Counted from the stretch's first letter, positions 1-51,837 are shown. The stretch is DNA of 51,837 nucleotides from an uncultured Opitutus sp. (GCA_964513055.1 CAZENI010000003.1:1-51837), one strand, 5' to 3'. Notes: a model not told the origin generated them from the sequence alone. Numbers and translations are program-made.

Positions 1-339
1 GACATCCAGAAGCAGGCGGCGGACATCATGGCGGCGGCGATGAAGAAGGAAGACATGCGGCTGATGTACGTCATTGGGCCGAAGACGGGGCATTCGTATC
101 ATCCCGCGGCGAAGAAGGAAATCAATGAACGGATCGACGCGATCGTGGCGGGACGGCCGGCCAGCATGCCCTTCAGCGAGGGCGCGGCGCTGACGGAGCG
201 CGTGTTGCTCGGATCGCTCGCGCAGCGGACGGGCCAGCCCGTGCGCTGGGAGCCCGGAACGATGCGCTGTCCGGGCAACGCGGCAGCAGAGGCCTTGCTA
301 CGGCCGGCGGTGCGGGCCGGCTGGCCGGCGGTGGACTGA
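1..339 (+). CDS. 5'-truncated, apparently chimeric ORF: alpha/beta-hydrolase (S9-like) His-loop segment joined to a Gfo/Idh/MocA oxidoreductase C-terminus
   Basis: Frame 1 is open from base 1. DIQKQAADIM...IGPKTGHSYHP resembles the Asp/His region of PVC esterase/peptidases. PFSEGAALTERVLLGSLAQRTGQPVRWEPGTMRCPGNAAAEALLRPAVRAGW is a typical Gfo/Idh/MocA C-terminus. Confidence 0.5.
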   Translation, partial: DIQKQAADIMAAAMKKEDMRLMYVIGPKTGHSYHPAAKKEINERIDAIVAGRPASMPFSEGAALTERVLLGSLAQRTGQPVRWEPGTMRCPGNAAAEALLRPAVRAGWPAVD

Positions 340-362
340 GGGCCGGATGGGATGACGCCGGA

Positions 363-3300
363 TCATTCCCGGCCGACGAGCGGCTGGCCGAGGCGGAGGT
401 AGGCGAACAGGTCACGGAGATCGCCGTCGCTCAAACCAGCGAGGAGGCCGGCGGGCATGAGCGAGGTGCCGAGGCCCTTAAGCGAAGCGAGATCGGTGCG
501 CTCCACGCTCACGGTGAGGCCGGCCATATCGCGGAGGACGACACGTTTCGCATCCTGCGTGGCGACGAAGCCGGAATGCACGGTGCCATCCTTCTTCGTG
601 AGCACGAAGGGCTCGTAGCCCTCGCGGATCTCCGCGTTGGGACTGACGATCGCGAGGGCGAGGCTGGCAACGTCGTCGCGCTTGAACGCGGTGAGATCGG
701 GGCCGATCTCGCCGCCGACGTTGAACAGCCGGTGGCAGGCGGCGCAGCGCTGCTGGAAGTGGGTGCGGCCGGCGTAAACATTCCCCCGACCGTCGCCGAG
801 CGCGGCGAGGAGGCGGGCGATCTCGGCGGCGTCGGCGGAAGGGGCGACGACGGCGGGGCGGCCGAAGACGCGGTCGATGCGAGCGGTGAGCGCGGTGTCG
901 GCGACGAGGCGGAGTTTCTCCTGCATCTCGGACGGCACGATCGAGGCCGCGATGGCGTTGCGCTCAAGCGCATCCAGCAGCGCGGCACCACCCGATTGGC
1001 GACTCGTGAGCACCGACAGCGCCACCGGGCGCTCTTCCGTGCCGTAGCGCGGGAAGCCGCCGATGATGGCCCGGGTGAGAGCCGGATCGTCGTAGGCCGC
1101 GGCGGCGGCGAGTGCGGCGCGCACGATCTCTTTTCTCGGATCGGTGAGCACCGCGGCGAGTTTCGCGGCGGCGGCACGATGCGGCACTTCGCCGAACGTC
1201 GTGATCGCACGCACGCGCTCGACGAGCGGGGCCGTGGCGTCCGTGACAAGTGCCAGCCCCTGCTCGAGCGCGGCGGGATCGCGCTGACGCATGCGGAGCG
1301 AGAGGGAGGCACTGCCGGTTTTCACGAGCGCGGCGATGAGCGCCTCGGGCACTACCGGCAACGCCCGGCCCTCGAAGGCCTGTTCGAATCCTCTCACCAG
1401 TTCACGACGCGCGGAGGCGTCGGGCGCGAGCGCGAGGAGTTGGGTGCACGTCTCCCAATCCTCCGCGCTGCCGGAGGCGGCGAAGCGGCGCATGAGGCGC
1501 GAGGCGAGATGGGTGGTTACGAGCGGACGGGACCAGAGGGAGTCGGCGGAAGACGGCGTGAAGAGTGCGAGCACGGCGTCGCGCTGGTTGGCGCACTGGG
1601 TCTCGATCGCCCACCAGAGCTGGAGCGGCAAATACGGATCGGCCGCGTCGGCGTCGTGGCGGAGCAAGGCGCGGACGAGCGGCAGGCCGACGGACGCCGG
1701 AAACCGCTTCGCGGAGGCGGCGAGTTGACTCCGCACCTCGACGTCGGGCTCGGACTGCGCGAGGGCGACGAGGGCTTGGGCGGTGGCGGGCGTGGCCGTG
1801 CCGGTGTCGCCGACGAGGCGCGCGGTCCAGAGGCGCACGCAGGGGTCGGCGTGGTGGAAGAGATCGCGCGCGAGCGTCTCATCGAAACCGCCGCAGAGGT
1901 TCAGCGCCCACAGGGCCTCGAGCGCGAACTGGCCCGGCGTGTTGCGCGCGAGTTCGGCGCGGAGCGGCGCGACGACGGCGGGATCGCGGCGCTCGCCGAG
2001 GACCTGGCGGGCGGACTCGCGCCACCAGCGATTGTCGTGGCGGAGGAGTGCGACAAGTTCGGCGGAGGTTTTTCTGCGCAGGTCGAACGCGGGCACGCCG
2101 GGCTTCGCGTCGCGCGCGCGGAGACGGTAAAGGCGGCCGTCGTCGCGGGTGATCTGGCCCTCGTGGTTGCGGTAGTGGTTGATCTGGAAATCGCGCCAGT
2201 CGGCGATGTAGATCGCGCCGTCGGGGCCGTGCTTGATGTCCACGGGGCGGAATTTCGCGTCATTGGTCTGCACGACCTTGTCGAGGTCGCGGGTCTGAAA
2301 GGTCGCGCCACGCGGCTGCACCTCGGTGAGCGAGAGGTAGTGGTTCATCGGATCGATGCCGATGAGCTTGCCGCGGTAAACTTCGGGCAGTGCGCCACCC
2401 TCGTAGAAAATAAAGTTGTGCGTGTAGCGCGGGACTTTGGCGTGAGCCATCGCGGGGAAATAGCCGAACGCATACGGGTTGGAGAGATCACCGTGTTTCT
2501 CGAAACCTTTCCGCAGATAGGCGCCCTGCGCGTAGTGAAAGCCGCGGGTGTCGCCGCCGTTGTGACCGGAAAAGACGCGGCCCTTGGCATCGATCTCGCA
2601 GCCGAAGGAATTGCCGCCGCCCTCGGCGAACACCTCGAAGCGCCGCGAACCGGGGTGATAACGCCAGATCCCCTGCCCCACCAGGTGCGCGATGGGTGCG
2701 GCATCGAGCTCGGGGCGCACAATGGCGCACGTGACCGTCGAGCCGACGGCGCCGTAGAGCCAGCCGTCGGGGCCCCAGCGGAGCGAATTTGCGATCGAGT
2801 GGGTGTCCTCGAGGCCGAAGCCGTCGAGCGCGACCGTGGGCGGGCCGTCGGGCACGTCGTCGTCGTTGACATCCGGATACCAGAGGAGCTGCGGCGGCGA
2901 GAGCACCCAGACCCCGCCGCGCCCGCGGCAGACGGCGGAGGTGATGTTCAGACCATCGAGAAAGGTGGTGACCCTGGCGAAGGAGCCATCGCCCTGCACA
3001 TCCTCGTGGATGGTGATGCGGTCGCGGCCCCGGAAAGCGGCCGTGGCGGGCGTGTCGTAGGGCGGCGCGGGCTTCTTCCGGTCGTAGCGCACGCGCCAGA
3101 TGCTGTCGCGGGCCAGGAGCCTGAGCCCGGCGGGCTCGGGATACTGCCGATACTGGACGACCCACATCCGGCCGCGCTCGTCGAAATTCAGAAACACAGG
3201 CTGCGCGACGACGGGCTCGCGGGCGATGAGCTCGACGGTGAGGTCGGCCGGCGTCTGCAATGGCGGTTCGGGCGGCGGCGAGGGGTCTTGGGCAGCGGCC

Positions 3301-3371
3301 GGCAGCGCCCCGCCGAGCGCGAGCGCGGCGAACAGGCGCGGGATCGAGAAGGCACGACGACGAGCGGGCAT
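363..3371 (-). CDS. PVC-type heme-binding CxxCH protein (sorbosone-dehydrogenase-like propeller + HEAT repeats + cytochrome c)
   Basis: Start moved to ATG 3371 (MPARRRAF..., signal peptide). Propeller motifs FDERGRMWV, NSLRWGPDGWLYG and FRPVDIKHGPDGAIYIADW; HEAT-like repeats; C-terminal CAACH...IGPDLT...SLMPAGL. Confidence 0.92.
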   Translation of the reverse strand: MPARRRAFSIPRLFAALALGGALPAAAQDPSPPPEPPLQTPADLTVELIAREPVVAQPVFLNFDERGRMWVVQYRQYPEPAGLRLLARDSIWRVRYDRKKPAPPYDTPATAAFRGRDRITIHEDVQGDGSFARVTTFLDGLNITSAVCRGRGGVWVLSPPQLLWYPDVNDDDVPDGPPTVALDGFGLEDTHSIANSLRWGPDGWLYGAVGSTVTCAIVRPELDAAPIAHLVGQGIWRYHPGSRRFEVFAEGGGNSFGCEIDAKGRVFSGHNGGDTRGFHYAQGAYLRKGFEKHGDLSNPYAFGYFPAMAHAKVPRYTHNFIFYEGGALPEVYRGKLIGIDPMNHYLSLTEVQPRGATFQTRDLDKVVQTNDAKFRPVDIKHGPDGAIYIADWRDFQINHYRNHEGQITRDDGRLYRLRARDAKPGVPAFDLRRKTSAELVALLRHDNRWWRESARQVLGERRDPAVVAPLRAELARNTPGQFALEALWALNLCGGFDETLARDLFHHADPCVRLWTARLVGDTGTATPATAQALVALAQSEPDVEVRSQLAASAKRFPASVGLPLVRALLRHDADAADPYLPLQLWWAIETQCANQRDAVLALFTPSSADSLWSRPLVTTHLASRLMRRFAASGSAEDWETCTQLLALAPDASARRELVRGFEQAFEGRALPVVPEALIAALVKTGSASLSLRMRQRDPAALEQGLALVTDATAPLVERVRAITTFGEVPHRAAAAKLAAVLTDPRKEIVRAALAAAAAYDDPALTRAIIGGFPRYGTEERPVALSVLTSRQSGGAALLDALERNAIAASIVPSEMQEKLRLVADTALTARIDRVFGRPAVVAPSADAAEIARLLAALGDGRGNVYAGRTHFQQRCAACHRLFNVGGEIGPDLTAFKRDDVASLALAIVSPNAEIREGYEPFVLTKKDGTVHSGFVATQDAKRVVLRDMAGLTVSVERTDLASLKGLGTSLMPAGLLAGLSDGDLRDLFAYLRLGQPLVGRE

Positions 3372-3442
3372 GGAAGGGAAATTGGCCGGCGCCGAGCCGG
3401 GACCGACGCGAACGAGCCGGGCCGGGGTCTTCGCCGCGGACG

Positions 3443-6427
3443 TCAGAACGACACCGAGTTGGTCCAGACGAAGCCGCGCGGCTCGGCGGTGAAGCGCGCG
3501 GTGCGGGCATCGCCGGTGGAGCCGTTGGGCAGGATCTGGACTTGGTATTGGTTGAAGAGGTTCTCGATGTTGACCTGCGTGGACCACTCGTAGCGGCGCG
3601 CGAATTTGAAGCGATAGGCGAGCATCGCGTTGGCCCGGACGTAGTCGGGGGCGGAAAACATCCGGCGCTCGCTGCGGGTGACGACGCCCGCGGCGTCGCG
3701 GAAGACCTGCGTGTAGGGATAAGTGCGATCCTGCATGCGCAGGAAGATCGTGCCGCCGAGGGTGAGACCCTTCAGCCGGCCCTCGGTGAACGAATAGCTG
3801 TTGGTGAAGTTGGCGGAATATTTGGCGTAGCCCGAGGTGGGCTCGCCTTCCTGCGAGACGACGATGGAGCCGCCGTTGCCGTTGGGGTCGGTGAAACGAA
3901 GCTGGTGCGCTGAAAGCGGCAGGCCGCGTCGGCCGGTCCCGACGGGGGCGCCGGTCGCGCTCGTGGTGGTGAGGCGGAGCGCGGTGGCGTTGGTGATGCG
4001 GCCGCTGTCGGGATCGAGCACGGCGAAATACGGGCTCGCGGGATTGTTCATCATCGCGACGGTGAGTTGCTGGCGCGGGGCGGCGGGGTTGGCCTGCTGC
4101 GCGGGATCGACGGTGACGAGGAGCGGCGTGCCGTCGCCGTAGGTGACGCCGCCGCGGCCGTCGGTGTTGAACTCGTCGTTGTAGAAGATCGCATATTTCT
4201 TGGACTCGCCGACCTTGCCGTCGGTGAACGCGAGCGAGAAGCGGGCGCGCCAGTTGCGCACGGGCTGGGCCGTGAGGATGAGCTCGGCGCCCTTCGATTC
4301 GCGGTCGACGTTGATCCAATTCTGCGTGGGCGAATAGGCGCCATTGATGCCCGGCGGGTTGATATCGTCGCGGAGATCGGTGGCGATGGAGACCTGCTCG
4401 TCCTTCGACTTCACGGTGAAGACGCCGACGGAGCCGGAGAAGAAGCCGGACTTGGGATCGAACTTGAGGCCGAACTCGTGGCCGATGCTGTGCGCGGTCT
4501 GCGCCACCTCGCCGTGGGGACCGAACTGCACGATGTCGGGCGGGTTGAAGGCGTTCGAGTAGCCGTAGTAGGGACGGAGAAAGCGATTGAGCCGGTAGTT
4601 GGCGCCGAGATTGAGCGAGCCGGGCGATTTCTGGGAGCGCTTGGCGTCGCCGATCTCGTAGCGTTTGTTTTCGACGTTGTTGGTGCGGTAGCCAGCGAGC
4701 GTGGTGAAGCGGTCGCCGAACCAGTCGGTCTGCGCCGCGGCGTAATACGAATCGGTGTAGCCGCGCTGATCCCAGAAGCTGCCCGTGCCGCGCACGCCGA
4801 GGGGATTGGTGCGCGTCTGCGGGAGCGCGCCGGTCTCCACGCGCTCGCCGTAAACGTAGGTGAGGCCGTCCTGACCCTTGATGGTCTGGTCGCGCCGGCC
4901 GAAGGAGAGATACTCCAGCGGACCGTTGGCGAACGCGAACCACTGCACGGGCATCGGGGTGCGGCCGATGTTGGTGTTGTTGATCTGAGCCGGATTGACG
5001 ACGGCTTTGCCGCTGGCGTCGGCCAGATAGTAGAACTGCGAGCGGCGCTTGTTGTAGACCGTCTCGTAGGTGGCGCCGAGCAGCACCTGGTTGCGGGCGA
5101 GTCCGCCGAAGAGCGCAAACTCGCCGGCGAAATTGGCGCGATAGCCGCGGCGCGTGAAACTCTCGTGCGTGTTGCCGGGCTGGAAGCCGATGGCCCACTC
5201 GTTGAACGGATTGTTGTTTCGCAACGGCGCGACGAGGTTGGTGTAGGCATTGGGTTCGCCGCGATCCATGCCGCTCACATCATACATCGTCGCGAGCTGG
5301 ACCGTGCCGAAGCGGCCGACCTTCTGCTCGAGTGAAGTCTCGTAGTGGGTGTTCTCGCGCTTCGCGCCGTAGTAGGCGGTCCGCAGCGAGTCCACGTTGT
5401 CCCAGTGGAGCCGACCCCCCATGATGTCGCCGGCCTGGCCCTGCGCGACGAGGAGCCGGAGCCGCGCGCCGTTGCGCGGATCAGCGTTGAGCCGCACGCC
5501 GTTCACGGTGGCCGCGGGCATGCTGAGCGTCGTGCCGTTGTTGGATTGCACGGTCTCGGACAGCTTGCGCGAGGTCTCGACGCGGACCGTGGTGGTCTTG
5601 GTGGCCTGCACGGCGACCTGCGCGTGGACGCCGCGGGACTTGGCGCCGAAGAAGAGGCGTGACGTGCGCTGATCCTCCATCATGCCGGAGAGCCGCAGCG
5701 CGAGACGCTGGCCGCCGAGGCCGTAGTCGACCACCCCGCGCAGCGAACCGTTGTCGTCGGTGCGGAACTGGAGGCGCGTGAGGCGCGAGTTGAAGCGGGC
5801 CTGCTTGGAGATGGCGTTGACCACGCCACCTCCGCCCACCCCGCCGTTGAGCAACGACTGCGGGCCGCGCACCACATCGACACGCTCGGTGCTGAACGCG
5901 TCGTCGATGCCGCCGGCGCCGAAGGAGTTGATGCGCATCTGGCCGGCATCGAGGCCGCGGATCTTCACGTTGACGTTGGAGGCACGGTCGCCCGGGCGAT
6001 TGGATTCGGCAGTGCCCTCGGGATTCGCGCCGCCGACGCCGGTGCCGGTGCCGTAGTTGACGACCATCTCCTCGAGCGAGGTGGCGGCAATGTCGTCGAG
6101 AAACGACTCCGTGAAGACGTCGGCCGAGACGGGGAGCTTGGAGAGTTCGGCGCTGAAGCGCGTGACGGAGTTGGTGTTGAGCGCCGAGTAGGAATCCGTG
6201 CCGCTGGCGACGACGGCGAAGGGGCTGAGTGCGACGACTTCCTCGGCGGACTTGGTCGCGGTAGAATCGGAGGAGGTGGTCGCGGGCGTGGACGTTGGCG
6301 TGCTGGCGGGCCGGACGGGCGCGGCCTGCGCCAAGGCAAGCTGCGGGGAAAATGCAAACGGAAGCGTGGCCGCGAGCGTGAGGACACGGGCGCGAAGAAA
6401 CGACGCGCAGGGGTGGCTGGTCTTCAT
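3443..6427 (-). CDS. TonB-dependent receptor (Opitutaceae type), 994 aa
   Basis: Signal peptide, VVALSPFAV TonB-box-like motif, plug motifs IRG...ERVDVVRGPQSLL..G..GGVVN, beta-barrel ending QVNIENLFN...WTNSVSF with terminal Phe. Confidence 0.92.
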   Translation of the reverse strand: MKTSHPCASFLRARVLTLAATLPFAFSPQLALAQAAPVRPASTPTSTPATTSSDSTATKSAEEVVALSPFAVVASGTDSYSALNTNSVTRFSAELSKLPVSADVFTESFLDDIAATSLEEMVVNYGTGTGVGGANPEGTAESNRPGDRASNVNVKIRGLDAGQMRINSFGAGGIDDAFSTERVDVVRGPQSLLNGGVGGGGVVNAISKQARFNSRLTRLQFRTDDNGSLRGVVDYGLGGQRLALRLSGMMEDQRTSRLFFGAKSRGVHAQVAVQATKTTTVRVETSRKLSETVQSNNGTTLSMPAATVNGVRLNADPRNGARLRLLVAQGQAGDIMGGRLHWDNVDSLRTAYYGAKRENTHYETSLEQKVGRFGTVQLATMYDVSGMDRGEPNAYTNLVAPLRNNNPFNEWAIGFQPGNTHESFTRRGYRANFAGEFALFGGLARNQVLLGATYETVYNKRRSQFYYLADASGKAVVNPAQINNTNIGRTPMPVQWFAFANGPLEYLSFGRRDQTIKGQDGLTYVYGERVETGALPQTRTNPLGVRGTGSFWDQRGYTDSYYAAAQTDWFGDRFTTLAGYRTNNVENKRYEIGDAKRSQKSPGSLNLGANYRLNRFLRPYYGYSNAFNPPDIVQFGPHGEVAQTAHSIGHEFGLKFDPKSGFFSGSVGVFTVKSKDEQVSIATDLRDDINPPGINGAYSPTQNWINVDRESKGAELILTAQPVRNWRARFSLAFTDGKVGESKKYAIFYNDEFNTDGRGGVTYGDGTPLLVTVDPAQQANPAAPRQQLTVAMMNNPASPYFAVLDPDSGRITNATALRLTTTSATGAPVGTGRRGLPLSAHQLRFTDPNGNGGSIVVSQEGEPTSGYAKYSANFTNSYSFTEGRLKGLTLGGTIFLRMQDRTYPYTQVFRDAAGVVTRSERRMFSAPDYVRANAMLAYRFKFARRYEWSTQVNIENLFNQYQVQILPNGSTGDARTARFTAEPRGFVWTNSVSF

Positions 6428-6481
6428 GGCGGGAGACGTTGGGGTGGACGGAACGCAGCGAGCGCAGCGGAATGGGCGGCG

Positions 6482-7237
6482 CTATTTTTTCCCGACGGGC
6501 GGTTCGATGTCCGCGGCGGCGCGATATTTTGGCGCCGTCCATTTCGGGTCGGGGCGCGCGGCGTAGATGCGGAGGCGGCGCAGTTCGTGCCTGCTCAGGC
6601 CGGTGGCGAGCCAGACGGAGGTCTTAGGCAACGCGAACTTGTCGTAGGTGCCGTAGACCGTGCTGCCGCCGCCGGTGGCGAGCACCTTGTCGCCGATGAG
6701 TTCCATGCGGAGCAGGTGCCAGGTGTCGGGCTGGAACTCGGTCATCTTCCGGTTGACCTGCGTGATGTGTCCGGGCGACCACTCGTCGTGCTCGAGCACG
6801 AGGCCGACGGCGCGGGACTTGTAATCGACGTTGGCCCAGAGCGACGCGGCGTAGGCGCGCGGGTTGAGCGCCTGGTTGGTCGGCGAGATGCGGCACGCGG
6901 CCCACCGGTAGTCCGGCTCCGCGCGATAGCGGAACTCGAGTTCGATGATCGCGTCGCCGAAGTCGCCCTCGACCAGGAGCACGGGCTGGTGGCCGGCCAC
7001 CCACGTGACCTCGACGCCCTCGGCGGACCGCTTCCACGTGCCGTGCGCGACGCGGGCGGTCCAGCCCTCCTTCAGCGGGACTTTTTCCTTGGTGAACTCG
7101 GCGTGCGTGCGGAAATCCTCGGCCAGGAGGAGTTCGCCTTTGAGCGCCATCTGGGCGCGAGCCGTGAGCGCGACGGAGAAGGTGGCGCCGGCGAGAGCGA
7201 CGGCGCGCGTGAGACGGAAAAGCGTAGTCGTTTTCAT
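6482..7237 (-). CDS. Secreted LamG/ConA-like (DUF1080-like) beta-sandwich protein, paralog A
   Basis: ATG 7237 MKTTTLFRL... signal peptide; GELLLAEDF, FGDAIIELEFRY, PDTWHLLRMELIGDK, ELRRLRIY. Confidence 0.7.
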   Translation of the reverse strand: MKTTTLFRLTRAVALAGATFSVALTARAQMALKGELLLAEDFRTHAEFTKEKVPLKEGWTARVAHGTWKRSAEGVEVTWVAGHQPVLLVEGDFGDAIIELEFRYRAEPDYRWAACRISPTNQALNPRAYAASLWANVDYKSRAVGLVLEHDEWSPGHITQVNRKMTEFQPDTWHLLRMELIGDKVLATGGGSTVYGTYDKFALPKTSVWLATGLSRHELRRLRIYAARPDPKWTAPKYRAAADIEPPVGKK

Positions 7238-7275
7238 GCGAAGAAAAACTGCGGGCGGGACTGTGCGGCTGGCCG

Positions 7276-8007
7276 TCACTCGGACTTCTTCGCGGGAGCG
7301 GCAGCGGGCGGCGTGGTGGCCTTGGGTCGCGGCCACGCGGGGTTGGGGCGGGCGGCGTAGATGCGGAGGTTCCGGATCTCGTGCGGGCTCTGGCCGGTCG
7401 CGAGCCAGACGGAGGTTTTCGGCAGGCCGTATTTTTCGTGGGTGCCGTGGATCGTGACGCCGTTGCAGGAGGCGGCGGCCTTATTGCCGATGGTTTCGAC
7501 GCGGTAGGTGTGCCACGTGTCGGGCGCGAAGTCGGCCTTGGCGTAGGAGACGCGCGTGATGGGACCGTCCCAGACATCGTTCTCGAGCAGGAAGCCGCGG
7601 CCGCGGGACTTGAAGTCGACGTTCGCCCAGGTGGAGAGCGCGTAGCCGCGCGGGAAGAGCGCGGGATTGGTGGCGGAGATGCGGCACGCGGCCCATTTGC
7701 CCGGCTCGGCGCGGTAGCGAAACTCGAGTTCGATGATCACATCGCCAAACGCGCCCTCGAGCACGAGCACGGGGCTGTGGCCGGTCTCCCACGTGCTCTG
7801 GACGCCTTCGGTAGTGCGTTTCCAGATACCGTGCGCGACGCGCACCTCCCAGCCCTCGCGCAGCGGGAGTTTCTCCTTCGTGTAGGTGGCGTGGCGCTGG
7901 AAGTTCTCCTCCAGCAGCAGCGGGCCCTTGACGGCGATTTGGGCGGAGGCGGTGAGCGCGCCGGCGAGAAAGCCGAGCGCGGCGACGAGGCGGCGAAGAC
8001 GGGGCAT
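7276..8007 (-). CDS. Secreted LamG/ConA-like (DUF1080-like) beta-sandwich protein, paralog B
   Basis: ATG 8007 MPRLRRLVAAL... signal peptide; collinear with paralog A (RVAHG.WKR, FGD.IIELEFRYRAEP, WAACRIS, WANVD.KSR, LPKTSVWLATG, RIYAARP). Confidence 0.72.
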   Translation of the reverse strand: MPRLRRLVAALGFLAGALTASAQIAVKGPLLLEENFQRHATYTKEKLPLREGWEVRVAHGIWKRTTEGVQSTWETGHSPVLVLEGAFGDVIIELEFRYRAEPGKWAACRISATNPALFPRGYALSTWANVDFKSRGRGFLLENDVWDGPITRVSYAKADFAPDTWHTYRVETIGNKAAASCNGVTIHGTHEKYGLPKTSVWLATGQSPHEIRNLRIYAARPNPAWPRPKATTPPAAAPAKKSE

Positions 8008-8084
8008 GGGGTGAACGGGGTTGGCGACCGACGCCGCGCATCCTAGCACCCCGGCGCCGCGCGTCGCTTGTCGGCGCGGGCGAT

Positions 8085-8110
8085 TCGCGTTGTGGATTCG
8101 GGCAACGCGA
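8085..8110. promoter_or_regulatory. 8-bp inverted repeat upstream of the LamG-like pair (possible operator or hairpin)
   Basis: TCGCGTTG (8085-8092) / CAACGCGA (8103-8110), 10-nt spacer, intergenic. Confidence 0.3.
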
Positions 8111-8184
8111 TTGCGCGGGGCTGACCGCGCCCGGGGTTCCGGCCGCTCCGCCGCCACGGGCGAGCAACTTTCGGCGGGCTACTC

Positions 8185-8203
8185 ACGAGGCGGGACGCCT
8201 CGT
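8185..8203. repeat. GC-rich hairpin just after the TBDR stop (REP-like or mRNA-stabilising)
   Basis: ACGAGGCG-GGA-CGCCTCGT, perfect 8-bp stem 11 nt downstream of the stop at 8215; no U-tract. Confidence 0.45.
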
Positions 8204-8214
8204 CCAGGACGCGC

Positions 8215-11200
8215 TCAAAACTTGATCGAGTTCGTCCAGGTGTAGGCGCGGGGCTGCTGGTAGAAGGTGGCGTTGATGCCGCTCGTCACGTTGAAGCCCG
8301 TGGTGGCGTTGGGCTGGAGGGCGATATCGTAACGATTGAAGACATTCGCGACATTGACCTGGGTGCTCCACTGGTAGCGGCCGAACTTCCGCGCGTAGGC
8401 GGCGATCAAGTTGAACTGCCGCGGTGGCGGCGTGTAAAGCAGCGTGCGGCGCAGCGTGAGGGCGTTGGCGGCGGTGACGGGCGCGGCGTAGTAATAATAG
8501 CCGCGCTGCTTCCAGCCGGCGGAGAACGTGCCGCCGAGGCTCAGGCCCTTCAGGAAATGTTCGCCGGTGAACATATAGTTGCTCGTGAGATTGGCGCTGT
8601 ATTCAGGATAGCCCGTCGTCTTGTCGCCGACGCGCGTGGCCACGATCACCCCCGGCGGCGCGACGCCGGAGAGTGTCTTGTTGAGCTGCAGATCGGAGAT
8701 CGGCAGCGCGACGCGGCCGGTGAGGATGGGACCATTGGCGTTGATCGCGGCGGCGTTGCCGGTGCCGAGGAGAATGTTGGCGGCGGCGGAGCCACGGTTG
8801 ATCGCGCCGGAGATGAGGTCGGGGTTGGCGAAGTAGGGATTGGCCGCGCCGGGCGTGCTCATCATCGTGATCGTGAGCGGGACGGCGCCGGGGGCATTGG
8901 CGGCGACGACGGTGGCCTGCGCGGCGTTGGCGGCGGCGCCGTTGACGAAGACGACGGTGCCGTTGCGGTAGGTGACCTGGCCGGCGGCGTTGGCGTGGAA
9001 CTGATCGTTGTAGAGCTGCTCGTAGGTGCGCGTGCTGCCGATCTCACCGTCGTTGTGGGCGGCACTGAAACGCAAGCGCCAGTTGCGCGTGGGCGCCGCC
9101 GTAAGGCGCAGTTCGAGCCCGCGGGTCTTGCGGTCGATGCTCACGAAGTTGCTGCCGCCGCTGTTGCCGTTGAGGCCGTTGGGATTGATGGCGGAGCCGA
9201 TGGAGCCGTTGATGCCGTAGAGGTCACCCTTGCCGCTGGTCTGGAAGGCGGCGAACGTGCCCGAAAGGGTGCCGGTGGCATTGTTGAGCTTGAGGCCGGC
9301 CTCCATGCCGATGCCTTTCGCGGCGGTGGGCGAGTTGCCGAGTGGATCGGTGCGGTTGGCGACGTAGGGCGGCATCACCGAATCCGAAAAACTCACATAC
9401 GGGTGCAACCACCGGGCGGCATTCCAATCGACGCCGATGTTGTAGTTCATCGGGGTCGACTTCGCGAGGTAGCGGGCGCGGAAGTTGTCGTAGTGCTGGA
9501 AGCGGTCCTGGATGTAGTCGCCGCGACGCACGCCCGCGAGCGTGTTGAGCCGGCCGCCGAGCCACTGCGTGTAGTTCACGAAGTAGGCGCCTTTGTTGAA
9601 GTATTTCGTGAGGATGTAGTTTCCCGAGGTGAAGGGCGTGCCGAGCGGGTTGAGCGGCGTCACGAGACTGGGCTGCGGGGGGTTCTGCAGGGCGCGGACG
9701 TAGTTCACGCCGTTTAGGGTCATGCGATCGCGCGCGGGATTCTGGTCGCCCCACGGGTAGGGCGTGGGGCCGCCGTTGAGCGACCAGCGCTGCTGCGCGA
9801 TGGGCGTGCGGCCGAGGTTCGCGGTGGTGAGCGTGGCGTTGGCAGCGGTGATGATGTTCCAATTCGCGTCGGCCTGATACCACTGGTAGCCGATCTGCCC
9901 GGAATCGGAGCGCAGGTAGTCGGCACCGATCAGGGTCTGGGTCTTGGCGCGGCCCTGGAGAAAATCCTTGGTGATGACGGCGGCGACGCGGCCGGCCTTG
10001 GTGCGCGCGGGCTGCCAACTGTCGCTGGGCGTGATCGCGCCGGCCCAGTTGTCGGTGGTGTTGTTGCCGGATCGCGGGGCGAAGAACGTGAAGCCGGGAT
10101 TGATGCGACGATCGGTGTAATAGTCGTAGCCGGCGGCGAACTGCGTGGTGAGCCAGTCGCGCCATTTGGTTTCGATCGTCACACTCGAGTAGTCGTTGCT
10201 GACCGGCTCCTGCTGCGCGTTGCCGGCCGCGAAGGAGTCGACGTTGTCCCAGTTGAGTTTGCCGTTGAGGATCGCGCCGGCGGGATAGCGGACGCCGGTC
10301 TGCGGGTGCGTGTCGCCGGTCTGGCCGGTGGCGAGCAGGTAATGCAGCGCGTGGCCGTTGCGCGGATCGCCGGCGGCCGTGAGCGTGGGATTGGTCGAGA
10401 GCCGGCGGCGGTTCATCGTCAGCGAACCCGAGAGGCGCACGGTCGTGGGCACGGTGTTTTGGAAAAACCTGAACGCGAGCTGGGCGTATTGGCCGTTGGT
10501 GACACCGCCGATGTTGACGCGGCGGCTGGACGTGCTCTCGCGCAGGAACGCGACCCGCGCCGCGAACCACGTGGTGCCGACGCCGACGTCGAGCTCCCCG
10601 CGCTTGGAGCCGAATTGATCGACGCGAAACATCGCCTCGCCCTTCAGGCTCTCGCGCAGGTTCTGCCGCGCGAAACGGGCCTGCTTGGAGGTGACGTTGA
10701 TGACGCCGCCCGCGCCGCCGCCGCCATAAAGCAGGGCCTGCGGCCCGTTGATGACCTCGACCCGCTCGAGGTCGAAATTGTCTGTGCGGCCGACGGCGGT
10801 GGAGCCGGGGTTGCCGAACGCGCCCACCGGCATGAACGAGTCGCGCTGCATCGCGGGCGTGTTCATGCCGCGAATCTGGATGTAGAAGTTCCCATTGCGA
10901 TCACCCGGCTGGGTCGCGAGCGTGCCGGAGCCCGCGCCGTCGCTGTTGCCGGTGCCCGCCGAGTAACCGCCGATCACTTCCTCGACGGAGGAGGCCGCGA
11001 CATCCTTCATGAACGTCTCGGTGAAGATGTCCGCGGAAACCGGCAGTTTCTCCATCTCGACATTGAAGCGCGTGATCGAGGCGGACGTGAGCGCGCCGTA
11101 GCTGTTGTCGCGATCGGCCTGCACCTCGAACGCGTTGAGCTCGATCGGCTTCTCGGTCGAACGCGTCGCGTCGACGGGGCGCCGGCCGGCGGCGTTCGCC

Positions 11201-11352
11201 GCCGCCGCGGGGAGCGCGGGCGGCGGATTCGCCGTCTGCGCGATCGACGTGCCGAGCAGGGCGAGGGCGGCGGGGAGTGCGACGGCCGCGCGGAGGCGGC
11301 GCAGGAACGCAACACGAGGAAAAAACGCGATCAGGGGCGAGGGCGTTCGCAT
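8215..11352 (-). CDS. TonB-dependent receptor (Opitutaceae type), 1045 aa, paralog of 3443-6427
   Basis: Signal peptide, IELNAFEV motif, plug ERVEVINGPQALLYGGGGAGGVINV, C-terminus QVNVANVFN...WTNSIKF. Confidence 0.92.
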   Translation of the reverse strand: MRTPSPLIAFFPRVAFLRRLRAAVALPAALALLGTSIAQTANPPPALPAAAANAAGRRPVDATRSTEKPIELNAFEVQADRDNSYGALTSASITRFNVEMEKLPVSADIFTETFMKDVAASSVEEVIGGYSAGTGNSDGAGSGTLATQPGDRNGNFYIQIRGMNTPAMQRDSFMPVGAFGNPGSTAVGRTDNFDLERVEVINGPQALLYGGGGAGGVINVTSKQARFARQNLRESLKGEAMFRVDQFGSKRGELDVGVGTTWFAARVAFLRESTSSRRVNIGGVTNGQYAQLAFRFFQNTVPTTVRLSGSLTMNRRRLSTNPTLTAAGDPRNGHALHYLLATGQTGDTHPQTGVRYPAGAILNGKLNWDNVDSFAAGNAQQEPVSNDYSSVTIETKWRDWLTTQFAAGYDYYTDRRINPGFTFFAPRSGNNTTDNWAGAITPSDSWQPARTKAGRVAAVITKDFLQGRAKTQTLIGADYLRSDSGQIGYQWYQADANWNIITAANATLTTANLGRTPIAQQRWSLNGGPTPYPWGDQNPARDRMTLNGVNYVRALQNPPQPSLVTPLNPLGTPFTSGNYILTKYFNKGAYFVNYTQWLGGRLNTLAGVRRGDYIQDRFQHYDNFRARYLAKSTPMNYNIGVDWNAARWLHPYVSFSDSVMPPYVANRTDPLGNSPTAAKGIGMEAGLKLNNATGTLSGTFAAFQTSGKGDLYGINGSIGSAINPNGLNGNSGGSNFVSIDRKTRGLELRLTAAPTRNWRLRFSAAHNDGEIGSTRTYEQLYNDQFHANAAGQVTYRNGTVVFVNGAAANAAQATVVAANAPGAVPLTITMMSTPGAANPYFANPDLISGAINRGSAAANILLGTGNAAAINANGPILTGRVALPISDLQLNKTLSGVAPPGVIVATRVGDKTTGYPEYSANLTSNYMFTGEHFLKGLSLGGTFSAGWKQRGYYYYAAPVTAANALTLRRTLLYTPPPRQFNLIAAYARKFGRYQWSTQVNVANVFNRYDIALQPNATTGFNVTSGINATFYQQPRAYTWTNSIKF

Positions 11353-11572
11353 GAGGGGAAGGGGTGGGACGCCGCGTCAAGCCCGGTGGCTGGTCCGGGC
11401 GGCGCCACGCCGGGCCGCAGCCAAGGTAACAACTGGCGCGGGCGCCGTCTTGTCCGCGCGGGCGGCGCGCATTGGGTTTTTGGGCGAAACGGCATCCTCC
11501 GCCGCGAGGGTTGCGCTTGTCCGATCCTTCCCGCAGGGTGACCGACCCGCCGGATCATCCGGCGCGGTCTGC

Positions 11573-12685
11573 ATGTCATTCTTCTCCCTGCCGCGCCTCA
11601 GTGCCCGTGGTTTCTCCGCCGTCCGGCGGCTGCTGGCCCGTGCCGGCGAGTGGATCGCGGCCCGGCCCCGGCTCGCCGCCTGGTTCTATCCCACGGATAC
11701 GCGCACCGCCGACCAGCGCTACCGCGACTTCAACGAGCGCTACTTCGCCAATTTTCACGAACAGGAGCGCATGCTCGCGGACAAGCCGCGGATGAACTTC
11801 TACCACACGGCGATCATGCGGCACATCCAGCCCGGCGATCGCGTGATCGATCTCGGCACGGGCACCGGCATCCTCGCGGCCTTCGCCGCCCGCCGCGGCG
11901 CCGCCCAGGTCTACGCCATCGATCATTCGGAGATCCTCGAGCACGCCCGCGCGCTCGCCGCGGCCAACCACGTCCGGAACGTCGAATTCGTCGCCACGCA
12001 CAGCACGGCCTTCCAGCTCGACGAGCGCGTCGACGCGATCATCCACGAGCAGATGGGCGACGTCCTCTTCGACGAGTCGATGGTGGCCAACGTCGCTGAC
12101 CTGCGCGACCGCCTCCTCAAGCCCGGCGGCCTGATCCTGCCGAGCGTCTTCGAGTTCTACTGCGAGCCGATCAAGATCCGCGATCACCGCCACGTGCCCT
12201 TCATCTGGGAGCTCGACGTCCACGGCCACGACTACTCGTCGCTGGAAAAGCACCGCCCGCAGGAGCCGTCGTATTATCGCGGCGTCAGCAGCGACCCGAC
12301 CTTCGTCGAACACTTCCTTACCGAGGCGGAGCCCGCGCTCACCATCGACCTGCACACGGCAAACGAGGCGGACCTGCCGCGCGAGGTGCGCTTCACCCGC
12401 ACCATCGTGAACGCTGGCCGGCTCGACGGCTACGCGATCTTCTTCCGCGCGCGGATCGACGACGATCTCTGCCTCGGTTCGAGTCCGCTCGATCCCGGCC
12501 GCGCGCCGCACTGGGGCTTCCGAATCCTCCGCACCGAGCGCATGGACTTCGCCGTGGGCGACGAGATCGACGTCCGCCTCACCGTCGGCTCTTGGCCGGA
12601 GATGGACACCTGGCGCTGGAGCCAGGTGAAGCGCACCGCGCGCGAACTGCGCGGCGACAACTTCGCGGCCCCGCGCCGGGCCTGA
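11573..12685 (+). CDS. Class I SAM-dependent methyltransferase with protein-arginine-methyltransferase (PRMT)-like architecture
   Basis: ATG 11573. YFANFHEQERMLADKPRMNFY helix, motif I VIDLGTGTGIL, VYAID, double-E loop IIHEQMGDVLFDESM, RDRLLKPGGLILPS, THW-like PHWG loop. Confidence 0.85.
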   Translation: MSFFSLPRLSARGFSAVRRLLARAGEWIAARPRLAAWFYPTDTRTADQRYRDFNERYFANFHEQERMLADKPRMNFYHTAIMRHIQPGDRVIDLGTGTGILAAFAARRGAAQVYAIDHSEILEHARALAAANHVRNVEFVATHSTAFQLDERVDAIIHEQMGDVLFDESMVANVADLRDRLLKPGGLILPSVFEFYCEPIKIRDHRHVPFIWELDVHGHDYSSLEKHRPQEPSYYRGVSSDPTFVEHFLTEAEPALTIDLHTANEADLPREVRFTRTIVNAGRLDGYAIFFRARIDDDLCLGSSPLDPGRAPHWGFRILRTERMDFAVGDEIDVRLTVGSWPEMDTWRWSQVKRTARELRGDNFAAPRRA

Positions 12686-12724
12686 TCCCGCTCCGGGGCG
12701 GCATATCCGCTTCCCTGTGACGCC

Positions 12725-13024
12725 TCACACCCGCTCCCGCCGCCCGCGCGTCTGCGCCTGGTCGACGACCTTGCGGCAGAGGCCCGAGCCCCGCTCGAAG
12801 ATCCGGCACACCTGCGGCCGCCGCTCGTAAATCGTGCAGAGCCGCGTCGCGGGATCGAGCGCGACACACGCCCCGTCGCCCTGCTGCTCGAGACAGCGCA
12901 CGCCGCCGTGCTCCACGACGAGTTCCTCGGGCACGTCCTCGTCACCGGGCCCGAGTTCGACCAGCAGATGACAACACACGCCGCACCCGGCGCACGCCGG
13001 CAGGTCCTCGATCGGGTCACTCAT
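12725..13024 (-). CDS. YkgJ family cysteine-cluster protein
   Basis: CAGCGVCC...GACVALDPATRLCTIYERRPQVCRIF...C pattern. Confidence 0.88.
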   Translation of the reverse strand: MSDPIEDLPACAGCGVCCHLLVELGPGDEDVPEELVVEHGGVRCLEQQGDGACVALDPATRLCTIYERRPQVCRIFERGSGLCRKVVDQAQTRGRRERV

Positions 13025-13030
13025 GCCGCG

Positions 13031-13642
13031 TCAACCGACCGCCCGGTTCTTGTCGCCCAGGATCGCCCCGATCCGATCGAGAATCTCGGTGCGGCCCGCC
13101 TTGGTCTGCGCCGAAGTGAGGAAAATCTCCGGCGGCACGGCGCGCCAGGCCGCGACCTGCTTCATGAACGCCGCGACGCCCGCCTGCGTCTTGGTCGCCG
13201 ACTGCTTGTCCGTCTTCGTGAACACGAGCGCATATGGCGCGCGGCAGGCGCCCAGCCATTGCAGAAACTCGAGATCGATCGCCTGCGGCGGCAGCCGTGA
13301 GTCGATCAGCACGAACACCTGCGCGAGATTCCGCCGCTGCGCCAGGAACTCGGCGACGGCGTCGTTGAAGCCCTCGCGCTCCTTCTTGCCGACGTGCGCG
13401 TAGCCGTAGCCCGGCAGATCGACGAGGCTCCAGCGTTCGTTCATCACGTAGAAGTTGATCAGCTTCGTCTTGCCCGGGAGGTCCGACACCTTCGCCAGCT
13501 CGCGCCGCGCCGCGAGCAGGTTGATCAGGGAGGACTTGCCCACGTTGGAACGGCCGATGAACGCAAACTCCGGCAGCGCCCACTTGGGGCACAGCGCGAG
13601 TTCGGGCGCACTGACTTCGAAATCGGCGGAGTGGATCTTCAT
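13031..13642 (-). CDS. engB: Ribosome biogenesis GTP-binding protein YihA/YsxC
   Basis: ATG 13642 MKIHSADFEVSA; G1 GRSNVGKSSLIN, G2 PGKT, G3 DLPGYG, G4 TKTD, G5 TSA. Confidence 0.96.
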   Translation of the reverse strand: MKIHSADFEVSAPELALCPKWALPEFAFIGRSNVGKSSLINLLAARRELAKVSDLPGKTKLINFYVMNERWSLVDLPGYGYAHVGKKEREGFNDAVAEFLAQRRNLAQVFVLIDSRLPPQAIDLEFLQWLGACRAPYALVFTKTDKQSATKTQAGVAAFMKQVAAWRAVPPEIFLTSAQTKAGRTEILDRIGAILGDKNRAVG

Positions 13643-13733
13643 CGGCAGCCCGCACCCTGACTCCGTCCGGAGACACGCGCGAGCTTCGCGCACGGAAATC
13701 GCGCGTGCGCAGCCGCCGGCGCGCACGCGGTCG

Positions 13734-13739
13734 TTGACA
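13734..13739 (+). promoter_or_regulatory. Candidate -35 element for mtnA
   Basis: Exact TTGACA 50 nt upstream of the mtnA ATG; no canonical -10 at 17 bp. Confidence 0.3.
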
Positions 13740-13789
13740 GGCCGCGGCCCGCCGTCCGACCTCAATCGCCGCACCACCACCGCCCCCGC

Positions 13790-14881
13790 ATGAACGTCCA
13801 AGGCCGCCCCACCCGCACGATCTGGCCGTCGGCCGACGGCACCGCGGTCGAAATCATCGACCAAACGCGCCTGCCGCATGCGTTTGTCACCGCCCGGCTT
13901 TCCTCGCTCGACGACGCCGCGCACGCGATCCGGGCCATGCTCGTGCGCGGCGCGCCGCTGATCGGCGCCACCGCGGCGTGGGGCCTGTGGCTGGCGCTGC
14001 GCGCCGACGCCTCGGACGCCGGCCTCGCGCACGCGCACGCCACGCTGCTCGCGACACGGCCCACCGCCGTCAACCTCCGCTGGGCCCTTGATCGCGGCCG
14101 CGCGCAGCTCGCGCCGCTCGACCCGGCCGCGCGCGCTCCCGCCGCGCGCCGTCTCGCGGTCGAGATCTGCGACGAGGATGTCGCGCTGAATCGCGGCATC
14201 GCCGCCGCCGGCCTGCCGCTGCTGCAGGCGCTCGCCGCGCGCAAACCGCCGGGCGCCCGCCTCAACCTCCTCACCCACTGCAACGCCGGCTGGCTCGCGA
14301 CCGTCGACCTCGGCACCGCCACCGCGCCGATCTACGCCGCGCACGATGCGGGCCTGCCCGTGCATGTCTGGGTCGACGAGACGCGCCCGCGCAACCAGGG
14401 GGCCAGCCTCACGGCGTGGGAGCTGCTCAACCACGGCGTGCCGCACACCGTCATCGCCGACAACGCCGGCGGCCATCTGATGCAGCACGGCGAGGTCGAC
14501 CTCGTGATCGTCGGCACGGACCGCACGACCGCGACGGGCGACGTGTGCAACAAGATCGGCACCTACCTGAAGGCGCTCGCGGCGCATGACAACGGCGTGC
14601 CGTTCTACGTCGCCGCGCCCTCGCCCAGCATCGACTGGACGCTGCGCGACGGCTTGCGCGAGATCCCGATCGAGGAACGCGACGCCCGCGAACTCTCGCA
14701 CCTCGCCGGCCGGCTGCCGGACGGCAGGGTCGCCACCGTGGCGCTGCTGCCCGCAGGCAGCGCCGCGGCAAATCCCGCGTTCGACGTGACGCCCGCGCGG
14801 CTCGTCACCGGGCTCATCACCGAGCGCGGCGTGTGCGCCGCCGAGGCCGCGGCCCTGCAGCGGCTCTTTCCGGAAAAGTGA
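13790..14881 (+). CDS. mtnA: S-methyl-5-thioribose-1-phosphate isomerase
   Basis: [67 protein letters not shown]. Confidence 0.97.
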
Positions 14882-14899
14882 TCCGCGCGGTGCCGCCGC

Positions 14900-17320
14900 T
14901 CAGAACCGCAGCCCGACGGAGGCGATGAACGTGCGCGGCTCGCCGTATTGGAACGTGCCGTTGAGGTAGTGCTTGTCGGCGAGGTTGCGGGCGTTCACGC
15001 GGAACTCGACCGGCGTGTTGGCGACTTTGGTCGTGTAGCCCACCATCGCGTCAAAGAGCACCACCGCCTCGCTCTCGATCGGCACCGTCCAGCTCGGGTG
15101 CTCGTAGGTTTCGCCGAGCATGGTGCCGCCGCCGCCGACATACCAGCCGCGCAGCGCGCCGGTCGTGAAGGTGTATTTGTTCCACAGATTCACCGTGTAG
15201 CGCGGCACCGACTCCAGGTGCGAGCCGACCTCGCGCGGGTCGGAGGGATTCGAGATTTCGTTTTTCTTGAAGAAGTAGCTCGCGCTCAGCAGCGCCTGGT
15301 AGTTCTGCCGCGGCGTCCACATCCACTCGGTCTCGAGCCCGCGCGTCTGGGTGCGACCGGCCGCGACGCGCACGGTGGCGCCGGGGAGCTGGTAGAGCAC
15401 CTGGTTGGGCGTATCGACGTCGAAGCGCGACGACTCCTCGTTCGAGAAATAGCTCAGCGTGCCGAGCAGCCGGCCTTGGCCGAGGTCGAGCTTGCCGCCG
15501 ACTTCCCAGCCGCGGCCGAGCAGGTCGGCCACGAGGAACTGCACCGGAATCACCGCGGGCGGCCGGTAGCCGGGCGCGGTCGGATCGCCCTGCGTCGCGC
15601 GGATCGCCGCGAGGTCCGCCGTCTGCTGCCGCTGCGGGACAAAGGTCTTGCTGAAGCTGCCGTAAAGGCTGAGCGCGGGCGTCACGCGCACGAGCGCGCC
15701 GTAGTGCGGCAGCAGCTTCCGCGTCTTGAAATCCACGTCGATGCCGTCGCGGTTGTCGTCCGTCGGCCGGCTGTTCTCGATCTGGCGGCCGCCGATCAGC
15801 GTGCGCAAACGATCGTTGAAAAACGACGACTGCGCCACGCCGTAGACGGAGTTCGAGTGCGCGCCGCCTTTGCGCACGACGCCGGGCTCGTGGTAATTCG
15901 CGCCGTATTGGTCGCGCATGAGCTGGAGCAGGCCGGGCAGCGGATCGGTCCGCGGGTTGAAGGTGATCACGCGCGTGGTCGCGACCGTCACGGCGCTGAT
16001 CACGTCCTTGCCGCCGTCGTGCTGCACGCCGCCGAGCAGGTCGTGGCGGCCCGCGCTCTTGAGATCGAGTTTGTAGACGCCCTCGAGCTTCGCGGAGAAG
16101 TTCACGCCGCCCGGCTTGAAGTCGGAGATCGAGCTGCGCAGCCGCTGCCCCGCGACCGGCCGCAGGCCGTTGAACTCGCGGCGCATGCGGTTGCTGTCGA
16201 CCTGCTGGAAGATGCCGCGCACCGCGAGCGCCGACGATGCCACCCACTCGCCCTCGAGCGTCGTGGTCTGGTTCAGGTAGTTGTCGCGGCCGTCGGGCCC
16301 GTTGTAGTTGTAGGAATCGTCGGGGAAGAAATCGCGCGAATAGATTCCCGGATACGGCGCCACGTTGGGCCCGAGCGTGCGCGCGATGAAGGCGTCGACG
16401 CCCTCGGGCGCGGGCCGGCCGGTGACGATCGGCTGGCCGGCGGGAGTGCGCACCGCGCCGTTCTCGAGCTGCGGGTAGCTCGCGGGCCGCGGCAGGCCGA
16501 GCCGGTCGAAGAGCTGGATCGCCTCCTGATCGCGCTGCTGGTAGAGCGGGTGGCTGACCACCGTGTGCGGCCGGCGGCCGGCTTCGCGGTCGAGGTTGCT
16601 GTAGCGCGCGGTGAACGTCAGGCGCGGCGTCGCCCGCCACGTGAGGCCGCCGCTGTAGAACTGCTCATCCGTGAACATGTGGTCGATGTTGCTGCCCTCG
16701 TTGGTCGTCCCGTAGATAAGACTGTAAGCGAGTTTGTCCTTGAACAGCGGCGCCGTGGAGCGCAGCACCGCGCGGCGGTGCTCGAACGAGCCGTAGCTCA
16801 CATCCACCGTATGCCGCGGCAGGAAACTCGGCTTCAACTTGATCAAGTTCACCGTGCCACCCGGATTCGAGATGCCGGCGAAGACGGCGTTGGGCCCCTT
16901 CACCACCTCGACGCGATCGACGTCGTAGAGCGTCATGCCCGCACCGGCCGGCAGGCCGTTGACGAATTGCGGTCCCGTATAGCCGCGCACGAGGATCATC
17001 CACTCGTCCTTCACCTGCAGCGCCACCGAACTCGCCGAGCGCAGCACGTCGATCAACTGATTGCCCGCCTGATCGTCGATCAGCTCGCGGGAGACGATGC
17101 TGATGTTCAGCGGCGTGTCCTTGATCAAACCCGCCGTGCCCGTGCCGGTGATGGCCGCTCCGGCGCGATAGCCCTGATCCTGCGGGCTCCGCACCTCGAA
17201 GGGACTCAGCACCACGGTCTCGCCGGCGGCGGCGAGCACGCGGGCCGCGCTGCCGAGCGCCAGCGCGAGGGCCAGGGCGCGAGTGACAACGGAAAGGAAT
17301 ACGGCCGAAGAAGACTTCAT
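14900..17320 (-). CDS. TonB-dependent receptor (siderophore-receptor-like), 806 aa
   Basis: VVLSPFEV motif, IKDTPLNISIV, DRVEVVKGPNAV..G...PGGTVN plug, C-terminus NARNLADKHY...GEPRTFIASVGLRF. Confidence 0.92.
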   Translation of the reverse strand: MKSSSAVFLSVVTRALALALALGSAARVLAAAGETVVLSPFEVRSPQDQGYRAGAAITGTGTAGLIKDTPLNISIVSRELIDDQAGNQLIDVLRSASSVALQVKDEWMILVRGYTGPQFVNGLPAGAGMTLYDVDRVEVVKGPNAVFAGISNPGGTVNLIKLKPSFLPRHTVDVSYGSFEHRRAVLRSTAPLFKDKLAYSLIYGTTNEGSNIDHMFTDEQFYSGGLTWRATPRLTFTARYSNLDREAGRRPHTVVSHPLYQQRDQEAIQLFDRLGLPRPASYPQLENGAVRTPAGQPIVTGRPAPEGVDAFIARTLGPNVAPYPGIYSRDFFPDDSYNYNGPDGRDNYLNQTTTLEGEWVASSALAVRGIFQQVDSNRMRREFNGLRPVAGQRLRSSISDFKPGGVNFSAKLEGVYKLDLKSAGRHDLLGGVQHDGGKDVISAVTVATTRVITFNPRTDPLPGLLQLMRDQYGANYHEPGVVRKGGAHSNSVYGVAQSSFFNDRLRTLIGGRQIENSRPTDDNRDGIDVDFKTRKLLPHYGALVRVTPALSLYGSFSKTFVPQRQQTADLAAIRATQGDPTAPGYRPPAVIPVQFLVADLLGRGWEVGGKLDLGQGRLLGTLSYFSNEESSRFDVDTPNQVLYQLPGATVRVAAGRTQTRGLETEWMWTPRQNYQALLSASYFFKKNEISNPSDPREVGSHLESVPRYTVNLWNKYTFTTGALRGWYVGGGGTMLGETYEHPSWTVPIESEAVVLFDAMVGYTTKVANTPVEFRVNARNLADKHYLNGTFQYGEPRTFIASVGLRF

Positions 17321-17457
17321 GGTGAGCTTGGGACGCTAGGTGGACGGACCGCCGCCGCGCGAGCCTTCCCGAACGCAAAAAAATCCCCGGGGCATTTGAC
17401 CAAACGCGCAAGGTGGCATTCGTCCTTTCCCCTCGCGGTGGGCGCGGGCGAGCGGAC

Positions 17458-17490
17458 GGGCGGATCACCCCGCACTCACGCTCGCGGCCA
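17458..17490. repeat. Dispersed REP-like repeat, copy 1 (degenerate)
   Basis: GGGCGGATC-N8-CTCACGCTCGCGGCCA; both blocks and their spacing are identical to 31459-31491. Confidence 0.6.
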
Positions 17491-17535
17491 TCCTCCCTCC
17501 CGGCCGAACGGCGCTCCCGGCTGGTTTCCGACGGC

Positions 17536-18204
17536 TCAGTCCTTGCGCGGCCGGCGGACATTGAGCTGCGCGATCACGTCGGAAAATTCCTGCGCGATCG
17601 GCGAATCCGCCAGCAGCTCCGCGCTGGCGACCGTGTCGCCGCGCGCGCGCAGGTTGGCGTAGACGTGCAGTTCGAACTGCGCCCGCAGCGCGTCGTGCGC
17701 CGCCTGCAGCCCGAAGCCGCGCAGCAGGAACAGCAGCGCCTCGGCCGTCGAGAAACGTCCCTTCTCCGACTGCGCCCGCAGCCAGTAGCGGCTCTCGCCC
17801 GTCATCGGCAGACTCACGAGCCGACCCCAGCCGCGCACCTCCTGGGCCATCGCCGCGGTCTCGCGCCACGACCCGTCGAGGAGCATCACCTGCACCTGGT
17901 CCGGCGGCGTCGCGAAGTCGACGACGGCGCCCTGCGGGTGCAGCAGCCAGAGTTCGCGGCCCGGCAGGCGCACGTCGTCCGCCGTGAGCCGGCGTTCGCG
18001 CCGCCACAGGAAATGGCGCGACGCGGGCAGCACGCGGTTGATGAGGTTGCCCGTGCTGCTCGGCCGGAAACGCTCGCGGTGGTGCATCAGCACGTCGACC
18101 GCGAGCGGGCAGGCGACGTCGCGTTGCGCGCTGCAGATGCACCAGCGCGGCGGCAACTGGCAGCGTGGACAGCGCCGGGAGGCGTTGCGGACGATGCTAC
18201 GCAT
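17536..18204 (-). CDS. DTW-domain protein (TapT/YfiP-like tRNA-uridine aminocarboxypropyltransferase)
   Basis: ATG 18204; CPRCQLPPRWCIC zinc finger, LMHHRE...SSTG, LLDGSWRE (DxTW variant), YWLR...FSTAEA. Confidence 0.88.
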   Translation of the reverse strand: MRSIVRNASRRCPRCQLPPRWCICSAQRDVACPLAVDVLMHHRERFRPSSTGNLINRVLPASRHFLWRRERRLTADDVRLPGRELWLLHPQGAVVDFATPPDQVQVMLLDGSWRETAAMAQEVRGWGRLVSLPMTGESRYWLRAQSEKGRFSTAEALLFLLRGFGLQAAHDALRAQFELHVYANLRARGDTVASAELLADSPIAQEFSDVIAQLNVRRPRKD

Positions 18205-18354
18205 GCCGGTGCGCGCGCGCCCGCGGACGGAAGCGGACAAACGCAAACGCGATCGAGACGGTGGCCGGCCGAGGGGACATGCGGGACCCGAGGTTGCGCG
18301 TCGGAACCGCCGCGGCCACGAGATTCTTTCCCGCGCGCGGCGGGACACGCCGCC

Positions 18355-18894
18355 TCACACCGCGCTCGCGCAATCTGCTTTCACCGGCTCGGGGCTCGCC
18401 ACCACCGCCACCACCGGAGCGCGAACCGCCCGAGTCCGATCGGGCTGCTGCAGCAGGCGCTCGACCACGCCGGCCGCAACCGGCCCGAAGTAGGCACCGC
18501 CAGCCGCCACCACGCGCAGCGCCTGGATGAGTTCGCTCAGGTTGGCGGTCTTCTCGACATAGCCCCGCGCTCCGCTGGTGAGCGCCTCGCGGATCGGTTC
18601 GTCGCCCACGCCGGCGGAAAGCACGAGGACGTGGGACTTGATGCGATGAGACCGCAATCCGCTCAGGAACGCCGCGCCGCCACCGCCGGGAAAAAGCCAG
18701 TCGAGGATCACGACGTCCGGAACCACCTTCCGCGCGATCCGCAGCGCCTCGTCGACGTCACCGGCCCCGGCGACGACCTCGAACTCGGGCATCGAGCCCA
18801 CGACCTCCGCGAGCATTTCGCGAATCGAGGCATGGTCCTCGACGATCAAGACGCGCGTGCGACTGGCGGCCGCAGGGTTTCCGGAAGATTTCAT
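18355..18894 (-). CDS. NarL-type response regulator receiver domain without HTH
   Basis: VLIVEDH, VILDW (phospho-Asp), VLSA, GYVEK, AGGAYF linker, then a stop with no LuxR HTH. Confidence 0.82.
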   Translation of the reverse strand: MKSSGNPAAASRTRVLIVEDHASIREMLAEVVGSMPEFEVVAGAGDVDEALRIARKVVPDVVILDWLFPGGGGAAFLSGLRSHRIKSHVLVLSAGVGDEPIREALTSGARGYVEKTANLSELIQALRVVAAGGAYFGPVAAGVVERLLQQPDRTRAVRAPVVAVVASPEPVKADCASAV

Positions 18895-19073
18895 CTCCGG
18901 AGCATAGACGGAAAAAGCGCCGGTGTTAATGGGTAGTTCCGTGCCGCATCGGCGCCGCGCGCTAAGTAGTGTTGCTGAGCGCCGGGCGGGCGGACGCGGC
19001 TTCCCATGGTATCGACCGCAGCGCGGCCAGTCGCGAACGCCCCGCGGTTGTGCGTATTCCGCCCGACAGATCC

Positions 19074-20723
19074 CTAGCGCGCCGCGTTCTTCACCCAGCG
19101 CAGCAGGCGCTCATAGGCGTCGCGCCGCGCCCCACCCGCCGCCGTCGCCTGCTCCGTCTCCGCGAGCTGGCGGGCCTCGTCGTGACGCCCCTCTTTCACG
19201 AGCGCTTCCACGCGCGCGCGCACGTGGTCGAAGGCGAAGTCATGCAAAATCTCCTGCGACTGTCGGCGCACGTTGTCCGCCGTGTCGCTCGCGCCGACCA
19301 GATGCCGCAAATCCGCCACACATTCGTCGCCCTTGCGGAGCCGACTGAACAGCAGCGCCCGGTAGAAACGCGTGCGCCCGCCCACGTCGGACGGCCCCAC
19401 CCCCGCACTGAGTTCCTGCACGTGTTCCTCGCCGATTTCCGGTCGCAGGTAGAACGCCCGCCCGAGCAGGCGATAGGCGTCCGGAAGACCCGGGCTGAGT
19501 TGCAACGCCTGCCGGATTTCCACCAGGGCGGAGTCCGCCACGGTGGTGCCGCCGCCCGCCTCGTCCACGCCCCGGGCGCTGGCCTGGTCGAGCCAGTGGC
19601 TCGCCGAGACGAGGTAGGCGTGGGCCGAGCGCGACCCGAGCGCGATCGCTTCGCGATACAGCTCCACCGCGCGGTCGCTGTCGCGCTGCCGCGCCGCGAC
19701 GCGGGCGAGCGCCTCTTTCACCGCCGCGGAGGCCGGCGCCGCCGCCTGCACCTGCGCGAGTTCGTGTTCCGCCTCGAGGTTTTTCCCCGCGGCAAACAGG
19801 AGGTTGGAAAATTGCACCCTGACCTCCGTCGGGACCGCCGGCCCCACTTCCAGCCGGGCCCGCATCGCCGCTTCGTCGAAGGGCAGCTCCAGCAGGCGCC
19901 GCCGCCCGCCGATATGTTTCCCAAGCAGCGCCGACCACTGATCGGCCCCCACGCCGAGCACCGATTCGACCGCCGCCAAATCAGGCCCGGCGCGCACCGC
20001 GGCCGCGAGCTGCCGGAAACGCTCCCGGCCGTCGCCCTCCGCCAGCCAGATGCGGTGCAGGAGCGCCCACGCCTGCGAATGATAGATGTGGCTTCGCTCG
20101 ATGTCTCGATATTCTGGAGACGCCGTGTGCACCTCGAAGAACCGCGGCCACGGCACCGGCCGGCCGATCCAGCTGTCCGCCGCCCCCGACGGCAACGCTC
20201 CGATGGAGGTGATCCCCTTGCGGGTCGTGAGGGTCGAGAAGACCTTGCCCGTGCCCTGCGCGGCCCAGACCGGCACGAAGTAGCCCAGTTGCCGCAGCAC
20301 CGTCACAGTCTCAAACTCAAAGGCCATGCGCAGCGTCTCATCGCGATCCCCGCCGGCCAGCACCTGCCCGATCAACACGGCGCCATCGACTTCCGTGGTC
20401 AGGGAAACCTGGTTGTAGTGGGCGGACTTCAGCGTGCCAAAGCGCCGCTCGAACTCCCGGCCGCTGCGAAACAGCAGGATCGTCGACGGCGCGAGCCGCT
20501 GGCCCGGACGCACCAGCATCTCGGCCAGCGCCGCGCGGAAAGCCGCATAGCGCACCGCAAACTCCACGGCATCCTTCCGCGACGCGTCGCTGAGCACCGT
20601 GACGTCCGGCGCCTGCACGCGAATCCAGTTTGCCCCGGGCTCGGCCGCGCGGCCCGGCGCCGGCATCAACGCCAAGCCCAGCAGCAGTCGAAGCAAGTTC
20701 CGTGGGAGAAAACGCAGTTGCAC
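19074..20723 (-). CDS. Secreted DUF1570/peptidase-MA-like + TPR protein (metal ligands degenerate)
   Basis: Probable GTG start 20723, signal peptide; WIRVQAPDVTVLSDAS, PVWAAQG...FSTL, YHSQAWALLH; TPR-like helices in the C-terminal half. Confidence 0.68.
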   Translation of the reverse strand: MQLRFLPRNLLRLLLGLALMPAPGRAAEPGANWIRVQAPDVTVLSDASRKDAVEFAVRYAAFRAALAEMLVRPGQRLAPSTILLFRSGREFERRFGTLKSAHYNQVSLTTEVDGAVLIGQVLAGGDRDETLRMAFEFETVTVLRQLGYFVPVWAAQGTGKVFSTLTTRKGITSIGALPSGAADSWIGRPVPWPRFFEVHTASPEYRDIERSHIYHSQAWALLHRIWLAEGDGRERFRQLAAAVRAGPDLAAVESVLGVGADQWSALLGKHIGGRRRLLELPFDEAAMRARLEVGPAVPTEVRVQFSNLLFAAGKNLEAEHELAQVQAAAPASAAVKEALARVAARQRDSDRAVELYREAIALGSRSAHAYLVSASHWLDQASARGVDEAGGGTTVADSALVEIRQALQLSPGLPDAYRLLGRAFYLRPEIGEEHVQELSAGVGPSDVGGRTRFYRALLFSRLRKGDECVADLRHLVGASDTADNVRRQSQEILHDFAFDHVRARVEALVKEGRHDEARQLAETEQATAAGGARRDAYERLLRWVKNAAR

Positions 20724-20734
20724 CGGGACGCCTT

Positions 20735-21919
20735 TCAATACGGCACGGCGACGAAACGCACGGGAAAAGCCGAGGCCGAGGTCGGCATGAACTGCGCCCA
20801 CACCGTCGTGCCGGCCCCGGGGCTGTATTTGCCCGCGACTGCAGCCTTCGTGTTGTCCGAGAGCATCACCGTGCTGTCCGGGATCAGGAATTTCCCGCCG
20901 GCGAGCAATCCCGGCGGCAGCCAGATCGCCCCGCCCCACGCGCCGGCCCGCGGGTTGATCAGCAACCCGACGTTGCGGCCGTCGCTGCTCGCGGTCGCGA
21001 GGTGCAGGCGGTAGAGCACGCCGTAGTTGCCGACGTTCGTCTCCGCCGTGGGCACGGCGACGGCGTAGTCATAGCCCGTCACGAACACGTCGGAGTTTCC
21101 CCCGAGCGGGAACTGCTGGATGCCGGCCGCCGTGTCGACCACCACGCCCGCCGCCGTGTCGTAGGTCTTGTCGCTGTAGATGAACGTGCCGCGCTTGTGC
21201 GTGTCGCGTGCGAGAACGGCCAGCGTCGGCCCGACGGTCAGCGGATTGTCGGCGGAGTTCAGCGCGCAGACCATCACCGTGTGATCCTGCGTGAACGTGT
21301 AATCCCAGATGCCATGCAGCACGTAGCCCTTGGCGACATCGAGCGTGTCGAACGCCGTATCCAGCCGGACGGTCTGCCCGGCGGCGACCGTGACGCCCGA
21401 GGCGGCGGTGGAGTCGAGCCAGCGTTTGAACGCCAGTTTCCCGACGTAGCCGTAGGCCGCGCTCGGGCCGGCGACGCCGGACTTCTGGATCGTGAGCGTG
21501 CCGGAGCTCGCGCTGTTGTTCTTCAGCAACACGGTGAACCGCAGGTAACCCGACGGCTTCTGGTTGCAGTGGTAGACAAACAGCCGGTTGGGCGTCGCGC
21601 CGGTGGCATCGAGGCCGGCGTCCTTGTAGAGCATGCCGCGCACCGTGGGACTCTCCGGCGAATCCGAGAGGATGAGCGAGCCGCCGCCCCACGTGGCGGC
21701 CATCGCGATCTCGGGGGCCGTGACGGGATTCACGCCGGCGAGGCTGATGACGGCGGCCTGGGCGGCGCCGGCCAGATCGCTGGCGAGCTGCGGTGGCGTG
21801 GCCACGGCGCCAAAGGCGGAAGCGGAGGCAAACGCGAACGCGGACGCGAGGAACGCGGCGCGGAATTTCAGGACCGGAGGAAGACCGCGGGAGCAAGCGC
21901 GGCGGAGACGTGTTTTCAT
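20735..21919 (-). CDS. Secreted hypothetical protein (family resembling the domain in proteins often annotated 'copper amine oxidase')
   Basis: Signal peptide; GGSLILSDSPE..RGMLYKD, RLFVYHCN, HKRGTF, NVGNYGVLY, INPRAGAWGG motifs. Start uncertain. Confidence 0.6.
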   Translation of the reverse strand: MKTRLRRACSRGLPPVLKFRAAFLASAFAFASASAFGAVATPPQLASDLAGAAQAAVISLAGVNPVTAPEIAMAATWGGGSLILSDSPESPTVRGMLYKDAGLDATGATPNRLFVYHCNQKPSGYLRFTVLLKNNSASSGTLTIQKSGVAGPSAAYGYVGKLAFKRWLDSTAASGVTVAAGQTVRLDTAFDTLDVAKGYVLHGIWDYTFTQDHTVMVCALNSADNPLTVGPTLAVLARDTHKRGTFIYSDKTYDTAAGVVVDTAAGIQQFPLGGNSDVFVTGYDYAVAVPTAETNVGNYGVLYRLHLATASSDGRNVGLLINPRAGAWGGAIWLPPGLLAGGKFLIPDSTVMLSDNTKAAVAGKYSPGAGTTVWAQFMPTSASAFPVRFVAVPY

Positions 21920-22036
21920 TCTCCGCCAGCCTGAAGCCGACTGCCGCCGCCCCACAATTCGACCGTCTACCGGAAATCCGGTAGGCGGCGCGGCGCCGCC
22001 GTCACCCGCGCGCCGCGGAGGAACGGCGCGCGCGGA

Positions 22037-23728
22037 TCACTTTCCCGGCGTGCCCCAGACCGGCTTCCAGGAGCCGAGCGGCAGGACGTCGGCGCGCCGC
22101 GCCCACGCGTCCCACGCCGCGGCCAGTTCACGGACACGCTCCGGCTGCTGCGCCGCGAGGTCGTGCATTTCCGTGCGATCGGCCACGAGGTCGTAGAGTT
22201 CCCAGGGCTTGTCCTCCATCGCGACGAGTTTCCAGCGTCCGTCGCGCACCGCGCGGTTGCTCTCGTGCTCCCAGAACAGCGGCTGCTTCCGCGCGAGCGG
22301 ACGGCCGGCAAACGCGGGCGCCAGGGAGACACCCTCCAGCGGCTTGATCTTCTCGCCGTTGAACTCCGCGGGATAGGTCGCGCCGGCGAGGTCCACGCAG
22401 GTCGCCATGATGTCGATGAGGTGGCCGGGCTGCGCTTCAAGCCGGCCGCGCCGCGCCGCGCCGATGCCGGCGGGCCAGTGCGCGATCAGCGGCGTCGAGA
22501 TGCCGCCCTCGTGCACCCAGTGCTTGTATTCGCGAAACGGCGTGTTGGCCACGTTGGCCCACGCCTCGCCGTAGCCGACATACGAGTCGGCCGGCCCGGC
22601 CATCACGTCGGTCCCGCTCTTCACCCAGCGCCCGTCGCGCGTCTGCATCGGCGGGCTGTTCCGGGTCTGCAATTCGTCGGGCCGCAGCGGACGCAGGGCC
22701 TTCGGTGCGGGCGCCTTCACCGGCTGGCGGCCGTTGCGCTCGGCGCAGGCGCCGTTGTCGTGCAGGAAAAGCACGAGCGTGTTGTCGAGCCGCCCGTCCT
22801 GCCGGAGCTGCGCGATGATGCGGCCGATGCCCTGGTCCAGGTTGTCGATCATCGCGGCATAGGTCTCCATAGTGCGCGCCTCCCACGCCTTGTTCTCCAC
22901 CGCGTCCCATTTTCCGATGGTGGGTGCGGCCGTCCACGCGGCGTCCATCAGGCCGAGCTGCTTCAGCCGCGCGACGCGCGCCTGCCGGATCGCGTCGTAA
23001 CCGGCGTCATACTTTCCCCGATACTTCGCGATGTCGCGCTCCGGCGCCTGGAGCGGCCAGTGCGCCGCAGTGTAGGCCACGTAGAGGAAGAACGGCTGCT
23101 GCGCGTCCGTGTTCTCGCGCAGGAAGGCGACCGCGTTGTCGCTGATCGCATCCGTGTAGTAATACTCCTTCGGGCGATACCCGGGATCGTTCTCCGGCGT
23201 GATGAACGTGTTCTGCCGCGTGAGCGTTTCCGGATCCCAGAAGCTCCCGAAGCCGCGGATCGTGCCGTAGAAACGGTCGAAGCCGCGCGCGAGCGGCCAG
23301 TTCGTGACGTCGCGCATCGTGTGCGACCGCGCCACATGCCACTTGCCCGCCATCGCGGTGCGATAGCCGCCGGCGCGCAGCACCTCCGCGATCGTCACCG
23401 CCTGCCGGCTCAGGTCGCCGCGGTAGCCAGGCGCCTCCACCTGGCGCACCATGAAGCCCATGCCGGCCTGGTGCGGATAAAGCCCGGTCAGCAGCGAGGC
23501 GCGCGTGGGGCAGCAGCGCGCGCCGTTGTAGAACTGGGTGAAGCGCAGCCCGCCCGCGGCGAGCGCATCGAGGTTGGGCGTGGCAATCTCCCCGCCGAAG
23601 CATCCGAGATCCGAATACCCTATGTCGTCGGACAGGATCAGCACGATGTTCGGCCTGGCCGCCGCCGCGGCCGACCATGTGGCGCCACCGAGCAGGGCGA
23701 GCAGGAGCAAGAGACGGGAAAGTTTCAT
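22037..23728 (-). CDS. Arylsulfatase (formylglycine-dependent S1 sulfatase)
   Basis: RPNIVLILSDDIG, CCPTRASLLTG, GKWH, HDNG, KHWVHEGGISTP. Confidence 0.95.
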   Translation of the reverse strand: MKLSRLLLLLALLGGATWSAAAAARPNIVLILSDDIGYSDLGCFGGEIATPNLDALAAGGLRFTQFYNGARCCPTRASLLTGLYPHQAGMGFMVRQVEAPGYRGDLSRQAVTIAEVLRAGGYRTAMAGKWHVARSHTMRDVTNWPLARGFDRFYGTIRGFGSFWDPETLTRQNTFITPENDPGYRPKEYYYTDAISDNAVAFLRENTDAQQPFFLYVAYTAAHWPLQAPERDIAKYRGKYDAGYDAIRQARVARLKQLGLMDAAWTAAPTIGKWDAVENKAWEARTMETYAAMIDNLDQGIGRIIAQLRQDGRLDNTLVLFLHDNGACAERNGRQPVKAPAPKALRPLRPDELQTRNSPPMQTRDGRWVKSGTDVMAGPADSYVGYGEAWANVANTPFREYKHWVHEGGISTPLIAHWPAGIGAARRGRLEAQPGHLIDIMATCVDLAGATYPAEFNGEKIKPLEGVSLAPAFAGRPLARKQPLFWEHESNRAVRDGRWKLVAMEDKPWELYDLVADRTEMHDLAAQQPERVRELAAAWDAWARRADVLPLGSWKPVWGTPGK

Positions 23729-23793
23729 GGGGTTCCGCCTGCTGTCGTCGCAGCGCCCCGGCCCGCCCGCAAGCCCGGGCTGCGGCCGGTGGT

Positions 23794-23912
23794 AATTCAG
23801 AAGCCAGGAAGCGGAGATTCGGAAGGCCGGGCCGTTCGATTCCTGGCTTCCTGGCTTCTGAATTCCCCCTCTTCCGAATTCCCGCTTCCGTTTCCTGGCC
23901 TCCTGGTTTCCT
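23794..23912. repeat. Complex inverted-repeat element built from TTCCTGG(C/T) units
   Basis: Perfect 19-bp IR 23794-23812 / 23846-23864; overlapping near-perfect IR 23807-23825 / 23871-23889; further TCCTGG units to about 23910. Confidence 0.75.
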
Positions 23913-23929
23913 ACTCCCTTCGCGTCGAC

Positions 23930-25288
23930 CTAAGCCGCCGGGGCCGGCGCCGAAGCCGCCTTCAGCCGGCTGCGCACGAACGCCACGTGGCCCTGCAGCG
24001 CGTAGAACTGATACGCAAACGAGGCCGGCACCTTCAGGTGGTTCACCTCGTGCTCGATCTCGCCGAGGCGTTCGAGCAGTTCCTGCGCGCGCTCGCGGGT
24101 GAGCGATTCCTGCGCGTCGGCCTCGAGCCGCAGCAGCGGGCGGTAGCAGCGATAGATGCGGAGCTGCACGCTCCAGCGATACGCGATCGGCAGGAACCGG
24201 ATCGCCGGGATCAGCACCAGCAGCAGCGGCACGATCGCGACGAGGCTCCGGTTGACCAGGCTCGCGAGCCAGAACGAGCGGATGATCTTATACGTGAAAC
24301 CCAGCCCCGACTTGTAGAAACGGAGCGCGTCCTCGCTGAGTGGAATCTTGCGCTCGATCGGCGCGGGAAACTCGCGCGTTTTCTGCAGGATGGACGACTT
24401 CCCATGCACCGCCTGCGCCGCATCGAGCAGCATGTCCGAGATCGCCGAGTTCAGTCCCCGCCGCGCGATCAATTCCACCGGCGGCCCGATCAGCGTGACC
24501 TCCTGCGCCGGCAGGTTCTTGCCGAAATCGAACGCGCCCTGCGGCAGCACGATCTTGTTGAGGTAGTCGTTGCGCCGCACGTAGGCGTCGGCCTGGGTGA
24601 AGTGAAAGAGCTGCACCTCCGGCGCGCGGATCATCGTGCGCAGCGTCTGCAGCGGCGCCGAGTCGCCCATCAGGAACACCGCGTCGAGCCGGCCCTCGAG
24701 CAGATCCTTCGCGGCCTCCTCCGCCGGCCGCTCCACGAACTGGGTCGGTTCGCCCGTGATGCCGTTCGCCCCCAGCAGCGTGATCGCGAGCGCGTGCGTC
24801 CCGCTGCCGGGCGCGCCGACGCCCACGCGTTTGCCCGCCAGTTCCGAGAGCAGCGTCAAGCGCACCGGGCTGCGATAAAACACCCACAGCGGCTGGTTGG
24901 CCACGCTGCCGAGCGACATCAGGTTCGACGACTCCTTCTCTCCGCCCACGCCCGCCTGCACAAAGCCGATGTCGACGCCGGAGTCGGGTGACTGCAGCCG
25001 CTTCAAATTGTCGAGCGAGCCGCCGGACGGGATGATCTTCAGCGTCACGCCGCTCTCCGCGAGCTTCGCCTGGTAGGCCTCGGCGTTGCGCTGGAACGAG
25101 CTGCCCGGCGGGCCGCTGGTCAGCGTGATCGTGCGCGGCGGCGCGGAAAGCCAGATCCAGACCAGCGCGGCTCCGCCAAGGAAAACGAGGAACAACGCCA
25201 CAAGCGAAGCCAGCAGCGGACTGAACCCAAACGTCTCGATCAGGGCGGAGACGAGCCGGGGGCGGGATTTGTCGGACGAAGGTTGCAT
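23930..25288 (-). CDS. TAXI-family TRAP solute-binding protein with N- and C-terminal TM segments
   Basis: ATG 25288; TM helix then PPRTITLTSGPPGSSF, SGGSLDNL, DIGFVQAG, QPLWVFYR, GKRVGVGAPGSGT, FPAP, PASFAYQFYALQGHV. Confidence 0.9.
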   Translation of the reverse strand: MQPSSDKSRPRLVSALIETFGFSPLLASLVALFLVFLGGAALVWIWLSAPPRTITLTSGPPGSSFQRNAEAYQAKLAESGVTLKIIPSGGSLDNLKRLQSPDSGVDIGFVQAGVGGEKESSNLMSLGSVANQPLWVFYRSPVRLTLLSELAGKRVGVGAPGSGTHALAITLLGANGITGEPTQFVERPAEEAAKDLLEGRLDAVFLMGDSAPLQTLRTMIRAPEVQLFHFTQADAYVRRNDYLNKIVLPQGAFDFGKNLPAQEVTLIGPPVELIARRGLNSAISDMLLDAAQAVHGKSSILQKTREFPAPIERKIPLSEDALRFYKSGLGFTYKIIRSFWLASLVNRSLVAIVPLLLVLIPAIRFLPIAYRWSVQLRIYRCYRPLLRLEADAQESLTRERAQELLERLGEIEHEVNHLKVPASFAYQFYALQGHVAFVRSRLKAASAPAPAA

Positions 25289-25433
25289 GGCGTCGCCGCA
25301 AGCAGAGACGCGGAACGCCGGCGTGGCAATCGGGCACACGCCCGGGCAGCGGATCTGTTCAGCGGCACCACCCGCGCGCAAAAATGCAGGTCGAGTTCCG
25401 CGCGGGAATCTGGCGGGGTGAACTCCGTCCGCC

Positions 25434-26600
25434 GTGTCCCTCCCCCGCGCCTCCCTCTGTCTGCTCGCCCTCATCTACCTCGGCTTCATCAGCCTCGGGC
25501 TGCCGGATGGCTCGCTCGGCGTGGCCTGGCCCGCCGTCTACCCGGAGCTCGGCCTCGCCGTCGGACTCGCCGGGACGATCACGTTCGTGGTGGCGATGCT
25601 GTCTGGGGCCTCGGGCTTCGCCAGCGGCCACATCATCGGGCGCTTCGGCACCGGCCCGGTTGTGATCGCGAGTTGCGCGCTCACCGGCTCCGCGCTCGTC
25701 GCCGTCGGCCGCGCCGACGGGTTCGCGTGGCTGATCGCCGCCGCGATTCCGCTGGGCCTCGGCGCCGGCGCCGTCGACGCCGGCCTCAACAGCTACGTGG
25801 CGAAACACTACAGCGGCCGGCACATGAACTGGCTGCACGCGTGCTGGGGCATCGGTGCCGCGGCCGGACCGCTCGCGCTGGCCCAGGCCCTGCGCTCGGG
25901 CGGGAGCTGGCGCTCGGGCTACCTCTGGCTCGGCGGCGTCCAGCTCACGCTCGCGCTCCTGTTCCTGTTCACCCTGCGCCTCTGGACCACGGTGCCGCCG
26001 CGCCCGCCCGATCACGCCGCGGACGTCGCGAACCGGACGCCCACGCTCGGCGCCGCGTCGCCGGCGGGCTGGCTCGCCCCGGCGATCTTCGCGCTCTACG
26101 CGGCGGTGGAGCTCACCGCCGGGCTGTGGGCCGGGACCATTCTCGTCGCAAGCCGCGGCCTCGCGCCGGAGGCGGCGGCGCTGATCACGGCCGCCTACTA
26201 CGCCGCGATCACGGCGGGCCGCTTCGGCGTGGGCTTCGTGGTCGAGCGCTGGGGCAACCGCCGCCTCGTCGCCCTCGGGACCGCGCTCGCGCTGGCGGGC
26301 GCGCTGCTGTTCGCGGGCACGACGTCACCCGCGGCGGCCGTGGTCGCGCTCGCCCTGCTCGGGCTGGGGCTCGCCCCGGTGTATCCATGTCTCATGCACG
26401 AGGTGCCGCGCCGCTTCGCGCCCGCGGCCGTGCCCGTCGTGATCGGCCGGCAGTCGGGCGCCGCCTGCCTCGGCGCGGCCGTGCTGCCCGCCGCAGCCGG
26501 CACGCTCGCCCAGCACCACCTCGCCGCCGTGCCGTGGGTCCTCGCCGCCGGCCTCGTCGCCTTGATCGCGGCCGTCCGGCGGCTGGACCGGTGGACGTAG
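25434..26600 (+). CDS. MFS transporter (fucose-permease-like)
   Basis: GTG start; FISLGLPDGSLGVAWP, GLGAGAVDAGLN.YVA.HY...HMNWLHACWGIGA; about 12 hydrophobic segments. Confidence 0.92.
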   Translation: MSLPRASLCLLALIYLGFISLGLPDGSLGVAWPAVYPELGLAVGLAGTITFVVAMLSGASGFASGHIIGRFGTGPVVIASCALTGSALVAVGRADGFAWLIAAAIPLGLGAGAVDAGLNSYVAKHYSGRHMNWLHACWGIGAAAGPLALAQALRSGGSWRSGYLWLGGVQLTLALLFLFTLRLWTTVPPRPPDHAADVANRTPTLGAASPAGWLAPAIFALYAAVELTAGLWAGTILVASRGLAPEAAALITAAYYAAITAGRFGVGFVVERWGNRRLVALGTALALAGALLFAGTTSPAAAVVALALLGLGLAPVYPCLMHEVPRRFAPAAVPVVIGRQSGAACLGAAVLPAAAGTLAQHHLAAVPWVLAAGLVALIAAVRRLDRWT

Positions 26601-26612
26601 GCCGACGCCGCG

Positions 26613-28112
26613 TCAGCGATAGTCCGCTCCCGTCAGGCTCTCGAGCACGGAACGCTGCCAGGCCAGCAATTGCTGCTCGAGCTGCTTCGCCTCAGCGGCG
26701 TGGGCGGCGATCACGTTCTTCTTTTCGGCGGGATCGTCGCGCAGATCGAAGAGCTCCCGGCCCGTCCCGCGCGCGCCGTCGACCACCAGCTTGAACCGAT
26801 TGTCCACGATCGCGGCCGGCCCGACGAGGTCCTCTTCGCGCACCGCCGGATAGACGAAATTCTGGAAATTGCGCGTGGGCGTGCCGTCCGGGCCGAGCTT
26901 GGCGAGCGGCGTCGTGCCCTTCTGGAGTTCGGAATCGAGGTAGGGTTTCGCGTCGAGCCCGCGGCCCGGCACATGATCCCAAAACGCGATCGGCCGTGGC
27001 CGCGCGGTCATCCGGCCTTCGATCAGGGGCACGAGGCTGAGGCCGTCGAGCGGGCGCTGCGGCAGCGGCCGGGCGGCGAGCTCGCAGAGCGTCGGCAGCA
27101 TGTCGGTCGTCACCGCGTTCACGGCGCTCGCCCGCGGACGCGTGATCTTCGCCGGCCACTCGATCACGCCCGGCACCCGGATGCCGCCCTCGTAGACGCT
27201 GCCCTTGTGGCCGCGAAACGGCACGGTCGCGACGGCCTCTTGCGGCGTGCCGTTGTCCCCGCAATACCAGAGCAGCGTGTCGGGCCGCAGACCCGCACCG
27301 CCGAGGTGCGTGCGGAGCTGGCCGATCGCGCGATCCATCGCGGTGATTTCGGCGAACCGCTCGCGCAGCACTTCGCGCTGCAGGCGCTGGGTGTTGCGAC
27401 CCGTTTCGTTGGAAGTGAGCCGCACCTGCTTTGTGGCGAACGTCGCCGGCAGATGGTCGTAGAGTGCGAGGTCGTGGGGCAGCGCCTGATACGGCTCGTG
27501 CGGCGACCCGAACCAGATCACGACGAAGAACGGTCGCCCCGCCTGCCGCGCGCGCTCGATGAACTTGATCGCTTCCGCCACCACGATCGCGGAGCTCTCG
27601 CCCTTAATCGGCTCGGGCGGGCCGCCGTTGCGCGAGAAGTGCGGATCCAGTTCGAAGAAGTTGTCGTGCGACACCCACTCGTCGAAGCCCATCGCGCCCG
27701 GGTTGGTGGGCGACGCCGCCTTGACGGGGCCGAGGTGCCATTTCCCGAAATGCCCGGTCGCGTAGCCCGCTTCGCGCAGCAGCCGCGCCACGGTGATCTC
27801 CTCCGGCCGCAGCGAACGGCCCGGCGTGAACGTCCCGTAGCGGTGATGATGCCGCCCCGTCATGACCGTGCCGCGGGTCGGTGAGCAGCTCGACCCTCCC
27901 GAGTAGAACCGGTCCAGCCGCAGCCCCGTCGTCGCCATCTCATCGAGCACGGGCGTCTTCAGATACGGATGCCCGTTGTAGCCGGTCTCGTCCCAGCCGT
28001 GGTCATCGCCCATCAGCAGGACGATGTTGGGGCGATCGGCCGCCGCGCCGGCCGACGCCGCACAGGTCGCGAGGAAAAGCAGCGCCAGGCCGCGAAGAAA
28101 GGGGGTGTGCAT
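26613..28112 (-). CDS. Sulfatase (S1 family, N-acetylgalactosamine-6-sulfatase-like)
   Basis: ATG 28112; RPNIVLLMGDDHGW, CSPTRGTVMTG, GKWH, GDNG, KGSVYEGGIRVP. Confidence 0.94.
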   Translation of the reverse strand: MHTPFLRGLALLFLATCAASAGAAADRPNIVLLMGDDHGWDETGYNGHPYLKTPVLDEMATTGLRLDRFYSGGSSCSPTRGTVMTGRHHHRYGTFTPGRSLRPEEITVARLLREAGYATGHFGKWHLGPVKAASPTNPGAMGFDEWVSHDNFFELDPHFSRNGGPPEPIKGESSAIVVAEAIKFIERARQAGRPFFVVIWFGSPHEPYQALPHDLALYDHLPATFATKQVRLTSNETGRNTQRLQREVLRERFAEITAMDRAIGQLRTHLGGAGLRPDTLLWYCGDNGTPQEAVATVPFRGHKGSVYEGGIRVPGVIEWPAKITRPRASAVNAVTTDMLPTLCELAARPLPQRPLDGLSLVPLIEGRMTARPRPIAFWDHVPGRGLDAKPYLDSELQKGTTPLAKLGPDGTPTRNFQNFVYPAVREEDLVGPAAIVDNRFKLVVDGARGTGRELFDLRDDPAEKKNVIAAHAAEAKQLEQQLLAWQRSVLESLTGADYR

Positions 28113-28176
28113 CGCACCGCCAGATGAAGCGGCCGGCGGCGCCCCGCGCGATGTCAAAATCGTCCCGCGCCAGCCC

Positions 28177-30324
28177 TCACTCCGGCGGCAGTTCGTAGAT
28201 CTCGAGCAGCGCCTCGCCCGTCGCGCCGCTCACGCTGCGCACGAGGACCGTGTAGCCCTCGCCCGCCGCGAGGGTCACGACCACGGCGGCGTCCCGGCTG
28301 CCGGTCGCCATCGCCGCGGCTCCCGTCGCTTCGAACACCGGCGCGAGTTCCGCGTTCCAGTTGTCGTTCTCCGCGATCACCACCCCGTCGCTGCCGCGCA
28401 CCTCGAGCGCCGGATCCGCCAGCGCGTCCGACACGCCGAAAGCCACCAGTTGCGGCCCCATCGCCCGGATCAACAAGCGCTTGGTCCCCGTCCCCGTCAG
28501 GCTGAACCCGCCGATCAACACGTGCGCGGTTCCGTCGACCTGGGCGCGGGCCGAGAGGTTGACGATCCTGGACTGCGTTGACGGAGCGGGATCGTAGATC
28601 TCCATCAGCACCACGCCCGCCTCGGTCGCACGCGCGTGAGCCGTGCCGGGGCCGGAGGGCAAATCGACCACCAGCGCCGCATCCGCGCTGCCGCTCGGCA
28701 GGGGAAACGCGCCGAGCGCCGCAAACAATTCGGCGTCGCCGGCCTGCCAGTCGCCGTTCTCCGCCGTCATGACCGACGCCGCGTCGAACACCTCCAGCCG
28801 CGGGTCCACCACGCTATCCGGCACGCCAAAGGCCGCCAGGGTCGGGCCGACCGCCCGCAGCACCAGCGGCTTCGGGCCGGCGCTCTGAATCACAAAGCCC
28901 ACGTTGAGCACCGCGCGCGCCGACGGCAGCAGCGAGCGCACCGACAGGTTCGAGAGAAACGACTCCGGTTTCGGCGGCGTGACCGGCACGACCGGGATCT
29001 CCATCGGCGGAGACGTCACGGTCAGCGTCACCCCGCCGCTCGTGGTCGCGCCCAGGGCGTTCGCCACGAGAACGGAGTAGACCCCGCTGTCGGCGACGGT
29101 CGCCGCGAGGATCGAGAACGTCGCGTTCGTGGCCTGCGGAATGGCCACGCCATCCTTCAGCCATTGGTAGGAAAACGGCGCGGTGCCCGCGGCGGTGGCG
29201 GCCACGACGAAGCTCTCGCCGGACCGCACCGTGGTCGTCGAGGCGGCGACGCTCAAACCCACGATGGGGGCCGACGGCGGCGCGATGAACTCGATCTCCC
29301 ATTTGGAAATCCCTCCGACATAGAGCCGCGCAATCTGGCCGGCGCGGCGATCGGTGCCACCGGCCTCGAGCCCCATCACCTGCGGATAGAAAAAATACCA
29401 ACCGGGGAACTGCGACTTATCGAGAATCTTGCGCGGCTCCGACCACGACTCCGGCCGGCCGAGTTCGGTGGAATACGAAACATACACACCCTCCTGCGCC
29501 CAGCCGGGCTCTCCCGCGGCGCGATTCAGCAGCATCACAAAGCAGTTGAGATGGGTGTTCCAATGCACCGACGGCCCCCACAGCGCATCGGGGGCGAGCG
29601 CCTGCCAAGGCCTGCGCACCCGGAAGATGGGCGTCACGCGTCCGCCGATGCCGGGTTCCTGCCAGGTGCCGTTGTAGTATTTCCAGACCTTGCCCACGGG
29701 ATTGAAGCGGTCCGCAAACGCCATGCGCGCGATGCAGACTCCCTGGGTGCTCTCCGGCCCGCCGTAGTTGTCGAAGAGGAAATAAAAATAGGAGCGGTCG
29801 CGGTCGAGGGTGACCGTGAAATCGCCATGGCCCCCGGCGAAATAGCCGTTGCCCGCTTCCGGATCGAGCGGGTCGCCCGATTCGAGCACGACCCCGAGGT
29901 CGATCAGCGTGGAGCCGCCATCGAGCGAAATCACCGCCCCGATCTTCGGCGCCGTGAGCGTCGAGTCCGGGATCAGGTTGAGCGGCTCGCCATGATACCA
30001 ACCCCAGAGCACGCCGTTTTCCTCCGGCCAGACCGACTCCAGCCAGTGGGGATAGGCGTTGGACGTCTCCAGGCCGACCTCCCGCGTTTCCCACGGCCCG
30101 AACTGATCCGGTCCCACGCTCAGCGACGGGCCGCCATGCGACCCAAACCAGTGAAGCTTTCCATCCCGCCAAAACGCCGGGCTGTTGCTGTCGATCGCCG
30201 TCGGCATCGACACCCGGCTTGCCGGCCGCACCACCGCTTCCTGACCACCGGCGCGACTCCCCAGGCCGAGCACGGCGAGCCCCAGCAGCAAGACGTCGAG
30301 AAACCGGCGCGCAGGGTGGAGCAT
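28177..30324 (-). CDS. Secreted protein: beta-propeller glycoside-hydrolase-like domain + Ig domain + twin Opitutaceae C-terminal domains
   Basis: ATG 30324, signal peptide; IDSNSPAFW, AGGHGDF, WGPSVHWN; Ig motif YQWLKDG...DSGVYSV; two NLSxR...LRAxGP...ExY repeats. Confidence 0.78.
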   Translation of the reverse strand: MLHPARRFLDVLLLGLAVLGLGSRAGGQEAVVRPASRVSMPTAIDSNSPAFWRDGKLHWFGSHGGPSLSVGPDQFGPWETREVGLETSNAYPHWLESVWPEENGVLWGWYHGEPLNLIPDSTLTAPKIGAVISLDGGSTLIDLGVVLESGDPLDPEAGNGYFAGGHGDFTVTLDRDRSYFYFLFDNYGGPESTQGVCIARMAFADRFNPVGKVWKYYNGTWQEPGIGGRVTPIFRVRRPWQALAPDALWGPSVHWNTHLNCFVMLLNRAAGEPGWAQEGVYVSYSTELGRPESWSEPRKILDKSQFPGWYFFYPQVMGLEAGGTDRRAGQIARLYVGGISKWEIEFIAPPSAPIVGLSVAASTTTVRSGESFVVAATAAGTAPFSYQWLKDGVAIPQATNATFSILAATVADSGVYSVLVANALGATTSGGVTLTVTSPPMEIPVVPVTPPKPESFLSNLSVRSLLPSARAVLNVGFVIQSAGPKPLVLRAVGPTLAAFGVPDSVVDPRLEVFDAASVMTAENGDWQAGDAELFAALGAFPLPSGSADAALVVDLPSGPGTAHARATEAGVVLMEIYDPAPSTQSRIVNLSARAQVDGTAHVLIGGFSLTGTGTKRLLIRAMGPQLVAFGVSDALADPALEVRGSDGVVIAENDNWNAELAPVFEATGAAAMATGSRDAAVVVTLAAGEGYTVLVRSVSGATGEALLEIYELPPE

Positions 30325-30349
30325 GTGAAGTCCGTAGCGACGCGCGGCG

Positions 30350-30400
30350 GTCAAATGTGTTTCACGATGATTATGTGAAAATTGTGTCACACCGCTTGAC
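30350..30400. promoter_or_regulatory. AT-rich operator-like region upstream of the propeller/Ig gene
   Basis: TTTCAC-N9-GTGAAA (30360-30380) overlapping TGTGA-N8-TCACA (30374-30391); TTGACC on the minus strand at 30354-30349. Confidence 0.4.
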
Positions 30401-30503
30401 GCGCGGCTGAAGCCAGCGGCCAGGGGCGGTTTTCTCCGACCGGCCGCACCCGACCCGGATACCCCACGCCACACACCCATCGCCACACCGCCAGACCGGC
30501 CCC

Positions 30504-31355
30504 TCAATGCGTCATCACGTAGCAGATGATGTTTACCGCGAGCGGGTAAGCGATCTTCTCGGCATACTTCTCGAAATACTCGTGGTTCTCGCCTTCGCGT
30601 TCCCAGCCATCGCTGTCGTCGGAGTTGTGGAGGCCCATGACCATGAGGCGGCCCTTGGCGTCGAAGAGCACGCGGTGGTGGATCTGGGTGCCGGGAATCT
30701 TGATGCCGACATGGATGTTGGGCACCTGGGCCTTCTCGCGGATGTTCACGACCATCCGGTAAAGCGGATGCTCGATCGGCAGCTCCTCGAAACGCGACCC
30801 CGGCAGAATCTCCCGAAACAGCCGCTCGACGTGCGCCATGTCGGGCTCGCCCCAGAAATCCGTCATCAGCATGAAGCCGCCGTTCAGCAGATACCCGCGC
30901 AGGGCGACGACTTCCTCCGCCGTCAGGCCCATCGCGCCCGGAGCCGCCGCGAAAAGAAAGGGATAGTCCGCCAGATCGGGATCGGTGGCGCGCACCAGGC
31001 GGGCGTTGGGATCGACGCGGAGCGAGGTCATCTGCTGGAGCCGGTAGGACAGGTTGAGATCGGCATCGGGCAGATCGGTCGTCCAGCCGCCGCGGCGAGA
31101 GGTCATCGGGCGCGGCGCCGCGTCGTAGCGCAACCGGGCAAACGTGAAGACATCCGTCTCGAAGCCACGCGGATTCTCCCACAGCGGTGTGCCGGTGCTG
31201 CGCGTGCCCAGTTCGCGGGCCGTGCGCGTGCCGTCGGGCACATGGATCTGCCCGCCCCCAAACCGCCCCTGCGCGAACAGCAACGCCCCGCCCAGCAGCC
31301 CGAGCGCGATCGGGACCCCGAACCCGGCGACCCGGCGAAAGCGGAAGGCACGCAT
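30504..31355 (-). CDS. DUF4159 domain-containing protein
   Basis: ATG 31355; FTFARLRY, WTTDLPDADLNLSYRL, YPFLF, LRGYLLNGGFMLMTDFWG, ELPIEHPLY, HNSDDSDGWERE, VNIICYVMTH. Confidence 0.92.
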   Translation of the reverse strand: MRAFRFRRVAGFGVPIALGLLGGALLFAQGRFGGGQIHVPDGTRTARELGTRSTGTPLWENPRGFETDVFTFARLRYDAAPRPMTSRRGGWTTDLPDADLNLSYRLQQMTSLRVDPNARLVRATDPDLADYPFLFAAAPGAMGLTAEEVVALRGYLLNGGFMLMTDFWGEPDMAHVERLFREILPGSRFEELPIEHPLYRMVVNIREKAQVPNIHVGIKIPGTQIHHRVLFDAKGRLMVMGLHNSDDSDGWEREGENHEYFEKYAEKIAYPLAVNIICYVMTH

Positions 31356-31446
31356 GGGGTTTCTGAATACGGCGCCGGCCCGCCACCGCAATGGCAATGA
31401 CGACCTGCGGGGCCGGCCCCGCGGCATTCATGCCTCGTCGCTGCTC

Positions 31447-31491
31447 GCGTGAGCGAGCGGGCGGATCGTCACTCGCTCACGCTCGCGGCCA
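31447..31491. repeat. Dispersed REP-like hairpin, copy 2
   Basis: 11-bp perfect IR GCGTGAGCGAG (31447-31457) / CTCGCTCACGC (31472-31482); shares blocks with 17458-17490. Confidence 0.65.
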
Positions 31492-31538
31492 CGCTCCCAC
31501 GCCGCCAGAGTGACCGCCCGCCAACCGCCGCCGAAAAA

Positions 31539-32219
31539 CTACCGGCGCGATCCCGCACCGATCGGTTGACGCGAACGCGTCGTGCCAGGGTAGCGGGCGT
31601 CCAGCAGACTGACTATAGCGGCCTTCAGCTTCTTGAGTTGCTCGGCCGATTTCAACGGCTGGGGTGGTTTCGTGCCGGCGTCGTTGGGCGATTGATCGTC
31701 TCCGTCACCTAGAGGCTCGCACTTCCGCTGCCAAAGACGGGGCGGGCTGAACTCGAAGAGTTCCAGTGCCGCGGTAACGGGATTCTCGTCCTCCCGCCGC
31801 TTCGAACAGGTGGTGACGAAGCGCTTTAGTATCGCCCGACAACCCGGCAAAAACCTCCGATCATACGACTTCACGTTGATCGTGCGAAGATCGCGCAGAT
31901 TGAAAGGCAGCGATTCGCTCTCCTCGAGCAATGGGATCGCGTGCAGCCCCGTCGCGTGCCGGATCCCGAGTTCATACAGCACATTCGGATTCCATCCCGT
32001 GATGTCTGCGATCACCAAGTCCTCCGTCATCAGCCGCCGCACCACCTCTCGTGTGATGAGTCCCGATTCGCGAATCTCATCCGCCCTCACCACCGAATAA
32101 CCGCACTGGTCGCAAACCGGCCGCACCAGATTCCGCAGTATCCAGTTGGAGCGCCGCCGCACGGCGCTCTGCTCCGGTCCGAACGGAGAAATCACGAAAC
32201 AGCTCTTCCGTTTCTTCAC
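31539..32219 (-). CDS. Nucleoside 2-deoxyribosyltransferase/deoxyribohydrolase-like (TIR-like fold) protein
   Basis: GTG start 9 nt after the upstream stop; CFVISPFG, VVRADEI, DLVIADITGWNPNVLYELGIRHA, LPFNLRDLRTI. Confidence 0.85.
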   Translation of the reverse strand: MKKRKSCFVISPFGPEQSAVRRRSNWILRNLVRPVCDQCGYSVVRADEIRESGLITREVVRRLMTEDLVIADITGWNPNVLYELGIRHATGLHAIPLLEESESLPFNLRDLRTINVKSYDRRFLPGCRAILKRFVTTCSKRREDENPVTAALELFEFSPPRLWQRKCEPLGDGDDQSPNDAGTKPPQPLKSAEQLKKLKAAIVSLLDARYPGTTRSRQPIGAGSRR

Positions 32220-32228
32220 GGTCCCGAT

Positions 32229-33806
32229 TTATTCCGGCTTCGGCTTTGGCGCCTCACGGCTTTTCTCGATCTGGTTCAGGAATCGGTTCACGGCTTTTTT
32301 CACCTCTGCTTCGGGATCGCGCTCGTCAAATTCGTGCCGCAGGAGGTCGGCGATGTCGGCATGCAACGGCGCCTTCCGCTCCCGCAGCAGGAGCACCCGC
32401 TGGCCGCGCGAAAGGAAAAACCCAAGCTCCAAGGCGACGTTGGCATTGGCACTCGCAAACACCCCGCGTTTCTTGGCGGCCCGCCGCTCTCGTTGCGGCA
32501 ACGGCGACTTCGACTCACGCATGTGCACGGCGATGCCTTGGCAACTCGAGAGCATGTTGATCAACATGTTTCCCCACAGGTTCGGCAGAAAGGATCGGTC
32601 GTCGTCGTCGGTCCGGATCGCGAAGTAACCCCGCCGGCTGCAGGCGCCCCTGATTGCCTCGAGAACCCGCTGATACCGCTTTTCTTTGCGGAATGGCATC
32701 ATCACGAAGACCGTCTTTTCAAACGGCGTCTTGCTCCAGATTGCTTCCAGCAATTTCTCGTGGCTGACGAACATCTCGTGCTGCTTCTGAAATCGCAGGT
32801 ATATCTTCAGGTCCCGATCGAGCGCCACGGCGGTATAGAGGGCCTTCTGCCCGCGTGAGAGCAGCATCTCCGTCAACGACACGGCACAGGATTCCACTTC
32901 GTCCGGTCCCAGCAACCTGAGCCCGACCGCGCAAGCCTTGGCCAGGACGTGATAAAATTCTCCCTGCGGCGCTGCACCGCCATATTCGTGTAGCAATTTC
33001 GGCAATTCCTTGGCCTTGGTCGCCAGCGCGAACAACTCGGAAACCGCCGCCTCGGCGATGACCCGCGCCTCGCTGTCGGCAGGGTCGCTCAGGATGTCCT
33101 CGATCAGGTAGATGTGCCAAAGCAGCGTCTCCGACGAGAACTTGTAGCCCTTGACCGCCTCGACCAGTCGCGTCCGGATTGCCTTCAATTCCGGCGGAAC
33201 GGGAAGATCCGCCGGGGCTGCACGACGGAGAAAATAGTAGAAGCCGAGTTGGTTGGCGCTCAGTCGCGAGTCGCGCGAAGTCCGGTCGAGAAACGCGACC
33301 GCCGCACGCAAGGGTTGGGCAAACATGGGATGGTCGACGCGCAGCAGCGTCTTCACACACCACAACGTTGAGAAGAAATCCCCGCCGTGTAGAAACGCGG
33401 TGTAACAGGTGAACTGGCCGTCCGCCAACTGCGAGGGCAGGATCCGCTCCTCGATCAGCCTGGCAACGTCATCCGACCCGGGGCGAAGTCGCGCGAAGGT
33501 ATCGATGCAAAACTGGGAATATAATACATCACTCTTCGGATTCAGCATCCAGCCGAGGATCGTGTCGTTGTAGTAGGAAAAGAGCGCCGGATTGAGCGCG
33601 CACAGCAACTCCACGAGATGATGCATCGCAGGCAGGTGCGGCGATACCGCCCCGCCGGGGTCGCGGGCCAGAATCTCCCCGGTCGGAGTAACCTGCTGAA
33701 TGAGCGAGGACGCGATGTTCGCGACGTGCGCCTGGAGGTTGCGCTTGTGATCTGCTTTCATGTTGGCGGCGACGAAGGAGAGTTCCTGCAGGACTGACGT
33801 CGCCAT
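32229..33806 (-). CDS. Fusion of an N-terminal all-helical (prenyltransferase/alpha-alpha toroid-like) domain and a C-terminal NDT/deoxyribohydrolase (TIR-like) domain
   Basis: ATG 33806. QLADGQF...DFFSTLWCVKTL resembles a prenyltransferase/QW repeat. C-terminal TVFVMMPF, AIRTDD, NANVALELGFFLSRGQRVLLLRE, LHADI. Confidence 0.75.
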   Translation of the reverse strand: MATSVLQELSFVAANMKADHKRNLQAHVANIASSLIQQVTPTGEILARDPGGAVSPHLPAMHHLVELLCALNPALFSYYNDTILGWMLNPKSDVLYSQFCIDTFARLRPGSDDVARLIEERILPSQLADGQFTCYTAFLHGGDFFSTLWCVKTLLRVDHPMFAQPLRAAVAFLDRTSRDSRLSANQLGFYYFLRRAAPADLPVPPELKAIRTRLVEAVKGYKFSSETLLWHIYLIEDILSDPADSEARVIAEAAVSELFALATKAKELPKLLHEYGGAAPQGEFYHVLAKACAVGLRLLGPDEVESCAVSLTEMLLSRGQKALYTAVALDRDLKIYLRFQKQHEMFVSHEKLLEAIWSKTPFEKTVFVMMPFRKEKRYQRVLEAIRGACSRRGYFAIRTDDDDRSFLPNLWGNMLINMLSSCQGIAVHMRESKSPLPQRERRAAKKRGVFASANANVALELGFFLSRGQRVLLLRERKAPLHADIADLLRHEFDERDPEAEVKKAVNRFLNQIEKSREAPKPKPE

Positions 33807-34291
33807 CGCCCGGCCATGGCGCCGGTCGTTGGCGGAAACTAGAATGGAGCGGAGAAGCCACCGTCGCGTGAAGCTGCGCGGACGGAATTCACCTGAAGCT
33901 AGGCTGACGAGCACCGGGTAGAAACTTGAAGGACGAGAAACGAGGTCCGACTCGGCCCCGAATGACAAGTCTGGATGCTGCGCATCGCTTGTAGCGGCAG
34001 CCCATCACTGAAGTCGCGCTAATTGCCGTTTTATATACGACTATGTAGTTTTTCCCCGCCGGATGCCACCACGTCAGCCACTCGTGCCGCGAGTGCTGGG
34101 CTGATCCGGGTCGGAACTGGGTCCGGCGAGCGATGCAAGCGCGGCCCGAAGGACCGCTGCAGGGAGAATCGGCGCGCACCCGCCGCGACAGCGCCGTCAG
34201 CAATCGCCCGCGCCCCGCTACGCATTACCGCGCTGCGCGCTTCGGTCGTTTCCCTTTGCGCCGGCCCGCTCGCGTCCAAGTCTGCCGCTCC

Positions 34292-35389
34292 ATGGCCCGC
34301 CCCCGCACGATCAAGTCCACCGCCGGTATCAACGCCGACTGGCGCGCGCTGGAACCGGACTCGCAGGTGCGCGTGTTTTCCCCGAATCAGGTCATCTTCG
34401 CGGCCGGTGATGCCGGCGACGGTTTCTATCTGGTCGTCGAAGGCCGCGTGCAGATCTCGGCGCTGGTCGGCTCCACGGAGTCGCGGCCGCTCGCCACCAT
34501 TGGCCCCGGAGATTTCTTCGGCGAGATGGCCGTCGTCGACGACGCGCCGCGCTCCGCCACCGCGACCGCGGAGGTGCGGACGAAGACCCTCTTCGTGGAA
34601 CGCCATCGTCTGCTGCAACTGCTCGAGCGGCAGCCCCGCCTCGCGCTGCGCATCATCCGCGCCTTCATCGCCCGGATGCGCAGCCTCAACCAGAAATACG
34701 TGGAGGAGATCGTCCAGGCCGAGCGCCTCTCCGTCGTCGGCCGCTTCGCCACCAGCATCGTCCACGATTTCAAGCCCCCGCTGGCCGTGATTGGCCTGGC
34801 CACCGACCTGGCCTGCAGCCGCGGCAGCCGGCTGGCGCAACGCCGGCAGATGCGGGCGATGGTCGCGCAGCAGACCACCCGGATGAAGACCATGCTGCAG
34901 GAACTGATCGACTACACGCGGCCCGGCGGCCAGCAGCCGAAGCTGCGACCGATGCAGTTCGCGCGTTACCTGAATTCGTTCGCGGAGCAGGCCAGCCCCG
35001 AACTCGCGCAGCGCGGCGTGAAACTGGTCGTCGCCACGCCGCCGCCCAGCGTCCCGGTGCGCATCGAACCGCACCGCCTCTCGCGCCTCTTCTACAACCT
35101 CCTCAGCAACGCCGCCGACGAGATGAAGGACGGCGGCAAGATCACGCTGCGCTTCAAGAAAACCGGCGACGAGCTGCAGGTCGAGGTGCAGGACGACGGC
35201 CACGGCATCTCGCCGGAGCTGGCCGACTCGCTCTTCCAGCCGTTCGCGACCCACGGCAAGCCCAACGGCACCGGCCTCGGGCTCACCATCTGCCGGCGCA
35301 TCGCCGAGGATCACGGCGGTCGCATCTGGGCGACGAGCGTCCCCGGCCGCGGCGCCACGTTTTCCTTCACCCTGCCGCTGGCCCGTTAG
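34292..35389 (+). CDS. Cytoplasmic sensor histidine kinase with cyclic-nucleotide-binding domain
   Basis: ATG 34292; cNMP motif IFAAGDAGDGFYLVVEGRV...GDFFGEMA...RSATA; H-box SIVHDFKPPL; NLLSNA, DDGHGI, FQPFAT, GTGLGL. Confidence 0.93.
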   Translation: MARPRTIKSTAGINADWRALEPDSQVRVFSPNQVIFAAGDAGDGFYLVVEGRVQISALVGSTESRPLATIGPGDFFGEMAVVDDAPRSATATAEVRTKTLFVERHRLLQLLERQPRLALRIIRAFIARMRSLNQKYVEEIVQAERLSVVGRFATSIVHDFKPPLAVIGLATDLACSRGSRLAQRRQMRAMVAQQTTRMKTMLQELIDYTRPGGQQPKLRPMQFARYLNSFAEQASPELAQRGVKLVVATPPPSVPVRIEPHRLSRLFYNLLSNAADEMKDGGKITLRFKKTGDELQVEVQDDGHGISPELADSLFQPFATHGKPNGTGLGLTICRRIAEDHGGRIWATSVPGRGATFSFTLPLAR

Positions 35390-35420
35390 CCCTCGGCCAT
35401 CCGCCCGGCGCGGAGGCGGT

Positions 35421-36134
35421 TCACTGCCGCCGCCAGATCTTCACATCATCGACGACCGCATTGCGAGGCACGGCGAGGCGCAGCATCCGCTTCGTCGGAT
35501 GCGCAATGCCCGGTGATTTGAAATTCCCCACGAGCTTCCCGTCGAGCGTCACCGCGAGATCGTCTCCGGTCACCGTCACCAGCAGATCGTGCCACGTGCC
35601 GATCCCGACCGCGTGCGGCACGGCCTTCTGCTTGCCCTTGAGCGCCGCCTGCTGCTCGTCGGTCAGCTTCGTCTTCGCCTTCCGCGCCGTGTGGATGTCG
35701 AGCCGCATGTTGCCGGTCATCAGATCCTGGAAGAGCACTTGCTTCGGACTGACGCGGACCGCGAACAGATGGCCGGCATGGACCTCCTTCAACTGCGCGT
35801 CGGCGAAATCCAGCCCGAGGCTGTCCCGCGCGTCCTCGAGCATGAAGCGCATCGCCACCGCGCCATCCTTGAACTCCGCCGCCTGCGTGACCGACACCGC
35901 GTGGTCGGCCTCGGCGTGGATGAAAATGTGCATCGCCCCGTCGCGGAGATCGACCTGCTTGTGGCCCTTCGCGCGACTCTTGCTATTCGTGCCCCAACCG
36001 CGGCCGGGCTCGTCGGTTTTCTCCTGCGACTCGCTGCGCGCGAAATCATCCTCGAAGATCAACCGGCCCCGATCTTCGGCCGCCGCGAGCGGCGATAGGA
36101 GCAGGAGCGAAACCAGCAGGAAGGCGGCTTTCAT
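35421..36134 (-). CDS. Secreted LamG/DUF1080-like protein
   Basis: Signal peptide; GRLIFEDDF, FKDGAVAMRF, VHAGHL, WHDLLVTVTGD...LDGK, GIAHPTK, VDDVKIW. Confidence 0.78.
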   Translation of the reverse strand: MKAAFLLVSLLLLSPLAAAEDRGRLIFEDDFARSESQEKTDEPGRGWGTNSKSRAKGHKQVDLRDGAMHIFIHAEADHAVSVTQAAEFKDGAVAMRFMLEDARDSLGLDFADAQLKEVHAGHLFAVRVSPKQVLFQDLMTGNMRLDIHTARKAKTKLTDEQQAALKGKQKAVPHAVGIGTWHDLLVTVTGDDLAVTLDGKLVGNFKSPGIAHPTKRMLRLAVPRNAVVDDVKIWRRQ

Positions 36135-36205
36135 TGTGCAGAGGATGGCGGCTGTTGCCGCCGAAACAACTTCTTTGCCGCCCCGCCGCCCCGGCTGATC
36201 GCGCT

Positions 36206-36415
36206 TCAGCGCGAACCGGTGCGCTGGCCGCTGATCCCGTCGCGGGTGTTCCCGCGCATCATCTTCTCCTGGGCCTGCGTCTGCTTCCGGCTTTCCCGCT
36301 CCATCTCACGGGCCATCCGGTCCTTTTCCTTCTGCGTCAGCTCCGGCTGATTCGCACAGCCGGCGAAACCGAGGACCACCGTCAACACCGTGAACGCATA
36401 CCAGCGGGTTTTCAT
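36206..36415 (-). CDS. Small lipoprotein (69 aa)
   Basis: MKTRWYAFTVLTVVLGFAGC with lipobox FAG-C, followed by a charged helix. Confidence 0.72.
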   Translation of the reverse strand: MKTRWYAFTVLTVVLGFAGCANQPELTQKEKDRMAREMERESRKQTQAQEKMMRGNTRDGISGQRTGSR

Positions 36416-36451
36416 GTGCTGCATCCGATTGCGGCACATCCGCGCGCCACG

Positions 36452-37516
36452 TCAATCCGGCCGCGCCCGCAGTTCGCTCAGCCGCAGCGTCTGCTGGAGG
36501 CGCGGTGCGCCCGCGACGTCGACGATCTTCAGCGTGATCACCGGATCCGACGCCGCCCAATCGATGTGCAGGTGCCCGACGTTCACGTCGTGATAGGTCA
36601 CGGGCTGCGCGCGATACCGGTTCTCCGACGGCGTGCCGCGCGGGTGTTTCTCGGTCAACGCGCTCGCCGTGAGATCGTAGATCGGATAACCCAGCGGCCC
36701 GTCCATCCGCGACAGCTCGCACCAATGCCGGTCGCCGCTCAGGAACAGCACGCCGCCCGCCCGCGTCGTCCGCAGCAGATCGAGCAGGCGCTGCTTCTCG
36801 TGCGGCAGATTCGCCCACGCCTCCGCGCCCGAGAATTCCGAGACGAACTGGATGCTGCTCACGATCACGCGCAGCTCCGCCGGCGCCCTCAACTGCGCCT
36901 CGAGCCAGCGCCACTGCTCCGCGCCCAGCATCGTCGCCGACCGATCGGGATTCGGCACGTAGGCACCGCCGATCGCCTTCTGGGCCGCGGGCGCCACCTT
37001 CGTCAAGGCGCTCCGAAAATAACGCGTGTCGAGCAGGATCACCTGCACGCGCTTCCCCGCCGGTCCGAACACCCGGGCGTCGTAAACACCCTCCCGCCGC
37101 CGCCGCGGCGAATCCGCCGGCTCGTCGATCCAGCGCAGGAATTCCTCCTGCGCCTCGCGCCGACGGGGATACTCCGCCCCGGCATCGTTGGCGCCGAAAT
37201 CGTGATCGTCCCACGTCGCCAGCACCGGCACGCGCCGCCGCAGCTCGCGGAAAAAGCGGCTGGCCTTCAGCGCGTCATACTTCGCCCGCATCACGGCCAT
37301 GTCCTGCGTATCCGCATAGATGTTATCGCCCATCAGCAGGAAGACGTCCATCGGCAGCGTCAGCGCCCGGTCCAGCATCGGATGCTCCGGCACCTTGAGG
37401 CAGGAGCCGAACACCAGGTTGCTCACCACCGGTTCCGCCGCGCGCGGCGCCGGCGTCAGCGCGATCCCGGCCAGCGCCCAGCACGAGATTCGCAGCACAC
37501 GGGGGAAGTTTGGCAT
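36452..37516 (-). CDS. phoD: Alkaline phosphatase D family protein
   Basis: FGSC, MGDNIYAD, TWDDHDFG.ND, LLDTRYFR, LSGDRH. Confidence 0.92.
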   Translation of the reverse strand: MPNFPRVLRISCWALAGIALTPAPRAAEPVVSNLVFGSCLKVPEHPMLDRALTLPMDVFLLMGDNIYADTQDMAVMRAKYDALKASRFFRELRRRVPVLATWDDHDFGANDAGAEYPRRREAQEEFLRWIDEPADSPRRRREGVYDARVFGPAGKRVQVILLDTRYFRSALTKVAPAAQKAIGGAYVPNPDRSATMLGAEQWRWLEAQLRAPAELRVIVSSIQFVSEFSGAEAWANLPHEKQRLLDLLRTTRAGGVLFLSGDRHWCELSRMDGPLGYPIYDLTASALTEKHPRGTPSENRYRAQPVTYHDVNVGHLHIDWAASDPVITLKIVDVAGAPRLQQTLRLSELRARPD

Positions 37517-37570
37517 TCGTTCGAAGGGGAGCGCGGCCAGCCTGCGCGCACGCCGCTCCCCCGCCAAGCG

Positions 37571-38350
37571 TCAACCGGCGGGAGACGCCGCCGACCCTGC
37601 CCCGTCCCGCCCGGCCTCGGGCGCCGGAGCGCCGCCCGCCGCCACCGGAAAGATCCGTCGCCGCCGCGAGACCGGACGCGGCGGCAGCGGGATTCGCGCG
37701 CCCGCCGGCCGCAGCGCGTGGCGGCGGACTCCCCGGCGCGCCGAGTCGGCGGCGCAGCCGAGCTGGAACTCCTGCATGCGTTGAAACAGCCCGAGCAATT
37801 GCTCCGGCTGCGGATAGCGATCGAGGCCGGAGCGCTCGAGCGCGAGCAGCAACTCGTGCGTGGCCTCGAGCGTCGAGAGGCAACCCGGCTCCGGCTGTTT
37901 CTTGATCACAAACCGGCTCGGCGCCGCGTTGGAAAACATGATGCGCGGCAGCCGCTGCAGGCTCGGGCTCTCGCGCCACATCCGTCGCGCCAGCCGCCAC
38001 GTGGCATCCAGCAGGAACACCACGAGCCGCCGCCCCGCAAACTCCCCGCCGCCCAGTTCGCCCTTCGAGAGGTCGCGCGCGTCGCGCCCCGGATAGAGCA
38101 GCACAGGGAAGTTTCCAGGATCGCGAATCAACTCCTGCACCGCGTCGTGCGCATCGAACCCGATGCCCATGTGAATCACGCTGTCGGCGAGGCAGAGGTG
38201 CGTCAGCCGGCCGGTGTTGGCCTTCACCCGCTTGAACTCATACGGGTGCATGAGGAACACGAACTTCGTCCGCGTGGGCATGGGCGTGATCGTGCCGCAC
38301 CAGCACAGCGGCTGCGGCCAGAAACAACGGTAGCACATCGGACGGCTCAT
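37571..38350 (-). CDS. DTW-domain protein (TapT/YfiP-like aminocarboxypropyltransferase)
   Basis: ATG 38350; CYRCFWPQPLCWC, LMHPYE...NTGRL, LLYPG, LLDATW, LSTLEA. Confidence 0.92.
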   Translation of the reverse strand: MSRPMCYRCFWPQPLCWCGTITPMPTRTKFVFLMHPYEFKRVKANTGRLTHLCLADSVIHMGIGFDAHDAVQELIRDPGNFPVLLYPGRDARDLSKGELGGGEFAGRRLVVFLLDATWRLARRMWRESPSLQRLPRIMFSNAAPSRFVIKKQPEPGCLSTLEATHELLLALERSGLDRYPQPEQLLGLFQRMQEFQLGCAADSARRGVRRHALRPAGARIPLPPRPVSRRRRIFPVAAGGAPAPEAGRDGAGSAASPAG

Positions 38351-38410
38351 GGGCGGCGGACGATTGCGGCGACCCGCCGCCGTGACCAGCGGCAAAACGC
38401 GGCCGCCGCC

Positions 38411-39970
38411 TCAGCGCTCCGGCGGCGTCCGCACCAGCAAGCGGTCGTTGATCACCGCGACGCGGATGCCTCGCGCGACGGCAAACTCCACCAGGTCGCT
38501 CGTGCGATTGATGAAGCCCTTTCCCTTGAAATTGAGCGAGGTGTTGCACAGCACGCCCGTGCCGGTCTCCGCCTTGAACGCCGTGAGCAAAGCGTGCAGG
38601 CGGGGGTTTTCGTCGCGCGTCACCGTCTGCGCCCGCGCGGAACCGTCGACATGCGTCACGGCGGCGAGCCGCGGGTTTTTCACGCGCTGAAAATACAGCA
38701 TGTGCGGGCTGTCCAGATGACCGTCGAAATGCAGCGACGCCTCCTCCCGCAGGCAGACCGGCGCGACCGGACGGTAATCCTCGCGCTCCTTGATGCGGTT
38801 CAGCTCGATCTCCATCGCCTTCGCGAAGGGCGCGGCGAGCAGCGAGCGATTGCCCAGCGCGCGCGGGCCGATCTCGTAGCGGCCCTGGACCCAGGCGATC
38901 ACGTGCCCCTGCGCGAGCAGCCCCGCCACCGTGTCGAGGTGCAGCGGCGAAACCTCCCAGCCGGCCGGATCCGGGCAATCCTCGACGAACTCCTCCCCGG
39001 CATAAACCGACCACGCGATCTTCGCCTGGCCGGTCAGGAGGTATTGCGCCTCCACCGCCGTGCCGATCGCGCTGCCGCTGTCGTTGGCGCAGGGCGGGAC
39101 GAACACGTCGGCAAACAGCCCCGAGTCCCGCCAGCGCGCGTTCCATTCGCAGTTCAAGCCGCAGCCGCCGCTGATCAGCAGCGGGAGTTTCTCCTTGAGA
39201 TGCTCCGCCGCGAAATCGTGAAACCGCGCAAAGAGCCGGTTCGTGAATTTCCGCGCGAAATCCCGGAACGCCTGGCTCTCCAGTCCGATGTCGAAAAACG
39301 GCGTGCGCAGCGGAAACGCCATCTTTTCAATGGGCAGGTGGTGTTCGTTCAACTGATCCGAGCGGGCCTCCGGGTATTGGAACAGGTAATCGTCGAGCAC
39401 CCGTTCGTCCGGGGTCAGCGCGGAGTCGGTGCCAAATCCCGCCAGCGCCATGAGTTTTCCCGCCATGTCATGCGGGTGTTCGAAATTCCGGCGCGTCCGA
39501 TCCGCGATGCCGAACAGCCATGAATAGCGCATGCCGGGACACGTCAGGACGGGAAACTTTTCGATCTGCAGCCGCTCGCCGATGCGATAAAAGGCGCCGA
39601 GGCCGCCCTCCCAGACCAGCGCGTAACATGGCCGGCCCTGCTCGAAGGGCGACATCGCGTAGGTCCCGAAGAGATGGGACTTTTCATGCGTCGAGGAAAA
39701 ATACTCGACCCGCTGGCCGCAGAACTGGCGGTGCGATCGCGCCGCGGGTCCGATGCCATAGTAGCCCTGGCCGAGTCCCACCCAGCCGCCGAGCGCGATC
39801 GCATCCGGCAGCGCCGGCAGCCGCTCAAACGTTTTCCACGCCCCGGGGATCGTGAGCCAGCTGTAGCGCCGGTGTGAGTCCTTCTCTTCCTCGATCGAGA
39901 ACTCCAGTTTCCCGTCGCACAGCGAGGCCACCGTGCCGTCGTGCGCCGGCTTGAAGCCCAGGATTCTCAT
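38411..39970 (-). CDS. CmcH/NodU-family O-carbamoyltransferase (motifs intact)
   Basis: KPAHDG, THEKSH, GKLMALA, SGGCGLNCEWN, NDSGSAIG, GPRALGNRSLLA, IKEREDYRPVAP, THVDGSARAQTV, NTSLN. Confidence 0.93.
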   Translation of the reverse strand: MRILGFKPAHDGTVASLCDGKLEFSIEEEKDSHRRYSWLTIPGAWKTFERLPALPDAIALGGWVGLGQGYYGIGPAARSHRQFCGQRVEYFSSTHEKSHLFGTYAMSPFEQGRPCYALVWEGGLGAFYRIGERLQIEKFPVLTCPGMRYSWLFGIADRTRRNFEHPHDMAGKLMALAGFGTDSALTPDERVLDDYLFQYPEARSDQLNEHHLPIEKMAFPLRTPFFDIGLESQAFRDFARKFTNRLFARFHDFAAEHLKEKLPLLISGGCGLNCEWNARWRDSGLFADVFVPPCANDSGSAIGTAVEAQYLLTGQAKIAWSVYAGEEFVEDCPDPAGWEVSPLHLDTVAGLLAQGHVIAWVQGRYEIGPRALGNRSLLAAPFAKAMEIELNRIKEREDYRPVAPVCLREEASLHFDGHLDSPHMLYFQRVKNPRLAAVTHVDGSARAQTVTRDENPRLHALLTAFKAETGTGVLCNTSLNFKGKGFINRTSDLVEFAVARGIRVAVINDRLLVRTPPER

Positions 39971-41556
39971 GACGCGAGGCCGGCGCGTTCCCGGAGCAGC
40001 GCGGTGCGGACAAAGAGCCGGTCGTTGATGACCGCGACGCCGATGCCCCGCTGGGTGGCGAATTTCATCAGGTCGGTCGTGCGATTGATGAGGCCCTTGC
40101 CTTTGAAGTTAAGCGAGGCGTGGGCCAGCACGCCCGTGCCCGTCGCCGCCTGGAAGGCGGTGAGCAGGGCGTGCAGGCGGGGATTCTCCGCGGACGTGAC
40201 CGTCTGGGCCGAGGCGGTGCCGTCGACGCGCGTCACGGCGGCGAGACGCGGATTCTTCACGCGCTGAAAAAACATCCGGTGCGGGCTGTCCAGGTGGCCC
40301 TCGAAGTGCTCCGCCGCCTCCTCCCGCCGGCAGACCGGCGTGATCGCGTGGTAGTCCTCGCGGTCCTTGATGCGATTCAGCTCGCCCGCCATCGCGCGCT
40401 CAAACGGCGCCGCGAGCAGCGCACGGTTGCCCAGCGCGCGCGGCCCGATCTCGTAGCGCCCCTGCACCCAGGCGATCACGTTGCCCTGCGCCAGCAGCGT
40501 CGCCACCGTCTCCAGGTTCAACGGCGACGCCACCCAGCCCTGGACCCCCGGCCAGTCCTCGACGAACTCCTCGCCCGCGTAAACCGACCACGCGATCTTC
40601 GCCTGGCCGGTCAGGACATATTGCGCCTCGGCCGCCGTCCCGATCGCGTTCCCGCTGTCGTTCGCGCACGGCGGCACAAACACGTCGGCAAACAGCCCCG
40701 AGTCCCGCCAGCGCGCGTTCCACTCGCCATGCAAGCCGCCCCCGCCGGCGATCAGGAGCGGGAGTTTCTCAGTGAGATTTTCCGCGGCAAAAGCCTGGAA
40801 GCGCTCGAACAACTCGTCCGTGAGCCTCCGCGCGACATCCTTGAATTCCTGGGTGCGCACACCGCACCGGACAAACGGCGACCCCGGCAGCAGGCGGTCC
40901 TTTTCCGGCGCCAGCAGCTCGTCCAGTTGCTCCTTCGTCTCGCAGCGAGGATCCAGCAGTCGATCGAGCAGCCTGCGTTCCGCGGGACTGGCGGCCGACC
41001 GACGCCCGCCTCCCGCCAGGGCGAGCACTTTTTCCGCCCGCGCCCTCTCCTCCTCGCGGTCGCCCATCGGTTCCGACGAGGTGTCCGCCAGATAATGGAG
41101 GTAGCCGTAACGGCGGCCTGGCGCCGCCAGCACATCCGGAAAACGCCGGATCCTCATCTTCTCGTCGATGCGGTAGAAGGCGCCGATGTGTCGCTCGCAG
41201 ACGAGGGCATAGCAGGGCCGCCCCGCCTCGAACGGCGACAGCGCATACGCGCCAAAGAGGTGCCCTTTCTCGTGCGTCGAATGAAACCACTCCACCGTGC
41301 GCCCGAAGGCGCTGCCGGTCGCGCGGGCCGGTGGACCGAGGCCGTGGTCGCCGCCCCCGGCGGCGCGCCGGTTGCTCACCGCAAATATATCCGGCACGCC
41401 GGGGAGCCGCTCGAGACAATGCAGAAATCCGGGCAGCGACACCACGTTGCTCCGCCGTCGGGAGTCCTTTTCCTCCTCGATCGAGAATTCGAGCCTTCCG
41501 TCGCAGACGGAGACTGTCGTTCCGTCTTGACCGGGCTTGAAGGCAAGGATCCGCAT
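39967..41556 (-). CDS. CmcH/NodU-family carbamoyltransferase paralog with degenerate catalytic motifs
   Basis: Full-length and collinear with 38411-39970, with an ATGA overlap. Substituted motifs: KPGQDG, AEKVLALA, GGGGLHG, YHAITP, TRVDGTAS, HASLN. Confidence 0.88.
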   Translation of the reverse strand: MRILAFKPGQDGTTVSVCDGRLEFSIEEEKDSRRRSNVVSLPGFLHCLERLPGVPDIFAVSNRRAAGGGDHGLGPPARATGSAFGRTVEWFHSTHEKGHLFGAYALSPFEAGRPCYALVCERHIGAFYRIDEKMRIRRFPDVLAAPGRRYGYLHYLADTSSEPMGDREEERARAEKVLALAGGGRRSAASPAERRLLDRLLDPRCETKEQLDELLAPEKDRLLPGSPFVRCGVRTQEFKDVARRLTDELFERFQAFAAENLTEKLPLLIAGGGGLHGEWNARWRDSGLFADVFVPPCANDSGNAIGTAAEAQYVLTGQAKIAWSVYAGEEFVEDWPGVQGWVASPLNLETVATLLAQGNVIAWVQGRYEIGPRALGNRALLAAPFERAMAGELNRIKDREDYHAITPVCRREEAAEHFEGHLDSPHRMFFQRVKNPRLAAVTRVDGTASAQTVTSAENPRLHALLTAFQAATGTGVLAHASLNFKGKGLINRTTDLMKFATQRGIGVAVINDRLFVRTALLRERAGLAS

Positions 41557-41632
41557 TCGTCGAGTGGCAGCCGCGCATCCGAGGGGTGATCGCTAACCCG
41601 GTCAAATGAAGAAACGGCACCCCGCAGGACGA

Positions 41633-41649
41633 TGCGCCCAATGGGCGCA
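41633..41649. promoter_or_regulatory. Perfect palindrome upstream of the carbamoyltransferase pair (candidate operator)
   Basis: TGCGCCCA-A-TGGGCGCA; minus-strand TTGACC near 41600. Confidence 0.35.
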
Positions 41650-41727
41650 GGCCGAGCAGCAACCGGGCTCGGGCCGGCGCGGAATCGCAGCAACGCGTGA
41701 AGCCGGCGCGGGCCGGTGCCCGCGTCC

Positions 41728-43530
41728 TCAGCGCGTGGCGGGAGTCGGTCCGGCCGCGGGCGGCCTGCCCGCGGCCGCCAGGGCGGCGATCAACTGCTCG
41801 AACTGCGCCCGCATCGCCGGCTCGGCCGCGAGGTCCTTCGCGACCGTCAGCGTCTGCACGGCCTCCGCCCGCCGGCCTTCGCGCGCCTGGAGGAGGGCGA
41901 GCCGGTGCGCGACGCCCGGCAGCCGGCGGAACAGCGGCGCCGCCTGCACCATCAGCGCGTAATCGGATTCGGTCGCGCGGTCGCGGCAGCGCAGCAGCGC
42001 GTCACCCAAAAGCAGATACACCTCGGGCAGCAGCGGCGTCTGCGCCGCCGCCATGCGCAACGGCCCCAGCACCGGCTGCACCTGCGCCGTCGTGAAGCCG
42101 TTGCTCTCGCCCGTGTGGCGCATGAGCTCCAGCCAGCGCAACCGCGCCACCTCGAAGTGCACGCGTGGCCGCCGCACCCCGGCCGCCGCGGCGTCCTCGA
42201 GCCAGGCGCGCGCCGCCGCGGCATCGCCCGCATCGAGCTCGCACAACCCGAGCGCGGCGAGCAGCTGCGGATCGCGTTCGCCGCGGCCCACCGGCCGGCG
42301 GAGCGTCGACCGCGCCTGGTCGATGTAGCGGGGCAGATACTCCGGGTGCTTGCCGCGCACAAACGGGATCTGCAGCCGCTCCCACTCCCCGCGCAGCCGC
42401 GCGATCTGCGCCGGCGTCGCGGGCTTCAGCTCGAACCGCGGGAGCGCCGGCAGCTTGCCGGGCGGAATCTGCACCGGCTGCTTCACCGCCACGGGCAGGT
42501 AGTCGCTCAGCCGCTCCTGCAGGTCCGAGTATCCAAAACCAAAACACTCCGCGAACACCGCCTCGGTGACCGGCGCCGTGGCCGCCCGCCGGCCGAGCTG
42601 CCAGAGCGCCTCCGCCGCCGGCGCATTCGCCGGATCCAGCGCCCAGCGCACGAACAACACGCCCTGCGCCCGCCACGCCATCAGGCGGGCGGGATGCCGG
42701 TTTTCCGGCGTCGTCAGGGCGTCGGGGGCAAAGAGATCGCCCGCCGGCACCATCACCCGCCGGCTCTCCGGATCGCGCCGCAGCCCCGCCGTATCCTCCG
42801 GTGAAACCCAACGCGCCGCCTCCAGCGCGATCGGGTTTTCCGCGAATCCGGCCTGCTGGTAGAGGCCGACCAGGCTCTCGATCAGCCAGGGCGGCAGCAT
42901 CGGCGTGCGCGCGACCAGCCGCGCGTAGACGTATTCGGGCGCGGCGACCAGCCGGTCCCCCTGGAAGCCCCGTTCGCTGAGATAGGTGAACACCGCCAGC
43001 ATGTCGCGATCGTCGAGCCGCAGGTTCGGCAGGAACCGCACCGCGGTGGCGTTCGGCACCTTCAGTTCGCGCTGGTCCTCGTCGTGGCTGCGCTGCCGCG
43101 CCTGCTGCTCCAGCCGCTGCATCTCCCGGCTCGCCACGTCGTCGCTGGCCTGGCGCGACTCCATCGGCGCCAGCACCGAGACGATCGGCACCGCCATCGT
43201 CGACAGGAAGTCTGCCGGCAGGAACACGCGCAGCATTCGGCTGATCTCCAGTTGCGCCGTGATGTAGGCGCGCGTCGTCGCCGCCGAGCAGCGCGAGAGA
43301 TACTCCGCCTCGCCCACCTGCGCATAAAGCCACGGCGGCGCCTTCGACGACTCGGCGACGATCATCGGCGGCAGCTCGACCGCCGCCTCGCGCTCCACCG
43401 CGCTGGGCGGCGCCTTCGGCAGCACCAGAGCCGGGACTGCGGTGACGGCGGCCGGCGGATTCGCCGCCAGCGCCCGAGGCGCGAGGCCGGCGACAGCACC
43501 GAGGAGGAGGAGCAGGCGGGCCGCGTTCAT
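41728..43530 (-). CDS. Secreted peptidase-MA/DUF1570-like + TPR protein (zinc motif degenerate)
   Basis: ATG 43530 overlaps the upstream stop (ATGA); signal peptide, VELPPMIV, YLSRCS, PEYVY...PPWLIESL, AQGVLFVRWAL, C-terminal TPR-like helices. Confidence 0.72.
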   Translation of the reverse strand: MNAARLLLLLGAVAGLAPRALAANPPAAVTAVPALVLPKAPPSAVEREAAVELPPMIVAESSKAPPWLYAQVGEAEYLSRCSAATTRAYITAQLEISRMLRVFLPADFLSTMAVPIVSVLAPMESRQASDDVASREMQRLEQQARQRSHDEDQRELKVPNATAVRFLPNLRLDDRDMLAVFTYLSERGFQGDRLVAAPEYVYARLVARTPMLPPWLIESLVGLYQQAGFAENPIALEAARWVSPEDTAGLRRDPESRRVMVPAGDLFAPDALTTPENRHPARLMAWRAQGVLFVRWALDPANAPAAEALWQLGRRAATAPVTEAVFAECFGFGYSDLQERLSDYLPVAVKQPVQIPPGKLPALPRFELKPATPAQIARLRGEWERLQIPFVRGKHPEYLPRYIDQARSTLRRPVGRGERDPQLLAALGLCELDAGDAAAARAWLEDAAAAGVRRPRVHFEVARLRWLELMRHTGESNGFTTAQVQPVLGPLRMAAAQTPLLPEVYLLLGDALLRCRDRATESDYALMVQAAPLFRRLPGVAHRLALLQAREGRRAEAVQTLTVAKDLAAEPAMRAQFEQLIAALAAAGRPPAAGPTPATR

Positions 43531-45704
43531 TTGACCTCCCGCGTCGGGCCGACCTTCACCTTGTAGTCGTAGAGGTTCAGATTGAAGAACTCCTCGATCT
43601 GGCGGAACAGCCGCGCCTTCGCAGCCGGGATGTTCTCCGCATAGCCGCTGCCCAGCTCCACATATTCCGCCGTGCGGCCGAGCCGCTTCAGCCTGGAACG
43701 CAGCTCGGCGTTCTGCGCCTCGATCGTCCGGTCGCCTCCCGGGTCCACCACCAGCATCACCGGTTTCGTCAACTGCTCGACGTGGCGCGCGACCGATAGT
43801 CCCGACAACGACTGCTTGCCGCGCGCCAGGAACGCCCGCCGCGCTTCCTGCAGGAAATTGATCGGCGGGGCCGGCGCGCGCGGCAGCAGGCTCCCGGCGG
43901 GGTCGAGATTCACCGGGCTCTCCGCCGCCCCGGGCCCCATGTCCTCGAGGGGCGGCTCCAGCCACGCGCGCGGATCGAGCGGCGCGGTGATCGCGACCGC
44001 GCAGCGAAACGCCTCCGGCTCGAGTTGCAGGGCGCGCAGCGCGAGATAGCCGCCCAGCCCCCGCCCGACGGCGGCGATGCGCCGCCGATCGATCCCGTGG
44101 TGCCGGGCGATCCACTCGATCACCGCGAGCGCATCGTCGACCGGCACGCGATCGATGCCGTCATGCAGGGCGCTGCGGTGCTTCACGCCGAAGGCCTCGC
44201 CGCCGCGGTGATTCACCCGGGCCACCACGAAGCCCATCTCGGCAAACGCCTGCGCATCCGGATCGAAATCCGCCAGCGGCCGCCCCATCAGCCCGTCGGA
44301 GAAATCGATCAGCAGCGGCGGCGGCTGGAGCCGGGACTTGCGCGGCAGCGTGAGGTGCCCGGTCAGGTGCACCCCGCGCGGGGTGTCGAACGCGAACGTG
44401 GCGCTGGCGTGCAGGTCCGCATTGCGCAGCCACGGCGCGCGCCGGAGCAGTTCGACCAGGAGCTTTTCCGGACGTTGATACACATGATAACGGCCCGGCT
44501 CCACGCCGCCGCTGACCCGGATCAGGAACCGGCTGCGGTCGTCGCTCCACTGCAGGATCTCCACCGTGCGCTGCGGGAACTTTCCGTTCAGCTCCGCCTG
44601 CACCTGCGCCAGCTCGCCGTCGACCCAGCGCGTGAGCGGCGTGAGCCCGACCGCGCGGACGCCGGCGAGCCGCCCGGTGGACTCGTCGAACACGAGGGCC
44701 TCGCTGGCCTCGACCGGCTCGAGCCCCACGAGATCCACGTGCGGCTCCTCCATCGCCAGCTCCATCCGCTGCCGGGTGGCAAGATCGAACGCATAGACGC
44801 CGTAGGTGTCGCGGCCGACGTTCGAGGCGTAGTATAAGATATTCGGATTCACATCGAACCCGAGCGGGAAGGCGCGCTCGTCGTAGTAGTTCGCGATCGT
44901 CACCGGGAAATGCTTCGCGACCGGGCCGAAGGCCGGCTCGCCCGCCGCCACCCACCGGCTCCAGGTCCCGCCGGTGCTGACGCGGAAGGGGCGGGTGGCC
45001 GAGCGGCGCGGGTGCGCGTAAAGCAGCCGCGCGTTACCCTTCTGGTCGTAGAGGAAGCGCCCGTCATCGACCTCCTCGGTCACGGTCCGCAGCTTCCCGG
45101 TCGCGAGGTTGATGGCGAACAGCGTGGTCGGCACCGCGACGGCCGGCGGCAGCGACGGCTTGCCCAGCGCCTCCACCAGCAGGGAGCCGCGGTCGCCCCC
45201 CACGAACCCGCGGATGTTGGTCTGGCGATCGACCGTCCGGGGCGCCTCCTCGATCGGACCGTCCAGCACCGAGAAATCGTCCGCCTCGGCGAGGGTCCGG
45301 CCCTCGGTCCCGTCCCGATTGACGGCGAAGATGGGCGCGATGGTCCGGACGCCGTTGTGATACTCGGTGGGCGCAAACACGAGCAGGCGCGCGCTGGCCC
45401 AGCGGAGAAAGCGCAGCCGGGGCGGCGCGCGTTCCTTGCTGAAGGAGATCGCCCGGTCGCTCTCCACGCCGATGCGGAATTTCCGCTCGGTGCGGTTCAC
45501 CGCCATGAGGTAGATGGCGAGCTCGCCGCGGTCGTGCCGGCTGTAGGCGATGTATTCGCCATCCGGCGACAGCGCGACCTGCTCGGCCAGGAGCGGCCGG
45601 TAGAGCGCGGCCATGCGCTCCTCGAACGTGGACGCGGCCCGCGCGGGCGCCAGGGCGGAGAGCGCGAGCGCGGCGGCGGCGGCAAGCTGACGGGGGGCGA
45701 ACAT
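43527..45704 (-). CDS. S9 (prolyl oligopeptidase/acylaminoacyl peptidase) family homolog lacking catalytic Ser and His
   Basis: ATG 45704; VALSPDG propeller start, LTGHLTLP, FAEMGFVVARVNHRG, IDRRRIAAVGRGLGGY (GxSxGG with Ser replaced by Gly), ELGSGY at the GHGF position. Confidence 0.85.
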   Translation of the reverse strand: MFAPRQLAAAAALALSALAPARAASTFEERMAALYRPLLAEQVALSPDGEYIAYSRHDRGELAIYLMAVNRTERKFRIGVESDRAISFSKERAPPRLRFLRWASARLLVFAPTEYHNGVRTIAPIFAVNRDGTEGRTLAEADDFSVLDGPIEEAPRTVDRQTNIRGFVGGDRGSLLVEALGKPSLPPAVAVPTTLFAINLATGKLRTVTEEVDDGRFLYDQKGNARLLYAHPRRSATRPFRVSTGGTWSRWVAAGEPAFGPVAKHFPVTIANYYDERAFPLGFDVNPNILYYASNVGRDTYGVYAFDLATRQRMELAMEEPHVDLVGLEPVEASEALVFDESTGRLAGVRAVGLTPLTRWVDGELAQVQAELNGKFPQRTVEILQWSDDRSRFLIRVSGGVEPGRYHVYQRPEKLLVELLRRAPWLRNADLHASATFAFDTPRGVHLTGHLTLPRKSRLQPPPLLIDFSDGLMGRPLADFDPDAQAFAEMGFVVARVNHRGGEAFGVKHRSALHDGIDRVPVDDALAVIEWIARHHGIDRRRIAAVGRGLGGYLALRALQLEPEAFRCAVAITAPLDPRAWLEPPLEDMGPGAAESPVNLDPAGSLLPRAPAPPINFLQEARRAFLARGKQSLSGLSVARHVEQLTKPVMLVVDPGGDRTIEAQNAELRSRLKRLGRTAEYVELGSGYAENIPAAKARLFRQIEEFFNLNLYDYKVKVGPTREVK

Positions 45705-45886
45705 CGGCGGCGCCACGATGGGAAGAGAAAGCCGGGGACGACAACCCAAACTCACCCGTCCCGTTCCGCCGCCGCCGCCGCGCTGTCGCGACCCTGCCGG
45801 GGATGCGCCCGGCGCCGGAGTCACGCCCAGGCTCCGGCGCAATTTTCTGATTCCCGCGCCGCCCGGTTTGCCCGACGCTCTTCGCC

Positions 45887-46915
45887 ATGCGCCCCACCCG
45901 CCGCCGCTTTCTCACCTCGCTCGCCACCGCGTGCGTCGCCCCCCGCCTCCTGGCCCGCGACGCCGAACTCCCGATCATCGGCGAGGGCAAACATCGCTAC
46001 CGCTTCAACGACCGCTGGGCGAAGCTCCCCCCGCAGATCCAGTGGGGGCTCACCCACGGCGTGGTCGTCGACCGCCGCCGCCACGTGCACGTCTTCCACA
46101 CCTCGCGGAAGGAATCGCCTAGCAAGGACTGCGTCGTGGTCTTCGACCCCGCGGGCAATTTCGTCCGCTCCTGGGGCGCGCAGTTCTTCGGCGGCGCGCA
46201 CGGCTTCGATCTGGTCGTCGAGGAAGGACGCGAGGTCCTTTATCTCACGGACCTGCAGCGCGGCCTGTTCAAGATGACGCTCGACGGCGAACTGCTCTGG
46301 CACGTCGAGAAACCGGACTGGTATCGCGATCGGCCGGACCTAAAATACCGGCCTTCCAATGTCGCCGTCGGCCCGGACGGCGACGTCTATTTCTCCGACG
46401 GCTACGGCTCGTATCATATCCACCACTTCACGCGCGCCGGCCGCTACGTCCGCACGTTCGGCGGCCCCGGCGAGGAGGCGGGCCGGACGCAGCATCCCCA
46501 CGGGCTCTTCGTCGATCGCCGCGGCTCCGAGCCGTTGCTGGTCGTCGGCGCGAACGACCCCAAGGGCGAGAAGCCCGGCCGCCTGCAGGCGTTCAGCCTC
46601 GACGGCCAGCACCGCCGCTTCCTGCCCACGCCGGTGCGCTCCCCGCGCCATTTCGATCAGCAGGGCAAGCTGGCCGTGATCCCCGACCTCGACGCGCGCG
46701 TGACGCTCGTCGACGAAAACTACCAGACCGTGGCAAACCTGGGCGACGGCTGGACGACCAAGGCGGAGGTGCGCGCCCTCCGCACCAAGACGAGCGACCA
46801 CTTCACGCCGGGTAAATTCGTCTGCCCGCACGACGCCGCCTTCGATCCCGACGGCAGCCTCTTCGTCGCCGAATGGGTGGCGTATGGCCGCCTGGTGAAA
46901 CTGGAAAAAGTGTAG
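45887..46915 (+). CDS. Tat-exported NHL-repeat beta-propeller protein (peptidylglycine lyase-like)
   Basis: TRRRFL Tat signal; THGVVVD, GAHG, PSNVAVGPDGDVYFSDGYG, HPHG, FVCPHDAAFDPDGSLFVAEWV. Confidence 0.88.
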   Translation: MRPTRRRFLTSLATACVAPRLLARDAELPIIGEGKHRYRFNDRWAKLPPQIQWGLTHGVVVDRRRHVHVFHTSRKESPSKDCVVVFDPAGNFVRSWGAQFFGGAHGFDLVVEEGREVLYLTDLQRGLFKMTLDGELLWHVEKPDWYRDRPDLKYRPSNVAVGPDGDVYFSDGYGSYHIHHFTRAGRYVRTFGGPGEEAGRTQHPHGLFVDRRGSEPLLVVGANDPKGEKPGRLQAFSLDGQHRRFLPTPVRSPRHFDQQGKLAVIPDLDARVTLVDENYQTVANLGDGWTTKAEVRALRTKTSDHFTPGKFVCPHDAAFDPDGSLFVAEWVAYGRLVKLEKV

Positions 46916-46944
46916 GCCGCGATCGCCGCGCCGCCGGTCAGCGC

Positions 46945-47160
46945 TCAGCAACCGGCATACTCCGCCCCCGCCCGCGAAATCGAGAGCGAGTAACAGCCGG
47001 CGTGCAGCAGCCGCACGTGCGCCGGGGCGGCGGCATGCGGCGCCATCGACGCCCCCGGCAGCTCGCCCGTCTCGCCCGCAGCGATCAGGGGAAAGGGAGA
47101 CGCGGTCAGCGAAAACGGGGCGGCCGAGACAATCTGGAGCGCGAACGAAACGGAATTCAT
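46945..47160 (-). CDS. Possible small hypothetical protein (doubtful; not counted among the 34 CDS)
   Basis: ATG-started ORF filling part of a 600-bp gap; no recognisable motif. Confidence 0.2.
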   Translation of the reverse strand: MNSVSFALQIVSAAPFSLTASPFPLIAAGETGELPGASMAPHAAAPAHVRLLHAGCYSLSISRAGAEYAGC

Positions 47161-47523
47161 GGGGTCATCCTGCCACAGATTCGTTTCCCGCGTCATGGGT
47201 CAGTCGGCCCATCCGCAGCCGCCGGCAGCCGCGGCCCGACCGCGCAGGGCCCGCGCGCGGCCGCCGACAAATTCCACCGGCGGCCGACATCAGGGTTGTC
47301 ATTGCCCGGCCGCGACCTTTCTTCGAGTCACCCGCGACGCCGGTTTAGCCGGCGCGACCGAAAGTCCAGCCTTCCGTCCCCGGCAGTTACCGCCTCCGAA
47401 AGTGCGTCCGCTTCTTGAGCGCGCTTGGGCGACATCCTCCACGGCCTTGCCGTGAGCACGCCCATCCTCTCCGCCGACCGATTAACCTCCCGCCCGGCCA
47501 CCGCGCCGGGCGCCTCCAGCTCC

Positions 47524-50500
47524 ATGCGCATTGCCCTCCTGTTCTTCGCCGCGGCCGCGTTGGCCCACGCGAACGTCAATTCGCCCGCCGTGCCCTTCAC
47601 CACGAAGGAACGCACCCAACGCTACAGCGACCGGGTCATCGTCGCGAAGCCGCACGCCCGCCACCGCGGCACCGTCGACGCCTCGGAAGCCCGCGAGCGC
47701 GTGCGCGTGCGGAACAAACTCGAGCGGCTCGGCGACCTCCGCGTCATCGAGGTGGACGCCGGCGAAACCGTCGAGCAGGCGATCGAACGCCTGAAGGCCA
47801 CGGGCCGCTACGAGTTCGTCGAGCCCGACTATCTCGAGTCGCTGGACGCGACGCCAAATGACGCGAACTTCACCGCGCAGTGGTCGCTGCACAACACCGG
47901 GCAGCTCACCGGCAGCACCCCCGGCGCGGACATCAAGGCCGTCGCCGCCTGGGATGTCATCCGCGAGGCGCCCGAGGTGATCGTCGCGATCGTCGACTCG
48001 GGCATCAACACCACCCACCGCGACCTCGCCCCGAACCTTTGGCGCAATCCGGCGCCCACCTTCGGCGATGTCAACGGCGCCGCCTTCGTGCGCGGCGTGC
48101 GCAGCGGCACCGTCACCGACCTGAACGGCCACGGCAGCCACGTCGCCGGCATCATCGGCGCCGCCGGCAACAACACCTTCAACATCGCCGGCGTCGCCTG
48201 GAAGGTGCAGCTCATGGCGGTCCGGAACAGCGACTCCACCGGCACCTCCAGCTCCAGCGACAGCGCGGCGTGCATCGACTACGCGGTCTCCAAGGGCGCC
48301 CAGATCATCAACTGCAGCTTCGGCGGCGTGGCCTTCTCGCAGGCGATGATCACGGCCCTGCGCGCCGCGCGCGAGGCCGGCGTCATCGTCGTCGCGTCGG
48401 CCGGCAACGACGGCGCCGACAACGACGGCGCGCCCCATTTCCCCTCGAATTACCTGCTCGATAACATCGTCTCCGTCGGCAACTCGGGCCCGAGCGATCT
48501 GCCCAGCGGCAGCTCCGCGTTCGGCGGCCTGGTCGACCTGTATGCCCCCGGCACCTCCATCCTCTCGCTCGATCTGACCGCCACCGGCCAGGTCTCGCGG
48601 TCCGGCACCTCGATGTCCGCTCCGCACGTGACCGGCGCCCTCGCGCTGCTCCGCGCGCAGTTCCCCCGCGACACCGCCCGCCAGCTCATCAACCGCCTCC
48701 TGCGCGGCACCGCGCGCCTCTCCGCCTTCACCGGCCGCGCCCACTCGGGCGGCCGCCTCGACCTCCTCGGCGCGCTCACCACGACGACCAACCGGCCGTT
48801 CAACGACGACTTCGCGACGCGCGCCATCATCGTCGGCAGCGGCACGACGCTGCGCTCCAACAACACCGGCGCGACCGCCGAACCCGGCGAGCCCGTCCAC
48901 GCCGGCGTCGAGGGCGCGACCACGCTCTGGTGGCAATGGACTGCGCCCGCCCGCGGCTCCGCCGCCATCTCCACCAGCGGCAGCGGTTACGACACCGCCC
49001 TCGCCGTCTACACCGGCACCAGCGTCAACGCCCTGACCCGCGTCGCCGCCAACGACGACGCCGACGGCGCCACCACCAGCCAGGTCACCTTCGCCGCCGA
49101 ACTCGGCGTCACGTATCATCTCGCCGTCACCGGCAAGGCCGGCGCGTCCGGCCTGACCATCGTCAATGTCGGCACGGCGCCGCGGAACGACGATTTTGCC
49201 AACGCCACCACGCTCGCCTCCGTCGAGAGCCTGCAGGTCGCCGGCACCACCTTCCACGCCACGCTGCAGTCCGGCGAGCCGCGCATCGGCACCGTCGTCG
49301 GCGGAGGGTCGGTGTGGTTCAAATGGACGGCGCCGCGCGCCGGCCGCTTCCAGGTGGCGAGCTTCACGACGGCGTTCGACACCGTGCTGGGCATCTACAC
49401 CGGCGCCAGCGCCGACCGCCTCACGCTCGTCGCTGCGAACGACGACACCGGCATCGACGACATCAACAGCGACAGCCTCTGCACGTTCCAGGCGGCGGCC
49501 GGCGCCACCTACCATTTCAAGGTCGACTGCAAGGACCCGATGACGCGCGGCGACTTCACCCTCACCCTCACCGATTCCGCGTGGCAGTTCAGCACGATCG
49601 GCGCGATCTCCGGCTCCCCCTCCATCGCACCGGACGGCACGATCTACGTCGGCGGCGGCACGCCCGACCTCAACTTCTACGCGGTCCGGCCGGACGGCAC
49701 CTCGAAGTGGGCGTATCGCGCGCCCGGCGCGGTCAACAACGCCTCCGCCGCGGTCGGCCTCGACGGCACGATCACCTTCGGGGCCAACGACGGCACGGTC
49801 ACGACCCTCAATCCGGACGGCACCGTGCTCTGGCAGCGCGCGCTCGGCGCCGGCTCGCTCTCTGTCAGCCCGGCGCTCGGCATCGACGGCACCGTGTATC
49901 TGCACGGGACGGACGGCTACCTCTACGCGCTGCATCCCCGCACGGGCGCGACCCTGTGGCGCACCTTCGTGAATGCGCTCACCTTTGCCAGCGCCGTCAT
50001 CGCCGCGGACGGCACCATCTACCAGGCGTCGGATTTCGGCTTCCTCTACGCGCTGCGGCCCGACGGCTCGCTCAAGTGGCGCTTCACCACGAACGGCGAC
50101 ACGTTCTCGACGCCGGCCCTCGATGCCGCCGGGAACATCTACCTCACGACCTACTCCACGTCCTCGCTGCTCTGCGTCGCGCCTGACGGCACCCTGCGCT
50201 GGAGCTACACCACGCCGGTGCTCACCTTCATCTCGGGCTCGCCGACCTTGAGCGCGGACGGCACCGCCGCCTACTTCGGCGCCAGCGACCGCCACGTGTA
50301 TGCGATCAACACCGTCGACGGCTCGCTCCGCTGGCGCACGCTCCTGGAGAACACGATCCTCGCCAGCTCCCCCGCGGTCGACGCCAACGGCACCCTCTAC
50401 ATCGGCTGCTATGACAACCGGCTGTATGCGATCCACGGAGACGGCAGCATCCAGCGCCGGTGGGACACCGCCCTGCCCATCCGCTCCAGCCCGGCCATCG

Positions 50501-51702
50501 CGGGCCGCCGGCTCTATTTCGGCAGCGGCGACGCCAAGCTCTACGCGATCGACCTCGGCGCCGGACCGGCGGCCGGCACCTGGACGCAGTATCGCCAGAC
50601 CCCGGAGCACCGCGGCCGGATCAGCGGCGGCGCGCTCGCGATCGCGTTCCAGCCGCGACCGGTGTCCACGATCACAAGCCTGCCCCTGCTCCTGGCGGTC
50701 GGAGCCACGGGCCAGGATCCGATGCGGTTCCAGTGGTTCCGGGATGGCACGGCCCTGCCCGGGGCGACTCTCGCTAGCTACGCCGTTCCCAGCTCGGCGG
50801 CAGGCGACGCGGGCCTTTACAGCGTCTCCGTCTCGAACCCCCAAGGCACCGTCACGAGCGCCGCCGCCGCCGTCGCGCTCGAACGCCTCGACCCGCCGCG
50901 CCTCGCCAACTTCTCTCTGCGCGCCGTGCCCGGCACGGGCTCCCAGGCGATGGTCGTCGGCTTCAACGTCGGTCCCGGCAACGCCAAACCCCTCCTCGTG
51001 CGCGGCGTCGGGCCCACGCTCTCCACGCTCGGCGTCGGTGGCGCCCTGGCCGACCCGGTGCTCACCGTGACGACGGGCACGACGGTGCTGGCCACGAGCG
51101 ACAACTGGGTCGTCGACGCCGGCCTGGCCGCCGCCACCGCGCGGGCGCAGGCCTTCCCCCTCGACGCCGCCAGCCGCGACGCCGCGCTGCTGCGTCCGTT
51201 TGCGCCCGGCCGCTATGGCGCCGAGCTCGCCGGGGTGAACAACACCACCGGTGTCGCCCTGCTGGAACTTTACGAGACCGAGCCGGGCCCACCCGACGCT
51301 GCCACCCTGAGCCACCTCACCAATGTCTCCGCCCGCGGCCAAGTCGGGACGGGCGCGGCCATCCTCACCGCCGGCTTCACCGTGGTCGGCAACGTGCCGC
51401 GCAACCTGCTCATCCGCGCCATCGGGCCGGCGCTGAGCGCCTTTGGCATCACCGGCGCCCTCGCCGATCCCGTCCTCGAAATCTACCGCGGCAACACCCT
51501 GATCGCGCGGAACGACGACTGGCTCGGCAGCGCCGCGCTGACCACCGCCTTCGCCCAGGCCGGCGCGTTTCCCCTGCCGGCAACCAGCCTGGCCAATTCC
51601 GCCTTGGTGATCAACCTGACCGGAGGCGTCTACACCGCCCGCGTGACCGGCTTCGGCGGCGCGACCGGCGTGGTCCTGGTCGAAATCTACGAACTGCCCT
51701 GA
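47524..51702 (+). CDS. Secreted S8 subtilase with two PPC-like domains, PQQ/BamB-like propeller, Ig domain and twin Opitutaceae C-terminal domains
   Basis: ATG 47524, signal peptide; catalytic triad IVDSG / NGHGSH / SGTSMS; two NDDFA...W..WTAP...DT.L.(V/I)YTG repeats; repeated DGT/DGS..W blades; NxSxR...RxxGP...ExYE repeats. Confidence 0.94.
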   Translation: MRIALLFFAAAALAHANVNSPAVPFTTKERTQRYSDRVIVAKPHARHRGTVDASEARERVRVRNKLERLGDLRVIEVDAGETVEQAIERLKATGRYEFVEPDYLESLDATPNDANFTAQWSLHNTGQLTGSTPGADIKAVAAWDVIREAPEVIVAIVDSGINTTHRDLAPNLWRNPAPTFGDVNGAAFVRGVRSGTVTDLNGHGSHVAGIIGAAGNNTFNIAGVAWKVQLMAVRNSDSTGTSSSSDSAACIDYAVSKGAQIINCSFGGVAFSQAMITALRAAREAGVIVVASAGNDGADNDGAPHFPSNYLLDNIVSVGNSGPSDLPSGSSAFGGLVDLYAPGTSILSLDLTATGQVSRSGTSMSAPHVTGALALLRAQFPRDTARQLINRLLRGTARLSAFTGRAHSGGRLDLLGALTTTTNRPFNDDFATRAIIVGSGTTLRSNNTGATAEPGEPVHAGVEGATTLWWQWTAPARGSAAISTSGSGYDTALAVYTGTSVNALTRVAANDDADGATTSQVTFAAELGVTYHLAVTGKAGASGLTIVNVGTAPRNDDFANATTLASVESLQVAGTTFHATLQSGEPRIGTVVGGGSVWFKWTAPRAGRFQVASFTTAFDTVLGIYTGASADRLTLVAANDDTGIDDINSDSLCTFQAAAGATYHFKVDCKDPMTRGDFTLTLTDSAWQFSTIGAISGSPSIAPDGTIYVGGGTPDLNFYAVRPDGTSKWAYRAPGAVNNASAAVGLDGTITFGANDGTVTTLNPDGTVLWQRALGAGSLSVSPALGIDGTVYLHGTDGYLYALHPRTGATLWRTFVNALTFASAVIAADGTIYQASDFGFLYALRPDGSLKWRFTTNGDTFSTPALDAAGNIYLTTYSTSSLLCVAPDGTLRWSYTTPVLTFISGSPTLSADGTAAYFGASDRHVYAINTVDGSLRWRTLLENTILASSPAVDANGTLYIGCYDNRLYAIHGDGSIQRRWDTALPIRSSPAIAGRRLYFGSGDAKLYAIDLGAGPAAGTWTQYRQTPEHRGRISGGALAIAFQPRPVSTITSLPLLLAVGATGQDPMRFQWFRDGTALPGATLASYAVPSSAAGDAGLYSVSVSNPQGTVTSAAAAVALERLDPPRLANFSLRAVPGTGSQAMVVGFNVGPGNAKPLLVRGVGPTLSTLGVGGALADPVLTVTTGTTVLATSDNWVVDAGLAAATARAQAFPLDAASRDAALLRPFAPGRYGAELAGVNNTTGVALLELYETEPGPPDAATLSHLTNVSARGQVGTGAAILTAGFTVVGNVPRNLLIRAIGPALSAFGITGALADPVLEIYRGNTLIARNDDWLGSAALTTAFAQAGAFPLPATSLANSALVINLTGGVYTARVTGFGGATGVVLVEIYELP

Positions 51703-51703
51703 A

Positions 51704-51767
51704 CCGGGAACGTGCAGTTGCGGTGGAGTCTCTCGAATGAAAGGGAGCTTCAACTGCACGCTTCCGG
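51704..51767. repeat. Inverted repeat directly after the subtilase stop
   Basis: CCGGGAACGTGCAGTTG (51704-51720) / CAACTGCACGCTTCCGG (51751-51767): 10-bp perfect core, 17-bp imperfect arms. Confidence 0.65.
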
Positions 51768-51803
51768 CTCAGAGGGCGTCGAAAAAGGGCCCCGGCTCGG
51801 AAG

Positions 51804-51826
51804 GTAGGAGCCCGCTTGCGGGCGAT
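51804..51826 (+). repeat. GTAG-family REP sequence at the window end
   Basis: GTAG-GA-GCCCGC-TT-GCGGGC-GAT: GTAG tetranucleotide followed by a short palindrome. Confidence 0.7.
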
Positions 51827-51837
51827 TTCGCGGGCCT

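What the first reader, a model, noticed from the sequence alone, without database searches (positions are those of the whole stretch)
31539..33806. Candidate novel anti-phage system: two-gene operon encoding two NDT/deoxyribohydrolase (TIR-like) domains
Seen: two co-directional genes 9 nt apart with no signal peptides. Each has the FV..PF / R.D / N.NV..ELG / L..(D/N) signature with the putative catalytic Glu retained; one is stand-alone (226 aa) and one is fused behind a ~350-aa helical domain. Established: TIR and nucleoside-deoxyribosyltransferase/deoxyribohydrolase domains share a flavodoxin-like fold with a catalytic Glu and act as nucleotide-cleaving signal generators or effectors in conflict systems such as Thoeris and CBASS. 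Inference: a sensor-enzyme plus partner-enzyme pair that depletes or converts nucleotides on infection. I do not recognise this architecture from named systems.
Basis: partly seen in the sequence, partly recalled or inferred. Interest (0 to 1): 0.82.

Follow-up and report, generated by a model that had tools for sequence, protein, structure and literature searches.

The report
Cyclase-like ring fused to TIR-like enzyme
A rare, mobile bacterial gene fuses a predicted ring of helices shaped like a terpene cyclase to a TIR-like domain that would destroy NAD+, and it likely works alone as a phage sensor and cell-killing enzyme; the second TIR-like gene beside it was found with it only in this genome.

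Summary
Both genes are real: 9 nt apart, low in GC, each with a TIR/NDT-like (DRHyd) domain and its putative catalytic Glu. The pair is not conserved. No gene-B-type ORF lies at any of 20 loci of gene A relatives or in 5 whole genomes that carry A, and B-type genes occur in 15 of 300 family genomes with no full-length A. The conserved unit is gene A. It is a predicted (alpha/alpha)6 toroid (Z about 18 to monodomain terpene cyclases, no conserved DxDD), a helical stalk and a PF10137-like domain with Glu460 invariant in 29 of 29 rows. About 23 relatives span distant phyla. A strong defence gene lies within 5 kb at 6 of 11 loci, against 1 of 15 control regions. No partner gene is constant. Most likely A is a single-protein sensor-NADase, like Swarozyc or TIR-V/IX but with a sensor fold my searches did not find reported fused to TIR, and B is a separate co-inserted effector. 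A local A-B partnership stays open: weak complex support (0.45, best control 0.00) and an unusually diverged TIR domain here. Nothing was tested at the bench.

The parts
32229..33806 (-). Gene A: toroid-stalk-TIR-like fusion (525 aa; likelier start ATG 33761, 510 aa). The conserved unit.
32892..33764 (-). Predicted (alpha/alpha)6 toroid, residues about 15-305; QW-like motif SQLADGQF followed by GGDFFSTLW; predicted sensor
   Evidence: VIA Z 17.9, rmsd 3.6, 261 aligned to 8paj; Z 18.1 to 8pak and 17.9 to MstE; Foldseek also lists complement C3d/C4d
32727..32891 (-). Helical stalk between toroid and enzyme domain (residues about 306-360)
   Evidence: secondary structure of the model
32262..32726 (-). 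TIR/DRHyd-like domain of A (residues about 361-515), Glu460 at 32427-32429
   Evidence: E460 in 29 of 29 rows; 13 of 15 relatives over the PF10137 cut-off; the window copy itself has no Pfam hit; Foldseek TIR-STING 9lmq, E 6e-3
31539..32219 (-). Gene B: stand-alone NDT/DRHyd-like protein, 226 aa; domain in residues about 4-143 (31791-32210), Asp72 and Glu83, then a low-confidence tail with one helix. Not a conserved partner of A.
31436..31493 (.). Hairpin downstream of B; a 20-24 nt part recurs at 7 other places in the genome (REP-like, label from recall); likely not part of the system

Best explanation
Gene A likely encodes a self-contained anti-phage protein in which a predicted ring-shaped helical domain would sense a phage component and switch on a fused TIR-like domain predicted to cleave NAD+, stopping the infected cell; gene B is likely a separate NDT-like defence enzyme that arrived in the same low-GC insertion. 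Shown: the fusion is conserved, rare and patchy, keeps its Glu, lies beside varied defence genes and has no constant partner. Predicted from models: the toroid and TIR-like folds. Inferred from known TIR/DRHyd effectors: NAD+ as substrate, activation by oligomerisation through the stalk, abortive infection. Least certain: the trigger; I favour direct binding of a phage protein over a small-molecule signal (about 60:40).
For: Architecture: 26 of 26 toroid hits of 430 aa or more also carry the TIR-like domain (24 without two duplicates, the window's own included). Enzyme: E460, N456, N413 and D401 invariant in 29 of 29 rows. Modularity: the same TIR subfamily is fused elsewhere to pentapeptide, HEAT, DUF4062, kinase, HAD or acylphosphatase domains, and in a quick tree toroid-fused and other-fused copies interleave (at least 3 changes forced). 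The toroid is more variable (mean identity 0.28-0.35) than the enzyme domain (0.42-0.57), as expected of a sensor. Context: PADLOC hit at E<=1e-10 over 70% or more of a profile within 5 kb at 6 of 11 independent loci: pAgo class II (L002), type II RM (L003), Gabija plus type IIG RM (L008), PDC-M68/Lamassu-like (L018), ThsB (L021), short pAgo (L023); 1 of 15 control regions; Fisher p 0.02. L001 and L022 add HSDR_N genes by Pfam. Mobility: L001 and L002 genes are 93% identical in DNA with different neighbours; toroid found in 1 of 400 other genomes of the phylum and 0 of 400 others in the order of L001. Independence from B. Precedent: single-protein TIR-like NADases with an auxiliary domain, portal-activated (bioRxiv 10.64898/2026.05.01.722283, abstract and first third of Results; PMC11350192, passages); DrHyd domains as NADase effectors (PMC9503650, passages).
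Against: No bench data. 5 of 11 loci have no strict defence hit, L004 lies among arginine-synthesis and housekeeping genes, and the window has no defence gene other than B among the 10 flanking genes scanned. The enrichment criterion was set after seeing the hits, and the controls come from three genomes of the window's family, not the relatives' taxa. NDT/DRHyd domains also act on CMP or dNMPs, so the substrate may not be NAD+. The window's copy has the most diverged TIR domain of 17 compared (0.42 against 0.45-0.57) while its toroid is average, and the A-B complex prediction gave weak support (0.45, best control 0.00); both fit a local partnership or decay. No trigger was identified.
Confidence: 0.55

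Rival explanations
1. In this genome A and B work as a pair: A senses and its altered TIR-like domain recruits or signals to B, which does the nucleotide cleavage.
For: 9-nt gap, same strand, shared low GC. Complex prediction 0.45 against best control 0.00, runs agree in at least 69% of contacts, partner pLDDT at least 73; the mark was reached by 116 of 157 solved and 2 of 215 mismatched pairs, but at 0.60 or under by only 18 solved pairs and both mismatches. A's TIR domain is selectively diverged here and both domains have long branches, 0.96 and 1.11 against a median of 0.42. B-type domains are fused to a Cap12-type TIR in 3 of 120 listed hits (P0171, P0174, P0211) and doubled in 3 more.
Against: 0 of 20 relative loci (9 independent ones with 1 kb or more downstream) and 0 of 5 genomes have a B-type gene; 15 of 300 family genomes have B-type genes and none has full-length A. 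The two domains are homologous and such domains self-associate in solved structures, so the weak pass may come from likeness. One genome only; relaxed selection also gives long branches.
Confidence: 0.2
2. A is an orphan effector whose toroid binds a nucleotide signal made by another system (Thoeris, CBASS, Pycsar), as Cap12 and PycTIR do.
For: Relatives score as PF10137. The toroid keeps polar residues near the starts of its helices (H62/H63, D143, S146/T147, E236/D237), which could line a pocket. L021 lies directly behind a ThsB gene. The window's genome has 4 SMODS matches on other contigs.
Against: No signal-making gene is a constant neighbour: ThsB at 1 of 11 loci, no CD-NTase or PycC gene among the neighbours scanned. 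SMODS over the cut-off in only 1 of 5 other A-bearing genomes (genomes may be incomplete).
Confidence: 0.15
3. A is a metabolic enzyme, a terpene-cyclase-like or glycosidase-like toroid joined to a nucleotide N-glycosidase, with no role in defence.
For: Best fold matches are monodomain class II terpene cyclases; a QW-like motif aligns weakly with abietadiene synthase (E 0.03); L004 is in a housekeeping context.
Against: No conserved DxDD (2 of 29 rows have the pattern, at unrelated places); identity to cyclases 8-13%; glycosidases and epimerases tie within about 1 Z; no terpenoid or sugar pathway gene is a recurring neighbour; patchy spread and defence neighbours.
Confidence: 0.1

Closest known systems
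Swarozyc / DUF4062 single-gene TIR-like NADases (bioRxiv 10.64898/2026.05.01.722283; abstract and first third of Results read)
   Same: One protein, TIR/NDT-related domain with a catalytic Glu, helical stalk and auxiliary domain, patchy spread, varied defence neighbours.
   Different: Not DUF4062 (no PF13271 hit in A or the relatives scanned); enzyme domain is C-terminal; auxiliary domain is a toroid; activity and trigger untested.
Cap12 (TIR-STING) and PycTIR effectors, PF10137
   Same: Relatives exceed the PF10137 cut-off; ligand-binding-type domain fused to a TIR; Foldseek lists TIR-STING.
   Different: No STING, SAVED or cNMP-binding domain, no adjacent cyclase; Cap12-type domains sit on a long separate branch (4.15) in the quick tree.
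APE system (alpha-alpha toroid, ParA, effector; bioRxiv 10.64898/2026.10.19.760177, section 21 read)
   Same: A complement-TED-related alpha-alpha toroid proposed as a sensor, followed by a long helix; TIR is one of its effectors.
   Different: APE is three genes with ParA and a separate effector; here toroid and enzyme are one protein and no ParA was seen. Kinship of the two toroids could not be tested (supplement closed).
E. coli TIR-V and TIR-IX single-protein systems (PMC11350192, passages read)
   Same: Single-gene TIR defence triggered by a phage protein.
   Different: Described there as having only a short TIR domain; no toroid mentioned in the passages seen.
Thoeris type VIII ThsI (CMP-hydrolase plus TPR; bioRxiv 10.64898/2025.12.03.692087, section 5 and passages read) and retron Ec86 NDT-like effector (bioRxiv 10.1101/2023.08.16.553469, passages read)
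   Same: NDT/MilB-like domain with a catalytic Glu used as a defence effector, as predicted for B.
   Different: B has no TPR, no ThsB-type TIR and no retron beside it.
Monodomain class II terpene cyclases (MstE, 8PAJ/8PAK) and complement thioester domain
   Same: (alpha/alpha)6 toroid fold, Z 14-18.
   Different: 8-13% identity; no conserved DxDD; no conserved Cys-x-x-Gln thioester motif seen in the alignment (motif from recall).

Membership tests
TIR/DRHyd (NDT-like) superfamily | Five-stranded flavodoxin-like fold | tested here: met
   B model: MilB Z 14.3 (rmsd 3.1, 139 aligned), NDT 13.3, TIR-STING 13.0. A: beta-alpha pattern in the model, Foldseek TIR-STING, homologous to B; A's domain was not folded alone.
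TIR/DRHyd (NDT-like) superfamily | Conserved Glu on the helix after strand 3 | tested here: met
   A E460 in 29 of 29; B E83 in 6 of 6, aligned with the YELG of DNPH1
TIR/DRHyd (NDT-like) superfamily | N-glycosidic cleavage of NAD+ or a nucleotide | not testable with these tools
   needs an enzyme assay
CBASS Cap12 / Pycsar PycTIR | PF10137 TIR domain | tested here: inconclusive
   13 of 15 relatives over the cut-off; window copy has no hit
CBASS Cap12 / Pycsar PycTIR | STING, SAVED or cNMP-binding sensor fused to the TIR | tested here: not met
   N-terminal part is a toroid; no such Pfam hit in 19 members
CBASS Cap12 / Pycsar PycTIR | Adjacent CD-NTase or PycC cyclase | tested here: not met
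   None among the window's flanking genes; the divergent kinase matches PycC/PycTIR models only through its cNMP-binding domain and has 72-79% identical orthologues in the genus without A or B
Thoeris (any type) | ThsB-type signalling TIR next to a constant effector | tested here: not met
   No ThsB hit for A or B; pair not conserved; ThsB neighbour at L021 only
APE system | ParA gene in a three-gene neighbourhood | tested here: not met
   No ParA among the window's flanking genes or the neighbours scanned at relative loci; not every ORF of every locus was scanned
APE system | TED-related toroid with a conserved Ser/Thr at the thioester position | not testable with these tools
   APE sequences are in a closed supplement; model coordinates not available for mapping
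Swarozyc (DUF4062) | PF13271 DUF4062 domain | tested here: not met
   No hit for A, B or toroid-fused relatives
Class II terpene cyclase | DxD/DxDD catalytic acid motif (PMC12414744, passages) | tested here: not met
   No conserved DxDD in 29 rows; consensus shows only single conserved acids

The most novel reading that the evidence does not exclude
A toroid related to terpene cyclases and the complement thioester domain is the pattern-recognition receptor of a new NAD+-depleting immune protein, and in this genome it has recruited a second NDT-like enzyme into a heteromeric, paired-TIR complex: a two-gene system caught as it forms from a one-gene system.
Probability: 0.15. Interest if true: 0.78.

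Novelty: new variant of a known kind. Interest (0 to 1): 0.52.

Why it matters
If right, it adds a new sensor fold, the (alpha/alpha)6 toroid of terpene cyclases and complement C3d, to the sensors that switch on TIR-like NADases, and names a single gene that can be tested directly. The large Thoeris survey set aside stand-alone TIR genes, so proteins like this are under-examined. It would also be a second bacterial lineage, beside the proposed APE system, using a toroid for immune sensing. The family is rare (about two dozen known members), which limits its ecological weight.

Tried and rejected
Conserved two-gene operon: rejected. Local duplication of one domain: rejected; BLASTP between A and B gives 14 of 44 identities and they fall on separate sides of the quick tree (the careful tree did not finish). 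Pfam and NCBIfam give nothing for A or B; PDB sequence searches give nothing for either single protein and only weak profile hits. A 21-nt imperfect inverted repeat (31522-31542 / 34045-34065) flanks the cassette, but 5 of 120 random flank pairs do as well and it has no second copy in the genome: not taken as transposon ends. No clean empty site: gene order is shuffled in relatives, though neither gene lies near 4 DUF4159 orthologues or 7 kinase homologues. No relative of A in viral contigs or phage records; plasmids give only the TIR-like domain, 10 records. ESM Atlas: toroid hits 0.85-0.87 (squalene-cyclase/prenyltransferase/TED clusters, leads only) and one unnamed 465-aa cluster at 0.91 for relative P0020. 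Promoter and terminator scans were at chance level. No RNA holder listed. No earlier scan findings. Literature searches without a paper on a toroid-TIR fusion: 'TIR domain + toroid + anti-phage + prenyltransferase' 0 papers; 'TIR + squalene + defense system + phage + NADase' 0; some searches gave listings, of which only the APE preprint mentions a toroid. Subscription journals and bioRxiv supplements were not seen; Burroughs and Aravind 2020 (J Bacteriol) was seen only as a citation. Loci dropped before the defence count: L007, L012, L013, L020, L028, L078 (under 2 kb of flank; L013 has a HicA gene) and duplicates L010, L011, L024, L151.

Full report
Observation. Two minus-strand genes lie at 32229-33806 (A, 525 aa; likelier start 33761) and 31539-32219 (B, 226 aa), 9 nt apart. 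They have GC 0.60-0.61 and GC3 0.73-0.78 in a 0.69 GC window, between a DUF4159 gene and a divergent cNMP-binding histidine kinase. Contigs from one study match the listed pieces exactly and bridge the junctions, though they may be the source samples.

Gene B. Pfam and NCBIfam give no hit; PADLOC gives a partial match to a TIR effector model, E 2e-10. Its model (pLDDT 68 overall, core higher) matches MilB (Z 14.3), NDTs (13.3) and TIR-STING (13.0), nearly tied. It belongs to a large family (1276 hits) with variable tails; Asp72, Asn79 and Glu83 are invariant in 6 of 6 aligned. Some members are doubled or fused to a Cap12-type TIR. B-type domains occur in 15 of 300 other genomes of the window's family, and a second one lies elsewhere in this genome.

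Gene A. Nine full-length or near-full-length relatives came and more; all 26 toroid hits of 430 aa or more carry both domains (24 without duplicates; 8 shorter toroid-only hits of 81-278 aa are probably fragments, not checked one by one). The model (pLDDT 80.7) has an (alpha/alpha)6 toroid in residues about 15-305, closest to monodomain class II terpene cyclases (Z 17.9-18.1, rmsd 3.6-3.7) with glycosidases and epimerases within about 1 Z and complement C4d at 14.2. It keeps a QW-like motif and GGDxFSTLW but no conserved DxDD, so I read it as a non-cyclase toroid. A helical stalk leads to a TIR/DRHyd-like domain: Glu460 is invariant in 29 of 29 rows, 13 of 15 relatives pass the PF10137 cut-off, and the profile is homologous to B's (96.5%) but lacks B's strand-3 Asp. 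The same enzyme subfamily carries many other N-terminal domains and interleaves with them in a quick tree, the usual pattern of swapped sensors on a shared effector.

Is the pair conserved? No. Neither a B-type nor a second A-type ORF was found at 20 loci of A relatives; 9 independent loci have 1 kb or more downstream. L021 has a ThsB gene upstream, a different TIR family. Five whole genomes with A have no B-type match, while the window's genome gives two (the genomes may be incomplete). None of 300 family genomes has full-length A.

Context of A. Named records are Labilibaculum, Puteibacter and two Thermoanaerobaculia. The toroid was found in 1 of 400 other genomes of the window's phylum (same element as L023) and 0 of 400 others in the order of L001. 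Of 11 independent loci with 2 kb or more of flank, 6 have a PADLOC hit at E<=1e-10 over 70% or more of the profile within 5 kb (pAgo twice, type II RM, Gabija with type IIG RM, PDC-M68, ThsB). L001 and L022 have HSDR_N genes by Pfam; L004, L009 and L017 have none recognised. Of 15 evenly spaced 11.5-kb control regions from three complete genomes of the family, 1 met the same rule and 4 had any hit at E<=1e-10; Fisher p 0.02. The rule was set after the hits were seen, neighbours at the test loci were chosen by eye, and the controls are not taxon-matched, so this is moderate evidence. Integrases, recombinases or IS fragments lie near L002, L003, L008 and L021. L001 and L002 are 93% identical in DNA (63 synonymous, 38 non-synonymous codon differences) in different neighbourhoods.

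Mechanism. Most likely (0.55) A is a one-protein system: the toroid would bind a phage component, the stalk would bring the TIR-like domains together, and NAD+ cleavage would abort the infection. Fusion, Glu, mobility and neighbours are shown; folds are predicted; substrate, oligomerisation and trigger are inferred from Swarozyc, TIR-V/IX and the DrHyd literature. B is then a second, independent NDT-like effector in a small insertion.

In the window, A's enzyme domain is the most diverged of 17 compared (mean identity 0.42 against 0.45-0.57) while its toroid is average (0.32). A complex prediction of A with B's domain scored 0.45 against 0.00 for the best of three controls, with at least 69% contact agreement and partner pLDDT at least 73; such a pass was reached at 0.60 or under by 18 of 157 solved pairs and by both of the 2 of 215 mismatches that passed, so it is weak. 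The two domains are homologous to self-associating solved enzymes, so likeness may explain it. I give the local pair 0.2, an orphan signal-activated effector 0.15 and a metabolic role 0.1.

Known systems. A fails membership of CBASS/Pycsar (no such sensor, no adjacent cyclase), Thoeris, Swarozyc and class II cyclases, but works like a single-gene sensor-NADase. The APE system is the only toroid precedent found; it needs ParA and keeps the effector separate, and its supplement was closed, so kinship is open. Searches found no report of a toroid-TIR fusion; subscription papers and preprint supplements were not seen.

Verdict. Real genes, right superfamily, wrong unit. A new domain architecture of a known kind of defence protein, rare and untested. 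Interest 0.52.

Noticed in passing
G000:C163:9117-14519 (another contig of the window's genome): Three SMODS/CD-NTase matches within 4 kb in a GC 0.57 stretch, with a patatin-like gene, an E2-like gene and a SLATT-like gene by eye (labels from recall): a dense CBASS-like cluster.
   Followed up: partly
P0171, P0174, P0211; P0165, P0166, P0169: B-type NDT-like domain fused through a coiled coil to a Cap12-type TIR (first three; P0211's C-terminal part matches PADLOC PDC-S35), or two B-type domains in one protein (last three); the Glu is kept in both domains where the sequence is complete.
   Followed up: partly
window 38414-41556: Two tandem carbamoyltransferase paralogues; the one at 39970-41556 has only a short match to the N-terminal domain.
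   Followed up: no
L023 / L151 (G501:C2): Toroid-TIR gene followed by a REase-short pAgo pair, a deaminase and a PDC-S15 gene, next to a 1493-aa Prim-Pol plus DNA polymerase A fusion: a mobile element with defence cargo.
   Followed up: partly
L001:7233-9872; L002:9105-9938; L022:1402-3318; L017:1772-3262 and 3703-4443: Unclassified neighbours that may be defence genes: an 879-aa HSDR_N plus AAA protein, and 277-, 639-, 496- and 246-aa ORFs with no Pfam or PADLOC hit.
   Followed up: no
L029:68-3327: A B-type gene and an A-type TIR gene (no toroid) separated by a small membrane-like ORF and a trypsin-like peptidase: the only other locus with both domain types close together.
   Followed up: partly
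window 28180-30312: Secreted-looking protein with an unassigned N-terminal domain, one Ig domain and a repeated C-terminal module.
   Followed up: no
L028, L078: Toroid-TIR genes broken into several frames; sequencing error or decay not told apart.
   Followed up: no
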